From NCBI GenBank assembly GCA_963828165.1, contig CAWHDR010000001.1, positions 320,001 to 384,000 on the forward strand: a stretch of 64,000 nucleotides of DNA. The letters are read 5' to 3'. The notes beneath the pieces were generated by a model that saw only the letters and a list, made by a program, of their open reading frames with translations, was not told the origin of the DNA and ran no database searches. Source of the DNA: an uncultured Chloroflexia bacterium. Its GTDB lineage: Bacteria; Chloroflexota; Limnocylindria; Limnocylindrales; CSP1-4. Positions 1 to 64,000 of the stretch are shown piece after piece; the first letter of the stretch is position 1, and each line of letters starts with the position of its first letter. Position numbers and translations under genes: made by a program.

Positions 1-657
1 CGCGTCGATGGCGTCGACCGGCTGCCCGAGTTGCTCGATTCGCACGCCGAGCAGTTCGCCGATGAATTCCGCCTTCCGGTCGACATGATCCGCACCATCG
101 GCGCGATCCCGTCCTACTACCTGCGCTACTACTTCCTCACCCGGACGGTGCTCGAGGAGCAACGCGCTGGCCACACTCGAGCTCGGGACGTCATGGACAT
201 CGAGGCCCGCCTCCTCGAGCTCTACCGGGACCAGTCCCTTGCCGAGAAGCCGGCCCTCCTGGCCGACCGCGGCGGCGCCTTCTATAGCGAGGCGGCCGCC
301 CAGCTCATCGCATCGCTCCACGACGGTGCGGGCGACGTCCAGGTCGTGGACGCCCGCAACGACGGGGCGATGCCGGACCTGCCGGCCTCCGCGGTGGTCG
401 AGGTCCCTGCGCGCATCGATCGGGATGGCGCGCATCCGCTCCCGCTGGCGCCACTCGCCCCGGAGCAGCGCGGCCTGGTCCAGGCCGTGAAGGCGTACGA
501 GGAGTTGACCGTGGCCGCAGCGCGGTCCGGCGACCGGACGCTGGCCGTCCGGGCGCTCGGCGCGAACCCGCTGGTCGGGCCCGAGGTGGCTCGCCCACTG
601 CTCGAAGCCATGCTCGACGCAGACCGGGAGCACCTGGACCGGTTCGCGCCGGTCTGA
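1..657 (+). CDS. Glycoside hydrolase family 4 (6-phospho-beta-glucosidase-like), C-terminal part; 5' end outside window
   Basis: Frame open from base 1. GH4 C-terminal motifs IPSYYLRYY, RGGAFYSEAA, N.GA.PDLP..AVVEVPA, VKAYEELTV.AA, ANPLV. Confidence 0.88.
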   Translation, partial: RVDGVDRLPELLDSHAEQFADEFRLPVDMIRTIGAIPSYYLRYYFLTRTVLEEQRAGHTRARDVMDIEARLLELYRDQSLAEKPALLADRGGAFYSEAAAQLIASLHDGAGDVQVVDARNDGAMPDLPASAVVEVPARIDRDGAHPLPLAPLAPEQRGLVQAVKAYEELTVAAARSGDRTLAVRALGANPLVGPEVARPLLEAMLDADREHLDRFAPV

Positions 658-747
658 GGCGGGAGGTCCGTCGCGACACGCGCGTGCAATGCCGCGGCGG
701 GCGTCGTGAGCCGCGTGATCCGACCCGATGCGGCATGCTTGCGCGCG

Positions 748-3591
748 ATGTCCGATCCCTATCGATCCCAGGCCTACCAGATCGACGATGCGCGACCGCC
801 CAGCCGGACCACCGCCGGCTGGATCGCGATCATCGTGTTCGCGTTCCTGGCCGCGGTCGGCATCCTGGGTGCGGTCGCGGCACTGTCGGTGTACGGCTCC
901 CTCGCGAAGGACCTCAAGGATCCGGCGGAGCTGACCCAGTACACCTTGCCGGAGGAGACCGTCCTCCTCGACCGCACCGGGGAGGTCGAGCTGGCCCGCT
1001 TCGGCGAGTTCAAGCGCGATGTCGTGGCGTTCGAGGACATCCCGCCGCTCGTGCTCGACGCCACGACTGCGATCGAGGACAAGACGTTCTGGGAGAACGC
1101 GGGCTTCGACCCGCTGGCCATCATCGCCGCCGGCCTCGACTCGTTGCGTGGCAACAGCCGCGGTGCCTCGACCATCACCCAGCAGCTCGTCCGTGCGCGC
1201 CTGCTCGAGCGCGACCTGCTCCAGGACGAGGACCGGACCTTCGAGCGCAAGCTCAAGGAGATCATCCAGTCCATCCGGGTGACGCAATACTTCGGCGAGC
1301 AGGGCGACGACGGCAAGCAGCAGATCATCGAGGCCTATCTCAACCAGATCTATTACGGCAACCAGAGCTATGGCGTGAAGGCCGCGGCTCGCTCGTATTT
1401 CGGCAAGGAGCTGGCCGACCTGACGCCGGGTGAGGCGGCGACCCTCGCCGGGCTCCCCAAGTCGCCGTCCAACTACGACCTGGTACGCAATGCCAACGAG
1501 AGCTGCGACAGCGAGCCGGAGGAGGACCAACCGTGTCCCGCGGCCGACAGCCACCTCATCGTCCCGCCCGACACCGTCATCCTCCAGCGCCGGGACCAGA
1601 TCCTCGAGCTCATGGCGGACGACCGGACCCCGATGTCGAAGGACCAGTACAGCGACGCCGAGCTGACCGCGGACGTCGGGAAGGAGATGGAGCTCGCGCG
1701 GCAGACGGCGCCCCGCTGGCAGGCCCCGCATTTCGTATGGGCCGTGCGCGACGAGCTGACCATCAAGCTGTGTGGCGAGGACACCCCGTCGTGCGACGAG
1801 CTCGACAACGGCGGCCTGCGTGTGACCACGACCGTGGACCTCGACCTCCAGAAGATCGCCGAGAAGTGGGTCAAGGGCGCGACGATCGTCCCCCACCGCG
1901 GGAGCAACCGGCGGGAGGCTGCCGCCAAGGCCCTCGGCTTCGAGGACTACGAGCCCTGGATGCGCAACCTCGAGGACAAGAACGTTCGGAACGGCGCCCT
2001 GGTCGCGGTCGACTACGAGACCGGCGAGCTCGTCGCCTACGTCGGGTCGGCCGAGTACTACGCGACGCAGAGCCGTCCCGAGTTCCAGCCGCAGTACGAC
2101 GTGGTCGGCCAGGGCTTCCGGCAGCCGGGCTCGGCCTTCAAGCCGTTCAACTACGTCGTCGGCATCGACGACGGGACCATGACCGCGGGCGACATGTTCA
2201 TGGACGTCGGCACCGATTTCGGGGGCGGCTATACCCCGAACGACGCGGACAACCTCGAGCGTGGCCCCGTGCGCCTGCGGAACGCGCTGCAGTTCTCCCT
2301 GAACATCCCGTCCGTGAAGGCCATGGCCCTCAACACCCCGGAACACATGTTCGCCCGGGCAAAGGACTTCGGCATGACCTTCCAGAGCGAGACCACCGAT
2401 GCCGGGCTGGCCCTCGCGCTGGGCGTGGCTGAGACCCGACCGGTCGACCTGGCGTCCGCGTACGGCACCTTGGGGAACGGCGGCCGGCGCATCCCGCCCA
2501 CGACGATCCTGGCGATCAAGAACCGCGCGGGCGAGGACGTCGTCGATCCCTACACGCCGCCGGAAGGCACCCAGGTGGTCAGCCCCCAGGCGGCCTGGAT
2601 CGTCACCGACATCCTGGCCGGCAACACCAACCCTCGCGTGAACCCCTTCTGGGGCGAATTCGCCATCGAGGGTCCGGGCGGCGACCGCCGGCCGGCGACG
2701 CTCAAGACCGGGACGAACAACGACGCCAAGGACCTCAACGCGTACGGCTACATCGCCCCGCCAACCGAGGCGGGTCGGGCGGATGGCGCCTACGCGCTCG
2801 CGGTGGGAGCGTGGAACGGCAACAGCGACAACACGGCCGTCGGCGAGGTCTTCTCGATCGATGTCTCGACCTTCGTGTGGCAGGGATTCGTGCAGGAAGC
2901 CAGCGCCGAGTGGGAGATCACGAACTTCGAGCGCCCAGCCGAAGGCCTGACCCAGGTCGCGATCGACCCGTTCACCGGCCTGTTGCCCGGCGCCGGCAGC
3001 GAGGGCGTCGAGGAGTGGTTCATCGGCGACAGTGCGCCCGATGCCCGTGTCGAGGGCGACACGTGCGGCGAGCGGGTGCTGGCCGTCGCCGGTCACGAGG
3101 ACGAGTTCGACAACTGGATGGACGCGAACCGCGACTGGATCGGGCGCGCCGAGCGGGGGCCGGGCACGAGGGGCGGGCCCGAGAACACGAGGACCGCATA
3201 CTTCTACAACAGCCAGTTCAATCCCTACGGCCGGACCTGGGGCGTCATCGTCGAGGGAGACGGCTGCGGTTCGCCCAGCCCGTCCCCGAGCTGTTTCATC
3301 GTCCCCACGCCTGACCCGAGCGGCGTGGTCCCGTCGTTCGCGCTGCCGTCGCCCACGGGCGATGAGGCGGTCGCGCAGCCGTGCCCGACGGTGGCCCCGT
3401 CCGCGAGCCCGTCGCTCGAGCCGAGTGCGACGCCAGAACCATCGCTTGAGCCGACGCCGGAACCGACGCCCGAGCCGACGCCGGAGCCCACACCCGAGCC
3501 GACACCGGAACCGACGCCGGAGCCCACACCTCCGCCGTCGTCGGCTCCTGAGCCGTCAGTCGCGCCGGCCGACGCCTCGACGTCTCCCTGA
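748..3591 (+). CDS. Class A penicillin-binding protein (transglycosylase + transpeptidase) with Pro/Glu-rich tail
   Basis: N-terminal TM helix. GT51 motifs EDKTFW, GASTITQQL, RKLKE, YLNQIYYG. Transpeptidase motifs SxxK (GSAFK), SxN (SLN), KTGT. ATG 748 preferred over GTG 706. Confidence 0.93.
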   Translation: MSDPYRSQAYQIDDARPPSRTTAGWIAIIVFAFLAAVGILGAVAALSVYGSLAKDLKDPAELTQYTLPEETVLLDRTGEVELARFGEFKRDVVAFEDIPPLVLDATTAIEDKTFWENAGFDPLAIIAAGLDSLRGNSRGASTITQQLVRARLLERDLLQDEDRTFERKLKEIIQSIRVTQYFGEQGDDGKQQIIEAYLNQIYYGNQSYGVKAAARSYFGKELADLTPGEAATLAGLPKSPSNYDLVRNANESCDSEPEEDQPCPAADSHLIVPPDTVILQRRDQILELMADDRTPMSKDQYSDAELTADVGKEMELARQTAPRWQAPHFVWAVRDELTIKLCGEDTPSCDELDNGGLRVTTTVDLDLQKIAEKWVKGATIVPHRGSNRREAAAKALGFEDYEPWMRNLEDKNVRNGALVAVDYETGELVAYVGSAEYYATQSRPEFQPQYDVVGQGFRQPGSAFKPFNYVVGIDDGTMTAGDMFMDVGTDFGGGYTPNDADNLERGPVRLRNALQFSLNIPSVKAMALNTPEHMFARAKDFGMTFQSETTDAGLALALGVAETRPVDLASAYGTLGNGGRRIPPTTILAIKNRAGEDVVDPYTPPEGTQVVSPQAAWIVTDILAGNTNPRVNPFWGEFAIEGPGGDRRPATLKTGTNNDAKDLNAYGYIAPPTEAGRADGAYALAVGAWNGNSDNTAVGEVFSIDVSTFVWQGFVQEASAEWEITNFERPAEGLTQVAIDPFTGLLPGAGSEGVEEWFIGDSAPDARVEGDTCGERVLAVAGHEDEFDNWMDANRDWIGRAERGPGTRGGPENTRTAYFYNSQFNPYGRTWGVIVEGDGCGSPSPSPSCFIVPTPDPSGVVPSFALPSPTGDEAVAQPCPTVAPSASPSLEPSATPEPSLEPTPEPTPEPTPEPTPEPTPEPTPEPTPPPSSAPEPSVAPADASTSP
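3448..3531 (+). repeat. Coding 12-bp tandem repeat, (EPTP)x7, in PBP tail
   Basis: GAR-CCN-ACN-CCN units read directly in the sequence. Confidence 0.9.
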
Positions 3592-4406
3592 CCCCGCCTT
3601 CCCTGCCCGGCGCCGCGCCCGCGATCATCGAGTTGCGGGGCGTCTCGGTTCGCCGGGCGGGCCGCACGATCCTCGGCCCGCTCGACTGGACCGTGCGCGA
3701 CGGCGAGCGCTGGGCCGTCCTCGGGCCGAACGGCAGCGGCAAGACGACCCTGCTGTCGGTCGCGTCGATGAACCTGTGGCCCACGACCGGCACCGTCGAG
3801 GTGCTCGGGGAGCGCTATGGCCGAACGGACGCGCGCGAGCTTCGGCGTCGCGTCGGGTTCGCCGGAAGCGCCATCGAGGCGGCCATGCGACCCGACCTGA
3901 CCCCGACCACGCTGATCATGACCGCCCGTCACGGTGCGTTCGAGCCGTGGTGGCACGTCTACGACGACGCCGACCGTGATCGGGCGCGGGAACTCGGGGA
4001 GCGGATGGGACTGGCCGATCACCTCGACCAGGCGTTCGGGACGTTGTCCGCCGGCGAGCGCCGGCGCACCTCGATCGCCCGGGCACTCATGCCGGACCCG
4101 GACGTGCTCATCCTGGACGAGCCGATGGCCAGCCTCGACCTCGCAGCGCGGGAGCTGCTCATCGCAGACCTCGAGTCACTGGCGGAGGAGCCGCGGCTGC
4201 GCACCATGGTCCTCGTCTCGCACCATCTCGAGGAGATCCCAGTGGGGTTCGGGCAGGCGCTCGTGCTGCGCGAGGGCCGTGTGCTTGCCGCCGGCCGGAG
4301 TGAGGACGTCCTCACCGACGATGTCCTGAGCGAGGCCTTCTCGATGCCCCTCACCGTGGAGGGGCACGGCGGCCGGTGGACGGCCAGGATGCGACGCGAC
4401 CCGTGA
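3588..4406 (+). CDS. ABC transporter ATP-binding protein (ModF/iron-uptake-like, stand-alone)
   Basis: Walker A GPNGSGKTT, signature LSAGE, Walker B ILDEP, H-loop SHH. TTG 3633 falls inside the conserved IIELRGVSV strand, so the start is tentatively placed at in-frame CTG 3588, overlapping the PBP TGA. Confidence 0.85.
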   Translation: MTPPSLPGAAPAIIELRGVSVRRAGRTILGPLDWTVRDGERWAVLGPNGSGKTTLLSVASMNLWPTTGTVEVLGERYGRTDARELRRRVGFAGSAIEAAMRPDLTPTTLIMTARHGAFEPWWHVYDDADRDRARELGERMGLADHLDQAFGTLSAGERRRTSIARALMPDPDVLILDEPMASLDLAARELLIADLESLAEEPRLRTMVLVSHHLEEIPVGFGQALVLREGRVLAAGRSEDVLTDDVLSEAFSMPLTVEGHGGRWTARMRRDP

Positions 4407-4469
4407 CCGACGCGTGGCCGAGGCGGGGCTCGACACGCGAATGTCACGAGTCCGGTGCACCATGACGCC

Positions 4470-6050
4470 GTGAGCACCTCCGCATCAGCCCTCAGCTCGG
4501 TCGTTCCCGCGCGATCGTCGACGTCGCGGGTCGCCGCCGCCGCCGCCGGCGTGGCCGCCGCGGCCGTCGCCCTCGGAGCCTCGGAGTTGATCGCTGCCGT
4601 GCTGCCGGGCGCGACCTCCCTTGTCGCGGCGATCGGCCAGGTCGTCATCGACCTGCAACCGGCGGGCGCCAAGGACCTGGTCGTGGCGCTCTTCGGGACC
4701 AACGACAAGGTGGCCCTCGAGATCGTCGTGGTCCTCGCGTCGCTGGCGTTCGGTGCTGGCCTCGGCATCGTCGCCGCGCGTCGCTTCGTCGTCGCGGCTG
4801 CGGGCTTTGTCGCATTCGGCGTGCTCGGCTTCGCGGCCGCCCTCGGTAACCCGCTGGCCAACGGGGCCTCCGTTGCGGCCCAGGCCACGGTGGCGGTCGG
4901 GCTCGGCATCCAGACCCTGTCGTGGCTGCTCGCACGGGCACCGCTGGCGGTCGCGGATGCGGTAGGGGTACGCGCATCGTCGGACCCGGCACGCCGCTCA
5001 TTCCTGTTGCGGACCGGCGCCGTCAGCCTGTCCGCCCTCGTGGTGGGTCTCGGCGGCCGCAGCCTGCTCGCTGGTTCGCGGACGGCGCCGATCACGGTGG
5101 GGGAGCTGCCGGTCCCCTCGGAGACCGTGCCGCCCATCGCCGCCGGGGCCGACCTTGCGCCGGCGACGCCCGGCCTGACCCCGATCGTCGTTCCGAATCA
5201 GGATTTCTATCGCATCGACACTGCCCTCCTCGTCCCGAGCGTGGACATCGCGACCTGGACGCTGCGCATCCACGGCCTCGTCGAGCGTGAGACGACGCTG
5301 ACCTGGGACGAGCTGCTGGCCCTGCCCATGTTCGAGCAGTACGTGACGATCGCCTGCGTCAGCAACGAGGTCGGGGGCGGGCTGGTCGGGAACGCGAAAT
5401 GGACGGGGGTCCGGTTGCGCGACGTGCTCGAGATCGCCGGAGTCTCGTCGTCGGCGGACCAGCTGGTGGGCCGGTCGGTGGACGGATTCACGGCGGGCAT
5501 GCCGACCGCCTGGGTCATGGACCCGGCCCGCGAGCCCATGATCGCCGTCCAGATGAACGATGAGCCCCTGCCGCCGGCGCACGGCTACCCCGCGCGGCTC
5601 ATCGTCCCCGGCCTGTACGGCTACGTATCGGCGACGAAGTGGCTCGCCGAGCTCGAGCTGACCACCCTCGAGGGGTTCGACGGGTACTGGGTCCCGCTCG
5701 GCTGGTCCAAGCTCGCGCCGATCCTGACCCAGTCGCGGATCGACACGCCGCGCGGCGGATCGGTCGCGGCAGGCCGTGTGCCGATCGCCGGAATCGCCTG
5801 GGCACCGGATCGCGGCGTCAGCAAGGTCGAGGTCGCGATCGACGGGGAGTGGCACGACGCGGAGCTCTCGGCTCCGATCTCGGACACGACCTGGGTCCAG
5901 TGGGTCGTGGCCTGGGACGCGACGCCGGGTCAGCACACGGTCAGTGTCCGCGCGACCGATGGGACCGGCGCGGTCCAGGAAGAGCGGTCGTCGCGGCCCG
6001 CGCCGGACGGCGCTCGTGGCTGGCACACGGTCTCGATCTCGGTCTCCTGA
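4470..6050 (+). CDS. Membrane-anchored molybdopterin-dependent oxidoreductase (sulfite oxidase family)
   Basis: Polytopic hydrophobic N-terminus, internal RRSFL, Mo-ligand Cys in IACVSNEVGG, NAKWTGV.L, HGYPARLIVPGLYG, KWL, C-terminal Ig-like dimerisation domain (VRATD). Confidence 0.9.
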   Translation: MSTSASALSSVVPARSSTSRVAAAAAGVAAAAVALGASELIAAVLPGATSLVAAIGQVVIDLQPAGAKDLVVALFGTNDKVALEIVVVLASLAFGAGLGIVAARRFVVAAAGFVAFGVLGFAAALGNPLANGASVAAQATVAVGLGIQTLSWLLARAPLAVADAVGVRASSDPARRSFLLRTGAVSLSALVVGLGGRSLLAGSRTAPITVGELPVPSETVPPIAAGADLAPATPGLTPIVVPNQDFYRIDTALLVPSVDIATWTLRIHGLVERETTLTWDELLALPMFEQYVTIACVSNEVGGGLVGNAKWTGVRLRDVLEIAGVSSSADQLVGRSVDGFTAGMPTAWVMDPAREPMIAVQMNDEPLPPAHGYPARLIVPGLYGYVSATKWLAELELTTLEGFDGYWVPLGWSKLAPILTQSRIDTPRGGSVAAGRVPIAGIAWAPDRGVSKVEVAIDGEWHDAELSAPISDTTWVQWVVAWDATPGQHTVSVRATDGTGAVQEERSSRPAPDGARGWHTVSISVS

Positions 6051-6102
6051 CCGGAGCGAAGCCCCCAGCGGCCACCGGCGAGAATCGGTATAAAGTCCAG
6101 AC

Positions 6103-6684
6103 ATGCCGCGCCGCCGCTACATCTTCGACCCGCCCGAGCGCTTCGTGGCCGGCACGATCGGTGACCCCGGCAATCGGACGTTCTTCCTGCAGGCGCGCGA
6201 CGGTGGCCGGGTGGTCTCGGTCGCGCTCGAGAAGGTCCAGGTCGCGGTCCTCGCGGAGCGACTCGACGATCTGCTGGGCGAGCTCGATCGCCGTGGCGTG
6301 CCCCACGGCGTCCCGGACGAGGTCCTCGCGGATGCGGCCATCGGTCTCGACGATGACGTCTCGGCCCTGGACGAGCCGCTCGTGGAGGCGTTCCGTGCCG
6401 GTTCCCTGACGCTCGGCTGGGACCCGGACGCCGAGCGCGTGCTCCTGGAGGCGCGTGCCCAGGACGAGGAGGGCGAGGCCATCGATCCCGATGACGACGA
6501 CGACGAGGACGAGGACGGGCCGGACCTGCTGCGGGTGCGCCTGACCGCGGCAGCGGCCCGCTCATTCGTGGCCCGGGCCGCCCGGGTCGTGGCGGGCGGC
6601 CGCCCGCCCTGCCCGCTGTGTGGAGCTCCGCTCGATCCGCGCGGTCACATCTGCCCGCGCCGGAACGGCCACTACGTCAACTAG
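6103..6684 (+). CDS. DUF3090 family protein
   Basis: FDPPERFVAGTIGDPGNRTFFLQA, LEK.QV..LA, C-terminal GRPPCPLCG.PLDP.GHICPR.NGH zinc knuckle. TAAAGT -10 at 6091-6096. Confidence 0.9.
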   Translation: MPRRRYIFDPPERFVAGTIGDPGNRTFFLQARDGGRVVSVALEKVQVAVLAERLDDLLGELDRRGVPHGVPDEVLADAAIGLDDDVSALDEPLVEAFRAGSLTLGWDPDAERVLLEARAQDEEGEAIDPDDDDDEDEDGPDLLRVRLTAAAARSFVARAARVVAGGRPPCPLCGAPLDPRGHICPRRNGHYVN

Positions 6685-6728
6685 CGGCTTCGTCCGCGCC
6701 CTGCTCGCAAGCCGGTTCCTCGGCGTCG

Positions 6729-6734
6729 TACACT
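6729..6734 (+). promoter_or_regulatory. Putative -10 element (TACACT) driving the structured leader and BtrH-like gene
   Basis: TANNNT hexamer 6 nt before the first hairpin, the same spacing seen at leaderless starts in this window. Confidence 0.5.
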
Positions 6735-6740
6735 GGCGAC

Positions 6741-6902
6741 GGCGCGTTCCCGCGCCCGACTGCCAGACCGAGCCCCCACGCGGCGCGGCGAAGCGGCAGT
6801 AAAGGGGATCCGGATCCTCGGGAGAACCGGTCGACCATCCGACCGGCCGACGACGTGGCGGTGTGGGCGCGTGCGTCGACGGCCGTGACGGAGAACTGAC
6901 CG
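6741..6902 (+). ncRNA. Candidate structured 5' leader / cis-regulatory RNA (~160 nt)
   Basis: Consecutive stems: GGCGCG/CGCGCC (6741-6756), ACTGCC/GGCAGT (6759-6800), GGGGAT/ATCCTC (6804-6819), CCGGTCG/CGACCGG (6827-6846). SD-like GGAGAA at 6890-6895. Confidence 0.5.
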
Positions 6903-8258
6903 ATGACCACCGACAAGGCCTTCAAGCGGGTCGTGCGTGCGCGCATGGCCAAGACCGGCGAGCGATACGCCGCCGCCCGACGCACGTTGGTCGAGGGCGC
7001 CACAGACGGACGACACGCGCAGGCGACGGCCGACGCCGCCACCGCATCTGGCTATCGGCTGCGCGGCGGCCTGCACCCGGAGACGGCCACGCTGGCCAAC
7101 GTCCTGGCGAATCAGGATGTCGTCTCGGGCGTGACCGGCGAGCCCTTGACCGAGGCCGCGATCCTCGGCATCGGCGGCGGCCTGGGCGCCGGCTACATCC
7201 TCTGGGAGTTCAAGAGCCACGGCGGGCCGATCCTCACCCTCGGATTCCGGAACCAGTGGCAATACCCGTCGATCCCCGGCTGGACGGGCAAGACGCTCGA
7301 CCGGCTCGGCATCGAGCCCGACCTGCACGAGACCGGCGGGACGAAGCGTGCTCGCGAGGCGCTCGATGCGCGCCTGCACGCCGGCGTCCCTGTCATCGCC
7401 TCTGTCGATCTCCAGTCGGTCGGGACCTGGGGCCAGCCCCCCGCGATGTCGGGGGTCTTCGGTCTCGTCGTCGTCGTCTTCGGACGTGACGCGGATGGCT
7501 CGTACCTCGTTGACGACCGTGGCCAGAGCCCGTTCCGGGTACCACCCGCGACGATGGCGGCAGCACGCGGGCGGATCGGCTCGTTCAAGCACCGGATCGT
7601 CGGGCTGCGAACGACGCCCGGACCGATCCCGGCCGAACGGCTTCGCGCAGCGCTGCGCGCGGGGCTCGAGGACCAGGTGGATCACCTGCGATCCCCATCC
7701 GACTCGTTCTCCCTTCCGGCCTGGCGCAAGTGGGCCCGGCTGATGACCGACGCTCGGAACGCGAAGGCGTGGCCGCGGGTCTTCGCCGACGGCCGGGGCC
7801 TGTTCGGCTCGCTGTCGGCCCTTCACGAGAGCGTTGACGGCGGAGTCGGGCCGTGGGGTGGGCACTTGCGAGAGCTGTATGCCGCATCGCTTGACGAGGC
7901 GGCCATCGCGCTCGACAACCCCGCGCTCGGCGACGCGGCGCGGGCATGGCGGGGCGTCGCCGACCAGTGGGAGGAGCTGGCCGACGCGGCGGTACCACCC
8001 GATCTCGATGGCGCTGCCGATGCGGTCGAGGCCGTAGAGGCGCTTCATGAGGCGGTCATGGCCGGCGAACCGGGTCGTTCGCGTGTGAGCGCCGCCGCGG
8101 AGACCGTGTCGGCGATCCGGGATCGCTACGCCGACGCCTTCCCCCTTCCACCGGACCGCGTCCCGGCGATCCTCGAGGATCTCGGCGAGCGGCTCGGCGC
8201 GATCTACGGGGCAGAGGTCGACGCGCTCGACACGACCGCTCGGGCCATCGGCAGGTAA
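6903..8258 (+). CDS. BtrH N-terminal (papain/C39-like) + DUF4872-like protein with extra basic N-terminal helix; catalytic residues appear lost
   Basis: LTEA.ILGIGGGLG.GY, G.PVI..VD, VVVVFG.D, GGHLR.LYA..L.EA resemble the BtrH_N/DUF4872 family. HPET and FGLVVVV stand where HCE and GH..V are expected. Confidence 0.7.
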   Translation: MTTDKAFKRVVRARMAKTGERYAAARRTLVEGATDGRHAQATADAATASGYRLRGGLHPETATLANVLANQDVVSGVTGEPLTEAAILGIGGGLGAGYILWEFKSHGGPILTLGFRNQWQYPSIPGWTGKTLDRLGIEPDLHETGGTKRAREALDARLHAGVPVIASVDLQSVGTWGQPPAMSGVFGLVVVVFGRDADGSYLVDDRGQSPFRVPPATMAAARGRIGSFKHRIVGLRTTPGPIPAERLRAALRAGLEDQVDHLRSPSDSFSLPAWRKWARLMTDARNAKAWPRVFADGRGLFGSLSALHESVDGGVGPWGGHLRELYAASLDEAAIALDNPALGDAARAWRGVADQWEELADAAVPPDLDGAADAVEAVEALHEAVMAGEPGRSRVSAAAETVSAIRDRYADAFPLPPDRVPAILEDLGERLGAIYGAEVDALDTTARAIGR

Positions 8259-8374
8259 AGGGCGCCTCCGCCGCGCGATCGGCATCGATGGGTAGACTCC
8301 CTGCATGACCCGGTCGCGCGGCGCAACCACGCACAACGCCCCCGACGTCGGCTAGTCCGGTCGAGCCGATCAGC

Positions 8375-9103
8375 GTGCCGGATCGCGACGCGACCCTGGA
8401 GGTCCTGCGCGATGGCGCCATCTCGATCGTCGGGCGCGTCATCGGCTCGAGCAACAACGCGCTCTTCGTGACGGTCGCCTGCCCGGAACCCGGGCCGCTC
8501 GAGCCGCTCGCCGCCATCTACAAGCCCACGGCGGGCGAGCGCCCGCTCGACGACTTTCCGGATGGGACCCTCACACGCCGAGAGGTCGCCGCGTGGCAGG
8601 TCTCGGAGTCGAGCGGCTGGGACATCGTCCCGCCGACGGTGCTGCGTGACGGGCCGTTCGGCGAGGGCATGGTCCAGGCGTACGTGGAGCCCGATCCCAC
8701 GGTCGACGTCGTGGAGCTGATCACGTCCGCGGACCCGCGCCTGCGGCGGATGGCCGTGCTCGATGCCGCGATCAACAATACCGATCGCAAGGGCGGTCAC
8801 ATCCTGCCGGTGGACGGCGGCCGGCACATCCACGGCGTGGATCACGGCGTGTGCTTCTCGCCCGTGCCGAAGCTGCGGACGGTGCTGTGGGCGTGGCGCG
8901 GCCAGGAACTGGCGCCCGATGAGATCGATGGTCTCCGGCGCGTCCGAGACGACCTCGATGGGCAGCTCGGGGTGACGCTACGAGCGTTGCTGGGACGGAC
9001 CGACCTACGGGCCACGGTCCGGCGCGTGGATTCGTTACTGAAGAGCGGGCGCTTTCCGCTCCCCTCGCCGACGTGGCCGGCGATCCCCTGGCCGCCGTTC
9101 TAG
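8375..9103 (+). CDS. SCO1664 family protein (PI3/4-kinase-like fold)
   Basis: IYKP..GERPL.DFPDGTL..REVAA, VPPTVLRDGPFGEGMVQ, INNTDRKGGH, GVDHGVCF, KLRTVLW, PAIPWPPF. True start may be leaderless ATG 8305 (TAGACT at 8293-8298) if an indel lies between. Confidence 0.9.
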   Translation: MPDRDATLEVLRDGAISIVGRVIGSSNNALFVTVACPEPGPLEPLAAIYKPTAGERPLDDFPDGTLTRREVAAWQVSESSGWDIVPPTVLRDGPFGEGMVQAYVEPDPTVDVVELITSADPRLRRMAVLDAAINNTDRKGGHILPVDGGRHIHGVDHGVCFSPVPKLRTVLWAWRGQELAPDEIDGLRRVRDDLDGQLGVTLRALLGRTDLRATVRRVDSLLKSGRFPLPSPTWPAIPWPPF

Positions 9104-9117
9104 CACCGGACATACGT

Positions 9118-9145
9118 CGGCGGGGTCCGTTTCCGGACCCCGCCG
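9118..9145. terminator. Hairpin terminator between convergent genes
   Basis: Perfect 12-bp stem CGGCGGGGTCCG-TTTC-CGGACCCCGCCG. Confidence 0.75.
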
Positions 9146-9162
9146 CTCGAGCTTCGTACGGG

Positions 9163-9642
9163 CTAGGCTCGCCCGAACGCCGCCTTGATGCCGGGCTGCA
9201 TCAGGTAGTACAGGATGATGGCCGAGATGGCGATGCCGATGATCTGGCCGGAGATGTCCCCGCCGCCGACGATCGTCAGGACCGCAAGCCCGAGGCTGAT
9301 CAGCTGCAGCACGACGCCGAGCATCCATGCCCACGGCTGCAGGGTCCAAGCGCCGTAGGCGAACGCCAGGTTGGCGATCCCTGAGACGAGCAGCAGGAGG
9401 CCGAAGATCGCCCCCATGCCGAAGAGGGCGGCCTGCCCGGTCGAGGCCGCGCCGATGCCACCGAGCCCCACCAGGCCGATGCCCGCGATGATGCTCAGGA
9501 CGCCGCCGATCGCGGAAAGGACCGCGAGGATCGTGATCCCCGTCGGGCGCGCCGCGCTGGATGTCGTCGCCGGTACCGGCGGCGGTGCCGATGGCGGTGC
9601 CGATGGCGGTGCCGGCGGCGGGGTGATGGTCGGTTCAGTCAT
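9163..9642 (-). CDS. Small polytopic membrane protein (4 TM), unknown function
   Basis: RPTGITILAVL start of TM1, four hydrophobic helices, ends ILYYL.QP.IKAAFG. SD GGGAGG upstream of ATG 9642. Confidence 0.75.
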   Translation of the reverse strand: MTEPTITPPPAPPSAPPSAPPPVPATTSSAARPTGITILAVLSAIGGVLSIIAGIGLVGLGGIGAASTGQAALFGMGAIFGLLLLVSGIANLAFAYGAWTLQPWAWMLGVVLQLISLGLAVLTIVGGGDISGQIIGIAISAIILYYLMQPGIKAAFGRA

Positions 9643-9841
9643 CTGGTGCTGTGCCTCCCTCATACGTATCCGACCCGCATCCGAAACGAATGCGATGACG
9701 GCATCCTAGCCCCCCGGACCGGTGTGGCAAGGGCTATTTTCGCGGGCCGTTCGACCCGACGCACCACGAGACGCGGCTCAGGGACAGCCGGAGATCCGTC
9801 GGTGGAGGCCCAGTGCAGCGCGGGGCCTTACGATCGGGGCG

Positions 9842-11921
9842 ATGCTCACCATCGACGCGGAGGCGCTTCTGGCCGACCTGGATCCCGCCCAGCGCGAGGC
9901 GGTCACCACGGTCCGCGGACCGCTGTGCATCCTGGCCGGGGCCGGCACGGGCAAGACCCGCGTGATCACACGGCGGGTCGCGTTTGCCCTGGCGACCGAC
10001 GCCGTCCGGCCGTCCGACGTCCTGGTCGTGACGTTCACGGACAAGGCCGCGACGGAGATGCGCGACCGCCTGGCGGCGGCGGGGCGGCGAGGCGTCTCGG
10101 CGTTCACGTTCCATGCGGCGGCCCTGCGTCAACTGCGCCATTTCTGGCCGCGGATCCACGACCGCGACCTGCCGGGAGTCCTCTCCTCGAAGGCGTCGCT
10201 GCTCGTGCCGCTGGCGCGATCGTTGCCCGGCGGCTACCGATACCTGGCCGTACGGGACCTCGCAGGCGAGATCGAGTGGGCGAAGGCACGCCGCATCGCA
10301 CCCGCGGCCTACGCCGATGGCGTCGTCGCGCAGCGGCACGACGGCCCGCTGCCGCCGGACCTCATGGCTCGGTTCTACCGGGACTACGAGACCGCGCGCG
10401 ACCGGGCGGGACTCATCGATTTCGAGGACATGCTGGCGATGACCGTGGAGTTGATCGAAGGCGACGAGGCGGTCGCGGACGAGGTCCGCTCGCGCTACCG
10501 ATGGTTCTCGGTCGACGAGTACCAGGACACGAACCCGCTCCAGCAGGCGCTGCTCGACGCCTGGCTCGGGGGTCGCGATGACCTCGCCGTCGTCGGCGAC
10601 GAGGACCAGACGATCTACACGTTCACCGGCGCCACGAGCGACTACCTGACTGGGTTCTCCGGTCGATACCCGGATGCTGCGATCGTGCGGCTGGAAAGCA
10701 ATTTCCGTTCGACGCCACAGGTGCTGAGCCTCGCGAACCGCGTGCTGGCCGCCGGACGCGCGGCAAACGACGAGCGTGCTCCGGGGGCGGCGCCGCGACC
10801 GGAGAAGCGGCTCGTACCGACGCTCGATGGTGGGCCGGCTCCGCACATCGCTGGCTTCGACACGGACGAGGCGGAGGTCGTCGGGATCACGGCCGCCATC
10901 CGGGCGCTCACCCGGAACGGCATCACCCACGGCGACATGGCGATCCTCGTCCGCACGAACGCCCAGTTGCCGGCCCTGGAAGCCGGCCTCGGGGCTGCGG
11001 GCATCCCGTTCCACGTCCGGGGAGAACGGTTCTTCGCGCGTCCGGAGGTCCGCCGGGCATTGCGTGTGGCCGCGACCCTGGACCGGCCGGCGGAGGCTCG
11101 GCGCGTCGCGGAGTCGTCCGAGGCCATGACCGACGCGCTCCCCGCCAGGTTGGCCGAGGCGTTCGAGCACGAGCTCGGTGTCCGACGCGATGCCGTGCCG
11201 GATGGCGATGCCGCGCGCGAACGGCACGCGGCGGTCGTGACGCTCCTCGAGCTCGCGGAGGCGCTCGTGGCCGCGGATCCGGGCACGGACACGGCCGGCT
11301 TCCTCGCCGAGGTCGAGCGTCGAGCGGCGGCGGAGTCGGGTGGGGCGATCAACGGCGTCGAGCTGCTGACCTACCACCGCGCCAAGGGGCTGGAGTGGGA
11401 GGCCGTCTTCCTGCCCGCGCTCGAAGAGGGCACGCTTCCGATCCGCCAGGCGAGCGAGCCCGGGGAGCTCGCCGAGGAACGGCGACTGCTCTATGTCGGA
11501 ATCACGAGGGCGCGCCGGCACCTGTGGCTCTCGTGGGCGCGCCGCCGAACGGCCGCGACCGGACGCGAGGGTCGGCGCAGCCGGTCGCGCTTCCTCGACG
11601 GTCTCATCCCGCAACCGGCCCGGACGGTCAGGGTCGTGCCGTCCGAGACAGCGCCAGCGGGTCGCGGCAGGCGACCGCTCGCCGCTCTCCAACGCGCTTC
11701 GTGCCTGGCGCACCGAGCGCGCGCGTGCGGACGCGATCGCCCCCTTCATCGTGTTCCATGACAGCACGATCGAGGCGATCGCCGACCGCCGACCGGCCAC
11801 GATCCCGGAACTTCGACGCGTGCCGGGCGTCGGGCCGATGAAGCTCGATCGCTATGGAGAAGAGATCATCGCGATCGTCGCGCGCACGATCGATCCGACC
11901 CCGGACGATGGTCCCCATTGA
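9842..11921 (+). CDS. uvrD2: ATP-dependent DNA helicase UvrD2-like with C-terminal HRDC domain; one frameshift at ~11640-11670
   Basis: AGAGTGKT, TFTDKAA, VDEYQD, VGDEDQTIY, TYHRAKGLEW, LLYVGITRA. The HRDC (ALRAWR..RAR...APFIVFHDSTI..IA...P....L..VPGVGP.KL.RYG) continues in another frame to 11921. TACGAT -10 at 9829-9834. Confidence 0.88.
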
Positions 11922-11946
11922 CCGAACGCCCGTTCGAAGGTATCGT
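11918..11946 (+). promoter_or_regulatory. Sigma70-type promoter TTGACC-N17-TATCGT
   Basis: -35 at 11918-11923, 17-bp spacer, -10 at 11941-11946; ~185 nt upstream of ATG 12137. Confidence 0.65.
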
Positions 11947-12136
11947 TCACAAGTCACCGATCCGCAGCGACGGCTCCGGTCGAGCGCCTCGAACAACGGA
12001 CGCTCCCGCCCGCAGCGCGAATCACGAGACCGTTCCGGCCCCCATCTCGGGCTGTCCAGAGCGAAACCAACCATCGGCCGCGGCCCAGGACCAAACCACC
12101 TGTGGCGCGCCAGAAAGCAATACGAGTATCCAAACC

Positions 12137-12334
12137 ATGATGTCCCGTTCCACCACCACGACCTTTGCCGGTCGTTCCAGCTCCATGCGCCGCATGCGCC
12201 GCCGCGCGACCGCCGCCAACACCGGCTCGCGCATCTTCTGCGGCACCAACGGCTGCCCCAGCTTCCTCGAGGTCGATCCGACCTCCGGCGTCGCAACCTG
12301 CGCGATCTGCGGCTTCACCCGCCGCACCCACTGA
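12137..12334 (+). CDS. Small basic zinc-ribbon protein (65 aa)
   Basis: MMSRSTTTTFAGRSSSMRRMRRRATAANTGSRIFCGTNGCPSFLEVDPTSGVATCAICGFTRRTH. CxxxxC...CxxC motif, GC3-rich codons. Confidence 0.65.
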   Translation: MMSRSTTTTFAGRSSSMRRMRRRATAANTGSRIFCGTNGCPSFLEVDPTSGVATCAICGFTRRTH

Positions 12335-12400
12335 CCTAGCCGACGTCGCACCGGCCGGGATGGCCGACACGGCAGTCCGCCGAGGCGCCATCCTGCCGGG

Positions 12401-13765
12401 ATGACGTCCCTCCGCGCCCTCGATCGCGCGCGTCTCGCGAGCCACATGGCCGACGAGACCGCGCGCTTCGTCGCCGAACATCCGCGCTCTCGACAGCTGC
12501 ACGAGCGCGCCAAGGCGTCGCTCTTGGACGGCGTCCCGATGAACTGGATGGTCCGCTGGGCGGGCCCGTTCCCCCTGTTCGTCGAGGAAGCCTCCGGTGC
12601 CCGGTTCACCTGCGTCGACGGACACGAGTACGTGGATCTTTGCCTCGGCGACACCGGGGCCATGGCCGGCCATGGCCCCGGGCCGACCGTCGCCGCCGTC
12701 GAGCGCCAGCTCCGCCGCGGCATCACGCACATGCTCCCGACCGAGGACGCCATCTGGTCCGGCGAGGAGCTCCAGCGGCGGTTCGGCCTGCCGTCCTGGC
12801 AGTTCACGCTGTCGGCAACGGATGCGAACCGCTTCGCGATCCGCCTCGCGCGCCACATCACCGGCCGCAGCAAGGTGGTCGTCCACGACCAGTGCTACCA
12901 CGGTTCCGTCGACGAAACGTTCGCGGTCCTCGACGGGGATGGTCACGTGCGACCCAGGGAGGGCCTGATCGGGCCACCGGTCGACCTTGCCGAGACGACC
13001 CGGGTCGTGGGATTCAACGACGTCGACGGCCTTGCCCGTGCGCTCGCCGACCGAGACGTCGCCGCGGTCCTGATCGAGCCCGCCCTGACGAATATCGGCA
13101 TCGTCCTGCCCGAGCCCGGTTATCACGACGCGGTCCGTGACCTCACGCGACAGACCGACACGATCCTCATCATCGATGAGACCCACACCATCTGCGCCGG
13201 CCCGGCCGGCGCCACCGGAGCCTGGGGTCTCGAGCCCGACATGCTCGTGATCGGCAAGACGATCGGGGGCGGTATCCCGGCCGCGGCGTACGGCATGAGC
13301 CGCGACATCGCCGACCGGGTGAGCGCCTCGATCCCGGAGAAGGACGCCGACGTCGGCGGGATCGGCGGCACGCTGGCGGGCTACGCGCTATCTCTTGCCG
13401 CCGTGCGGGCGACCCTGGGCGAGGTCCTGACCGACGCAGCGTTCGAGCGGATGCTCCCACTCGGCGAGCGCTGGGCCGATGGCGTCGAGGGCGTGATCCG
13501 TGCGCACGGGGTGCCGTGGCACGTGACGCGACTCGGCGCCCGGGCGGAGTACCACTTCATGCCGGAGCCGCCGCGCACCGGCGCGGAGCAGGCCGCGAAT
13601 GCCGATCCCGAGCTCGAGCGCTTCCTGCACCTCTGGGCGATGAACCGTCGCGTCCTCATGACGCCGTTCCACAACATGGCCCTGATGTCGCCGGTCACGA
13701 TCGAGGCCGACGTCGATCGCCACACCGAGGTGTTCGAGGCCGCCGTCGTCGCGCTGTTCGACTGA
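12401..13765 (+). CDS. Class III PLP aminotransferase (GSA-aminomutase-like paralog)
   Basis: DVDG-like CVDGHEYVDLCLG, SATDAN, YHG, LIIDETHT, PLP lysine in GKTIGGGIP, GGTLAG. Confidence 0.88.
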   Translation: MTSLRALDRARLASHMADETARFVAEHPRSRQLHERAKASLLDGVPMNWMVRWAGPFPLFVEEASGARFTCVDGHEYVDLCLGDTGAMAGHGPGPTVAAVERQLRRGITHMLPTEDAIWSGEELQRRFGLPSWQFTLSATDANRFAIRLARHITGRSKVVVHDQCYHGSVDETFAVLDGDGHVRPREGLIGPPVDLAETTRVVGFNDVDGLARALADRDVAAVLIEPALTNIGIVLPEPGYHDAVRDLTRQTDTILIIDETHTICAGPAGATGAWGLEPDMLVIGKTIGGGIPAAAYGMSRDIADRVSASIPEKDADVGGIGGTLAGYALSLAAVRATLGEVLTDAAFERMLPLGERWADGVEGVIRAHGVPWHVTRLGARAEYHFMPEPPRTGAEQAANADPELERFLHLWAMNRRVLMTPFHNMALMSPVTIEADVDRHTEVFEAAVVALFD

Positions 13766-13838
13766 CGCACGAGGCGCCCTGGCGCCGAGCCCACCCCGTG
13801 ACAGGCAAGCTGACGCTACCCGCGACTATCGTTGACGC

Positions 13839-16800
13839 GTGCAGCTGATCGATGGGCGACCCGTCTTCGCCGCGACGGACCTCGTCGCCTACCTGGCCTG
13901 CGAGCATCTCACCCAGCTCGAACGAGCCGCCCTGGCCGACCTCGTCAAGCGGCCGATGCGCGACGATCCCGAGCTCGACGTCATCCGCAAGCGTGGCTTC
14001 CAGCACGAGAAGCGCTACCTCGCCGAGCTGCAGGCGGCGGGACGCACGTCGGTCGAGATCCAACCGGACGGGTCGATCGAGGATCAGGGCGACCGATTGC
14101 GAGCCGCAGCGGCCGAAACCGTCGCCGCGATGGCCGCCGGTGCCGACGTCATCTACCAGGCGACGTTCTTCGATGGGGAGTGGCGCGGCCACGCCGACTT
14201 CCTGTTGCGGGTGGACGACCCTGATCGTCCGTCGGTCTGGGGCGCGTACCACTACGAGGTCGCCGACACGAAGCTCGCCCGGCACGTCAAGGCGAGCGCG
14301 GTCCTGCAGATCTGCTCGTACATCGACCAGCTGGAACGGATCCAGGGCGTCCGCCCGGAGTGGCTGCACGTCGCGCTCGGTGGCAGCGCCCGGGCCGTGG
14401 AGCGGCTGCGCGTCGACGACTACATGGCGTACTACCGGAGCGCCCGCGACCGATTCCTGGCCACGATGGCGGACGAGTGCGGGCCACGTATCCACCGGCC
14501 GAGACATATCCCGAGCCCGTCGAGCACTGCGACGTCTGCCGCTGGGCGGCCGAATGCGTCCAGCGCCGCCGGGACGACGACCACCTGAGCCTGGTCGCAG
14601 GCATCAGCGGACGCCAGCGTCGGGCGCTGCAGCATCGCGATGTCAGGACGCTGGAGGCGCTCGGCAAGCTGACCGTCCCGATGGAACCGCCGCTCGAGGG
14701 GACCAGCCTGGGTGCGTTGACGCGCGTCCGGGAGCAGGCCCGGATCCAGCTCGAGGGGCGCCGATCCGGCCCGCGCTACGAGCTGTTCGTTCCCGACGAT
14801 GGACTGCCCCTCGAGGTGGAGCGAGGGCTGGCGAGCCTGCCGGAGCCGTCGCGGGGCGACCTGTTCTTCGATATCGAGGGCGATCCGTACGCCTTCGACG
14901 ACGGGCTCGACTACCTGTTCGGCGTGCTCGATGTCGACGGAACGTTCGTGGCGATCTGGTCACGTGACGAGACCGGCGAGTTCACGCTCGATGCCGAGCG
15001 GCGGGCCTTCGAGGAACTGATGGACCTCTTCATGGCCCGTCTCGCAGCCCATCCGGACATGCACATCTACCACTACGCCCCGTACGAGCCGACCGCGCTG
15101 AAGCGGCTGATGGGCCGCTACGGAACGCGCGAGGAGGAGGTGGACCAGCTCCTGCGCAAGGGCGTCATGGTCGACCTGCTGCGGGCGGTCCGGCAGTCGT
15201 TGCGCGCCTCGGTCGAGAGCTACTCGATCAAGAAGATGGAGCAGTTCTACGGCTTCGAGCGCGAGATCGACCTGCGCGACGCCGGAAGCAGCATCGTCGC
15301 ATTCGAGCAATGGCTGGAACTCGGTGAAGGCGAGCGTCCCGAGTCGACCCATCTCGAGCGGATCGAGCGCTACAACCGCGACGACGTCGTGAGCAACGTC
15401 CGATTGCGCGACTGGCTGGAGGATCGTCGGGTCGAGCTGGCCGAGCGGACGGGACTCGATGTCCCAAGACCGGTCGAGCGCGAGGCCCAGGTCTCGGATG
15501 AGCTCTCCGCCACCGCGGCGCGCGTCGCCGCCCTCGTCGAGCGGCTCGCCGATCCGGCGGAGGTTCCGACCGATCCCATCGATCGATCCCCCGAACAGCA
15601 AGGACGTTGGTTGCTGGCCCAGATCCTCGGTTGGCACCGGCGCGAGGACAAGGCGATGTGGTGGGAGTTCCACCGGCTGCTCGATCTCATGCCGGAGCAG
15701 CTCGTGGACGAGGACGAACCCATCGGCCTGCTGAACCCGGTCGGCCCGGTCGACGAAGAGCGGAAGGGCAAGCAAACCTGGCGATACGCGTTCCCTGCCC
15801 AGGATTTCGACGTCTGGCGAGGAGAGGCCTTCGACCCGGACCGAAAGGCGGAGCGCCCCGGCGACAGTCCCTGGGATTGGGTGGCCGGAGAGGTCATGGC
15901 GATCGATGCGGCCGCTCTCACGGTGGATATCCGGCGGCAGGTGGAGGCGCCCCATGCGCGCGCCATCGTGCCGCTGCCCTGGTTCCGGGCGGCGGCCCAC
16001 CAGCAACGCCTCATCGAGATCGGCGAGTGGGTCGCAGACCACGGAATCGACGCCGCGGGGCCGCATCGTGCGGCGCGCGACCTCCTGTTGGGTCGACCCC
16101 CGCGGGCCGGGCAGGCGCCCGGAGCCGCGCTGGCCACGGACGACGAATCGGACCTCGCGGCGGCGCGGCGCCTCGTGACGCAGCTGGACCAGACGGTGCT
16201 GGCCATCCAGGGACCACCGGGCTCGGGCAAGACGTACAGCGGCGCCCGGATGATCTGCACGCTGCTCGCCGGCGGCAGGCGCGTCGGTATCACCGGCACG
16301 AGCCACAAGGTCATCTGCAACCTGCTCCGGGCGGTGCTTGCGGCGGCGGCGAAGGAGGGTGTCGATGTCCGGCCGGTCCAGCACGGGCCGGCGGATCAGG
16401 TGCTCGCGGACGAGCGGGTCGTGCGAGCCAAGAACGCGGACGACGTGCGCGCCCGATTGGACGATGGCCGCGCGAATCTCGCCGCCGGGACGTCATGGTT
16501 GTGGGCTTCCTCGAAATTGGTCGGCGGCGTCGACGTCCTGTTCGTGGACGAGGCCGGCCAGATCTCGCTGGCCAATGTCCTCGCGATGTCCCAGGCGCCT
16601 GACAGCGTCGTCCTCCTGGGCGATCCGCAACAGCTCGATCAGCCGCTCAAGGGTTCGCATCCACCCGGGGCGGATCGCTCGGCGCTCGGCCACGTCCTCG
16701 GCGATCACGCCACGATCCCCGGCGAGCGTGGGCTGTTCCTCGAAACCACGTGGCGCCTGCACCCGACCTTGTGCGCCTTCACGTCCGAGGCCTTCTATGA

Positions 16801-17413
16801 CGACCGCCTGGAATCGGAGCCGCACCTGCACATCCAGCGCCTTGATGCGACCGACTCCGCGCTCGACGGTGTCGGACCTCGAATGGTCGCTCATCCGACG
16901 ACGGGCGCCGACAACGAGTCGGCTGAGGAAGCCGAGGTCGTCGCCCGCCTGGCTCGCTCCCTGGTAGAGAACGGCGCCACGTGGGTGGACGAGCACGGCG
17001 TCGCGCGCCGCGTGGGCTGGGATGACGTGCTCATCGTCGCGCCGTACAACGCACAGGTCGGCGCCATCAAGCGGCGCCTGCCCAACGAAGCCCGGGTCGG
17101 GACGGTCGACAAGTTCCAGGGCCAGGAAGCGCCGATCAGCCTGTATTCCATGACGACGTCCAGCCCGGAGCTGGCGCCACGTGGGATGGACTTCCTCTAC
17201 AGCCGCAACCGGCTGAACGTGGCGACGTCGCGCGCCCGCTGCGTCGCCGTGGTCATCGCGTCGCCCGACCTGCTGCGCGTCCGGGCCCGAACGCCCGAGC
17301 AGATGCGTCTCGCGAATGCGTTCTGCCGGTTCGCGGAGCTCGCGTCCAGTCCGCCCGACGAGGCCCCTGCGCGGTCCTCGAACATGGAAGTCCTGACACT
17401 CGGCCTCGTCTGA
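13839..17413 (+). CDS. TM0106 family RecB-like nuclease / RNase H-like / SF1 (Upf1-DNA2-like) helicase; one frameshift at ~14480
   Basis: ATDL..YL.C.HL, G..HE, GHADFL, YEVADTKLA, QIC.Y, HCDVCRW...C, LFFDIEGDP, HY..YE, YS.KK.E, YNRDDV, QGPPGSGKT, VDEAGQ, GDPQQL, GTVDKFQGQE, RLNVATSRA. ORFs 13839..14588 and 14360..17413 join near 14480. Confidence 0.88.
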
Positions 17414-17438
17414 GTGACCGCCGGTATCATCGCGGACC

Positions 17439-18713
17439 ATGGCTGCTGACCTTGCGCCCAACGACCTCGAGCGCCTTCGCCGGCGGACGCTGCGGTCGCT
17501 GGTTGCGGGCGTTGCGCTCGGGAGCACCGGCCACATCGCTGCTGCCACGGTCGCGACGATCGTCGCCCAGGACATCGCCGGCAGCACGGCCTGGAGCGGG
17601 GCGCCGGGAGCGACGGTCGTGCTCGGCGCCGCGGCCGGTGCCGTCGTCCTGGCGCAGCTCATGGTTCGGTTCGGCCGACGAAACGGACTGGCGGCCGGGT
17701 ATGGGATGGGCGTCGCTGGCGCCTTCGTCGCCACCGCGTCCGTCGTCTTGGCCTCCCTCCCGCTCCTGCTCGTCGGAACGTTCCTGATCGGCTTCGGCAA
17801 CGCCTCCAACCAGCTGTCCCGTTACGTGGCGGCCGACTTGTTCCCGCCGGAGCGGCGTGCCTCGGGGCTGGGTACGGTCGTGTGGGGCGCGACGATCGGG
17901 GCGGTGATCGGACCCAACCTGGCGGCACCGGCGTCGGACGTGGCGAGCGGCCTCGGGCTGCCTGATCTCGCCGGCGCTTATCTCGTCCCGGTCGTCTTCG
18001 TGGGGATGGCCATGCTGCTCACGCTCGTGACCCTCCGCCCCGACCCGTACGCGCTCGCCGACCTGTCGTCGGTGCGCGATCGCGCCGACGGTGAGCGGAG
18101 CACGGCACTCGCCCTCAGGAGCGTCCTTCGCCGGCCGAACGTTCCGGTCGCGATGGTCGCGCTGGTGACGGGCATGGTCGTGATGGTGCTGATCATGACG
18201 ATGACGCCGCTGCACATGGCCCAACACGGCCACGACATCGCTGCGGTCGGACTCGTCCTCAGCGGGCACACCTTCGGGATGTACGGCCTGTCACCGATCT
18301 CCGGAAGGCTGACGGATCGTCTCGGGAGTGTGCCGGTGATCCTTGCCGGCCTGGCCACGTCAGCGCTCGCGGCGATCCTGGCCGCGGCGGCGCCGCCCGA
18401 GGGCGGCGTCCTGCTGTTCGTCGCGTTGTTCCTCCTCGGGTACGGCTGGAACCTCGGCTACGTGGCGGGCTCGGCGTTGCTGACCCAGGACCTGTCGCTC
18501 GCCGAACGGACGCGGTTGCAGGGCCTGACCGATGGTCTCATCTGGAGCTCCGCCGCAGCGGCGAGCCTCGGTTCGGGGGTGGTGGTCGCCTACGCAAGCT
18601 ACGCGACCCTTGGGCTGCTGGGTGCGGCCCTGGTGGTCGTGCCGGTGCTCCTCGTGCTTGCTCGCCGGACCGCCGTGAACGATCACGCGGCGGCGCCCGC
18701 CGCTGGCTCGTAG
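17439..18713 (+). CDS. MFS transporter
   Basis: About 12 TM helices, motif A-like RFGRRNG and GRLTDRLG, RYVAADL. Confidence 0.88.
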   Translation: MAADLAPNDLERLRRRTLRSLVAGVALGSTGHIAAATVATIVAQDIAGSTAWSGAPGATVVLGAAAGAVVLAQLMVRFGRRNGLAAGYGMGVAGAFVATASVVLASLPLLLVGTFLIGFGNASNQLSRYVAADLFPPERRASGLGTVVWGATIGAVIGPNLAAPASDVASGLGLPDLAGAYLVPVVFVGMAMLLTLVTLRPDPYALADLSSVRDRADGERSTALALRSVLRRPNVPVAMVALVTGMVVMVLIMTMTPLHMAQHGHDIAAVGLVLSGHTFGMYGLSPISGRLTDRLGSVPVILAGLATSALAAILAAAAPPEGGVLLFVALFLLGYGWNLGYVAGSALLTQDLSLAERTRLQGLTDGLIWSSAAAASLGSGVVVAYASYATLGLLGAALVVVPVLLVLARRTAVNDHAAAPAAGS

Positions 18714-18729
18714 CCAGGAGAACCTGCCC

Positions 18730-20025
18730 CTAGACCGTCCCGAGCGCGCGCAGGACCCACGCGGCGAGGACCCGAGCGCACATCTCGACCTCGTCGAGCG
18801 GCACGAACTCGTCCGCGCTGTGCGCCACCCGAACATCGCCCGGGCCGAAGATCACGCACGGCGTCCCACCGACGTTGACGAACATCTGCATGTCCGCCCC
18901 GTATGGCTCACCAAGGAGGGCGGGCCGTCGCCCGCTGATCGCCTCCGCGACATCGGCGAGACCCGCGGGCAGCGGGTGATCGGAGGGCACGCGCGCCGAC
19001 CCGAAACGCCCGCCGGTGATCTCGACGGTCGCCGGATGCTCGCGCAGGAACTCGTCCGCGGCGCACGCCGCGGCGATCGCCTCGCGCAGATCCGCTTCCG
19101 CCTCGTCCGCCGTCTGGCCGAGCCGAACGCCATATCGACCGTCCGCGGTCACCCGGTCGAGCACGGTCGAGGCCCAGTCCCCGCCACCCACGATGCCGAT
19201 GATCGTCGGGTACGGCAGGCCAAGGGCGGTCATCAGCGGGTCCGTCTCGGCGTCGTTGCGGCGCGCCTCGTCGGCCTCGAGCGCGCGGGTCAGGACGAAC
19301 AGCTTGTCGAGCGCGGAGACGCCCTCGCGCCGCTGCGACGCGTGCGCCGCCCGGCCCGGGACGGTGAGCCGGAACGTGATGGCGCCCGCGTGGGCGACGA
19401 CGACGTCGAGGTTCGACGGCTCGGTGATGACCGCGAGGTCGCCCGTGGCCCCGGCCCGGATGGCGGCGAGCGTCCCCTGGCCGCCATCCTCCTCTGACGG
19501 CACCAGGACGACCATCAGCTCCCCGTCGAGGCGGCCCAGCTCGCCGCTCGACCCAAGGGCGCGGACGGCGCCGAGGATCGACGCGACACCGCCCTTCATG
19601 TCGCAGGCGCCCCGGCCATAGAGGCGACCCTCGCGGATCTCGGCACCCCACGGATCGGCCGTCCACGTGGCGGGATCGCCGGGCGGAACGACGTCGAGGT
19701 GGCCCGACAGGATCACGCGCGGCCGTGCGCCGGACCCGTCGGGCGCGGTGGGCGCGGCGGGCGAAGCGGTAGCGCCGGCGCGTCCGATGACGACCGGGAG
19801 CGACGTGCGCGGCATCTCCTGGCCCGGCCACGCTGGATCTCCCTTGATCGCGGCGAGGTCCGGCCGGACGACCTCCACCTCCATGCCGAGCGCGCCCAGC
19901 GCGTCCGCGGCCCACGCCGCGACGTCTTCCTCGGACCCGGTGATGCTCGGGATGCGGACGAGCGCCCGAAGGTCCTCGACGAGATGCTCCCGGTCGACGG
20001 CCGGCGCGGTCGGTGCGTCAGTCAC
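18730..20025 (-). CDS. ArgE/DapE family (M20) deacylase
   Basis: SGHLDVVP, GRGACDMKGG, EEDGG, ITEPS, GRAAHAS, FGPG....AHSADE. Confidence 0.9.
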   Translation of the reverse strand: MTDAPTAPAVDREHLVEDLRALVRIPSITGSEEDVAAWAADALGALGMEVEVVRPDLAAIKGDPAWPGQEMPRTSLPVVIGRAGATASPAAPTAPDGSGARPRVILSGHLDVVPPGDPATWTADPWGAEIREGRLYGRGACDMKGGVASILGAVRALGSSGELGRLDGELMVVLVPSEEDGGQGTLAAIRAGATGDLAVITEPSNLDVVVAHAGAITFRLTVPGRAAHASQRREGVSALDKLFVLTRALEADEARRNDAETDPLMTALGLPYPTIIGIVGGGDWASTVLDRVTADGRYGVRLGQTADEAEADLREAIAAACAADEFLREHPATVEITGGRFGSARVPSDHPLPAGLADVAEAISGRRPALLGEPYGADMQMFVNVGGTPCVIFGPGDVRVAHSADEFVPLDEVEMCARVLAAWVLRALGTV

Positions 20026-20886
20026 GAAGGATCGGTCGCGTCATGCACGTCGGCCCACCCGATCCGTTGATCCCGATCTGGGTCGCCGGATAGATGTGCA
20101 CTTCGCAGCCGGCCGCGACCAGGGCAGCCGCCGTCTCGGGGTTTCCGTCGGCCATGATGACCACGCCGGGCCTGACGGCCAGCACATTGCACCCGAGCGT
20201 CGGGAACTCCGCATCCGGCACCTCGACGAGACGGATGTCGAGATCGACCAGCAGCTCCCACAGGCCCGACCGGCAGGAGGGGCAGGTACACGACGGCGAG
20301 GTCGTCGGCGACGGGCGAGATCACGCTCATGAGATGGATGAGCTCGGCCGGCCCCTTCCAATACGGCACGTCGAACACGCGCACGTCGCCACCGACCAGG
20401 TCGGCCAGCTGGAAGACGCCGCTGGCATTGCTCCGGAGCGTGCGCCCGACGCAGAACAGGTCCGGTCGCAGCCAGAAGGTGTCGCCGCCCTCGATCGTCC
20501 CGGGCGGCTCGATCCGCCCGAGCGTGGGGATGCCGGCTGCCTCGGTCCACGCCTCCAGGATGTCCGGCTCGTCCGCGCGGTTCGGCTTTCCGGGGCGGAG
20601 CGGGATCGCGCCGCGGTCCGTCACGAGCAACGGGTCGAACGGGTAGATGAGGTCTGGATCATCGGTCTCTGCTTCCAGGACGTGCACGGTCGGTCCGAGG
20701 CCCGCGAGAACCTCGACGAACGCGTCGTGCTCGCGGCGCGCCACCTCGAGGTCGACCGGAGTACAGGAATCCGTGCGCCGGATCGTCGAACGCCCGCCCG
20801 AACGCCTCGCCCGGCGGCTTGACGAGCACGTCACGCAGCGTGGAGGTCATGCTCTGGGCGCCATATCGCCGAGCCGTCAATGTCAT
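20018..20886 (-). CDS. Amidinotransferase / dimethylarginine dimethylaminohydrolase-like (pentein) enzyme; two frameshifts (~20760, ~20268)
   Basis: Pieces in three frames: MTLTARRYGAQSMTSTLRDVLV; A.REHDAFVE.L, IEGGD, LIHLMS; LGCNVLA, GGPTCMTRP (catalytic Cys). TATCCT -10 6 nt upstream of ATG 20886. Confidence 0.8.
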
Positions 20887-20934
20887 GTCCGAAGGATAGT
20901 CGCGAGGCGTCCATCGGAGTACGCTGCAGGGACC

Positions 20935-21165
20935 ATGGCCGCCTACGCCACGATGGTTCGCATCGATCGCGTCAAGCCCCGCCTCGCCGGTCACGTGTCC
21001 GCAAGCCCGGCGGGATCGCCTGCGGCCGAGCCCCTTCTCGCACCCGAGGCCATCGACCTTGTCGGCCGTCCGATGCTCCCGCTCGTGGCCGAGCGGTGGA
21101 CCGGACTGCGCGAGGCATGGTCCCAGACGACGTTCTACCTCTTCCACGCCGAAGGCTGGCGCTGA
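20935..21165 (+). CDS. Small hypothetical protein (76 aa) ending W.QTTFYLF..EGWR
   Basis: Fills the divergent gap, TACGCT -10-like hexamer upstream, aromatic motif-like C-terminus. Confidence 0.55.
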   Translation: MAAYATMVRIDRVKPRLAGHVSASPAGSPAAEPLLAPEAIDLVGRPMLPLVAERWTGLREAWSQTTFYLFHAEGWR

Positions 21166-21194
21166 CCGGCCGATCTTGGCGAACGAACTGCTCC

Positions 21195-22361
21195 TCAGGC
21201 GAGTGGCGGGGGCGCGAACCGGTCGGGATCGAGCATCGGCGGTGGCCCCGACACGCGGCCATCCAGCAGGTCCGCCAGAAGACGCCCGCTCGCGGGCCCG
21301 GTCGAGATGCCCCACGGGCCGTGGCCGGCGGCGATCCATAACCCGTCCAGCCCTGCCACGCGCCCGACGAGCGGCCGCCCATCGACGCTCTGCGGGCGGG
21401 CGCAGACGCGGTGCGGACCGACCCTCGCCGATGCGATGCCCGGAACGTACCCGGCGCCACGGGCCAGGATCGCGGGCACCAACGCGGCGGGATCCGGTTC
21501 CTTGTCCAGGAACGTCGATCCGAGAGAGCTTGCGGCGCCAGCGGTGACCAGGCTGAAGGATGCGCCCGCGGCGCCGCGCGCGAGGCTCGGTTCGTGCCCG
21601 GGTTCGATCTCGATCTCGGCCTCCTCGAGGACGTGCATCGGGGGTCGCTCCAGCGTGATGCCGACGACCACGCCCCACGACGGGCGGATCGGTCGCCAGG
21701 CCCCGCCCGGGTCGATGACGGCCGGCGTCCAGGGACCCGCCGCGACGACCACGTGCGCGGACGCCAGACGACGCCCATCCTCCAGCTCCACGCCGGCGAC
21801 CCGGCCCGATCCGAACCAGGGCCTCGCGGCCGCGCCCGACGCGGATGTCGACGCCGAGGCGGGTGGCCCACGCGGCGTACGCGCGGGTCGCGGCGGCCGG
21901 CGCGACCGGGTAGCCGATCGCCAGACGGCAAGCCGCCACGTCCATCGCCAGGGTCGGCTCCACCGCCCTCGCATCCCCTGGTCCGAGAAAGGTCGGAGAC
22001 AGGCCGGGATGCGTTTCGTCCAAGGTGTCGACCAGTCCTCGCGCGACGCCCGGATCGTGGCGTGACCATCAGCAGCCCTGGCCGGCTCAGCGGGCAGCGT
22101 GAATCCCTCGACACCCGCGGTCGCGAGGGCACGGTAGAGCGCGAGCGTCTCGAGATGCAGCTCGACCAGGACCGGATCGAACGGATGCTGGACGACCCCC
22201 GAGTTGCGGCCGGACGCGCCGGCCGCGATCTCCGATCGTTCGAGCAGGACGACCCGGCGACCGGATGCCGCGAGGTGCGCCGCGCACGAAACGCCGACGA
22301 TCCCGCCGCCGATCACGATGACGTCGGCTGAGCGATCGGCGCGGCGAGGGGGGCTGGCCAT
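21195..22361 (-). CDS. FAD-dependent oxidoreductase (DAO/glycine oxidase family); three compensating internal frameshifts
   Basis: VIVIGGGIVG, AAGASGRNSG, VVVAAGPW, CARP.S.DG.PLVG, AAGHGPWGISTGP. The middle segment reads sensibly only in other frames (GLLMVT; LSPTFLGPGDARAVEP..GYPVAPAAATRAYA). Confidence 0.8.
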   Translation of the reverse strand: MASPPRRADRSADVIVIGGGIVGVSCAAHLAASGRRVVLLERSEIAAGASGRNSGVVQHPFDPVLVELHLETLALYRALATAGVEGFTLPAEPARAADGHATIRASREDWSTPWTKRIPACLRPFSDQGMRGRWSRPWRWTWRLAVWRSATRSRRPPRPARTPRGPPASASTSASGAAARPWFGSGRVAGVELEDGRRLASAHVVVAAGPWTPAVIDPGGAWRPIRPSWGVVVGITLERPPMHVLEEAEIEIEPGHEPSLARGAAGASFSLVTAGAASSLGSTFLDKEPDPAALVPAILARGAGYVPGIASARVGPHRVCARPQSVDGRPLVGRVAGLDGLWIAAGHGPWGISTGPASGRLLADLLDGRVSGPPPMLDPDRFAPPPLA

Positions 22362-22504
22362 CGTGGCCGATGATGGCATGGGCGCCCGGCGGGTCGCGCC
22401 CGGGACACATGGACGCCCCGAACGAGACGTCGGGGCGTCCTTCGCGCGGAGGAGACGCGCTGGTGATGGGCGACGGATCGGGCCGTCGATCCGTCAGGTC
22501 GAGC

Positions 22505-23068
22505 TCAGGCGTTGGCGGCGACCAGCTCCGCGGACTCCGCGACGGCGACCTCGTCGGCCGCGATCGTGATGTCGAGCTTGATCTCCTTGCCGACCAGCCA
22601 GCCGCCCTGCTCGAGGGCGACGTTCCAGTTGAGATCCCAGTCCGCGCGCACGATGGTCGCGGTCGCTGACAGGCCCGCGTGGCGCGCGCCACTCATCCCG
22701 GGGACGATCCCCTCGAGCGTCACGTCGAACGTGATCGGCTTCGTGACCTCGCGGATGGTCAGGTCACCGGTGACGTTGAAACGGTCGTCATCGACCTGCT
22801 CGACACCGGTCGCGACGAAGCTGATGTTCGGGAACCGCTCCACATCGAAGAAGTCGGGGGAGCGGAGGTGCGTGTCGCGGGCGCCGAAGCTCGTGTCGAC
22901 GCTGGCGGCCCCGACGCGGAACTCGCCGCGGGATCGGGTCGGGTCGTTCTCGTCGAGCTCGATGGTGCCGTCGACGTCGCGGAAGGTTCCGCGGACGTTC
23001 GTCACCATCATGTGCTTGGCCGAGAAGTTGACCTGGGTGTGGGCGGTATCGATCTTCCAGCTGGTCAT
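22505..23068 (-). CDS. yceI: YceI family protein
   Basis: WKID.AHT.V.FS.KHMMV..VRG.F, RD.HLRS.DFFDV..FP.I.F, GDLTIR.VT, WN..LE.GG.LVG. Confidence 0.92.
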   Translation of the reverse strand: MTSWKIDTAHTQVNFSAKHMMVTNVRGTFRDVDGTIELDENDPTRSRGEFRVGAASVDTSFGARDTHLRSPDFFDVERFPNISFVATGVEQVDDDRFNVTGDLTIREVTKPITFDVTLEGIVPGMSGARHAGLSATATIVRADWDLNWNVALEQGGWLVGKEIKLDITIAADEVAVAESAELVAANA

Positions 23069-23123
23069 GATGCGTGGGTTCCTTCGCGGGTCGTGGGCGC
23101 CGGGCGGCGGGATGGGACAGTTC

Positions 23124-23165
23124 GTTGACGTTGCAACCATATCCAGATATCGTTGATGTGTCAAC
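23124..23165. promoter_or_regulatory. Two palindromic boxes, probable MarR operator sites
   Basis: GTTGA-CGTT-GCAAC (23124-23137) and GTTGA-TGTG-TCAAC (23152-23165) in the AT-richer divergent yceI/marR gap. Confidence 0.7.
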
Positions 23166-23203
23166 AAGTCAGCCAGCCAGACCGAGGGTGTAGCATCGAG
23201 ACC

Positions 23204-23692
23204 ATGACCGTCACCGAGGGGACCGCGGCCCGACCGCTGTCCGCGAGCGACCCACGCATCGAGCCGTGGCGTGCGTTCCTTCAGGCCCACGCCCGGGTCA
23301 CGCGCCGACTCGACGAGGAGTTGCGCGCCGAGCACGACCTGTCGCTGGCCGAGTACGACGCGTTGCTGACGATCGCCGACGCGCCGGACCGACGGATCCG
23401 GATGCGTCAGCTGGCCGACCGCGTGATCCTGAGCAAGAGCGGCGTGACGCGCCTGATCGACCGGCTGGTCCTTGATGGGCTGGTCCAGCGCGACGTGTGT
23501 CTCTCGGATGCGCGTGGCGCCGAGGCCGTGCTCACCCCGGCCGGCCTGGACCGCCTGCGGCACGCCTCGCGGACGCACCTGCGCGGCATCGACGAGCACT
23601 TCTTGGCGGCCCTCGAGCCCGAAGACCTGACGGCGATCCAGCGCTCCATGCGGGCGGTCGCCGAGCGAGCCGGAGCCGACAGCGACGGCTGA
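23204..23692 (+). CDS. MarR family transcriptional regulator
   Basis: LSLAEYD.LL, RM..LADRV.LSKSGVTRLIDRL...GLV.R....D.RG..A.LT..G. TAGCAT -10 7 nt upstream. Confidence 0.92.
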   Translation: MTVTEGTAARPLSASDPRIEPWRAFLQAHARVTRRLDEELRAEHDLSLAEYDALLTIADAPDRRIRMRQLADRVILSKSGVTRLIDRLVLDGLVQRDVCLSDARGAEAVLTPAGLDRLRHASRTHLRGIDEHFLAALEPEDLTAIQRSMRAVAERAGADSDG

Positions 23693-23711
23693 CTCGGCCC
23701 GGCCCGGTCGC

Positions 23712-24437
23712 CTGTACGCGGGCACCAGCGGCTTCGCCTACCCGGGCTGGAGCCCGCGCTTCTACCCACGCGCGCTGCGCGGCGATGATCTGCTTCGCCA
23801 TTACGGGTCGCAGCTTCCCGCGGTCGAGCTCAACAACACGTTCTACCAGCAACCGTCCGCCACCAAGGTGGCCGCCTGGCTCGAGGCGACGCCACCGTCG
23901 TTCCGGTTCAGCGTCAAGGCCCAGCGTGGCGGCTCGTGGGGCGCGTTCGGTGGCTCCCCCGAGGCCGGCCTGCCGTGGCTGACCGGGCCGTATCGCGCCT
24001 TCGGGGAGCGGCTGGGGACCGTGCTCCTCCGGGCCCCCGACACGCTCAAGCGTGACGACGGCCGGCTGGCGGCGTTCCTTTCCGCCTGGCCGAACGACCT
24101 GCCGCTCACCGTCGAGCTGCGACATCCCTCGTGGCAGGCGGACGAGACCGTGACCGCGCTGACCGATGCGGGGGCGGCCCTCTGCGCGACGGACGATCCC
24201 GATGAGCCGTTGCCACCCACCTTGCGCCGGACGGGGCCGTTCCTCTATCTGCGCCTGCGACGGCACGACTACGCGCCCGACGAGATCGCGGCCTGGGCCG
24301 ACCGGCTGGCTCCGTTCCTCGACGCCGGCGACGACGCCTTCGTCTTCTTCCGGCACGACCCGGTCGGGCGCGGGCCGGAGCTGGCGCTCGAGCTCTCGGC
24401 TGCCGTGGCGAGCCGTGGTCGGGTCGCTCCGGGGTAG
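23712..24437 (+). CDS. DUF72 family protein (start codon non-canonical or affected by an indel)
   Basis: In frame upstream of track ORF 23868: LYAGTSGFAYPGW..RFYP, VELNNTFY; then FSVKA, ELRH.SW, YLRLR, VFFRHD. No ATG/GTG/TTG before the conserved N-terminus. Confidence 0.85.
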   Translation: MYAGTSGFAYPGWSPRFYPRALRGDDLLRHYGSQLPAVELNNTFYQQPSATKVAAWLEATPPSFRFSVKAQRGGSWGAFGGSPEAGLPWLTGPYRAFGERLGTVLLRAPDTLKRDDGRLAAFLSAWPNDLPLTVELRHPSWQADETVTALTDAGAALCATDDPDEPLPPTLRRTGPFLYLRLRRHDYAPDEIAAWADRLAPFLDAGDDAFVFFRHDPVGRGPELALELSAAVASRGRVAPG

Positions 24438-24476
24438 CCGCCCCTCGGGCGAGCGTGGCGGACCCCGCGGGCCGCG

Positions 24477-24528
24477 CGCCTACGCGCGGGGCCGTCCGCC
24501 CACGCGCGGGGCCGTCCGCCTACGCGCG
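24477..24528. repeat. 20-bp tandem repeat (~2.6 copies) duplicating the cupin gene 3' end
   Basis: CGCC(T/C)ACGCGCGGGGCCGTC x2 plus a partial copy containing the cupin stop codon. Confidence 0.8.
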
Positions 24529-24846
24529 CGAGTCCTCGGCCGGACCGAAGGCGACGAGAAGTACCAACCGCGCCTCGATGTCATGGAAGCGGTGGGTCAC
24601 GCCTGCGGCAACGAAGATCACCGTACCGGCGCGAACGCCCCGGACCTCGTCCCCCACTGTCACCCGGGCCTGCCCCGACATCACGACATAGAGCTCGTCC
24701 TCGGTGTGCGGCGACTGCGTGTCGACCGCACCCGCCTCCAGCACGTACAGCCCGCCAGACAGATCCGGGACTGACACGAACTCGTGGTAGCGCCTGCCGC
24801 TGGCTCCCCGTGCCGCCTCGAGATCGTCGAGCTCCCAAGCATCCAT
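24520..24846 (-). CDS. Cupin domain protein
   Basis: Y.EF..VPDLS.GLY.L.AG..D.QSPHTEDELY.V..G, G..IFV.AGV.HRFHDI. Confidence 0.85.
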   Translation of the reverse strand: MDAWELDDLEAARGASGRRYHEFVSVPDLSGGLYVLEAGAVDTQSPHTEDELYVVMSGQARVTVGDEVRGVRAGTVIFVAAGVTHRFHDIEARLVLLVAFGPAEDSRA

Positions 24847-24943
24847 CGGTGGTGACCCTCCAGCGGCGAGGGTAGCAGCCGTCGCCGCGGACGGGGGGCG
24901 TCGTGCCGACCCGAACTCGAGCATCCGGCTAGCATTCGCGACG

Positions 24944-26221
24944 ATGCGTCCCCGACTTCGATCCAAGACGTCGCTTCTGGGGCTCGCCCTGGCGCTCATG
25001 GCCGGCTGCGCGGGCCCTGCCGAGCCATCCCCTCCGGCGAGCAGCGTGCCCACGAGCGCGCCGTCGGTGACCACCGCGCCCTCCGTTTCTGTGCCCCCAA
25101 GCCCCGGCTCCGCGGGATCCTCGGGCGCGATCGGCGAGCCACCCCGCCTCGGGCTCGAACCGGTGGTGGGTGGCCTTGAATCCCCGCTGGACATCGCCTG
25201 GCGACCGAACGACGCAGCGACGCTGTTCGTCGTGGAGCAGGGTGGGCAGATCCGCATCGTTCGCGATGGCGCCCTGATCGATCGACCGTTCCTGGACATC
25301 CGGGGCCTGGTCAGCGCCGGCGGCGAGCGTGGCCTCCTGGGTCTCGCCTTCCACCCCGCCGCCGACGATCGGCGGTTCTTCGTGTACTACACGGCGCTCG
25401 ATGGCAACCAGATCGTGGCCTCCTACGAGACCTTGGCGGACGAACGCGACCGGGCCGACCCCGACAGCGCCGTGATCCTGCTGCGCATGGACGACCGGTT
25501 CGGGAACCACAATGGCGGCGCGCTCGCGTTCGGACCTGATGGCTACCTGTACATCTCGACCGGAGACGGCGGTGGCGGCGGCGATCCGCTCGACTCGGGA
25601 CGGAAGCTCGACACGCTGCTCGCGAAGATCCTGCGCATCGATGTCGACGTCGAGGCCGGAGCCGATCCGCCCTACGGCATCCCGGACGACAACCCATTCC
25701 TGGACGACAGTGAAGCCCGCCCCGAGATCTGGCTCACCGGTCTACGCAACCCGTGGCGGATCCGCTTCGATCGGGCGACCGGGGATCTCTGGATCGGCGA
25801 TGTCGGGCAGGGCGTGTTCGAGGAGATCGACGTGGCGCGCGCGGGCGTCGGGGGCCTCGACTTCGGCTGGAACATCATGGAAGGGTCGGCCTGCTACCGG
25901 AATGGCGGCACCGACTGCCTGACCGACGAGCTGACCCTTCCGGTCACCCAATACGGCCACGATCTGGGGTGCTCGGTGACGGGCGGCACGGTCTACCGCG
26001 GCGAGGCGCAGCCGGCGATGCGCGGCTGGTATGTCTTCGCCGACTTCTGCTCGGGGCGGTTCTGGGTCCTCGATCCTGAACGGGACGACGTGCATGAGTC
26101 CACGTTGGCGGCAGAAAGCGACCGCTCGATCAGCGCCATCGCGGAGGACGCGGCCGGCGAGCTGTTCGCGACCGACCTGTCCGGCGGCGACCTGCTTCGG
26201 GTCGTCGTCGACGGCGGCTAG
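24944..26221 (+). CDS. PQQ-dependent sugar dehydrogenase (GSDH beta-propeller) lipoprotein
   Basis: Lipobox LMAGC, Pro/Ser linker, GERGLLGLAFHP, NHNGG.L.FGPDGYLY, GLRNPWR..FD, SVTGG.VYRG. Confidence 0.9.
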   Translation: MRPRLRSKTSLLGLALALMAGCAGPAEPSPPASSVPTSAPSVTTAPSVSVPPSPGSAGSSGAIGEPPRLGLEPVVGGLESPLDIAWRPNDAATLFVVEQGGQIRIVRDGALIDRPFLDIRGLVSAGGERGLLGLAFHPAADDRRFFVYYTALDGNQIVASYETLADERDRADPDSAVILLRMDDRFGNHNGGALAFGPDGYLYISTGDGGGGGDPLDSGRKLDTLLAKILRIDVDVEAGADPPYGIPDDNPFLDDSEARPEIWLTGLRNPWRIRFDRATGDLWIGDVGQGVFEEIDVARAGVGGLDFGWNIMEGSACYRNGGTDCLTDELTLPVTQYGHDLGCSVTGGTVYRGEAQPAMRGWYVFADFCSGRFWVLDPERDDVHESTLAAESDRSISAIAEDAAGELFATDLSGGDLLRVVVDGG

Positions 26222-26223
26222 GG

Positions 26224-26883
26224 TCAGCGCGCCCTGTAGGTGACGGTGACGCTGACGGCGATCTCCGTAGAACCTGCCTCGACCGGTGTGGACGCGTCCT
26301 CCGCCATCATCATCCGAGCTGCTTTGTAGCGAGGCTCCGGCGGCGAGGGCGTGCCACCCTCGACGATGTCCGACACGCCGACGATCGCCAGCCCAGCCGC
26401 CTCGGCAAGCACTTCCGCCCGCGCGCGGGCCGCGGCCATGGCGCGCAGGCGTGCCTCGCGCTCGGCAGGAGCCGGGTCGGCCACCCGGAACGAGAGTCCG
26501 TCCATGCTCGTCGCTCCGGCGCGCAGGGTGCCGTCGACGACATCGCCGAGGCGGGCGAGGTCGCGGACCGTGACCTCGACGACGTTGGCCAGCTCGTATC
26601 CGGTCAACACCGGCGGCTGGTTCTCGCGGTAGTCGTAGCGCGGCTGCACGGACAGTAGCGTCGTTCGGACATCGCGCCCGTCGACCCCCGCGTCCGCGAC
26701 AGCGGCGAGGATCGCGGCCATCAGCTCGGCGGCAACGCCGCGTGCCGTGTCGACCGTTGGCCGGGCGACGGAGACGCCCAGCCTGAGATCGGCGACGTCG
26801 GGTTCCACCGATACCTGCCCCGTGCCGCCGACCACGATCCGGCCGGCGTCCGGGTCACTGCGCCGGGAATCGTCCGACATCAT
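26224..26883 (-). CDS. SIMPL (DUF541) domain protein
   Basis: G.G.V...PD.A.L.LGV, VQPRYDY, GY...N.V.V.VRDL, A...A.A.AE.LA.A.G, final V.V.VTY. SD AGGAG. Confidence 0.85.
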   Translation of the reverse strand: MMSDDSRRSDPDAGRIVVGGTGQVSVEPDVADLRLGVSVARPTVDTARGVAAELMAAILAAVADAGVDGRDVRTTLLSVQPRYDYRENQPPVLTGYELANVVEVTVRDLARLGDVVDGTLRAGATSMDGLSFRVADPAPAEREARLRAMAAARARAEVLAEAAGLAIVGVSDIVEGGTPSPPEPRYKAARMMMAEDASTPVEAGSTEIAVSVTVTYRAR

Positions 26884-27056
26884 CTTCTCCTGCTGTGGAG
26901 CGGTCATGGTAGGTGACTGAACGCAACACCTCTTCGGAGCTGACATGGTGGTGCAACCGGCCGGCCTCATGAGCCAGCGCGGCCGACACCGTCGCACCCG
27001 CAGCATCGGCGCATGCTCATCGCCGTCTTCCGTCACACCATGCCCGGCGCGTCCAC

Positions 27057-29678
27057 GTGACCAGGACCACCCGGATCGTCGCGCTCCGTCGCGCCGAAGC
27101 GGTCCGCCGCCGGCCGCCACAGGGGACTCGTTCGCGCCGTCTCGGGGCGGTCATCGCAGCGGTGGCATCGTCCGCGCTCGTGGTCGTCGGTCTCGCCGGG
27201 ATCGTGTCCGTGTCGGCGCTGGGTGTGCTGTCATCCAACCTGCCCGATCCGAGCGACCTCGGCAATCTCGCGTTCGCGCAACCGACCATCGTCTACGACC
27301 GCTCCGGCAAGACCGAGCTCGGACGGTTCCAGGACCAGCGCCGGCGCGTCATCGACTATGCCGAGATCCCGACCCTCGTCCTCGATGCGACGACGACCGC
27401 GGAGGACCGCTCCTTCTGGGACAACGCCGGCATCGATCCAGCCGCCCTGATCTCGGCCGTCGCGGAGAACGCATCCGGCGTGAGCGAACGTGGCGCCTCG
27501 ACCATCACCCAGCAGCTCGTCCGAGCGCGTCTCCTGCCGGAAGACGTCGTGACGGGCTCCGATCGCTACATGCGCAAGGCCAAGGAGATCGTCCAGGCAC
27601 TGCGGTTGACGGACGAATACCCGGGTGCCGCCGGCAAGGAACGCGTCATCAGCGCGTACCTCAACGAGATCTATTACGGACACGAGGCCTACGGGATCGC
27701 GGCGGCAGCCGACGTCTACTTCGGCGTGACGGACCTCGCGGACCTGACGGTGGCACAGGCCGCGCTCCTCGCCGGTCTTCCGAAGGCCCCATCGATGCTG
27801 GACCCGTACCGGCACGCGGTGAAGGACGACGACGGCCGACTCGTCGTCCCGTCGAGCGCCGAGCCGGTGGTCCGTCGCGACTGGGTGCTCCAGGGACTCG
27901 CGACGGCCGGGCGCTGGACCAAGCTCACCCCGGCACAGCTCGAGGCGGCCATGGATGAGCCCGTCGTCCTGGCCGGGGAGCGACCGATCAGGATCCCTGG
28001 CGGGCACTTCACGTGGCAGGTCCGCCGGCAGCTGCTATCGATCCTGGGACCGGACGCGGACCTTGAGCGCGGCGGCTACCGGGTCACCACGACCCTCGAT
28101 TGGAAGGCGCAGCGACTCGCCGAGCGCTGGGTCGGCGCGGCAGCCATCGCCCCGAACATCTCCCGCAAGAAGGCGGGGGCGATGCTCAAGGACCTGAAGA
28201 TCAAGAGCGGTGACCGGCGCTGGATCACGGCGTTGCGCGGAAAGGATCTGCACAACGGTGCGCTCGTCGCCCTCGATTATCGGACCGGCGACGTGCTCGC
28301 CTACGTCGGCAGTGCCGGCTACGCGCGCGACGACCTCGCGAGCAAGGTCTTCGAGCCGAAGTACGACGCGGCCGGAGACGGCGCTCGGCAGCCCGGCTCG
28401 GCGTTCAAGCCGATCCTGTACGCCGCCGCGTTCGAAGCCAAGCGCCTGAGCCCGGGCAGCCTGCTCCTCGACGTGACCACCGAGTTCGACAAGGGCCAGG
28501 ACTGGGCTCCGCGCGACGCCGACCAGCGCGAGCGCGGTCCGGTCCTCGTCCGGCGCGCGCTCCAGTACTCGCTCAACATCCCGGCCATCCGAGCCCTCCA
28601 CCGCGTCGGCAACGAGCGGGTGGCCGACACGGCCGAGGCCATGGGCATCCGCTTCACCGGTGGTCGAAAGGCTTTCCTCCAGTCGGGCCTGGCCGGCGCG
28701 CTCGGGACGGTCGAGGTCCGACCGCTCGACCTGACGTCCGCGTACGGGACGATCGCCAACGGCGGTGTCCGCGTACCGCCGCGGATGGTGCTCGAAATCC
28801 GGGGACCCGACGGCCGGGTGGTCTGGGCGGCGCCGAAGCCCGATGGAGAACGGGCCATATCCGCGCAGTCGGCCTTCCTGGTCAGCGACATCCTCGCGGG
28901 CAACACGGACCCTGGTCAGAACGACATCTGGGCCGCGAAACTGGCGCTGCGCAACGGTCCCGGCGGATCGCGCCGGCCGGCAGCGGCCAAGACCGGCACC
29001 ACCAACGACGCCCGCGACCTCGGCACCTATGGCTACCTCCCGGCGAGCGGCACGGACGGCGTCGGCCTCGTGGTCGGTGTCTGGATGGGCAACAGCGATC
29101 ACTCCTACCCGCGTTCCCGGGGCGACGCGGCCACGTCGTTGACCGCGGCCGCGCCGTTGTGGCGTGCGTTCGTCCGCGATTACACGCGCTCGTGGGAGGT
29201 CGCGAAGTTCAAGCGGCCCAAGGACGTCGTCTCGGCCACGATCGACGCCTGGTCCGGCGGTCGACCCGGCTCGTGGACGCGGGACACGACCAAGGAATGG
29301 TTCATCCGCGGCACGCAGCCCGGCGCACGGAAGGCGATCGACCGCGATGGCCTTCTGTACCGGCTGGGCTGTGGCGGTTGGCGGGTCGATCCGGTCAAGG
29401 CGGAGCTCGGACGGCCGGCGTGGAAGGCGGACGTCCAGGACTGGTTGCGGCGGGCGCGGCAGGGCAACGGCGTCACCGGTCGCTACGACTCGTCGACGGC
29501 CTACTTCTGGGGCGAGAGCTCGTGGGGTGGGTCGCTCTACGGGGCATGCTACCGACCGCCGGTACGCGAGAGGCCGGACAAGCCTGACAAGCCGGACAAG
29601 CCGGACAAGCCCGACAAGCCCGACAAGCCGGGCGGCGGCGATCCCAAGCCGACGCCCCCACCTCCGGACGGCGATTGA
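27057..29678 (+). CDS. Second class A penicillin-binding protein with (PDK)n tail
   Basis: TM anchor; EDRSFW, GASTITQQL, RKAKE, YLNEIYYG; GSAFK, SLN, KTGT. Confidence 0.93.
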   Translation: MTRTTRIVALRRAEAVRRRPPQGTRSRRLGAVIAAVASSALVVVGLAGIVSVSALGVLSSNLPDPSDLGNLAFAQPTIVYDRSGKTELGRFQDQRRRVIDYAEIPTLVLDATTTAEDRSFWDNAGIDPAALISAVAENASGVSERGASTITQQLVRARLLPEDVVTGSDRYMRKAKEIVQALRLTDEYPGAAGKERVISAYLNEIYYGHEAYGIAAAADVYFGVTDLADLTVAQAALLAGLPKAPSMLDPYRHAVKDDDGRLVVPSSAEPVVRRDWVLQGLATAGRWTKLTPAQLEAAMDEPVVLAGERPIRIPGGHFTWQVRRQLLSILGPDADLERGGYRVTTTLDWKAQRLAERWVGAAAIAPNISRKKAGAMLKDLKIKSGDRRWITALRGKDLHNGALVALDYRTGDVLAYVGSAGYARDDLASKVFEPKYDAAGDGARQPGSAFKPILYAAAFEAKRLSPGSLLLDVTTEFDKGQDWAPRDADQRERGPVLVRRALQYSLNIPAIRALHRVGNERVADTAEAMGIRFTGGRKAFLQSGLAGALGTVEVRPLDLTSAYGTIANGGVRVPPRMVLEIRGPDGRVVWAAPKPDGERAISAQSAFLVSDILAGNTDPGQNDIWAAKLALRNGPGGSRRPAAAKTGTTNDARDLGTYGYLPASGTDGVGLVVGVWMGNSDHSYPRSRGDAATSLTAAAPLWRAFVRDYTRSWEVAKFKRPKDVVSATIDAWSGGRPGSWTRDTTKEWFIRGTQPGARKAIDRDGLLYRLGCGGWRVDPVKAELGRPAWKADVQDWLRRARQGNGVTGRYDSSTAYFWGESSWGGSLYGACYRPPVRERPDKPDKPDKPDKPDKPDKPGGGDPKPTPPPPDGD
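29574..29627 (+). repeat. Coding 9-bp tandem repeat (PDK)x6
   Basis: CCN-GAC-AAG x6. Confidence 0.9.
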
Positions 29679-29711
29679 CACCGCGTTGACTCCCCTCCAC
29701 AGTCCGGCGAC

Positions 29712-30842
29712 ATGCGCTCCGACGTGACCACCTGGGCGATCCGTGGCATCGGCCTCGCCGCGGGCGCTCTCCTCGTCTTCGGCCTCATCCAGCTCGGGAT
29801 CGCGGCGGCGAATGTGCTGCTGCTCCTGTTCCTGTCGGTCCTGCTGGCGTCGGCGCTCGAGCCGATGATCGGCTGGCTGCGCGAGCGTCTCCGGCTTGGT
29901 CGCGTCGGGACGATCCTCATCGTCTACCTCGCCTTCTTCATCGTCGCGATCGGGATGGCCTTCATCGTCGTGCCGGCGGCCGTGAACCAGGGTCAGCGGA
30001 TCGTCGCCTCCTTGCCACCGTTCTTCGATGAGATGCGCGACTGGGCAAGCACGCTGCGACCGGTCGCGCTCTCGACGTCGATCACGGCCCTCGTCGATTC
30101 GGTGGCGGAGTTCTTCGCCCCGGCCCCGCCGCCGAGCCCGGGCGAGGTCGTGGAGGTCGGCACTGCGGTCGCCGAGGGGGCGCTCTTCCTGTTCACGATG
30201 CTGGCCATCGTGTTCTTCTGGCTCGTGGAGCACGCCCGGTTGCAGCGCTACACGCTGGCGTTCCTTCCGGCCGACCGCCGAGCCGGGTCCCGTAACGCGT
30301 GGAACGAGATCGAGACCCGCCTGGGGCTGTGGGTCCGCGGGCAACTCATCCTCATGGGCTCCATGGGCGTCGCGACCGGCGTCGCCTATTCGCTGCTGGG
30401 CCTGCCGGGAGCCCTCCTGCTGGGCTTCATCGCCGCGCTGACCGAGGCCATCCCCATCGTCGGGCCGTTGCTGGGGGCCATCCCGGCCATCCTGGTGGCC
30501 GCCACCGTCTCGCCGGAGCTCGCCCTGGTCGTCGCCCTCATCTATCTCGTGCTCCAGCTGATCGAGGGCAACGTGCTCGTGCCGATCGTCATGCGCAACA
30601 CGATCGGGATCTCCCCGCTGCTGGTGCTGTTCAGCCTGCTCGTGGGCGCCGAGGTAGGTGGACTGCTGGGGGCGTTCCTCGCGGTGCCGATCGCGGCCTC
30701 GATCGAGATCGTTCTTTCCCGCCTCCAGGCCCGAGAGACACCGGTCGCCCAGGATCCGGCCGCGATCGAGACTCCCGACGAGGACACGACCGAGGGCTAC
30801 GAGCGCTCGTTGCCGGACGCCGCCAACGCTTCGTCGAAGTAG
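29712..30842 (+). CDS. AI-2E family transporter
   Basis: Multi-TM; WVRGQL, IPIVGP, Q.IEGNVL.P, GG..GA.LAVP.AA. Confidence 0.9.
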   Translation: MRSDVTTWAIRGIGLAAGALLVFGLIQLGIAAANVLLLLFLSVLLASALEPMIGWLRERLRLGRVGTILIVYLAFFIVAIGMAFIVVPAAVNQGQRIVASLPPFFDEMRDWASTLRPVALSTSITALVDSVAEFFAPAPPPSPGEVVEVGTAVAEGALFLFTMLAIVFFWLVEHARLQRYTLAFLPADRRAGSRNAWNEIETRLGLWVRGQLILMGSMGVATGVAYSLLGLPGALLLGFIAALTEAIPIVGPLLGAIPAILVAATVSPELALVVALIYLVLQLIEGNVLVPIVMRNTIGISPLLVLFSLLVGAEVGGLLGAFLAVPIAASIEIVLSRLQARETPVAQDPAAIETPDEDTTEGYERSLPDAANASSK

Positions 30843-30875
30843 GTCACGGGTTCCGCTCGCCGAGACGCGAAGACC

Positions 30876-31850
30876 CTAGATCCAGTCGCGCCAACGGGCC
30901 ACGCCAAGGATCACGATCGCCATGCCGATCATCGCGCCCACGACGATCCAGAAATTCGTCGTGTCCTCGAAGAACGGCATCGCGAAGTTCATGCCCATGA
31001 CGCCGGCCAGCACGACGGCCGGCAGCAGGACCCCGGACAGCAGGGTCAACGTCTTCATGACGTCGTTCGCGTGCTGTGAGACCCGGCCCATGTAGATGTC
31101 ATACGTGCCCAGCAGGCTGTCCCGCACCGAGTCGATCGCGGTGATCGCTCCCTCCAGGCGGTCCACCAACCCTGGCCACGGTTGGCCGACGGCCTCTTCG
31201 GGCTGCATCTCCGGGCGGGCGAGAGCCGCCAACGCCTCGCGATGGGGGGCAAGGGTTCGGCGCATGAGGCCGATGCGCCTTCGGAGCGAGACGAGGGCAC
31301 CGAGGACATCGTCCTTCGGCCGGCCGTGCAGGGCCCGCTGGTCGAGGTCATCGATGTCGCGCTCGATCAACTCGACGAGCTGGAAGTACCCGATGAAGAC
31401 CTCGTCCACCAACGCCGACATGAGGGCGGCGGCGTCCAGCGCGCCCAACCGGGTCTCGCCATCCAGGCCTTCCACATACCGTTGAAGAGCGCCGACCGGG
31501 CCGCTATGGACGGAGAGCACGAGGTTCTCCCTCGCGACCAGGTCGATCTCGCGGCGGCTCAGGCGATCGGGGTCGTCCTCCGTGGGCTCGAGTGCCTCGA
31601 GGGTGAGATGCAGCCGATCCTCGGACCGCCAGGAGTTGGCCCGACCGAATTCGTTCCCGAGTCGTTCCTGTTCCGCCTCGGGGAGCTCCAGGCGAGCGGC
31701 CAGCTCGGCGAGGGCTTCCTCGTCATCGGCTCGATCGAAATCGATCCACAGCAGCTGTCGGTCGCCGAGCTTCGAGACGTCGAGGTCGGCCAGGTCGATG
31801 CGCCGATCGTGGCCATCGGCATCGAATAGCCGGGCGGTGACGGGGCTCAG
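30876..31850 (-). CDS. corA: CorA family Mg2+/Co2+ transporter (start probably CTG 31850)
   Basis: NDVMK.LT, GMN signature (GVMGMNF), two C-terminal TMs. Frame is open and CorA-like (ARLFDADGHD, LLWIDF) 110 codons upstream of the first GTG at 31520. Confidence 0.85.
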   Translation of the reverse strand: MSPVTARLFDADGHDRRIDLADLDVSKLGDRQLLWIDFDRADDEEALAELAARLELPEAEQERLGNEFGRANSWRSEDRLHLTLEALEPTEDDPDRLSRREIDLVARENLVLSVHSGPVGALQRYVEGLDGETRLGALDAAALMSALVDEVFIGYFQLVELIERDIDDLDQRALHGRPKDDVLGALVSLRRRIGLMRRTLAPHREALAALARPEMQPEEAVGQPWPGLVDRLEGAITAIDSVRDSLLGTYDIYMGRVSQHANDVMKTLTLLSGVLLPAVVLAGVMGMNFAMPFFEDTTNFWIVVGAMIGMAIVILGVARWRDWI

Positions 31851-31868
31851 TTGACGGAGCTCAGTTGA
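31838..31868. repeat. 14-bp tandem duplication at the stop/start junction upstream of corA
   Basis: TGACGGGGCTCAGT TGACGGAGCTCAGT TGA. Confidence 0.75.
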
Positions 31869-31998
31869 GGAGCGCGAGCAGCAACGCCGCGACCCCTGCG
31901 ACCGCGGCGACCAGGTACTGGAGCACGAGCATCCCGCGGTCCGACGCCGGCTCGGCGTCGTCCATCACGAACGGCTGGTGGGTCCTGTCGGTAAGCAT
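31861..31998 (-). CDS. Small C-terminally anchored membrane protein (45 aa)
   Basis: MLTDRTHQPFVMDDAEPASDRGMLVLQYLVAAVAGVAALLLALLN; GAGGA upstream. Confidence 0.55.
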   Translation of the reverse strand: MLTDRTHQPFVMDDAEPASDRGMLVLQYLVAAVAGVAALLLALLN

Positions 31999-32273
31999 CG
32001 ATGTGGCGTCCTCGAGGAGTTGATCGGCGGCATCCCGCCTCGACTCGAATGCTCGGTCCAGCGCCGATGCGGCGATACCGCGGCGAGGCTCCGGCGCATC
32101 ACGCGCGCATGACAACCCCGAGTCTGCGAGCCGCCTGAAACTTCTGACCGGTGCGCCGCGACACCAACGTGGCCATCGCCCCCCTAGGGTCAAGCCGTCG
32201 GTTGGCACTCACCGGCCGGTTCGCCACCCCGCGCGCGGTGGCCGCCGTGATCGATCTCCAGGAGGTACTTCCC

Positions 32274-32450
32274 ATGTGGACGCGCTTGCTCCTTGCCCTG
32301 GCCCTCGGGGCCGCCCTCATCGCGTGCACGCCCGCGGGCGGGTCCAGCCCGGCCGCGACCGTCGAGCCGAGCGTCGCCGCGCCGAGCGTCGCCGCTCCGA
32401 GCGACGCGGCCCCGATGCCGAGCGACTCGGCGGCGCCGACGGCGTCCTGA
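32274..32450 (+). CDS. Small Ser/Pro/Ala-rich lipoprotein (58 aa)
   Basis: SD AGGAGG, signal peptide with lipobox LIAC, low-complexity mature part. Confidence 0.7.
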   Translation: MWTRLLLALALGAALIACTPAGGSSPAATVEPSVAAPSVAAPSDAAPMPSDSAAPTAS

Positions 32451-32471
32451 TCTGTCCGATCGTCGCGATCC

Positions 32472-32505
32472 AGACGCCGGGTCCCGTTCGCGGGACCCGG
32501 CGTCT
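32472..32505 (+). terminator. Intrinsic terminator-like hairpin
   Basis: 15-bp perfect stem AGACGCCGGGTCCCG-TTCG-CGGGACCCGGCGTCT. Confidence 0.8.
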
Positions 32506-32646
32506 TCATGCCGTTGTTATGTACGCGCGGTCCGTCGTAGTCCGCGCGCCGCGCGGCGAGCGCGAGAGTGACGACCAGCCCCGACGTTGGGGGCGAACGA
32601 ACCCCAGCAGGCGGGTGAGAGGCCCGCATGGGGATGGAGGTATCGA

Positions 32647-32928
32647 ATGAGCATCATCGCGTGGATCGTCCTCGGCGCCATCGCCGGGTACCTGGCCGGC
32701 TTCCTTGTCAAGGGTGACGAGGGTCTCGGCATCATCGGCCACATCGTGCTCGGCATCGTCGGCGCGCTCGTCGGCGGCTTCCTTGCCGGTGTCATCTTCA
32801 ACACGGATCCGATCGACGGCGCGTTGGACATCAGCTCGATCGTCGTCGCGACCATCGGTGCCGTGATCACGGTCCTCGTGGTCGGCGCGGTGACGGGTCG
32901 CTCGCGAGTGGGTCGCGGCCCCGTCTGA
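32647..32928 (+). CDS. GlsB/YeaQ/YmgE (transglycosylase-associated) stress membrane protein
   Basis: IIAWIVLGAIAG.LA..L, G...G.IVLGIVGALVGGFL, S.VVATIGAVI. SD GGAGG. Confidence 0.9.
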   Translation: MSIIAWIVLGAIAGYLAGFLVKGDEGLGIIGHIVLGIVGALVGGFLAGVIFNTDPIDGALDISSIVVATIGAVITVLVVGAVTGRSRVGRGPV

Positions 32929-32971
32929 TCAACACCCGGGTCGAAACCCGGACCCATCTCAGCACGCGAAC

Positions 32972-32997
32972 AGGCCCACCCGAGCGGTGGGCCTTTT
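32972..32997 (+). terminator. Intrinsic terminator
   Basis: AGGCCCACC-CGAGC-GGTGGGCCT followed by TTT. Confidence 0.7.
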
Positions 32998-33025
32998 CGC
33001 ATCCAACGCTCAAGGAGGAGGCATC

Positions 33026-33493
33026 GTGTCCCAGATCATCGAGTCGATCGACGTCGACGTCCCGGTCCGCGTCGCGTACGACCAATGGACCCAGTTCGAG
33101 GAGTTCCCGCAGTTCATGGAGGCCGTCGAGAAGGTCGAGCAGCTCGACGACACGACCCTTCGGTGGACCGCCGAGATCGCCGGCGTCAGCAAGACCTGGA
33201 AGGCCAGGATCACTGAGCAGACGCCTGACCAACGGATCGCCTGGACGTCCGTCGAGGGAGCCCAGAACGCTGGCGTCGTGACGTTCCATCGCCTTGACGA
33301 CCGCAGGGCGCGGGTGACCCTGCAGCTCGATGTCGAGCCCGAGGGTCCCGTCGAATCGGTCGGGGATGCACTCGGCATCGTCGGGCGGGGGGCGAAGGAC
33401 GACCTCAAGCGCTTCAAGGAGTTCGTGGAAAGCCGTGGCGTCGCGACCGGCGCGTGGCGCGGGGAAGTGCACCAGGAGGACGTCACCGGCTGA
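33026..33493 (+). CDS. SRPBCC / polyketide cyclase family protein
   Basis: ESI.VDVPV..AYDQWTQFEEFP.FM..V..V.QLDD, W.A.ITEQ.PD.RIAW.S, DL.RFKEF.E.RG..TGAWRGEV. SD AAGGAGG. Confidence 0.92.
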   Translation: MSQIIESIDVDVPVRVAYDQWTQFEEFPQFMEAVEKVEQLDDTTLRWTAEIAGVSKTWKARITEQTPDQRIAWTSVEGAQNAGVVTFHRLDDRRARVTLQLDVEPEGPVESVGDALGIVGRGAKDDLKRFKEFVESRGVATGAWRGEVHQEDVTG

Positions 33494-33540
33494 TTCGCCG
33501 TCCCCCGGACGGGTGCCGGGGATCAGCGGGCGGAGCCGTG

Positions 33541-33734
33541 ACGTTAGTGCAACGCAGCGGGTCTGCGGACATGGGCGACCGTGACGCATCGGGCCCAACA
33601 CTGGCGACGTGGCTCCCGTGCCACTGGGGGTCCGGGAGCCACCTGATCACCTGTTATGGCGATGCAATGTCCCATCCGGCTGACGTGACGATCGCGTGGC
33701 CGCCGGGACCCTACCTTGAGGGTCAATAGCGGCC
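33541..33734. ncRNA. Candidate structured ncRNA: ~146-nt bulged rod plus a second hairpin (6S-like architecture possible)
   Basis: Nested stems ACGTTAG/CTGACGT, GGACAT/ATGTCC, GCATCG/CGATGC, GTGGCTCCCG/CGGGAGCCAC, then GGCCGC..GACCCT/AGGGTC..GCGGCC. Lies in a 430-bp gap with no convincing ORF. Confidence 0.4.
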
Positions 33735-33922
33735 GGAGCCGTTTCAAAAGCTTCACCGCAGAGATGGATATCCCCAACCGGGAGCGCTTGTGACGGGGCG
33801 TTCTCGGACCGCACGGACGGCCCGGGTCCCCTCCCCGAGCCGTCCGTCGCCATTTCCCGTCGCATCGCCCGGTACGTATGCTTCGGGGCCGACCTGGCCA
33901 CACATCCAAAGGAGTCCGAGCC

Positions 33923-34306
33923 ATGGCCACCACACCGCGATCGACGCAGACCGAAGAAACAGCCGCTCAGGAGGCCAAGGAAGCCGCGCAGCAGGCCAAG
34001 GAAGCGGTGCGCGACGCCGCCGACACGGTCCGCGGCGTGGCCAATGAGGCCGTAGCCCGCTTTCCTGAGGCCGCCGCCACCACCCGCGAGGCGATCACGG
34101 ACGCCCGCCGCGCGATCGACTCCGGCTCGGATGAGACGCTGTCGGCCGGCACCCTCGTGGCATTCGGTTTCGCCCTGGGCCTCCTCGTCGGTGGCGCGAA
34201 TCGCCTGCTCGTGATGCTGGCGCTCGTGCCGGCCGCAGCGATGGGCCTCACCCTGCTGGACCGCCAGAGCGACCGGCCCGGATCGAAGCCCAGCACGACG
34301 CGCTGA
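33923..34306 (+). CDS. Hypothetical protein: helical Ala-rich N-terminus + C-terminal TM hairpin (ElaB/YqjD-like architecture)
   Basis: SD AAGGAG; QEAKEAAQQAKEA repeats followed by two hydrophobic segments. Confidence 0.7.
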   Translation: MATTPRSTQTEETAAQEAKEAAQQAKEAVRDAADTVRGVANEAVARFPEAAATTREAITDARRAIDSGSDETLSAGTLVAFGFALGLLVGGANRLLVMLALVPAAAMGLTLLDRQSDRPGSKPSTTR

Positions 34307-34459
34307 CGCCACGGAGCGGACTCCGGGCGAACGCGGCCCCCGTGCTGCAACGTCCCCGCAATCGGACCGCCGTCCTCGACGGGTATCGCGATACGCGGCG
34401 GGGACTAGGTTCTCGGTACGGCGCAACCAGCGCCACTACCGTGAAGGAGTCCGACCATC

Positions 34460-34792
34460 ATGGATGACGTCAAGAAGGGCTATCGAGACGCAGAGACGGA
34501 CGCCAAGCAGACGTGGCGCAAGGCTGACGGCGAATCCCTCAGCGACAAGGTCGCGAACGCGGGCGACGAGATGCGCGAGCAGCTTGGCAATGCAGGCGAC
34601 GAGGTCCGTGACGTCGCGGACGACAGCACCCAGGACATGAAGCGCGAGTATCGCGACACGCAGAACGACGCCAAGGCTTCTTATCGGAAGTCCGACGGCG
34701 ACGAATCCCTCGCCGACCACGCCGGCAATGTCGGCGACGAGATCCGCGAGCAGGCCGGCAACGTGGGTGACGAGCTCCGCGGCGACCGCTGA
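34460..34792 (+). CDS. Hydrophilic LEA/CsbD-like protein made of two tandem ~55-aa repeats
   Basis: SD AAGGAG; D.K..YRD...DAK...RK.DG.ESL.D...N.GDE.REQ.GN.GDE.R occurs twice. Confidence 0.75.
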   Translation: MDDVKKGYRDAETDAKQTWRKADGESLSDKVANAGDEMREQLGNAGDEVRDVADDSTQDMKREYRDTQNDAKASYRKSDGDESLADHAGNVGDEIREQAGNVGDELRGDR

Positions 34793-34818
34793 CGGCTATC
34801 TCCCTACCGTCGCATCCA

Positions 34819-34845
34819 AGGCCCCGGCGACCCCCGCCGGGGCCT
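34819..34845 (+). terminator. Terminator-like hairpin
   Basis: AGGCCCCGGCG-ACCCC-CGCCGGGGCCT. Confidence 0.65.
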
Positions 34846-34952
34846 CCTCATGTGCGACACGGAGCGAGTGATCGCACACGTGAGCGCGGCGCGCGGCGTA
34901 TCCTCGGCCTTCGCGCGGGGGGGTGAAGCCGGAGAAGGTGGGAGGGCGCGGC

Positions 34953-36161
34953 ATGTCCGAGTCCGATGACGCCGCAGCCGACATCGATCAGCGCATCGAG
35001 GGGGTCGTCGACGACGCCGATCTGGGCCCCATCGCGGAGGCACTCGCGCGCCGCCGGGGCGAGATCCTCGCGGCCTGGCTGCAGGCAGCACTGGAGCAGC
35101 CGTTCCACGCCGACAATCCGAGCGCCTCCGTCGCCGATCACATCCCCGTGCTGCTCGACAACATCATCGGCGTTCTGCGGACCTCGACCTACCGCAACGA
35201 CCTCCAGCCGCCGATGGACGACCCCGCGGTGATCGACGCGGCCAAGGCGCACGCGCAGATGCGCTTCGACCAGGGTCTCGGGCCGGTCGCGATCGTGACC
35301 GAGTTCCGTTTGCTCCGCCACGAGATCGGGCGGGCACTCATCGCCTCCGTCCAGGACGCCCGGGGGCCGGACCTTCTGGCGGGCCAGGCCGTCATCGACG
35401 ATGCGCTGGACGGCGCCGCGACCGTCGGGCTGAACGCACTCTCGCATCGCGTCGAGAGCCTGCGCGAGGAATTCCTGGCGACGACGGTCCATGACATCCG
35501 CCAGCCGATCACGCTCGTGACAGGATCACTCGACCTTGCCGCCCGCTGGCTGGACGAGCCCGAATTCGACCGGGAGCGCATCTCGGAGGTCGTCAAGAGT
35601 GCCGTGGTCGCGGTCAACGAGATCAACATCATGCTCGACACCCTCGGCGACGCCTCGCGGCTGGCCATGGGCGCCCTGGAACCGGACCCCGAGCCGGCGA
35701 AACTCGACGCGATCGTGGTTGACGCACTCGCGCTCCTGGACGCCGAGACGCGTCGACAGATCGAGTTCGAGTCCTCGGCCCATCCGCTGGTCGGCCTCTG
35801 GGACCCGCATCTCCTCCGTCGCGTCGTATCGAACCTCATCAGCAACGCGCTGAAGTACTCGCCCGGCGACGGTCGTATCGAGATCCGGGCCGAGCGTGCT
35901 GCCAATGGGATCGGCCAGCTCACGGTCCGCGATCGCGGCATGGGTCTGACCACCGACGAAGCCAGGACCGTATTCGATCGCTTCGTGCGGGCCGACCGCG
36001 CTCGAGCACAGGGCATCCCCGGGCTCGGGCTCGGGCTCTATGCCTGCCGTGGCATCGTCGCGGCGCACGGCGGCACGCTCGTGCTCCTTTCGGACGGGCC
36101 GGGGACGGGCACCACGGTGGTCGTCGCCCTCCCCTTGATCGAGGACGACGGCGAAGGGTGA
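34953..36161 (+). CDS. Cytoplasmic sensor histidine kinase with RsbRD_N-like N-terminal domain
   Basis: EIL..W, AK.HA..R..QG....I..EF..LR; H-box HDIRQP, NLISNALKYS, D.G.G, FDRF, GLGLGL. Confidence 0.85.
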   Translation: MSESDDAAADIDQRIEGVVDDADLGPIAEALARRRGEILAAWLQAALEQPFHADNPSASVADHIPVLLDNIIGVLRTSTYRNDLQPPMDDPAVIDAAKAHAQMRFDQGLGPVAIVTEFRLLRHEIGRALIASVQDARGPDLLAGQAVIDDALDGAATVGLNALSHRVESLREEFLATTVHDIRQPITLVTGSLDLAARWLDEPEFDRERISEVVKSAVVAVNEINIMLDTLGDASRLAMGALEPDPEPAKLDAIVVDALALLDAETRRQIEFESSAHPLVGLWDPHLLRRVVSNLISNALKYSPGDGRIEIRAERAANGIGQLTVRDRGMGLTTDEARTVFDRFVRADRARAQGIPGLGLGLYACRGIVAAHGGTLVLLSDGPGTGTTVVVALPLIEDDGEG

Positions 36162-36263
36162 CCGGGGGCCCAGACGGGAATTGCTCCCACGCGCAACACG
36201 CTCGCAAGACAACCCCATCGACCCGCGACATCCGGGGGGCCCTCGGTGGCCGACTCTAGGAGC

Positions 36264-36998
36264 ATGCCGCAGTCCGACGTTGCCCGCGCTCCACTCCAGG
36301 CGACCGAGCGCGCCCGCGCGGCGGAGCACGAAGCGCTCTTGGGGGTCCTGGCACATGAGCTGCGCACCCCGATCACCACCATCTACGCGGGAAGCGCGGT
36401 CCTGGCGCGGGACGAGGACCTCCTGCCGGCCATGCGTCGCGAGCTCGCGTCTGACGTCTATCACGAGGCCGCCCGCCTGTTCCGGGCCGTCGAGGACCTC
36501 CTGGTCCTCACCCGCCTCGAGCATGACGCCGTCCGCGTGACGCGTGAGCCGATCTCCCTGATCCGTGCGGTCGACGCGGGGTCGCAGATCGAGGCGCCGC
36601 GCTGGCCCGGCTTGCAAATCATGCTTCGCCTCGATGGGACGCCGCCACCCGCCGCCGCCGATCCGGGCGCCCTGGCGCACGCGTTGCGCAATCTCATCGC
36701 CAATGTCGCCTGGCGCGCTGCCGGCGCCACGGACCTCGAGGTCGCCGTCAGTGGCGAGGACGAGCAGGTGTGCTGTCGACTGCTCGACCGGACGGGCACG
36801 CTCACGCTCGAGGATCGGGGCTCCTTGTTCGAGCTTCCGGCCGCCGACCCCGGGCCAGGATCCATCAGCCCCGGCATCGCGATGTATGTCGCCCGGCGGC
36901 TGATCGAGGCGATGCGTGGCCGGACGTGGGTGACAGATGGCGAGTCGGGAGCCGTGGAGATCGGCTTCTCGCTCCCCTGTTACGACTCCGCCGCCTGA
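36264..36998 (+). CDS. Histidine-kinase-like protein with intact H-box, no sensor and degenerate ATP-binding domain
   Basis: AHELRTPITTI present; N-box NLIANV; G1 reads DRTGTL; G2 reads SPGIAM. Confidence 0.75.
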   Translation: MPQSDVARAPLQATERARAAEHEALLGVLAHELRTPITTIYAGSAVLARDEDLLPAMRRELASDVYHEAARLFRAVEDLLVLTRLEHDAVRVTREPISLIRAVDAGSQIEAPRWPGLQIMLRLDGTPPPAAADPGALAHALRNLIANVAWRAAGATDLEVAVSGEDEQVCCRLLDRTGTLTLEDRGSLFELPAADPGPGSISPGIAMYVARRLIEAMRGRTWVTDGESGAVEIGFSLPCYDSAA

Positions 36999-38254
36999 CC
37001 CGTCTTCTTCGCCTGACCCGTCTTCTTCGCCTGGCCCGTCTTCTTCGCCTGGCCCGTCTTCTTCGCCTGACCCGTCTTCTTCGCCTGACCTGAAGCCTTG
37101 GCCTGGGTCCGACCCGGGGCTTTGGCCCCACCCGACCGACTCCCACCGCGCGGGCGAGCGCCGGATCGCGCGGCGTCGTCCTCGAGCCGCTGGCGGAGCA
37201 GCGCTCGGACGGCCGACTCCTCCCGGGGGCTCGCGGCCGTAGGCGGCGTGGCCTGCTCCTCAGCCGCCTGCACCAGCGCCCCGCGGATCGAACCCTCAAG
37301 GTAGGCCTCGAGGACGGCGGGGTGGACGTAGCTGCCGCGCGCCACGGCCGGGGTGTTGCCCAGCTGGTCGGCGGTCTGCCGGATCGCCTCGACGACGTTC
37401 CGCTTCGCGCCACGCTCACCGTCGGCCGGTTGGAGCGCCCGGAGCGCGCGGTACGCCAGCACCGTCCCGGCCCACGTCCGAAAGTCCTTCGCGCTGAATT
37501 CGGCCCCGGCCGCTTCGCGGATATAGTCGTTGACGTCCTCTGAGCCGACGTCGCGGATCTCGCCATCGTCATCGACGTACTGGAAGAGCTCCTGGCCGGG
37601 CAGCTCCTGGCAGCGTCGGACCAAGCCCGCGAGTCGGCGGTCCCGAAGCCCGACCTCGTGGGTCTGTCCCGATTTCCCGCGGAACCGGAACCGGACCGAG
37701 CCACCCTTTACCGTCGCGTGCCGATCGCGCAAGGTCGTCAGCCCGAACGACCGGTTGAGCCGGGCGTATTCGTCGTTCCCGACGCGGATCAGCGTGAGCT
37801 CGAGCAGGCGGACAACGGTCGCCAGAACCTTTTCGCGCGACAGGCCCCGGGTGGCGAGGTCGTCGTCACAACGGCGCCGGATCCGCGGCAGGACCTCCGC
37901 GAAGGCCAGCATGCGATCGAACTTGTCGCTGCCGCGGCGCTGGTGCCAGTCCGCGTGATAGCGGTATTGCTTGCGGCCGCGCGCATCACGCCCCCGTGCC
38001 TGCAGGTGGCCATTCGGCCACGGGCAGATCCAGACGTCGGTCCAGGCGGGCGGGATCGCGAGCGCCCGGATCCGGGTAAGGATCTCCCGATCCCGGATCG
38101 TCCTGCCTTCGGCGTCGCGGTAGCTGAACCCTCGCCCCGAGCGGTGGCGGCTGATGCCAGGGCGTGCATCGGTCGCGTAGCGCAGGCCGGCGTCGCGGGC
38201 GACGGCACGGGCATCCGAGGCGGCATCGGCTTCGGCTGGGCTGCGGACGACCAT
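36980..38254 (-). CDS. DNA topoisomerase IB with Lys-rich (GQAKKT)5 tail
   Basis: LAIPPAWTDVWIC, GRDARGRKQYRYH, IRVGN..Y, SFGLTTL, FRGKSG, AKDFRTW, LGNTPAVAR.SYVHP (catalytic Tyr). ATG 38254. Confidence 0.93.
   Translation of the reverse strand: MVVRSPAEADAASDARAVARDAGLRYATDARPGISRHRSGRGFSYRDAEGRTIRDREILTRIRALAIPPAWTDVWICPWPNGHLQARGRDARGRKQYRYHADWHQRRGSDKFDRMLAFAEVLPRIRRRCDDDLATRGLSREKVLATVVRLLELTLIRVGNDEYARLNRSFGLTTLRDRHATVKGGSVRFRFRGKSGQTHEVGLRDRRLAGLVRRCQELPGQELFQYVDDDGEIRDVGSEDVNDYIREAAGAEFSAKDFRTWAGTVLAYRALRALQPADGERGAKRNVVEAIRQTADQLGNTPAVARGSYVHPAVLEAYLEGSIRGALVQAAEEQATPPTAASPREESAVRALLRQRLEDDAARSGARPRGGSRSGGAKAPGRTQAKASGQAKKTGQAKKTGQAKKTGQAKKTGQAKKTGQAAES
36993..37090. repeat. 18-bp tandem repeat x5.4 (GCCTG[A/G]CCCGTCTTCTTC)
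   Basis: Contiguous units with no spacers; encodes GQAKKT on the minus strand; first unit contains the pseudo-kinase TGA. Confidence 0.92.
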
Positions 38255-38495
38255 CTGCGCACGATGGCGGGTGGCGCACGCGACGGCCATCACAACCGGC
38301 GGCCTCCACCCTCTCAGCGACGTGGCAAGCGCGTTCCGCGATATCGATGAAACTCCGGCGCGCACCTGCGTCGGCAGGCCGATACCCGGCGGTCCGGATA
38401 CTTCCGTTATCCCACCGCGCCCGTGGGGGGAGCGGCGGTGGGATGACCACCGGACGCGACAGCCCAGCCCGCCGACGAGCCCGAGGAGACCCCCA

Positions 38496-39515
38496 GTGTT
38501 GGATGCACCGCCTGCGAGACCCGGCGCGTCGGCGATCGCCGACGCGCTGCCGGATGCCCAGGCCGCCGTCGTCATCGACGACGTCACCAAGCGGTTCGGG
38601 GACGACACCGCGGTCGATGGGATCTCCCTGTCGGTTTCTGCCGGGACGATCCTTGGCATCATCGGTCCGTCCGGCTCCGGCAAGACGACCACCATCCGTC
38701 TGCTGACCGGTGCGCTGGCTCCGGACAACGGCCAGGTGCGCGTGCTGGGCGAGGACCCGCGCACCTTCCGGCGGCAGACACGAGAGCGGATCGGGTACAT
38801 GCCACAGCAGTTCACCCTGTACCCGGACCTGACGGCCCGCGAGAACGTCGATTTCGTGGCGTCGCTCTTCGGCATCCTGCTGCGGACCCGTCACCGTCGC
38901 ACCCGCGAGGTCCTCCAGCTCGTGGACCTGTGGGACGTCCGCGGTCGCCGCGCCGGCCGCCTGTCTGGTGGCATGCAGCGACGACTGGAGCTCGCCTCGG
39001 CCCTCGTCCACGATCCCGACCTGCTGTTTCTCGACGAGCCGACCGCCGGGATCGACCCCATCCTGCGAGGCACCGTCTGGGCAGAGCTCCATCGCTTGCG
39101 CGATGACGGTCGGACGCTCCTCGTGACCACCCAGTACGTCAACGAGGCCGAGGAGTGCGACACCGTCGCCCTGATCGCCGACGGCCGCCTCATCGCGCTG
39201 TCCCGTCCCGACGACCTGCGCCGCGAGGCGATGGGCGGGGATGCCGTCGAGATCGAACTCGGCAATGAGTTCGACAGCGCAAGGCTCTCGGCGTTGCCGC
39301 TCGTCCGGAGCGTCGAGCGCCGCGGAACGAATGGCCTGCGGGTGACCGTCGACGACGCCTCCACCGCACTCCCGGAGGTCGTCGAGGCGATCACCCAGAG
39401 TGGCGGCGACGTCACGTCGGCACATGAGGCCCGACAGTCGTTCGACGAGGTGTTCGCGATCCTCGTCCAGCGCGACCGCATGACCCGGGATCACCTTCCC
39501 GAGGAGGACGCCTGA
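38496..39515 (+). CDS. ABC-2 type exporter ATP-binding protein
   Basis: GPSGSGKTT, GYMPQ, LSGGM, FLDEPTAG.DP. SD GAGGAG before GTG 38496. Confidence 0.9.
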   Translation: MLDAPPARPGASAIADALPDAQAAVVIDDVTKRFGDDTAVDGISLSVSAGTILGIIGPSGSGKTTTIRLLTGALAPDNGQVRVLGEDPRTFRRQTRERIGYMPQQFTLYPDLTARENVDFVASLFGILLRTRHRRTREVLQLVDLWDVRGRRAGRLSGGMQRRLELASALVHDPDLLFLDEPTAGIDPILRGTVWAELHRLRDDGRTLLVTTQYVNEAEECDTVALIADGRLIALSRPDDLRREAMGGDAVEIELGNEFDSARLSALPLVRSVERRGTNGLRVTVDDASTALPEVVEAITQSGGDVTSAHEARQSFDEVFAILVQRDRMTRDHLPEEDA

Positions 39516-40708
39516 TGCGGCCCGCGCTGGCGGTGATCGTCCGCCTGATGGCCTTCGTCGGCAAGGAGATCATCGAGACGCTGCGCCGACCGGGCGCCAT
39601 CCTCAGCCTGATCCTCGGTCCATTCCTGATCATGGCCGTCTTCGGCCTCGGCTACAGCGGCTTCAAGCGGCCACTCGAGACCGTGATCGTGGCCCCGCCG
39701 ACCAGCGGCCTACCCGCGGATATCGAGACGTACCAGGAGCTCGCCGGCGGCGGCCTGCACATCAGCGAGGTCACCGGGGATCGGACCGCGGCCGAGGCGC
39801 GCCTCCGCGGAGGCACGGCCGACGTGATCATCATCGCTCCCGAGGACCCGGACGAACAATTCCGGGCCGGCGAGCAGTCGGTCATCGAGGTCGTGGTCGA
39901 CGTGGTCGATCCGGTCGCCGAGAACTACGCGGGATTCCTCGCTGCGGGCCTCGCTTCGGCCGTCAACCGCGAGATCATCGAACGCGTGGCGGCGGAGGGC
40001 CAGGGCTATGCCGTCGCCGCCGGAGAGCCGGAGGCCAACGCCATCCCGCCCGATGTCATCGCGGCGCCGACTCGCGCGGAGATCCGAAACGTGTCGCCAT
40101 CCACGCCACACGTCATCTCCTACTTCGCCCCGGCCGTGCTCGCCCTGATCCTTCAGCACCTCGCCGTCACGCTGGTGGCGATGTCACTTGTGCGTGAGCG
40201 CACGAGCGGCGTCATCGAACTCTTCCGCATCGCCCCCGTCAGCGCGGCGGAGGTGCTCACCGGAAAGCTCCTGGCCTTCGGATTGATCGGCGGCGCCATC
40301 GCGAGCCTGACCGTCGCGCTGCTCGTGCTCGGGCTGGGCGTGCCGATGGTCGGGGCGGTCGGGTTCGTCGTGCTTGCGATCGCCCTGCTGCTCGTGGCGT
40401 CGATCGGCGTGGGGCTCTTGATCGCGGTGGTCTCTGATTCGGAGCGACAGGCCGTCCAGCTGTCCCTGCTCGTCCTGCTCGCGTCGGTCTTCTTCAGTGG
40501 CTTCGTCCTGCCGATCAGCGAGTTCAACGAGCCGGTGCGCGCGATCGCCTACACGCTCCCCGTGACCCATGGCATCCGGCTCCTCCAGGACCTGATGCTG
40601 CGCGGTGGGACCAATCAGGCGTGGGAGTTCCTGGCGCTCGGCGTCATCGCGATGGTGACCCTCGTGGCCGCCTGGATCCTGCTGCGGCGCGGGATGACTC
40701 GTGCTTGA
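39515..40708 (+). CDS. ABC-2 type exporter permease
   Basis: KE.....RR, large loop, SLVRER..G..E, GK, FFSGF..P, LPVT.GI. TGATG overlap with the ATPase. Confidence 0.9.
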   Translation: MRPALAVIVRLMAFVGKEIIETLRRPGAILSLILGPFLIMAVFGLGYSGFKRPLETVIVAPPTSGLPADIETYQELAGGGLHISEVTGDRTAAEARLRGGTADVIIIAPEDPDEQFRAGEQSVIEVVVDVVDPVAENYAGFLAAGLASAVNREIIERVAAEGQGYAVAAGEPEANAIPPDVIAAPTRAEIRNVSPSTPHVISYFAPAVLALILQHLAVTLVAMSLVRERTSGVIELFRIAPVSAAEVLTGKLLAFGLIGGAIASLTVALLVLGLGVPMVGAVGFVVLAIALLLVASIGVGLLIAVVSDSERQAVQLSLLVLLASVFFSGFVLPISEFNEPVRAIAYTLPVTHGIRLLQDLMLRGGTNQAWEFLALGVIAMVTLVAAWILLRRGMTRA

Positions 40709-40746
40709 CTATCACCTATCCAGATCCACGCATCGGAGGACCATCC

Positions 40747-40926
40747 GTGAACGATGAGCTGCGCCCCGTCCCGGGCGAGGACACCTACGAGACCGAGCGC
40801 GAGACCGACGTCACTCCGGAGCCCGAATCGCCCGCTGAGCCGGCAGAGGAGTCGAATCCTTGGCTCAAGGAGGGTGCGGACGCCCCGGACGCGGCCGACA
40901 TCGAGGAGCCCCAAGAGCAGCGCTGA
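40747..40926 (+). CDS. Small acidic, probably disordered protein (59 aa)
   Basis: SD GGAGGA, GTG start, Glu/Pro/Asp-rich. Confidence 0.55.
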   Translation: MNDELRPVPGEDTYETERETDVTPEPESPAEPAEESNPWLKEGADAPDAADIEEPQEQR

Positions 40927-40966
40927 ACGGCGAAGCGCCGCCGAACCAGACAGCGGCCGACCAGCG

Positions 40967-41941
40967 TCAGACCGCGGCGGGCGTCCGCGCCCCCAGTCGC
41001 GGCAGGAGCTCCTTGCGCGCGAATTCGAGGAAACCGTCCTGATCCGGGCCGACCTGGTGGAGGTACACATGGTCGAACCCGGCGTCGATGAATTCCTGGA
41101 TCTTCGCGAGGTGCGCGTCGGCGTCCGGGCCGCACGTCACGACCTCGGCGACCTGGTCCTCGGTCACGCTCTGAACGAGGTCCGTGAACTGCGCCGGGTT
41201 CGGCAGCTCCTGGCTGACCTCGCCGTGCAGGGCAGCAGTGGGCCACCACTCGTGGGCCGTCTTGCGGGCCGCGCGCTCTGAGGCGGCCCAGCACAACGTC
41301 ACCTGGCCGAATCGCGGACCCTCGCCTCCGGCGCGCCGATAGGCCCCGAGCAGCTTCTTGTCCGGGGCGGTCGTGATGAGGCCGTCGGCGAGCCGACCCG
41401 CCATCTCGGCCATGCGCTCGCCGCCGGCCGCGACATGGATGGGGGGCAGCTCCTTGGGCAACGTGTAGAGCTTGGCGTTCTGCACGGTGTAATGCCGGCC
41501 GCGATGGCTGGTCACCTTGCCCCGCCACAGCTCGCGGATGACCTCGACGGCCTCCTCGAGCATCTCCGCGCGGACCTCCCACTCCGGCCACGCCTGGCCG
41601 AGGATGTGCTCGTTGAGGTTCTCGCCCGTCCCGACGCCGAGGAAGAACCGTCCCGGCATCAGGTCCGCGGCCGTCGCCGCTGCGTGGGCGATGATCGCGG
41701 GGTGAGTCCGGAACGTCGGGCAGGTCACGCCGGTCCCGACGACCAGTTTGTCGGTAGCCTGGGCGATCGCCCCGAGGACGCCCCAGACGAAGGGGCTGTG
41801 CGGGTGGCGCTCGATCCACGGGTGGAAGTGGTCCGAGATGAGGGCGAAGGAGAACCCGGCCTCCTCGGCGGCCCGGGCGTTGGCCACGAGGTCCCGCGGC
41901 CCGTGCTCCTCGCTCGAAAGCGCATAGCCGATGGCGGTCAC
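40967..41941 (-). CDS. F420-dependent LLM oxidoreductase, G6P-dehydrogenase-like (TIGR03557-type)
   Basis: GYALSSEEH.P, ISDHFHPW, GTGVTCP, GTGENLNEHI.G, HQVGPDQ. GTGA overlap with the upstream small gene. Confidence 0.9.
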   Translation of the reverse strand: MTAIGYALSSEEHGPRDLVANARAAEEAGFSFALISDHFHPWIERHPHSPFVWGVLGAIAQATDKLVVGTGVTCPTFRTHPAIIAHAAATAADLMPGRFFLGVGTGENLNEHILGQAWPEWEVRAEMLEEAVEVIRELWRGKVTSHRGRHYTVQNAKLYTLPKELPPIHVAAGGERMAEMAGRLADGLITTAPDKKLLGAYRRAGGEGPRFGQVTLCWAASERAARKTAHEWWPTAALHGEVSQELPNPAQFTDLVQSVTEDQVAEVVTCGPDADAHLAKIQEFIDAGFDHVYLHQVGPDQDGFLEFARKELLPRLGARTPAAV

Positions 41942-42114
41942 TTGGATCGGCTCTTCCGTTGGGCCTTCGTCTCGCCCGCTTCGGTGCGCTCCTTGTTCAC
42001 GGTCCGGGCGGCTCGCTCCTCCGCTTCGTCGGTGCTGACGCCTCGCTCCTGGTAGGAGTCCTTGATGTGCTCGTACTGACGTTCGCGCTTGTCGGTCCAA
42101 GCTTTCTGCGGCAT
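41938..42114 (-). CDS. Small conserved protein (58 aa; KRERQYEHIK family, ChaB-like)
   Basis: MP..W..KRERQYEHIKDS...RG.....AEE.AARTVNK.R...GE. SD GAGGAGG. Confidence 0.85.
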   Translation of the reverse strand: MPQKAWTDKRERQYEHIKDSYQERGVSTDEAEERAARTVNKERTEAGETKAQRKSRSK

Positions 42115-42296
42115 GTCGGAACCTCCTCGTCGGCCACCCGCGCTCAGCGGGATCGACAGCGTCACAAGGTGGACCTCAGGAACGCGGCACGGATGGCCGG
42201 GACGGATGTCGCAGACACGTGGCATTCCCGCCTGGCACGGCGCGGCGGATGGGCGGGGCGGCGCCAGCGCGACCGAACGTCCGCTCGGTCGCGGGC

Positions 42297-43451
42297 TCAG
42301 CGCCGGGCGAGCTGCCCCATGCGGTGGGCGGCCAGCGGCTCGGGCTCCCCGGCGTCTTCGTCCGAGCCCTGGGCCGATCCGGGTCCGACCGCGATCCTCG
42401 TCCTGGCCGCATCGAGCTGGGCAAGGTAGACGGCCTCGTAGCGATCGGTCATCCGTTCGACCGAGAAGCGGTCGAGGACCAATTCACGGATCGCTTGCCG
42501 ATCCAGGTCAGCCACGCGGTCCACCTTGAAGGCCATGCCCGCGACGTCATCGCCGAAGAAGCCATCGATGCCGTCACGCAGGATCTCGGGCAGGGCGCCG
42601 ATGCGCCGGGCGATGACCGGTGTCCCGGCGGCCAGCGACTCGATGAGCACGAGGCCGAACGGCTCGGGCCATGACCCTGGCATCAGTGACGCGTAGCTCT
42701 GCGCGAAGAGGTCGTCGCGATCGGGCTGGTCGAGCTCCCCGAGGAACTCGACGAGGGAACCCGCGGCCTTCATCGCCGGCCGGAACACGTTCTCGAAATA
42801 GTCGCGTTCGATGGCCGTCGGACCGGCCTTTGCCGCGATGCGCAACGGGCGATCGGTGGCGACAGCGATCTCGATCGCTTCCACGATCCCCTTCTCGGGC
42901 ACCACCCGCCCGACGAAGCACAGGGAGTCCGTCCGCTTCGATCCGAACGGCATCTCGGCCAGTCGCAGGCCGTTGTGGACGACCGCGGCCCAGGGCACGT
43001 CAGGGTGGGTGGCGGCCTGGTTGTCGCTGATAGCGACGAGGCCCGCGGGCGGATCGCGCAACAGCGCGTCGGCCCACGGGAGGTCCAGCCGGCCGTGGAA
43101 CGTCGCCACGACCGGGACCGGGCTGACGCGGGCCAGCAGGAGGTTGGCCCACTCCATGTGCGCATGGATGAGGTCGAATTCCGTGGCGTGCGCGAGGACC
43201 GCATGGAGCGTCAGCTGCATGTACGGTAGCGAGTCGCCCGCGTAGCCAAGTGGACGGAGCGCCTCAGGCACGGTCTCGATGTGACGGCCAGGCACCACAG
43301 AGTCGCCGCTGGCGAAGGTCGTGATCTCGTGACCTCGGCGATCGAGCTCGGTGACCAGCCCGTGCACGATGCGCTCGGTCCCGCCGTACGCCCGTGGTGG
43401 CACACGCTCGAATGGCGGGGCGACCTGGGCGATGCGCAGCGAACGAGTCAT
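42297..43451 (-). CDS. Glycosyltransferase family 4
   Basis: IAQVAP..E.VPP..YGGTER, FASGDS, FVGR..PEKG, WPEPFGLV.IE.LA.GTPV. Confidence 0.92.
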   Translation of the reverse strand: MTRSLRIAQVAPPFERVPPRAYGGTERIVHGLVTELDRRGHEITTFASGDSVVPGRHIETVPEALRPLGYAGDSLPYMQLTLHAVLAHATEFDLIHAHMEWANLLLARVSPVPVVATFHGRLDLPWADALLRDPPAGLVAISDNQAATHPDVPWAAVVHNGLRLAEMPFGSKRTDSLCFVGRVVPEKGIVEAIEIAVATDRPLRIAAKAGPTAIERDYFENVFRPAMKAAGSLVEFLGELDQPDRDDLFAQSYASLMPGSWPEPFGLVLIESLAAGTPVIARRIGALPEILRDGIDGFFGDDVAGMAFKVDRVADLDRQAIRELVLDRFSVERMTDRYEAVYLAQLDAARTRIAVGPGSAQGSDEDAGEPEPLAAHRMGQLARR

Positions 43452-43478
43452 GGGACAAACACCTTACGAGAAACGATC

Positions 43479-43514
43479 GGCCGCGAGGCCCGCCTGGGCG
43501 GGATCCTCGCGGCC
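43479..43514 (-). terminator. Terminator-like hairpin after glycine-zipper gene
   Basis: GGCCGCGAGG-CCCGCC..GGCGGG-AT-CCTCGCGGCC, followed on the minus strand by GTTTCT. Confidence 0.55.
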
Positions 43515-43553
43515 AGTGTCGCACTCCCGGCCGATCGCCGGGTCGGGCTGGGG

Positions 43554-43985
43554 TCAGTAGGAGCGCTCGGTCGGGTTGTTGGGGTTGGTCTCCTCGGTCT
43601 CTTCCTCGGTCTGGTCGCCCGCACCGGCACCACCGGCCGCGCCGACCGCACCACCGACGACCGCGCCGGGAGGTCCGGCGACGGCGCCACCGACCAGGGC
43701 GCCGGCCGCGGCGCCACCGAGGGCACCGGTGCCCGCACCGGCCTCGTCGTCGCCTTCGGCCGCCTCACCGGCGACCGCGCCACCGACGGCGCCGATCGCG
43801 CCACCGACGACGGCACCGGGGGGCCCACCGACGGCCATGCCGACGGCGGCGCCGCCGAGAGCGCCGGCTCCGGCGCCCATGGCCTCCGTGCCGCCTTCCT
43901 CGTTCTCGGGAGCCGTGCCACGGCCCTCGTTCAACAGGTCGTCATCGTGGGGGTGGTCGTGAGGGGTGGTCGTGTCGTGGTCCAC
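43554..43985 (-). CDS. Glycine-zipper domain protein (two repeats)
   Basis: GAGALGGAA.G..V.GPPGAVVGGA.GA.GGA twice; acidic termini; SD AAGGAGG. Confidence 0.8.
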   Translation of the reverse strand: MDHDTTTPHDHPHDDDLLNEGRGTAPENEEGGTEAMGAGAGALGGAAVGMAVGGPPGAVVGGAIGAVGGAVAGEAAEGDDEAGAGTGALGGAAAGALVGGAVAGPPGAVVGGAVGAAGGAGAGDQTEEETEETNPNNPTERSY

Positions 43986-44119
43986 TGGGGGCCTCCTTGT
44001 GTTCGACTGACCGGCACATCGCCGGTGACGGGACGTCGGATGACGCCGTTGGTCCGACGGTAGGTGGCGCCAGCCGGGCGGGACGTCAATCCGCGGTCAC
44101 CCCGCGTATCAGGCGGCTA

Positions 44120-44422
44120 TCAGCGGGACTGGCCGGCCTCCCGCACCTGATCGTCATCCGCTTGCGGGCCTTCGCGGTGACCATCCGGGACGAGATCCTT
44201 GGCCGTCGCACCCGACTGGGTGCTGTGCGCGGCGACACGCTCGTCCTCGCGCGAGCTGCCGCCCGGGATCGTGGCGGCCTGGCGCTCGGGCTCGCGGCCG
44301 ACATAGGCACCAGGATCGCGACGCTGGTCATCTGGATGGTCCGTTCGCTGCCCATCGTCCGTGGGCTGGGGCGTGCCGCCGCGGGGGGACCGGTCGCGGT
44401 CGCTCGTGTCGTTTCCTGTCAT
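44120..44422 (-). CDS. Small hydrophilic hypothetical protein (100 aa)
   Basis: SD AAAGGAG upstream of ATG 44422; D/R/G/Q-rich. Confidence 0.6.
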   Translation of the reverse strand: MTGNDTSDRDRSPRGGTPQPTDDGQRTDHPDDQRRDPGAYVGREPERQAATIPGGSSREDERVAAHSTQSGATAKDLVPDGHREGPQADDDQVREAGQSR

Positions 44423-44633
44423 CGGTCGAATCTCCTTTGGTCGGCGCCGTGACCGTCGCCGGAACGGGGCCCTCATCGTGCGCGGGCGTGCATCCCGCCC
44501 GGACGCCATAGCCCGCCGAGCCTCGTTACGACGGGACGACAGCGCGAACGCTGGCCTGAAGCGCTGCTCCCGGTCATCCGTGGGCGAGACGTGGTCCATA
44601 CTTCCGACGCTCAGGGCATCGCGAGGGAGATAC

Positions 44634-46274
44634 GTGACGCAGGAGAGGGCGGGCGCCGCAGGGCAGGCAGCCGGACGAGCCAAGGGTGAGATCGCCAGGG
44701 CGCGCGACTTCCGGTTCGGGCCCGGATATGCGTTGCTCGCCGGGCTCGGCATCGCCGTGGTGGCCCTCGCTGCGAAGGCGGCGTTCAACCAGTTCGCGCA
44801 GGACAACACCGGATACATCCTGCTCATGGCGGCGGCGGTCCTGGCGGCCTGGTTCGGCGGCCTGATCGGCGGGATGACAGCCATCGTCGTAGCGGTGATC
44901 CTCAATGGGGTGTTCTTCCTGGGTGGCGACGCGACCCTGGCGTCGCGCGCCGAACTCGTGCGAGAGATCATCTATGTCGTGGCGGCCACCGGAACGGTGC
45001 TCCTCGTGGCCTCCCGTCGGGCAGCGCGCGACCGACTCGTAGACGCCCTGGACGAAGTCGCGGCGCTTGCCGAGGCGGTCGAGGGCCGGGACCGTCGACT
45101 CGAGGTCATGCTCGCCGCTTCGGGCACCGGGTTCTGGGAGTGGAACATCACCGACAGCACGCTGACGTGGTCGGACGAGATCTTCCACCAGCACGGCATG
45201 GAGCCAATGGCGCACGCCCCGTCGTTCGAGGCGTACCTCGACATGATCCATCCCGACGATCGAGAGCCGTTCCGCAGCGGCGTCCAGGCAGCGATCGAGG
45301 GGGTGGCGCCCTACGCCCTCGATTTCCGCGTGGTGTGGCCGGACGGATCGGTCCACTGGGCGCAGGGTGCGGGCCGCGTCATCCGCGACGGAGAGGGACG
45401 CGCGATCTCGATGATCGGCACCGGCCGGGACATCACCGAGCGCCGTCACGTCGAGGAGCAGCGCGATCAGCTGCTCCTGGAGGAGCGCCGGGCCGGGGAG
45501 TTCCGCGAGGCGTTCATCGACGTCATCAGCCATGAGCTGCGCACGCCGATCACGACCATCCTGGGCCTCACCCAGATCCTGGCGCGTCCGGGGCGCGCCG
45601 ACGACCCCGCGTCGCGCGCGGTTCTGCTCGAAGACGTTCGCGCCGAATCCGAGCGACTCCACCGGCTCGTCGAGGATCTGCTGGTCCTGAGCCGTGCGGA
45701 ACGTGGACGGCTGGTCATCGACGCCGAACCACTTCAGCCGCGGCGGTTGATCGAACGGATCGTGGCCCAAGAGGCTCCCGACTTGCCGTCCCTCCACATC
45801 GAGACCCGGCTGGGGCCCGACCTGCCGGTCGTCGCCGGTGAAGGAACCTATGTCGAGCAGATCGTCCGTAACCTGCTGGGCAACGCCGCGAAGTACACGC
45901 CCGTGGGGACGAAGGTCGTCATCGATGCTCGCCGCGACGACAGCGTCGTCGAGATCCGCGTCACCGACGACGGCCCCGGGATCCCGGACGAATCGCTGCG
46001 CCGCGTCTTCGACCTGTTCTATCGCGATCCCGACAGCGCCAGGTCGGTCGCCGGTTCAGGGATCGGGTTGTTCGTCTGTCGCAGCCTCGTGGAAGCGATG
46101 GGCGGGCGGATGTGGGCGCGCCGGCCGCCGGGTGGCGGCTCCGAATTCGGATTCACCTTGCGCGTCCTGGAGGCCGACGAGCTCGAAGTCGAGGAGCCCT
46201 ACGAGCGGCACCCGGTGTCCCTCCTCGAGCCCCCGGGCCGGCCGATCAGCCCGGAGCCAGCCACCACCGAATGA
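44634..46274 (+). CDS. Membrane sensor histidine kinase (DUF4118-like TM domain + PAS + HisKA + HATPase)
   Basis: 4 TMs; G.WEW, IHPDDR, FRV..PDG..HW, G...DITER; SHELRTP, NLLGNA.KY, DDGPGI, GSGIGL. Confidence 0.9.
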   Translation: MTQERAGAAGQAAGRAKGEIARARDFRFGPGYALLAGLGIAVVALAAKAAFNQFAQDNTGYILLMAAAVLAAWFGGLIGGMTAIVVAVILNGVFFLGGDATLASRAELVREIIYVVAATGTVLLVASRRAARDRLVDALDEVAALAEAVEGRDRRLEVMLAASGTGFWEWNITDSTLTWSDEIFHQHGMEPMAHAPSFEAYLDMIHPDDREPFRSGVQAAIEGVAPYALDFRVVWPDGSVHWAQGAGRVIRDGEGRAISMIGTGRDITERRHVEEQRDQLLLEERRAGEFREAFIDVISHELRTPITTILGLTQILARPGRADDPASRAVLLEDVRAESERLHRLVEDLLVLSRAERGRLVIDAEPLQPRRLIERIVAQEAPDLPSLHIETRLGPDLPVVAGEGTYVEQIVRNLLGNAAKYTPVGTKVVIDARRDDSVVEIRVTDDGPGIPDESLRRVFDLFYRDPDSARSVAGSGIGLFVCRSLVEAMGGRMWARRPPGGGSEFGFTLRVLEADELEVEEPYERHPVSLLEPPGRPISPEPATTE

Positions 46275-47529
46275 TGCCGATGGCGGCGCCCGCCGCGATC
46301 AGCCAGCCGGTGCCGATGCCGCGGAGCAGTAGCCCGAATGCCGCGAGCATCGTCGCGACGCCCACGATGTCACGGACCCCGGCGATCGCCAATTGGACCG
46401 ACACGACGCCGAGCAACCCGACGGCAGCCAGGTTGACCCCGTCGAGGAACGAGCGGGCTCGGACGGAGGTGCGGAGTCGATCGAGGATCGGGATGCTCAC
46501 GGCCACTGCGATGAACGCCGGCAGGAACACGCCGACGGTCGCGGCCACGGCGCCTAGCGGTCCGCCGACCACGTAGCCGATGAACGTGGCGGTCGAGAAC
46601 AGCGGACCCGGGGTCGCCTGACCGACCGCGACGGCATCGAGGAGCTGCGTCTCGGTGATCCACTCGAGCCCGTCCACGAGCTCGGAGCGAAGCAGGGCCA
46701 CCAGGAGGTAGCCGCTACCGAACAGGACCGCGCCGATCTTGAGGAAGGTCACGAGGATGAGGCCTGGCGTGGCGCTCACGGCGACTCCGGCGGCGGCTGC
46801 CGCCATCACGCTCGTGGCAGCGGGTACTCCTGTGACCGCGGCGCCCGCGGCCACAGCGTGGGTGGCGCCACCCGAAACCCCACCGACCGTCGGCCACGCC
46901 CACGAGACCATCCCGATCGCTGCGCTCTGGCCGCCCAGCGTGGCGACCAATCCGACCGATACGACACCGGCACCGAGCAGCACCGCGATCTCCGGTACGC
47001 CGACCACGATCGCAGCGACAGACGCAACGAGAACGCCCACATGCAGCGGGCTGCGCAGGGTCGTGCGCGCGATCGACAAGCCGGCATGGGCAACGATGGC
47101 CACGACGACTGGAGTGATGCCGCCGAGCAGTGCCGCGACCTCGGGGCGCCGTCCGTGCTCGACGTAGAGCCAGGCCAGGACGGCGACGATCAGCACGGCG
47201 GGAAGCAGGAATGCGAGTCCGGCCACGAGCAGCCCGGCTCGTCCCGCGCGGCGATGGCCGATGTGCATCGCGAGCTCGGTGGACGTCGGGCCCGGGATCA
47301 GGTTGGCCGCGCCGATCAGGTCGACGAAGACGGCGTCGTCCAGCCACCCGCGACGCCGCACGAACTCGTCGCGCATGATGGCGATGTGGCCCGCCGGCCC
47401 ACCGAAGGCCGTCAGCCCGATCCGCAGGAAGACCGCGGCCAACGGGGCCAGCCCGGTCCGGTCCGGCCGGCCGGCCGGGACTCCCGTCCGCAGGGCGCCC
47501 GTCGGCGACGGCGTGCTGCCGGCCGGCAC
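46246..47529 (-). CDS. chrA: Chromate efflux transporter
   Basis: FL.IG..AFGGP, IPGPTSTE, FLKIG..LFGSG, GQATPGP.FS.ATF.GY, FLP.F. Confidence 0.92.
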   Translation of the reverse strand: MPAGSTPSPTGALRTGVPAGRPDRTGLAPLAAVFLRIGLTAFGGPAGHIAIMRDEFVRRRGWLDDAVFVDLIGAANLIPGPTSTELAMHIGHRRAGRAGLLVAGLAFLLPAVLIVAVLAWLYVEHGRRPEVAALLGGITPVVVAIVAHAGLSIARTTLRSPLHVGVLVASVAAIVVGVPEIAVLLGAGVVSVGLVATLGGQSAAIGMVSWAWPTVGGVSGGATHAVAAGAAVTGVPAATSVMAAAAAGVAVSATPGLILVTFLKIGAVLFGSGYLLVALLRSELVDGLEWITETQLLDAVAVGQATPGPLFSTATFIGYVVGGPLGAVAATVGVFLPAFIAVAVSIPILDRLRTSVRARSFLDGVNLAAVGLLGVVSVQLAIAGVRDIVGVATMLAAFGLLLRGIGTGWLIAAGAAIGIIRWWLAPG

Positions 47530-47536
47530 GCGCTAC

Positions 47537-50221
47537 TCAGCCGGCGAGCGGATCGATCTTGTCCGGGTCGATGCCGAGCTCGCGGATCGCCTTGGCCGCC
47601 TTGGCCGGGGCCATCGCGCCGCATCGCGCGAGGGAGACGAGGGTCGCCGCCGCGATATGGGGCGGGTCGATCTCGAACAGCGCCCGCAGATCCTCGCGCG
47701 TGCCACTTCGGCCGAACCCGTCGGTTCCGAGCGACACGTAGGGCGCCGGCAGCCAGCGAGCCACCATGTCCGGCAGCGCCTTCATCCAGTCGGTGGCGGC
47801 CACGATCGGGCCGCCATCGCCGGGAAGCACCGTCGTGACAAAGGGAACACGCTGTTCCTTGGCGTCGGGGTGCAGCCGGTTCCAGCGCTCGGTCTCGAGC
47901 GCGTCGCGCCGCAGGAGTGGGAACGACGGGGCGCTGTAGACCTCGGCGGCCACGCCGAATCGTTCGGCCAGCAGGTCGCGTGCCGCGATGACCCCGTTGA
48001 GGATGGAGCCGGAGCCGACCAGTCGAGCCGGGTGGGCGTCCTTCCCGACATCCGGGGCCTCGGCGAACCGGTAGATCCCGCGCAGGATCCCCTCGTCGAT
48101 GCCCTCGGCTTTCGGTGGCTGGGCGTAGTTCTCGTTATAGAGCGTGATGTAGTAGTAGACGTCCTCGCCCTTGACGTACATGCGCTCGATCCCGTCGCGC
48201 ACGATCGCGGCGAGCTCGTAGGCGAAGGCCGGGTCGTAGCCGCGAACGACCGGGACCGTCGACGCCAGGATGTGGCTGTGGCCGTCGTCGTGCTGCAGGC
48301 CTTCGCCCGCCAGCGTCGTACGACCGGCCGTCGCGCCCATGAGGAAGCCGCGCCCGCGGGCATCTCCGAACGCCCACATCTGGTCCCCGGTCCGCTGGAA
48401 GCCGAACATCGAGTAGAAGATGTAGAACGGGATCATCGAGTGGCCATGGGTGGCGTAGGAGGTCCCGGCCGCCTGGAAGCTGGCCATCGAACCCGCCTCG
48501 GTGATGCCCTCCTCGAGGACCTGGCCGTCGGTCGCCTCGCGGTACGAGAGCACGAGGTCGGAATCGACGGGCTCGTAGCGCTGGCCGAGGGCGGCGTAGA
48601 TGCCGACCTCCTTGAACAGCGGGTCCATGCCGAACGTGCGCGCCTCGTCGGGGATGATCGGCACGATGCGCGACCCGAGCTCCTTGTCGCGGATCAGATT
48701 GCGCAGGATCCTCGTGAAGACCATGGTCGTCGACACCTCGGTCTTGCTGCCGGCCGCGAACTCCTGATCGACCTCGGGGGAGGGTGCTGGCAGCGGCCCC
48801 GCGCGGACCACCCGCTTGGGGATCGAGCCGCCGAGCGCTGCTCGGCGCTCGCGCAGGTACTCGACCTCCTCGGACTTGGGGCCTGGGTGGTAGTACGGGG
48901 CTTCCTTGAGCTGCTCGTCCGGGATCGGCAGCTGCAGCCGGTCGCGGAAGATCTGCAGCTCCTTCTCCGACAGTTTCTTGGCCTGGTGGGTGATGTTGCG
49001 GGCCTCGACGCCCGGCCCCAGGGTCCAACCCTTCACGGTCTTGGCGAGGATGACCGTCGGCGCGCCCTGGAACTCGGTCGCGGCCTTGTACGCGGCATAG
49101 ACCTTGCGGTAGTCGTGACCGCCCCGGCGCAGCTTGGCCAGGTCGTCGTCGGTCAGGTGTTCGACGAGCTTGCGCAGCCGCTGGTCCGGACCGAAGAATT
49201 GCTCGCGGATGTAGGCGCCGCCGGCCACGCTGAACTTCTGGAACTCGCCGTCAAGGGTGTCGTTCATCTGCTGGACGAGCAGCCCGTCGACGTCGCGGGC
49301 CAGGAGGTCGTCCCACTCGCGCGCCCAGATGACCTTGATGACGTTCCAGCCGGCGCCCCGGAAGACCGCTTCGAGCTCCTGGATGATCTTGCCGTTGCCG
49401 CGGACGGGGCCGTCGAGCCGCTGCAGGTTGCAGTTGACGACGAAGGTCAGGTTGTCGAGGCCCTCGCGGGCCGCCAGGTTGAGCGCGCCCAGCGACTCGG
49501 GCTCGTCGGTCTCGCCGTCCCCGAGGAACGCCCACACCCGTGACTTCGACGTATCGAGTTGTCCGCGGTTGTGGAGATAGCGGTTGAAGCGGGCCTGGTA
49601 GACCGCGCTGATCGGCCCGAGACCCATCGAGACCGTCGGATACTCCCAGAAGTCGGGCATCAGCCGCGGGTGCGGGTACGAGCTCAGACCGACCCCGGGC
49701 TCGCCCTCGCGGCGGAAGTGGTCGAGCTGGGCCTCGGTCAGCCGGCCCTCGAGAAACGCGCGGGCGTAGATCCCGGGCGCCGCATGGCCCTGGTAGAAGA
49801 TCTGGTCGCCACTCCCCTCCCCGTCCTTGCCACGGAAGAAGTGGTTGAAGCCGGTCTCGTACAGGCTCGCCGAGCTCGCATAGGTCGATAGATGCCCGCC
49901 GATGCCCGCGAACTTGGTGTTCGCTCGCAGCACCATCGCCACGGCGTTCCAGCGCACGATCCGCCGGATCCGCAGCTCCATGGCCTCGTCACCCGGGAAA
50001 TCGGGCTCCTGCTCGGGGCTGATCGTATTGATGTAGCGGGTCTGGGTGAGCGGGGGGAGGCCGATCTGCAGCTGGCGAGCTCGCTTGAGAAGCTTGTAGA
50101 CCAGGAAGCGGGCACGCGTCTCACCGGCCTGCTCGACGACCTGATCGAGGGACTGCATCCAGTCCTCGGTCTCGTCCGGGTCGATGTCCGGCAGCTGGTG
50201 CTTGAATTCGTCGAAGTACAT
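47537..50221 (-). CDS. aceE: Pyruvate dehydrogenase E1, homodimeric type
   Basis: D.DP.ET..W, GGH.STYAS, QGHA.PG.YA, GDGE.DEPE, NCNLQRLDGPVRGNGK, YSMFGFQR, GEGLQH.DGHS, LGTDGFGRS. Confidence 0.96.
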   Translation of the reverse strand: MYFDEFKHQLPDIDPDETEDWMQSLDQVVEQAGETRARFLVYKLLKRARQLQIGLPPLTQTRYINTISPEQEPDFPGDEAMELRIRRIVRWNAVAMVLRANTKFAGIGGHLSTYASSASLYETGFNHFFRGKDGEGSGDQIFYQGHAAPGIYARAFLEGRLTEAQLDHFRREGEPGVGLSSYPHPRLMPDFWEYPTVSMGLGPISAVYQARFNRYLHNRGQLDTSKSRVWAFLGDGETDEPESLGALNLAAREGLDNLTFVVNCNLQRLDGPVRGNGKIIQELEAVFRGAGWNVIKVIWAREWDDLLARDVDGLLVQQMNDTLDGEFQKFSVAGGAYIREQFFGPDQRLRKLVEHLTDDDLAKLRRGGHDYRKVYAAYKAATEFQGAPTVILAKTVKGWTLGPGVEARNITHQAKKLSEKELQIFRDRLQLPIPDEQLKEAPYYHPGPKSEEVEYLRERRAALGGSIPKRVVRAGPLPAPSPEVDQEFAAGSKTEVSTTMVFTRILRNLIRDKELGSRIVPIIPDEARTFGMDPLFKEVGIYAALGQRYEPVDSDLVLSYREATDGQVLEEGITEAGSMASFQAAGTSYATHGHSMIPFYIFYSMFGFQRTGDQMWAFGDARGRGFLMGATAGRTTLAGEGLQHDDGHSHILASTVPVVRGYDPAFAYELAAIVRDGIERMYVKGEDVYYYITLYNENYAQPPKAEGIDEGILRGIYRFAEAPDVGKDAHPARLVGSGSILNGVIAARDLLAERFGVAAEVYSAPSFPLLRRDALETERWNRLHPDAKEQRVPFVTTVLPGDGGPIVAATDWMKALPDMVARWLPAPYVSLGTDGFGRSGTREDLRALFEIDPPHIAAATLVSLARCGAMAPAKAAKAIRELGIDPDKIDPLAG

Positions 50222-50312
50222 GTGTTGCGACTCCAGAGCGCGCGAACCGCGGCTGATCGTACGGCGGCGGACCGCCGTCAGAAGGTGGTGGGTCGGGGCC
50301 GATTCGCTCCGG

Positions 50313-50678
50313 TCACTGGCGCTCGAGACGGAGCGTGAGATCGAGGAGCTCGGGGGCGACCATGGCGTTCGCAGCGGGATCGCCCGCGTACTTGCGCAGC
50401 AGGCCGGTCGATGTCCGCTCGATCGAGCCTGCGTCGATCGCCGGGATCGCCCTCGCCGGAAGTCGTCGACCGTTGACGTGCAACGCGATGGAGGGGTCCG
50501 TCAACGCCTCGCGGTACCAGCGGGCGTCCGGCCCTCGATACGACCTGACGAAGACCGATCCATCGTCGACGACGGCCCAGATGATGGTCCGGTGGACGGC
50601 GCCCTCGGCACCGCTGGTCTCGATCTCGACCTCCTCGGCCCGGTCGATCAGATCGAGCTCAGCCGCGCTGTATCCCAT
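50313..50678 (-). CDS. DUF2255 family protein
   Basis: EEV.I.T, T.IW.V, V.VRS.RG....WY, Y..KY-like. TACCCT -10 6 nt upstream of ATG 50678. Confidence 0.75.
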   Translation of the reverse strand: MGYSAAELDLIDRAEEVEIETSGAEGAVHRTIIWAVVDDGSVFVRSYRGPDARWYREALTDPSIALHVNGRRLPARAIPAIDAGSIERTSTGLLRKYAGDPAANAMVAPELLDLTLRLERQ

Positions 50679-50914
50679 GCCTGAAGGGTAGCCCATCCCG
50701 GCTTCTTGAGGCCCCCGACGTGCGGTCACGGCCGCTGTAATGCCGATGTAACCGGATTGCAATGTCGGGGGCCCATCCGCGTCAGGCGCCCCGGGACATG
50801 CTGCTAGGGCTTCGAGCCGTCCGTCCGAACGGGCGGGCCCGCTCGACCGGTCGCCGGTCCAGAGCTCGGCCGACCGGATATCGCCACCCGCGATCGAACG
50901 AAGGAGTCCCAGTC

Positions 50915-51121
50915 ATGTCCGATCCGAACTATGACCGTGACACGGTCGTCGTCAAAGATGGCGGCTCCAGCACCGGCATGATCCTCGGCATCATCGCCGT
51001 GATCATCGTGCTCGCCGGCGCGTGGTATTTCCTCGCCGGTCCGGGTGCGAACACGAGCTCCACACCAACCGACGTGAACGTGGACGTCACGCTCCCGAGC
51101 GTCGCGCCCGCCGGCTCCTAG
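50915..51121 (+). CDS. Small single-TM protein (68 aa)
   Basis: SD AAGGAG; TVVV..GG..G.ILGII..II......WYF; DVNVDV.LP. Confidence 0.7.
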   Translation: MSDPNYDRDTVVVKDGGSSTGMILGIIAVIIVLAGAWYFLAGPGANTSSTPTDVNVDVTLPSVAPAGS

Positions 51122-51216
51122 GTCTGCTCCGCGCCGTCCGGCGCGACCCCAAGCGCGCCGGACGTGACGCCCCCGGCCATGTCCGTCACCATGACCCCGA
51201 CCCAGGAGGTACAAGA

Positions 51217-51972
51217 GTGAGCACCCAGCCGCTCGTACTCGTCGCGGACGACGAGCCGCGGATCACGAAACTCGTGTCGATCGCCCTCGGTGAGGAGGGT
51301 TTCCGCGTCGTTACTGCAAACGGCGGCGAGGAGGCACTCCAGAAGGCCGAGGAGGTGCGCCCTGACATCGTTCTCCTGGACATCGTCATGCCGGACCTCG
51401 ACGGCATCGAGGTCATGCGACAGCTACGCGAGCGACGCCCTGTCGCGGTGATCCTGCTGACCGCCAAGGGCTCGACCGCCGACAAGGCCAAGGGCCTCGA
51501 CCTGGGCGCCGACGACTACATCGCCAAGCCCTTCCATCCCGACGAACTGGCCGCCCGCGTCCGGGCCGTCTTGCGCCGCTCGTCCGGCGCCAGCCCGGGA
51601 TCGGGTGTCCTGGCGTTCGACGATATCGAGATCGACCTCGAACGCCGCATGGTCACCCGGAACGGGGAGCTGGTCCAGCTTTCGCGGACCGAATGGCTGC
51701 TCCTCCAGCACCTGGCTGCGAACGCCGGCAAGGTGGTCCTCCACACGGAGCTGCTGACCAAGGTGTGGGGCCCCGAATACCGCGACGACCTCCAGTACCT
51801 CCGAGTCTGGGTGTCGCGCGTCCGCCGCAAGCTGGGGGCGGAGCCCGGGGAGCCCGGGCGGATCAAGACGTTCCAGGGCATCGGGTACCTGCTCGACGTG
51901 GTCCCGCCGGTCGCACCGGAGACGGTGGCGCCGGAGCCGGCCCCGGACGAGCGCTCGGCGATGATCGGCTAG
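51217..51972 (+). CDS. OmpR-family response regulator (KdpE-like), orphan
   Basis: VADDE, LLDIVMP, LTAK, GADDY.AKPF, L..VWG.EY..D..YLRV.V...RRKL, G.GY. SD AGGAGG. Confidence 0.93.
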   Translation: MSTQPLVLVADDEPRITKLVSIALGEEGFRVVTANGGEEALQKAEEVRPDIVLLDIVMPDLDGIEVMRQLRERRPVAVILLTAKGSTADKAKGLDLGADDYIAKPFHPDELAARVRAVLRRSSGASPGSGVLAFDDIEIDLERRMVTRNGELVQLSRTEWLLLQHLAANAGKVVLHTELLTKVWGPEYRDDLQYLRVWVSRVRRKLGAEPGEPGRIKTFQGIGYLLDVVPPVAPETVAPEPAPDERSAMIG

Positions 51973-51994
51973 TTCACCGAGCTTCCCCGCTACC

Positions 51995-52019
51995 GAAGCG
52001 GCGCCCGCGGCGCCGCTTC
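51995..52019 (+). terminator. Intrinsic terminator-like hairpin
   Basis: GAAGCGGCGCC-CGC-GGCGCCGCTTC followed by TTC. Confidence 0.7.
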
Positions 52020-52070
52020 TTCGCGTTCGACTGCCGGTCCCTGGACGCCCCGGCTGATAGGCTCGGCGCC

Positions 52071-52677
52071 ATGCGCCGCTATGACTCGACGACGAGCCTG
52101 ATCGTCGTCGATGTGCAGAACGACTTCGCCGACCCGGCGGGCAGCCTGGCGGTGGCCGGGGGCGACACCGTGGTGCCGACGATCAACGCGGAGATCGCCA
52201 GGGCGACGGCCGCGGACGGCCTCGTCGTCTTCACCCAGGACTGGCATCCCGAGACTACGCCGCATTTCGCGAAGGACGGCGGCATCTGGCCGGTCCATTG
52301 CGTGGCCGACACGTGGGGCGCCCAGCTCCATCCCGCGTTGCAGACTCCCCATGAGGCGCCACGGGTCCGCAAGGGCGTCAACGGCGAGGATGGCTACTCC
52401 GGGTTCGCCACGCGCGATCCGACGACCGGGCAGGAGACTCCGACCGAGCTCGACTCGTTGCTCCGCGGCCGCGGGATCGGGCGGGTCGTGGTGGTCGGCC
52501 TTGCGACCGACTACTGCGTCAAGGCAACCGCCCTCGATGCCGCACGCCTGGGCTACGAGACGAGCGTGCTGACCGATGCGATCGCGGCCGTCGATCTCAC
52601 CCCTGGCGACGGCGCCCGAGCCATCGACGAGATGATCGCGGCCGGCGTCCGGCCATGGCAAACGCAGGATGCGCTGA
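52071..52677 (+). CDS. pncA: Nicotinamidase/pyrazinamidase (isochorismatase family); reads in frame into the next gene as assembled
   Basis: VDVQNDF, QDWHP, WPVHC, K...DGYSGF, GLATDYCV. TAGGCT -10. An out-of-frame TGA at 52675-52677 overlaps the next ATG. Confidence 0.85.
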
Positions 52678-53582
52678 TGCAGCTCCACCTCGTCGACGCC
52701 ACCTACGAGCTGTTCCGGGCCCACTTCGCCCCCCGTCCGGACGTCATCGGTCGGGACGGGATCGTGCTCTCGGGCGTGTCCGGCCTGTGCGACCAACTGC
52801 TGTACCTGTTGCGCGAGGAGGGGGCCACGCACGTCGGCTGCGCGACCGACCGCGTGATCGAGTCCTTCCGCAACGACCTGTACCCGGGCTACAAGTCGTC
52901 CGCCGGGATGCCGCCGGACCTGCTCGCCCAATTCCCCATCGCGGAAGCCGCGATCGAGGCCCTCGGCGTCGTGCTCTGGCCGATGGTCGAGTTCGAGGCC
53001 GACGATGCCATCGCGGCGGCGGCCGTCCGCTTCGCCGAAGACGAGCGCGTCGAACGGATCCTCGTGTGCACCCCGGACAAGGACATGGCCCAGCTCGTCC
53101 GCGACGAGCGGATCGTGCTGTGGGATCGCCGCCGCGGGATCACCTACGACGACGCCGGCGTCCGGGCCAAGTGGGGCGTGTCCCCGCCCTCGATCCCCGA
53201 CTGGCTGGCGCTGGTGGGCGATTCGTCGGACGGCTACCCGGGCCTGCCCGGCTGGGGGGCGAAAGGGGCGGCCGCGATCCTGGCTCGCTACGGACATTTC
53301 GAGGACATCCCCGAGAAGGCATCGGCCTGGGAGGTGCCGGGGGTCGGGGGCACGCGAGCGGTCGGACTCGCGGCGACCCTGCGCGAGCACTGGGACGAGG
53401 CGCTCCTGTACCGGGATCTCGCGCGACTGCGCACCGCCGCGGATGGCGTCCAGATCCGCCAGCGGGACGCCGACGAGCTGCGCTGGGACGGGGCGCCGCG
53501 CGCCACGTGGGAGGCGTTCTGCGAGGAATGGGGCCTGGACCGGCTCCGGACCCGACCGCACCGCTGGCTCGACGAGGACTGA
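52677..53582 (+). CDS. Stand-alone 5'-3' exonuclease / flap endonuclease (PolA N-terminal-like)
   Basis: LVD.TYELFR, FRN.LY.GYK, EADD, DKD..QL, H3TH LVGD.SDG.PG.PG.G.K.A. Confidence 0.88.
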   Translation: MQLHLVDATYELFRAHFAPRPDVIGRDGIVLSGVSGLCDQLLYLLREEGATHVGCATDRVIESFRNDLYPGYKSSAGMPPDLLAQFPIAEAAIEALGVVLWPMVEFEADDAIAAAAVRFAEDERVERILVCTPDKDMAQLVRDERIVLWDRRRGITYDDAGVRAKWGVSPPSIPDWLALVGDSSDGYPGLPGWGAKGAAAILARYGHFEDIPEKASAWEVPGVGGTRAVGLAATLREHWDEALLYRDLARLRTAADGVQIRQRDADELRWDGAPRATWEAFCEEWGLDRLRTRPHRWLDED

Positions 53583-53600
53583 TCGACCACCGACGTTGCT

Positions 53601-53765
53601 CGATTCACTCCCGGTGAAGGTTTACGCGGTCAAGCGCATGACCGGACCGCGATGGGTTCCGGTGTTCACCGCCGGTGAACGATCGACGTCGGAGCCGGCA
53701 CAAACCACCCATTTCGCACCTGGCACGTCATCTACAGCGTGAATTCGTTCACCACCGGAGAATCG
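53601..53765. repeat. Three imperfect 15-bp palindromes (TTCACYNCCGGWGAA) between convergent genes; REP/BIME-like
   Basis: TTCACTCCCGGTGAA 53604-53618, TTCACCGCCGGTGAA 53665-53679, TTCACCACCGGAGAA 53748-53762. Outer copies flanked by CGA...TCG. Confidence 0.6.
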
Positions 53766-53775
53766 ACGCGAATGC

Positions 53776-54618
53776 CTACCTGACGAGGTCGAGTAGCGTC
53801 CCGTGATGGGCGACCGGGGACGCCACGATGCCGCTCGACGCCGGCCCGCGCGCCAGGTCGAACCACGGGCCGCCGTCCATCGCGGTGACTTGGGCACCGC
53901 CCCGCTCGGCGACCAGGCCGGCGGCCGCGATGTCCCACGCCGACAGCCCACCCTGCTGGATGAAGGCGTCGAACCGCCCGTTGCCCACGTACGCGAGCGC
54001 CAGGGCCGCCGAACCCATCGAGCGTGAGATGCGGATCCCCTTGCGAACGGCTCGCGACCGGCCGACGGCACCCCTCCCGCCAAGGGCCATCGAGATCACG
54101 AAGTCGGAGAGCTTGTCCTTCTCGGACGCTGTGATCGCGTGGCTGGGTGACCCGAGCGCGGCCGCCAGGAGGGCCGGCCCGTCGGCTGTCGCCGCGAAGG
54201 TCTCCCCACGGGTCGGGTCGTGAACCACGCCGACGCTCGGGCGTCCATCCAGGATGAGCCCGATCGAGACGCAGAAGAACGGGATGCCGTTCGCGTAGTT
54301 CACGGTGCCGTCCAGCGGATCGATGATCCAGAGCCGGCCCCGACCCGAGGTGGGCGCCTCCCCGGCGATCGCCCGGTGCTCCCCGCTCTCCTCGGCCAGG
54401 ATCGCGTCGTTAGGGTGGCGCGCACGGATGGCGTCGATGATCAGCTCCTCCGACAGGTGGTCGGCCTCAGTCACGACATCGCGGGCGCTCTTGTGATGGA
54501 TCCGCTCGAGGCGCTCGTAGCGGTCCATCAGCACCTCGCCCGCGCGAGCCGCGAGCGCCAGCCCGAACGCCAGGTCGTCCGCGCTGCCGACGATGCGGTC
54601 GACCGATGCCGGTGTCAC
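53776..54618 (-). CDS. Inositol monophosphatase family protein (SuhB-like)
   Basis: DVVTEAD..SE, LAEES, WIIDPLDGT.NY, GSAAL.LA.V..GR.D, WDIAA. GTGA overlap with the upstream gene. Confidence 0.9.
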   Translation of the reverse strand: MTPASVDRIVGSADDLAFGLALAARAGEVLMDRYERLERIHHKSARDVVTEADHLSEELIIDAIRARHPNDAILAEESGEHRAIAGEAPTSGRGRLWIIDPLDGTVNYANGIPFFCVSIGLILDGRPSVGVVHDPTRGETFAATADGPALLAAALGSPSHAITASEKDKLSDFVISMALGGRGAVGRSRAVRKGIRISRSMGSAALALAYVGNGRFDAFIQQGGLSAWDIAAAGLVAERGGAQVTAMDGGPWFDLARGPASSGIVASPVAHHGTLLDLVR

Positions 54619-55214
54619 GGCGTCCGGCACGTGACCGAGAGGTCCCGCGCCTCCGGTCCGAACTCGGTCACGACGGCCGGAAAGCCCAGTGTCTGGCCAG
54701 GCTCGATCCGCGGGCTGAGCACGAACGCACTCCGGCTCACGCCCCGGTCGGCCACGTCGACGATCCGGCATGTCGTCTGGCCGGCCGATGAGCCCTCATT
54801 CTTCACGGTGACGGTGACCGCCAGACCGTCCTCGGTCGGCGTGACCGCCGAGATGCTGGCGGGGAATGGCCCGCTGCCGGCGATCGAGAGGCGCGCGAAG
54901 ACGATCAGGAGGACGATCGCGATCGCCACGGTCACGAACACCGTGCCGTGGACCTGCGACGACGCTGAGTCGCGCAGCCCAAGCGGGTTGCAGCGTTCGC
55001 ACAGGCCGACCCCAGGACCGACGGGCGCGCCGCAGCGCGCACAGGGATGGGTCGCCGCGACCCGTGGTGCGGGCCCGGCCGGTGTCGCGGGCCCGGCCGG
55101 TGTCGCGGGCCCGGGCGGTGTCGCGGGCGCGGTCGGTGTCGCAGGCCCAGTCGGTGGTGCGGGCCCGGCCGGTGTCGCGGGCCCAGTCGGGACGCTCGGG
55201 TTGCTCGGGGTCAC
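54615..55214 (-). CDS. Hypothetical membrane protein: (TPAGPA)n - CxxC/CxxC zinc ribbon - TM - beta-rich extracellular domain
   Basis: HPCARCGAP......LCERCNPLGL...A.SQ.HGT, TM helix, V.VTV.NEG. GTG 55214. Confidence 0.7.
   Translation of the reverse strand: MTPSNPSVPTGPATPAGPAPPTGPATPTAPATPPGPATPAGPATPAGPAPRVAATHPCARCGAPVGPGVGLCERCNPLGLRDSASSQVHGTVFVTVAIAIVLLIVFARLSIAGSGPFPASISAVTPTEDGLAVTVTVKNEGSSAGQTTCRIVDVADRGVSRSAFVLSPRIEPGQTLGFPAVVTEFGPEARDLSVTCRTP
55069..55190. repeat. Coding 18-bp tandem repeat x~6.7 (GCGGGCCCGGCCGGTGTC variants)
   Basis: Read directly; encodes TPAGPA-type units on the minus strand. Confidence 0.88.
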
Positions 55215-55239
55215 CCGGGGATGGTGCCATGAACCGCGG

Positions 55240-56097
55240 TCACCAGCGGCTCGTCGCCTCCACGAGCGCGTCGACATCGTCCGTCGTGCGAGCGAGCACG
55301 ATCGCGCCGTCCGCTCCGGCCGCGTGCCATCGGTCCCAGGTCTCGCGCGGCGCCTCGATCCACGGCGTGTCGCGGATGCTCTCGTCAGACAGCCACTCCC
55401 CCTCGAACCCGACGAGGACGGTCTGGTCCTCGCGTCGCTTGCCCGAGGCCTCGAGCGACTCGAGGTAGAGCGGCAGGTGCTGCTCGAAGTTGTCGTCGAA
55501 CGCCGACCAGCCGTCGCCGATCCGTCCCGCGAGCCGGGCCCCGGCCGCCGTCTCGCCCCCGATGATGATCGGTGGAGGCGGATCCGGCACCGGGAACGCG
55601 ACGGCCTCCTGGAGCGGGTAGAACAGCGACGGTCGAGTGATGGGTCCCCCCGTCCACAGGGCACGGATCACCGCGACGGCCTCCTCGAGCCGGGCCACCC
55701 GCTGGGGGGCAGGCGGGAAATCCATTCCGTACGCGGCGTGCTCCTTCGGGGCGCCGCCGATGCCGATGCCAAGGATCAACCGGCCGCCGCTCGCGATCTG
55801 GAGGGTCGATGCCATCCGCGCCACGAGCGCGGGGTGACGGTTCATGACGTTCATGACGAACGGGCCGACCGTTGCCCGGGTCGTCCCCGCGGCAGCCATC
55901 GACAGGATCGTCCAGGACTCGACCACCGGCACGGTCTGGTCGCCACGACCCATGAAGTGGTCCCAGCACCACAATCCCGCGTAGCCAGCCTCGTCGAGCC
56001 GATGGGCGCTCTCGAGCCACCATTCCGGCTCTCCCCGGATCGAACGGAGGCAGACGCCGATCGGGAGCCGGCCGTCGCCCGTCGCGCTCGTCGCCAT
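55240..56097 (-). CDS. LLM class flavin/F420-dependent oxidoreductase
   Basis: W.WDHF, ESWT.L, RHPA..ARMA.TL...SGGRL.LG.G.G, RLEEA..V.R.LW, PP.IIGG. Confidence 0.88.
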   Translation of the reverse strand: MATSATGDGRLPIGVCLRSIRGEPEWWLESAHRLDEAGYAGLWCWDHFMGRGDQTVPVVESWTILSMAAAGTTRATVGPFVMNVMNRHPALVARMASTLQIASGGRLILGIGIGGAPKEHAAYGMDFPPAPQRVARLEEAVAVIRALWTGGPITRPSLFYPLQEAVAFPVPDPPPPIIIGGETAAGARLAGRIGDGWSAFDDNFEQHLPLYLESLEASGKRREDQTVLVGFEGEWLSDESIRDTPWIEAPRETWDRWHAAGADGAIVLARTTDDVDALVEATSRW

Positions 56098-56104
56098 CGA
56101 AGCT

Positions 56105-56953
56105 CTAGAGCCCCGTCTCGAACAGGCGGACGTCCTCGGCGGCCACCGCGTGCCCGTCTCCACGGGTCGGCCCGAGCGCCGCGCCGGCGCCGAGCGCGTC
56201 GAGATCTGCCGGAAAGCGCCCGATGAGGTCGAGCACGACCTTCTGGATCCGCTCGGCGTTGGCCTGGAAGACCTCGAGCACGTCGGTCGCGTTGACCGCC
56301 TCGGTGCCCTCGTGGACACCTGCGTCGTAGTCGGTGATGAGGCTGATGTTGACGACGGCCATCCCGAGCTCACGCGTCAGCCAGGCCTCCGGGTACTGGG
56401 TCATGTTGATGACCTCCCAGCCGGCGTCGCTGAACCACTTCGACTCGCTCTTCGTGGAGAACCTCGGGCCCTGGATGACGACCACGGTCCCCCGGTCGTG
56501 GACCTCGATGCCGTGGTCGCGGATCGTCTCGATCGCCAGGCGGCGCAACGTCGGGTCGTAGGTCTCCGCCGATGAGAGGTGGGTCACGATCGGCCCGTCG
56601 AAGAACGTGTCGGCGCGCCCGCTCGTCCGGTCCACGAACTGGTCGCACACGACGAAGTCGCCGGGCTTGACGCCGAGCTGCAGCGAACCTGCTGCACACG
56701 GCGAGATCGCGGCTTTCACGCCAAGGGCCTTCATCGCCCACACGTTCGCCCGATAGTTGATGCGGTGCGGCGGGATCGTATGCCGCCGGCCGTGGCGAGG
56801 CAGGAACGCGACGCGGCGCCCAGCGACCTCGGCCAGGAAGACCGAATCGGAGGGCGCGCCGTACGGCGTGTCCACCTTGATCTCGCGCACCTCGTCGAGT
56901 AGGGAGTAGAACCCCGAGCCTCCGAAGACGCCGATCTCCGCGGTGTCCGCCAC
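56105..56953 (-). CDS. mtnP: S-methyl-5'-thioadenosine phosphorylase
   Basis: IG.FGGSG.Y, TPYG.PSD, FLPRHG..H..PPH.INYRAN, DQF.DRT, GPRFST..ES, INMT.YPE, TDYD. SD GGAGG. Confidence 0.92.
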   Translation of the reverse strand: MADTAEIGVFGGSGFYSLLDEVREIKVDTPYGAPSDSVFLAEVAGRRVAFLPRHGRRHTIPPHRINYRANVWAMKALGVKAAISPCAAGSLQLGVKPGDFVVCDQFVDRTSGRADTFFDGPIVTHLSSAETYDPTLRRLAIETIRDHGIEVHDRGTVVVIQGPRFSTKSESKWFSDAGWEVINMTQYPEAWLTRELGMAVVNISLITDYDAGVHEGTEAVNATDVLEVFQANAERIQKVVLDLIGRFPADLDALGAGAALGPTRGDGHAVAAEDVRLFETGL

Positions 56954-57055
56954 GTTCCCTCCTCCATCCATCCCTGATGCGCTTGTGCCCCCTGATTCTA
57001 GGCGGCTCGGACTACGATGGTGCGAGCCGCGCCCCGCGGCCCCAAGGAGCCGCTC

Positions 57056-57470
57056 ATGACCGACGACGCCCCGAGCCCGACGACCCGCATCCCGGTCCCC
57101 GATCCGGCCGCGGATAGCCCGACACAGGGTTGGCCCGGAGCGACGGCGCCAGAGCCCGAGGCAACCGCGGACATCGAGCCGCTGGGCGGGTCCCCCTGGC
57201 GACCCGCCGACCACGCCGGTCCCACCGACCACGCCGGTCCCACCCGTCGCGCCGATCTCGGCCAAGCCGCGACGCGACGACCGCGATCACGGTCGAACGG
57301 CATCGATCCTGTTCGGGCTCGTCGTCCTGGCGCTCGGGCTGTGGTTCTTCGTCGAGCGCACCCTCGGGTACGACCTGCCGGACATCCGCTGGAGCCAGCT
57401 CTGGCCGGCCGTCCTGATCGGCATCGGTCTGTGGGTCGTGCTGGGATCGATGCGCCGCGGATCGCGATGA
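57056..57470 (+). CDS. LiaF/DUF5668-like small membrane protein; frameshift at ~57300
   Basis: SD AAGGAG, ATG 57056. After the shift it reads ILFGLVVLALGLWFF....W..LWP.VLI.IGLWVV; TGA 57468-57470 overlaps the next ATG. Confidence 0.65.
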
Positions 57471-58138
57471 CCGACTGGGTCCCGGGCGACGGCTCGGCCG
57501 CCGACCGGCTTTCCCTCGCCGACTGGAGACGACGCGTCTCGACCCTGTATGCGGAGGTGCGGTCGATGGCGGCGACGGACCCCGCGACCGCGCTCGCGCA
57601 CTGGCGCGCCGTCCGCGAGCGGCTGTTCCGGGAGCATCCCCAGTCGCCGATCCCGGTCGCGGCGCGGGCGGGTTTCCGGGCGCTGCATTTCGATCACGAC
57701 CCGCTGCTCCGGTTCCATGCCGTCGTGGAGCCCGCGCCTCCGCCCGTGCCCGGCGCACTCCCGCTCGAGTTGCCCAATAGCGGAGGCGAGAGCCTGTCCT
57801 TCAGCCGGATCGGTCGCGTCCGATTGCCGTTCCCGGACGGGGAGCGGACGCTGTCGGTGTTCTGGATGGCCGGCTATTCGGGTGGGATCTTCATCCCGTT
57901 CCGTGACGCCTCCAATGGCCAGTCGACCTATGGCGCGGGCCGCTACCTGGTCGACGCCGCCAAGGGCGCCGATCTCGGAGCGGCTCCCCTGTCGGATCCC
58001 GCGAACTGGGCGCTCATCCTCGACTTCAATTTCGCGGCGCAGCCGTCGTGCGCGTTCGACCCGCGGTGGGCCTGTCCTCTGGCGCCACCGGAGAACCGCC
58101 TCGACCTGGAGATCCGAGCGGGTGAACGCCTGGCGTAG
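57467..58138 (+). CDS. DUF1684 family protein
   Basis: L.DWRR.V..LY, WR..R..LF..HPQSP, F.PFRD..NG..TYG.GRYL.D, LDFNFA..PSC....W.CPL.PPENRL...I.AGE. Confidence 0.9.
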   Translation: MTDWVPGDGSAADRLSLADWRRRVSTLYAEVRSMAATDPATALAHWRAVRERLFREHPQSPIPVAARAGFRALHFDHDPLLRFHAVVEPAPPPVPGALPLELPNSGGESLSFSRIGRVRLPFPDGERTLSVFWMAGYSGGIFIPFRDASNGQSTYGAGRYLVDAAKGADLGAAPLSDPANWALILDFNFAAQPSCAFDPRWACPLAPPENRLDLEIRAGERLA

Positions 58139-58243
58139 GCGTCTCTCCGTCGGTCGCACCGGCACGAGTCCGCGCGTCCAGCAGACAAAGGTACCGGCGA
58201 CGGCGGGACCCCCGACACGGGGCCCGCCGGATGGGCCGTGGGC

Positions 58244-59506
58244 ATGATGCCCGTGCATGGCGCCGCCCCTCGGTGGCGCCGTCGCCAATCGTCCCGCCCT
58301 TGGAGTCTCGTGCGCCTCTTTGCCAATCCCCGCCGCCCCATCGACGAGCGCCTGCTGTGGTCGCGTGATACCCGGTTCGTGCACCGGCTCGCGTCGCTCG
58401 TGCCGGATTCACGCGTCCTCGAGCTCGACTCGGGAGCGATCGTGATCTCCCCGGCGAGCGAGTTGACCGAGCTCGTCGCGAGCTCGATCGCCCGGGAGGC
58501 ACGCGCGCCCGAGTACGGCCTCGTCACGATCGATGCCACGCTGCCGGAGGCGGACCGCTACCTGATGGCGCTTTCGGCTGCGGTCCAGATGTCCGGTCTC
58601 GCGGACCGCATCGGGATGGCGCAGACGACCCAGGTCATCCAGACCAAGACCCTCGACTACTTCTTCAGCCTGCGCACGCTCCACACCGTCGCCTTCCAGC
58701 CGATCGTGGAGCTGGCCAGCGGGGAGCTGCACGAATACGAGTGCCTCTTCCGGCCGAACATGCCGATGCTCCCGCAGTCGATCGCGTCGATCGTGCAGGC
58801 GGCCATCGATACGGACCGCTCCATCGAGCTCGACCTGTTCCTCGTGTCCAAGATCCTCGAGCGCGCCGGGCAGCTCGACAAGCGCCGCCGTGCGGACGGT
58901 GGGACGGCCCTGCGCGTGGCCGTCAACGTGACGCCGGCCAGCCTGCTCGACGGGCGCTTCGAGGCGACCGCATTCGCCGCGATGGTTCGCGAGGCCGGGC
59001 TCGATCCGCGCAAGGTCACGCTCGAGTGCACGGAGCAACAGGCCGTCGCCGACGTGCTGCGTCTCCAGCGCGCCGTCCGGGGGCTCCGGCGCGTCGGGTT
59101 CGGGTTCGCGGTCGACGACGCCGGCGCGGGCTATGCCAGCTTCGCCCTGGTCGCCGCGCTGAAACCGACCGTCATCAAGATCGACCGCGACATCGTCGCC
59201 GGATGCGCGCGCGACGACGCCAAGCAGGCGCTCGTTGAAGCGTTCGTGTCGTTCGGACATCGGATCGGAGCGCGCGTGCTGGCCGAGGGCATCGAGCGTC
59301 GATCCGACCTCGCGATGGTGACCGCCCTCGGCGTGGATCTCGGGCAGGGCTTCCTGCTGGGACGACCGGCGGCCGAGCCGGCGCTGCCGCGGAGCATCGA
59401 GAAGCTGCGCCTGCGGGCCGCCCAGCGAGTCGCACGGGTGGCGGCGAGTCACGCCCTGGCCAGCCCGGCGCGGGCAAGCTCCCGAAGCGTTCGCGCCAGC
59501 GACTGA
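58244..59506 (+). CDS. EAL-domain c-di-GMP phosphodiesterase-like protein
   Basis: FQPIV, YECLFR (ExL), VNVTP, LECTE, VDDAGAGY, IKIDR, AEGIE, QGFL.GRP. Confidence 0.85.
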   Translation: MMPVHGAAPRWRRRQSSRPWSLVRLFANPRRPIDERLLWSRDTRFVHRLASLVPDSRVLELDSGAIVISPASELTELVASSIAREARAPEYGLVTIDATLPEADRYLMALSAAVQMSGLADRIGMAQTTQVIQTKTLDYFFSLRTLHTVAFQPIVELASGELHEYECLFRPNMPMLPQSIASIVQAAIDTDRSIELDLFLVSKILERAGQLDKRRRADGGTALRVAVNVTPASLLDGRFEATAFAAMVREAGLDPRKVTLECTEQQAVADVLRLQRAVRGLRRVGFGFAVDDAGAGYASFALVAALKPTVIKIDRDIVAGCARDDAKQALVEAFVSFGHRIGARVLAEGIERRSDLAMVTALGVDLGQGFLLGRPAAEPALPRSIEKLRLRAAQRVARVAASHALASPARASSRSVRASD

Positions 59507-59567
59507 GCGATGACCCGAGGTCGGGCGGCCCGGGACGGTACCGACGCGTCCGCGTACCATCGGGGTC

Positions 59568-60038
59568 ATGGCGACCCCCACAAGCCCGACGAGTACGACT
59601 GACCCGAGGGCCCCGACCGGCACACCGCTTCCCGAACGCGTGCGTGCCTTCCTCGCGGAGACCCGGTTCGTGACCATCGCGACGGTCGATCCCGATGGCG
59701 GGCCGCGCCAGGCCGTCATCTGGTACCGGCTCGATGGAGACGTGATCGTCCTCAACAGCAAAGTCGGGCGACGCTGGCCCTCGAACCTCATGCGTGACTC
59801 GCGCATCTCGATGGCTGTGCACGACCAGGCCGATGGCTACCGCTGGGTCGGCCTGACCGGGAGGGGCACGATCGTGGACGACCAGCCGACCGCGCAAGCG
59901 GACATCGCGGAGATGGCTCGCCGGTACCACGCGGACGAGCCGGAGGAGGCCGAACGACTCGTACGCGACCGGTTCGAGCGGCAAGAACGCGTGAGCTTCC
60001 GGATCTCGATCGACGCCATCCACGATCATCTCGACTGA
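59568..60038 (+). CDS. PPOX-class F420-dependent oxidoreductase
   Basis: ATV.PDG.P....IWY, NS..GR....NL.RD.R.S, MA.RY, RV..RI. TACCAT -10. Confidence 0.85.
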   Translation: MATPTSPTSTTDPRAPTGTPLPERVRAFLAETRFVTIATVDPDGGPRQAVIWYRLDGDVIVLNSKVGRRWPSNLMRDSRISMAVHDQADGYRWVGLTGRGTIVDDQPTAQADIAEMARRYHADEPEEAERLVRDRFERQERVSFRISIDAIHDHLD

Positions 60039-60053
60039 CCCGGACGCCTATCG

Positions 60054-60983
60054 ATGAACACCCAATTCGGTCTCCAGCTCTGGTCGCAAGCCACGGATTG
60101 GCCGGGATTCCGCGACGCTGCGCTCGCGGCCGAGGCGGCCGGCTGGGATTCGGTCTGGACCTGGGACCACTTGATGGCGATCTTCGGCCCGTGGGAGCAA
60201 CCCATCCTCGAAGGCTGGACGACGCTGGCGGCGCTCGGGCCGATCACGACGCGCGTGCGCCTGGGCCTCATGGTCGGGGCGAACACGTTCCGCAACCCGG
60301 GGCTCACGGCCAAGCTCGCCACGACGCTCGACCACGTGTCCGCAGGACGTGCGGTCCTGGGCATCGGCGGGGCCTGGTTCGAGCGCGAGCACGAGGCCTT
60401 CGGCATCGAATTCGGGAAGAGCCCGGGCGAGCGGCTTGACTGGCTGGACGAGTCGGTGATGCTGGTGCGCCGCCTGCTCGATGGCGAACGGGTCGATCAC
60501 GACGGCCCGCGCTACCCGATGCGGGACGCGCTGTGCGAGCCGCGACCGATCCAGGCGCACCTGCCGATCCTCATCGGCGGCGGAGGACGCACGAAGACAC
60601 TGAAAACCGTCGCCATGCGGGCCGATGCCTGGAACAACAACGGGTCGCTGGAGATGCTCCGCGACGCGCTCGAAACACTCGAGCGCCACTGCGTCGACGT
60701 CGGCCGCGACATCGACACGATCGAACGGACGGCGAGCTTCCACATCATCCTGCGCGACAGCGCGGATGCCGCAAGGGCGAGGACCGAGGAGCTGCTGGAC
60801 CACAACGGCGTGTCGCTGGAGGGGTTCGGCAACACCCTGGCCGGGTCGCCGGCGGAGGTCGCGGACATCCTGCGGCCGTACCACGATCTCGGGTTTTCGA
60901 CGTTCATCGTGCGGATGCCCGCTCCGTACGATCGCGAGACGATCGAGCGCATGCCCGAGGTGGGCGCGCTCCTCGACGGATGA
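60054..60983 (+). CDS. LLM class F420-dependent oxidoreductase
   Basis: WTWDHL, EGWTTLAAL, FRNPGL.AK.A.TLDH.S.GRA.LG.GG.WFE.EH, PILIGG.G..KTL. Confidence 0.9.
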   Translation: MNTQFGLQLWSQATDWPGFRDAALAAEAAGWDSVWTWDHLMAIFGPWEQPILEGWTTLAALGPITTRVRLGLMVGANTFRNPGLTAKLATTLDHVSAGRAVLGIGGAWFEREHEAFGIEFGKSPGERLDWLDESVMLVRRLLDGERVDHDGPRYPMRDALCEPRPIQAHLPILIGGGGRTKTLKTVAMRADAWNNNGSLEMLRDALETLERHCVDVGRDIDTIERTASFHIILRDSADAARARTEELLDHNGVSLEGFGNTLAGSPAEVADILRPYHDLGFSTFIVRMPAPYDRETIERMPEVGALLDG

Positions 60984-61924
60984 GGGTCGTCGAGCTCGCC
61001 GGCGGCGTCGGCGGCGCGAAGCTTGCCGAGGGGCTCGCGGCACACGTGGGGTCGGACCTGACGGTCGTCGTCAACACCGGCGACGACCTGGAGCTGCACG
61101 GGCTCTCGATCTGGCCGGACCACGACACGGTCGCCTACACCCTCGCCGGGCTCGATGACGAGACCCGCGGTTGGGGACTTCGCGATGAGACCTGGACCGT
61201 CATGGAAGGGCTCTGGGCGCTCGGGGACACCTCCTGGTTCCGGCTCGGTGACCGCGACCTCGCGACACACCTCTGGCGAACGGATCGGCTCCGTACCGGC
61301 GCCCGTCCGACCGACGTGGCTCGCGACCTGGCCGCCGCACTGCGCATCGCGTCGACGATCCTGCCGATGAGCGACGAACAGGTCCGGACCGAGGTCCTGA
61401 CCGACGACGGCTGGCTCGAGTTCCAGGAGTACTTCGTGCACCGCCACCAGGAGCCGGAGGTCCGCGAGGTCCGGTTCAACGGCATCGAGGCGGCCCACGC
61501 CACGCCGGAGGTGCTGGCGGCGATCGATGCCGCGGACATCATCGTGATCGCGCCGTCGAACCCGGTCGTCTCGATCGGGCCGATCCTCGCCGTGCCCGGG
61601 ATGGCCAGCGCCGTGGCCGGGGCGCGCGAACGCGGCGTGCCGGTCGTCGCGGTCAGCGGGATCATCGGCGGGAAGGCGCTCAAGGGCCCCGCCGACCGGA
61701 TGCTGACCTCGTTGGGCCATGAATCGAGCGCGCTGGGTGTCGCGCGGTTGTATGCCGGCATCGCAACGGCGTTCATCGTCGACGCGGCTGACGCCGATGC
61801 GACGTCGTCGATCGCCCGCCTCGGGCTCCGGCCGGTCGTCGCGGACACGATCATGAGCGATGACGCGGCCCGCTCGAGGGTCGCCGGCGAGGTCCTGCGC
61901 GCGGCTGGCGCGACAGCCGCATGA
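60980..61924 (+). CDS. cofD: 2-phospho-L-lactate transferase
   Basis: LAGGVGGAK, VNTGDD, PD.DTV.YTLAG, WF.LGDRD, FQEYFV, PSNP.VSIGPIL, KGPA..M. ATGA overlap. Confidence 0.95.
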   Translation: MRVVELAGGVGGAKLAEGLAAHVGSDLTVVVNTGDDLELHGLSIWPDHDTVAYTLAGLDDETRGWGLRDETWTVMEGLWALGDTSWFRLGDRDLATHLWRTDRLRTGARPTDVARDLAAALRIASTILPMSDEQVRTEVLTDDGWLEFQEYFVHRHQEPEVREVRFNGIEAAHATPEVLAAIDAADIIVIAPSNPVVSIGPILAVPGMASAVAGARERGVPVVAVSGIIGGKALKGPADRMLTSLGHESSALGVARLYAGIATAFIVDAADADATSSIARLGLRPVVADTIMSDDAARSRVAGEVLRAAGATAA

Positions 61925-62556
61925 GCGCCGACGTTCCGTCACGGGTCATCTACGCGGTCATCCCGGTGGGTGCGCTGGACGGCGCAAAGTCCCGGCTCGG
62001 TGGCGTGCTGGACGCCGAGGAACGTCACGATCTCGCACTCCGCCTCGCGGACACCACCATCCGGTCGGCGGTCGCGACGCCCGGCATCGCGGAGACCCTC
62101 GTCATCACGCCGGATGACACCGTTCGTGGCGTGGCCATGGCTGCCGGCGGACGGCCCATCCTCCAGCGCAGTCGGGGCCTCAACGCCGCCCTGCGCGAGG
62201 CCCGGGCGGAGGCCCTGGCTGGAGGTGCCACCGCCATGCTGATCCTGCCCACCGACCTGCCGCGGGTCTCCCCTGCCGCCATCGGGGCGTTGCTCGAGCG
62301 ATTGAGCGACGACGCCGGCCCGCTCGTCGCGTTGGTGCCCGACCGGCACGGACGCGGCACGAACGCCCTGTTGCTCGCTCCCCCTGACGTGATCGACGTC
62401 TGTTTCGGCGGCGACAGCCATGCGGCCCACGCGGCCGCGGCGGCGGACGCGGGCGCCCGGTTCATCGACCTCGGAGGTCCCTTGACCTACGACCTCGACA
62501 CGCCCGACGACCTGCTTCTCGACCAGACGCAGGCCGCGGAGTCGATCGGTGGCTGA
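61921..62556 (+). CDS. cofC: 2-phospho-L-lactate / PEP guanylyltransferase
   Basis: AVIPV..L..AKSRL, GLN.A, P.DLP, PDR.G.GTNAL, FG..S...H, D.DTP.DL. Confidence 0.92.
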   Translation: MSADVPSRVIYAVIPVGALDGAKSRLGGVLDAEERHDLALRLADTTIRSAVATPGIAETLVITPDDTVRGVAMAAGGRPILQRSRGLNAALREARAEALAGGATAMLILPTDLPRVSPAAIGALLERLSDDAGPLVALVPDRHGRGTNALLLAPPDVIDVCFGGDSHAAHAAAAADAGARFIDLGGPLTYDLDTPDDLLLDQTQAAESIGG

Positions 62557-63316
62557 ACGGATCGAGGCGATCGCGATCGACGGCCTTGGGGAGATCGTGC
62601 CGGGCGACGACCTGCCGAGCCTCATCGCCGACGCCGTTGCCGCCGCGAGCGACGTCCTCCCGCTGCGGGACGACGATGCCCTCGTCGTCACCCAGAAGAT
62701 CGTCTCCAAGGCGGAAGGCGCGGTCGTCGACCTGACGACCGTCGAACCGAGTCCGGTCGCCCAGGAATTCGCGCGGCGGCACGACCGCGACCCGCGCCAG
62801 GTCGAGGTCGTCTTGCGCGAGGCCAAGCGGGTCGTCCGGATGGCCAATGGCGTGATCATCACCGAGACCCATCATGGCTTCGTGTGCGCCAACGGTGGGA
62901 TCGATGCATCCAATGTCGGGCCGGCTTCCGGGTCGATCGTGACGCTCCTCCCGCGCGACCCCGACGCCTCCGCGGACGGCATCCGTGCCGCGATCCGGAA
63001 ACGGCTCGGCCAGGACGTGCCGGTCGTCGTCTCGGACAGCTTCGGGCGGCCGTGGCGCCTCGGCATCGTCGATGTCGCGATCGGGGTGTCGGGCCTGCTC
63101 GCGCTCGACGACCTGCGCGGCCAGCCGGACGCCGACGGGCGGGTCATGAAGTCGACGGTCCGCGCGGTCGCCGACGAGCTGGCCTCGGCCGCGGAGCTCG
63201 TCCTTGGCAAGACCGCGTCGCGACCCCTCGCGCTCGTTCGCGGCGCATCGTTCGTGCGCGGCGAGGGCCGCATCGCCGACGCCCTGCTGCCCGCGGAGAT
63301 GGACCTCTTCCGCTAG
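62549..63316 (+). CDS. cofE: Coenzyme F420-0:L-glutamate ligase
   Basis: I.PGDDL, VVTQKIVSKAEG, HGF.CAN.GID.SN, LLP.DPDASA, SDSFGRPWR.G, AVADELA.AA.LV.GK, DLFR. Confidence 0.95.
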   Translation: MAERIEAIAIDGLGEIVPGDDLPSLIADAVAAASDVLPLRDDDALVVTQKIVSKAEGAVVDLTTVEPSPVAQEFARRHDRDPRQVEVVLREAKRVVRMANGVIITETHHGFVCANGGIDASNVGPASGSIVTLLPRDPDASADGIRAAIRKRLGQDVPVVVSDSFGRPWRLGIVDVAIGVSGLLALDDLRGQPDADGRVMKSTVRAVADELASAAELVLGKTASRPLALVRGASFVRGEGRIADALLPAEMDLFR

Positions 63317-63344
63317 TGTCGGGCGCTTGCGCTAGGCTCGGGCG

Positions 63345-64000
63345 GTGAAGCTCGGCCTGCAGATCCCGTCGTTCACGTGGCCCGGCGGACCGGAGGCCAT
63401 CGGCCCCACCCTGGGGCGCATCGTGCGCGACGCGGACGACGCCGGATTCGACTCGATCTGGGTGATGGACCACTTCTTCCAGATCCGCAGCGTGGGGGCC
63501 ATCGATGAGCCCATGCTCGAGGGCTGGACGACGCTCGGGTTCATGGCCGCGCACTCCAGCCGTGCCCGGCTCGGGCTGATGGTCGGCGGTGTCCACTACC
63601 GGGACCCGGGGCTCTGGATCAAGGCGGCGACCACGCTGGACGTACTGTCCGGCGGCCGGGCGTGGTTCGGGATCGGCGCGGCCTGGAACGAGGTGGAATC
63701 GCGGGCACTGGGCTTCCGGTTCCCGCCGCTCGGCGAGCGCTTCGAGCTGCTCGAGGACACCTTGCGCATGGCCCACGGCATGTGGTCGGGCGAGCGCGGG
63801 TCGGAGGCGGTGCTCGAAGGGCACCACCTGCGTGCGGCGCGGCTCCTGAACTCCCCCCAGTCCATCTCGCGGCCGCGCGTCCCGATCATGATCGGCGGAG
63901 GCGGCGAGAAGAAGACCCTACGACTCGTGGCGCAGTACGGCGATGCGTGCAACGTCTTCGGGTCGCCCGAAGGGATCGCGCGCAAATACCGGATCCTCGA
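63345..64000 (+). CDS. LLM class F420-dependent oxidoreductase (Rv1855c-like); 3' end outside window
   Basis: Hand translation from GTG 63345: KLGLQIPSFTWPGG, SIWVMDHFFQI, PMLEGWTTLGF, TTLDVLSGGR, PIMIGGGGEKKTLRLVA. TAGGCT -10. Confidence 0.9.
   Translation, partial: MKLGLQIPSFTWPGGPEAIGPTLGRIVRDADDAGFDSIWVMDHFFQIRSVGAIDEPMLEGWTTLGFMAAHSSRARLGLMVGGVHYRDPGLWIKAATTLDVLSGGRAWFGIGAAWNEVESRALGFRFPPLGERFELLEDTLRMAHGMWSGERGSEAVLEGHHLRAARLLNSPQSISRPRVPIMIGGGGEKKTLRLVAQYGDACNVFGSPEGIARKYRIL

Follow-up and report, generated by a model that had tools for sequence, protein, structure and literature searches.

The window analyzed in the present study, a stretch of 64,000 nt from an uncultured Chloroflexia bacterium, carries a gene for a BtrH-like protein that is preceded by a long leader, and both lie between two genes that belong together elsewhere (Table 1). 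The flanking DUF3090 gene and core gene abut in 10 of 11 same-genus loci without the inserted gene. The block 6700-8258 recurs with unrelated flanks in six other genomes; a DNA search of 41 genomes recovered the leader and first codons, with an identity of 86-97%, from six further members of the genus, and the end of the DUF3090 gene matched other places in these cassette-bearing genomes. Since the homology among copies is confined to the interval from 6700-6735 through 8249-8261 and the flanks abut elsewhere, the segment ~6690-8370 is considered to be a single-gene insertion with its own promoter region. Conservation is higher in the leader than in the gene, with 86-97% identity over 6650-6960 versus 71-90% over the whole block, and the closest leader copies reach 95-97%. 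Inspection of other genomes by eye placed the cassette beside a tmRNA-like 3' end (G024 and G019) or a tRNA-like stretch (G021).

Table 1. Coordinates of the cassette, the leader RNA, and the downstream gene in the window.
Feature	Position	Strand	Remarks
Single-gene insertion (leader, gene, and ~110 nt)	~6690..8370	+	Between DUF3090 gene 6103-6684 and core gene 8375-9103
Promoter region	6700..6734	+	Homology of cassette copies in other genomes begins at 6700-6735
-10-like hexamer TACACT	6729-6734	+	From sequence; presumptive transcription start placed from it
P1 hairpin	6741-6746/6751-6756	+	GGCGCG/CGCGCC, loop UUCC
P2	6759-6764/6795-6800	+	Encloses P3
P3 hairpin	6768-6774/6782-6788	+	7-nt loop CCCACGC, 6775-6781
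Linker AAA	6801-6803	+	Purine-rich
P4 hairpin	6804-6809/6814-6819	+	Within 6801..6826, which comprises AAAGGGG, P4, and a CGGGA linker
Linker GGGAGAA	6820-6826	+	Purine-rich
P5 hairpin	6827-6833/6840-6846	+	Least certain helix
P6 hairpin	6845-6849/6880-6884, 6851-6856/6873-6878, 6858-6860/6868-6870	+	7-nt loop GUGUGGG, 6861-6867
Loop-loop (kissing) pairing, 7 bp	6775-6781 x 6861-6867	+	P3 loop with P6 loop
Shine-Dalgarno GGAG	6890-6893	+	6-8 nt 3' of the end of P6
Start codon ATG	6903-6905	+	From sequence
N-terminal peptide, codons 1-30	6903..6992	+	MTTDKAFKRVVRARMAKTGERYAAARRTLV; conserved
Gene, 451-aa protein	6903..8258	+	N-terminal motif, linker, BtrH_N, DUF4872
RNA-library contig X15	6704-7216
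RNA-library contig X16	6713-7295
RNA-library contig X18	6716-7211

A preliminary description of this locus had read four back-to-back stems with AAA and GGGAGAA linkers from the sequence, and all four (P1, P2, P4, and P5) are present; however, the 30-nt loop that it had assigned to P2 holds a hairpin of its own, P3, and a sixth hairpin, P6, follows. Based on the sequence and comparative analyses, the leader RNA of about 165 nt is composed of six helices and one 7-bp kissing interaction, and 6741-6884 is almost certainly the folded core of the 5' leader of gene 6903-8258 and a real structured RNA.

The evidence for this fold is comparative. In a structure-blind MAFFT alignment of 30 upstream regions from the genus (A3), P1-P6 and the loop pairing were paired in 95.7% of cells, against 32-45% when the partners were slid; nine pairs were changed on both sides, which was matched by none of 500 shuffles, and the covariation score was 0.115 versus 0.075. 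By helix, P1 was paired in 98.1% of cells and showed a replacement of C-G by U-A in three sequences, P2 was paired in 99.4% with two pairs changed on both sides, and P3 and P6 each showed three such pairs, with P6 paired in 94.6% of cells. The P4 stem is invariant across the genus and its loop carries indels; P5 was paired in 94.5% of cells, with one-sided changes only. The kissing pairing was maintained in 100% of cells. G-U pairs are conserved on the plus strand only, as exemplified by a G-U pair of P4 in 29 of 29 sequences, and a reading frame in the leader is excluded by single-base indels among close relatives.

We extended this comparison to 80 covariance-model matches, an alignment that was fitted to the model and is, therefore, biased towards the structure. 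In this wide set, 89.1% of cells were paired versus 69.0% in shuffles and 39-54% with slid partners; 36 of 40 pairs were changed on both sides, and the score was 0.465 versus 0.152. Two-sided changes were present in every helix, namely, in 4/5 pairs of P1 (96.7% paired), 5/6 of P2, 7/7 of P3, 4/6 of P4, and 9/9 of P6, and also in 6/6 pairs of P5, which was, yet, only 80.1% paired in this model-fitted set.

The predicted loop-loop pairing is the clearest result of the analysis and the best-supported tertiary contact. Among 106 loci with a 7-nt P3 loop, for which the partner was located without an alignment, a full 7-nt downstream complement was found in 102, in 11 loop/partner combinations: CUCACGC/GCGUGAG (36 loci), CCCACGC/GCGUGGG (28), CCCACGC/GUGUGGG (13), CUCACGC/GCGUGGG (9), CCCCAGC/GCUGGGG (4), CCCGCGC/GUGCGGG (3), CCCGCGC/GCGCGGG (3), CUCGCGC/GCGCGAG (2), CUCGCGC/GCGUGAG (2), CCCACAC/GUGUGGG (1), and UUCACGC/GCGUGAA (1). 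Shuffled P3 loops found a full complement in 162 of 2094 trials, and loops swapped in from other variants did so in 992 of 2120 because many loop variants are cross-compatible when G-U pairs are allowed. Sequence conservation points to the same elements: across 98 sequences, 35 of the 173 positions compared were at least 90% conserved, and these lie chiefly in the P1 core (GGCG/CGCC, at least 90%), AC 6759-6760, the P3 loop, G.AAAGGGG 6799-6807, and C.CG 6817-6820. Within the P3 loop, C6775, C6777, G6780, and C6781 were conserved in at least 97%, and AAAGGGG was present in 81 of the 98 sequences.

The loop-loop contact corresponds to one of two alternative pairings in the preliminary description, that of loop 6772-6781 with 6861-6870, which turned out to be the conserved kissing contact; the other, 6751-6765 with 6856-6871, is not conserved. 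An RNAalifold consensus preferred the long-range helix 6749-6756 x 6860-6867, and 99.1% of genus cells can form it, via one-sided changes only. As a conserved alternative, this helix was rejected: it is complete in 53 of the 106 loci overall, and the commonest class, CUCACGC/GCGUGAG, retains it in 2 of 36 loci. The 5' arm and loop of P5 could instead pair with sequences around the ribosome-binding site (6828-6833/6897-6902 and 6838-6841/6889-6892), for which 91.2 and 97.4% of genus cells pair, again with one-sided changes only; these helices represent a possible second switch that would cover GGAG and the bases ahead of ATG. A search of 105 sequences for a helix that would sequester the ribosome-binding site by pairing the Shine-Dalgarno window with the P4-P6 spacer gave a longest helix of 5.3, versus 5.1 in shuffles, and a pyrimidine stretch, CCUUCUC, noted by eye in class II is unsupported because this test showed no enrichment.

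Tests on the single sequence were less informative. The preliminary description had regarded folding no better than that of shuffled sequences as evidence against a structured RNA, and this was the outcome, with a minimum free energy of -82.2 kcal/mol versus -79.15 +/- 4.56 kcal/mol in 200 shuffles (z -0.67), 50 of which were equal or better; the minus strand gave a z of +0.46. However, this test is uninformative at 73% G+C, and folding energy was dropped as proof of structure. A terminator-like site was not found in 6500-7100.

The proposal of an undescribed structured RNA of approximately 160 nt fared well in database searches. None of the 4227 models of Rfam 15 matched the entire window at gathering thresholds or the region 6600-7000 at E<=10, and the sole match at E<=1 among 16 loci from distant taxa was a miRNA model (E=0.2) elsewhere in one locus. 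Together with the strong covariation in the genus, in the kissing loops, and in the wide set, these results leave the novelty standing. A suggested resemblance to part of the actinobacterial Ms1 RNA was unsupported, with no match among the Rfam models, which may not include Ms1, and the actinobacterial assumption is doubtful given that the closest named relatives among the matches listed are metagenome-assembled genomes labelled Chloroflexota. A full-text search of the literature yielded no paper on this RNA motif, which the supplementary candidate lists of motif-discovery papers could still hold, and PMC8632094 contained none of the terms looked for. As judged from covariance-model and motif matches, the RNA family is widespread and uncatalogued in Rfam.

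Regarding the transcript, a start near 6741 had been expected from the -10-like hexamer, and the family is consistent with this: 63 of 78 loci spread over several phyla have a TANNNT hexamer that ends 6-9 nt 5' of P1, and other spacings within 60 nt account for only nine such hexamers. This spacing suggests that the RNA begins at P1 and spans the whole leader, with P1 probably being the 5' end of the transcript; the median length of covariance-model matches was 170.5 nt. A scan with the sigma-70 consensus found no site near the leader. In three studies, RNA-library contigs of relatives extend unbroken over the leader and gene, which is weak evidence and no proof of a transcription start because start, strand, and level are undetectable in contigs and DNA carry-over is possible; uncovered segments carry no information either.

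The downstream protein matched the Pfam families BtrH_N (54.3 bits, cut-off 29.7) and DUF4872 (35 bits, cut-off 28). The nearest solved folds to its predicted structure were AziU3/U2, CcbD, and CtaG (Foldseek E 1.4e-7 to 1e-3), and a PDB sequence search with the protein profile gave nothing below E=0.1. The NCBIfam DarH acyltransferase model (NF053550) scored 33 bits, far under its equivalog cut-off of 300. The likeness to BtrH-family carrier-protein-dependent amide synthases, to which AziU3/U2, CcbD, and CtaG belong, is restricted to the domains and fold of the protein part, and the N-terminal motif and linker are extra in the present protein. The titles of these structure entries name Cys, His, and Asp mutants, whereas none of the Cys or His residues is invariant among 18 homologues of the protein described here.

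The feature that distinguishes this RNA is its association with the first 30 residues of the encoded protein. All 20 strong RNA matches in the family search precede an open reading frame starting with MTTxKxFKxRVRxRMxKTGE[SR]Yxx(A)RR, and the shared motif may be written as MTTxKxFKRxVRxRMxKTGExYxxARR. A search with the 33-residue motif in one genome per species (A7) gave at least 597 pattern matches, at least 533 of which were confirmed. The preliminary description had recommended this motif as a search handle. Among 80 motif loci kept, 79 had a match to the covariance model R2 just upstream on the coding strand, and this match extended exactly to the end of the start codon in 71 of the 79. 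The remaining locus (L148) has the peptide and no R2 match even without filtering. In a loose DNA pattern scan of metagenome contigs, 3 of 80 stored loci were true by R2; the motif follows the RNA at two of these three and at G418, and the third (L250) has the RNA and no downstream peptide motif. The motif occurs at three places on a Nonomuraea gerenzanensis replicon, and the one examined has the RNA (74.9 bits).

By record title and among the matches listed, the motif occurs in Chloroflexota, Actinomycetota (several orders), Gemmatimonadota, Myxococcales, Dormiibacterota, Planctomycetota, Trueperaceae, and Blastocatellia, the records being labelled as eight phyla, namely, Chloroflexota, Actinomycetota, Gemmatimonadota, Acidobacteriota, Myxococcota, Planctomycetota, Deinococcota, and Dormiibacterota; cultured Actinomycetota carriers are Isoptericola, Planomonospora, Planobispora, and Actinopolymorpha. 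Covariance-model matches in distant taxa scored 30-161 bits. Closer to the window, 39 of the 131 genomes in the genus encode the protein, and the covariance model R1 matched 28 of 151 genomes of the family (19 of 49 genera) and 0 of 42 in a sister family with small genomes; R2, run on 100 other genomes from across the phylum, matched a single one. The distribution is, thus, patchy. With R1, one more copy, which has diverged, was detected in the genome that contains the window (G000:C5:129069-129231). A repeat or mobile-element reading of the leader was rejected after BLAST found a single copy in the genome, and plasmid carriage was rejected as well, the sole match being an 11.85-Mb Nonomuraea replicon in a record filed as a plasmid.

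At least four architectures are preceded by the RNA, namely, BtrH_N with DUF4872, DUF4287 with AHSA1/SRPBCC, Clp_N, and DUF1835, and in some family loci, the remainder of the protein has no known domain. A motif profile searched against a library of 1.84 billion proteins found 3819 clusters (50% identity) at E<=1e-3, 523 of them at E<=1e-10, and the matches nearly always start at residue 1. For 66 proteins of at least 140 residues picked from the best 150 library matches, the Pfam tally was DUF4287 16, BtrH_N 12, DUF4872 4, and AHSA1 3, with DnaJ, GerE, Ala_racemase_N, and Polyketide_cyc2 found once each in proteins for which the motif alone is seen and the RNA is uncheckable.

Selection acts on the peptide as a protein since third codon positions vary freely (mean entropy of 0.64, 0.45, and 1.16 bits at codon positions 1, 2, and 3, respectively, in 80 loci). 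In all 80 loci, no variation was seen at K8, R12, R14, T18, G19, E20, Y22, A25, or R26. The peptide is K/R-rich, with five invariant basic residues. An AlphaFold2 model (mean pLDDT 82.0) showed a helix at 4-18, a turn at G19-R21, a helix at 22-33, and a low-confidence linker to residue 58, and the peptide is, thus, predicted to be an independent basic hairpin of two helices, resembling a helix-turn-helix, that is tethered by a flexible linker. Pfam found nothing for the motif alone except for a chance match (E=0.07), and the best scores in the ESM Atlas for residues 1-34, 0.84 and 0.77, were both to unnamed clusters. The idea that the motif mimics bL34 was rejected by hhalign against the bL34 of the same genome (probability 1.95%), as was the possibility that it is half of DUF4287 (0.27%). 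In these searches, the peptide could be assigned to no RNA-binding family known so far.

Several known systems resemble this arrangement in part. Autoregulatory mRNA leaders are bound by their own product, as in ribosomal-protein leaders such as the L20 pseudoknot operator and in the thrS operator. These leaders are also structured and often pseudoknotted RNAs beside the ribosome-binding site of the gene for the proposed binder, and the present RNA likewise lies in the leader of the gene encoding the putative binder. However, the binders of the L20/thrS type are dedicated proteins with another cellular RNA target, whereas the putative binder described here is a 30-residue add-on on at least four architectures; moreover, neither rRNA or tRNA mimicry nor a match to an Rfam leader family was found, and binding is only proposed here. 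Riboswitch aptamers with loop-loop or pseudoknot contacts share a size of approximately 150 nt, several helices, a co-varying loop pairing, conserved junctions, and a position before the start codon, but differ in that the present RNA gives no hint of a ligand, shows no expression platform or Rfam match, and is strictly coupled to a peptide.

RNAs of the HEARO/IscB omega-RNA type are associated with open reading frames and form ribonucleoproteins (RNPs) with the adjacent protein. They share a conserved RNA immediately 5' of the open reading frame, strict co-occurrence, and variable genomic places, whereas the loci described here contain no nuclease or transposon gene, the alignments show no hypervariable guide-like segment, the proteins are small enzymes or ligand-binding domains, and the RNA extends to the ribosome-binding site. 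The Downstream-peptide motif of cyanobacteria is a small pseudoknot before short stand-alone conserved open reading frames. It is similar in that a conserved peptide is encoded right after the RNA, but the peptide in the present study forms the N terminus of full-size proteins, and the RNA is built from six helices and matches no Rfam family. The locus does not resemble a type III toxin-antitoxin RNA either: the leader is single-copy, and neither repeats, a terminator, nor a toxin family was found.

The preliminary description had suggested a cis-regulatory RNA or the RNA half of an RNP, and the strict coupling of the RNA with the N-terminal motif points to both of these readings, with the function itself remaining a proposal. 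Since this coupling is maintained on unrelated proteins, the RNA and peptide are best explained as touching each other, and feedback on initiation is favored because the fold ends 6-8 nt ahead of the ribosome-binding site. The best explanation that we are able to offer, which we hold tentatively, is that the peptide at the N terminus of the product, whether nascent or finished, would bind the folded leader of its own or a paralogous mRNA, that this binding would clamp the leader structure within the ribosome footprint and reduce further initiation, and that the outcome would be a portable translational feedback travelling with the gene. The analysis demonstrates the fold, how well it is conserved, where it lies, and that it is coupled to the peptide, whereas this explanation presumes that binding takes place, in which direction regulation runs, and where transcription starts. 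We rank it above a riboswitch, followed by a co-translational or stabilizing role and then a stable RNP. Points against it are that the peptide resembles no known RNA-binding family, that a helix sequestering the ribosome-binding site has no statistical support, and that L148 and L250 each have only one of the two partners. Peptide-RNA coupling could also have been inherited from a common ancestor through a 5' gene segment that undergoes recombination as a whole, and the basic two-helix hairpin could bind DNA instead of RNA.

A riboswitch, in which the leader would serve as an aptamer that recognizes an ion or small molecule and controls translation of the downstream gene and the peptide would have an unrelated role such as localization or partner binding, is the foremost alternative, although we regard it as unlikely. 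The architecture is typical of aptamers, with multi-helix junctions and a loop-loop contact; the highly conserved positions are mostly unpaired or adjacent to junctions, as in a conserved aptamer, covariation is strong, and the RNA directly precedes the ribosome-binding site. On the other hand, riboswitch regulons are united by the metabolism of the ligand, not by the same N-terminal peptide at the head of proteins that are otherwise unrelated, no metabolite shared by the downstream proteins is apparent, and neither a terminator nor a supported sequestering helix was found as an expression platform. Less likely again is a device that acts during translation, in which the first 30 residues pause or arrest in the tunnel or at its exit and the leader reads or sets this state, or, taken jointly with it, a leader that is simply a stabilizing or translation-enhancing 5' structure with AAAGGGG as an upstream Shine-Dalgarno-like element. 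The ribosome tunnel has a length of approximately 30 residues, which matches that of the motif, and the location of P1 at the presumed 5' end and the retention of the purine-rich AAAGGGG in most sequences are also compatible with this pair of readings; however, the peptide is predicted to be a folded two-helix hairpin that is retained on the mature protein, and a simple stabilizer needs neither six helices nor a co-varying kissing loop.

The formation of a stable RNP, in which the leader, cut from the mRNA or kept on it, serves as a scaffold or cofactor and the peptide tethers the enzyme domains to it, appears improbable and is placed below these alternatives. It is in accordance with the strict co-occurrence of the RNA and peptide in both directions, the predicted flexible linker, the movement of the leader and gene between genomic sites as one unit, and the stronger conservation of the leader than of the enzyme part, but a variable guide-like segment was not seen, the constant position of the RNA directly against the ribosome-binding site is a better fit to initiation control than to a free RNA, and no processed species is evident in the unbroken RNA-library contigs, which cannot reveal ends. 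The view that the RNA has no function, and that chance helices in G+C-rich DNA have been kept through the recent spread of the cassette, may draw on the folding energy and on the high identity of the nearest copies, but is hardly credible given the compensatory changes in every helix across taxa labelled as eight phyla and the scores of the model matches in distant taxa, and it is already contradicted by the covariation in the genus, the kissing loops, and the wide set.

Returning to translational feedback through peptide-leader binding, a broader proposition, which we consider to be evenly balanced, is that the leader and the 30-residue hairpin form a portable self-recognizing module that has been grafted onto at least four unrelated protein families in the eight labelled phyla. 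A grafted module of this kind would give any protein that it heads built-in feedback or RNP assembly, with the nascent N terminus acting on its own mRNA, and such a cis-acting gene-control cassette would be of a kind undescribed so far.

If truly undescribed, the RNA would represent a large class of structured bacterial RNA, with at least 533 loci in one genome per species and 3819 clusters of the partner motif, and the family occurs in lineages that are dominant in soil. It is unusual for an RNA to be in fixed association with a short N-terminal peptide on unrelated proteins, and this pairing offers a directly testable model of an RNA element and a peptide tag that co-evolve as one regulatory unit. 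This compact RNA-peptide pair could serve as a transferable part for the control of expression, and it provides a first handle on the tag-carrying domains of unknown function DUF4872 and DUF4287.

A diverged second copy of the leader RNA is present in the window's own genome (G000), scoring 53.3 bits with the covariance model R1 and 100.6 bits with the second model, R2; BLAST with the leader as the query did not find this copy. The open reading frame that follows it encodes a 244-aa protein with the same conserved N-terminal motif and an AHSA1/SRPBCC-like domain.

Regarding exceptions to this coupling of RNA and peptide, a metagenome contig (L250) carries the RNA at full score (86.8 bits) followed by a 68-codon frame that lacks the motif. 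It was the sole RNA without the peptide among the RNA loci examined, and may represent a rearranged or decayed locus. The opposite case was a contig labelled Nitriliruptoraceae (L148), in which the motif is encoded and the 340 nt upstream gave no match to the RNA with filters off, the best score being 5.4 bits.

Positions of the features discussed, by stretch or contig
Feature	Stretch or contig	Position
Cassette (leader and BtrH-like gene)	window	about 6690-8370
Leader RNA	window	6741-6884
BtrH-like gene (451 aa)	window	6903-8258
Second -10-like element, TAGACT	window	8293-8298
TAGACT to ATG of 16-codon frame	window	8293-8307
Second RNA copy	G000:C5 (L058)	129069-129231 (1501-1663)
Frame after second copy	L058	1661-2392
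RNA without motif	L250	592-765
Motif without RNA	L148	341-439

Across the 18 homologues compared (set A9), no Cys or His of the BtrH-like domain is invariant; residues that are invariant include E84, D198, D205, R222, R224, and R231. The nearest solved folds to the structure model of the 451-aa protein (m74527131c70b) are CcbD and CtaG, the entry names of which cite Cys, His, and Asp active-site mutants. The domain may thus be non-catalytic or work by other chemistry. In many genus copies, the BtrH-like gene is apparently broken into at least two frames or contains stops (G020, G015, G019, G021, G130, G043, G097, and G119), which may reflect gene decay or indel errors in long-read assemblies. 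An intact leader precedes the gene in the aligned copies from G020, G015, G019, and G021.

In the window, the cassette is an insertion of one gene with a core gene on either side. In other genomes of the genus, inspection by eye of loci L021, L023, and L025 placed a tmRNA-like 3' end next to the cassette in G024 and, at its 5' flank, in G019, and a tRNA-like stretch beside it in G021. Sites of this kind are classic hot spots for islands. No target duplication or recombinase was seen. The right flank, which is not conserved, contains a second -10-like element, and an ATG 6 nt after it opens a 16-codon frame immediately before the core gene that follows.

Among the matches listed, the named relatives closest to the locus were MAGs bearing the labels Chloroflexota, 'uncultured Chloroflexia', or Candidatus Limnocylindrales, which makes an actinobacterial source doubtful. 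None of the 42 genomes (~1.1 Mb) of the sister family within the order matched the RNA. Approximately 28-32% of sampled words from window 6600-7600 recurred in soil, sediment, and permafrost runs from many studies, which is close to the share expected from the near-invariant leader and first codons. Close relatives of the leader seem to be common in soils.
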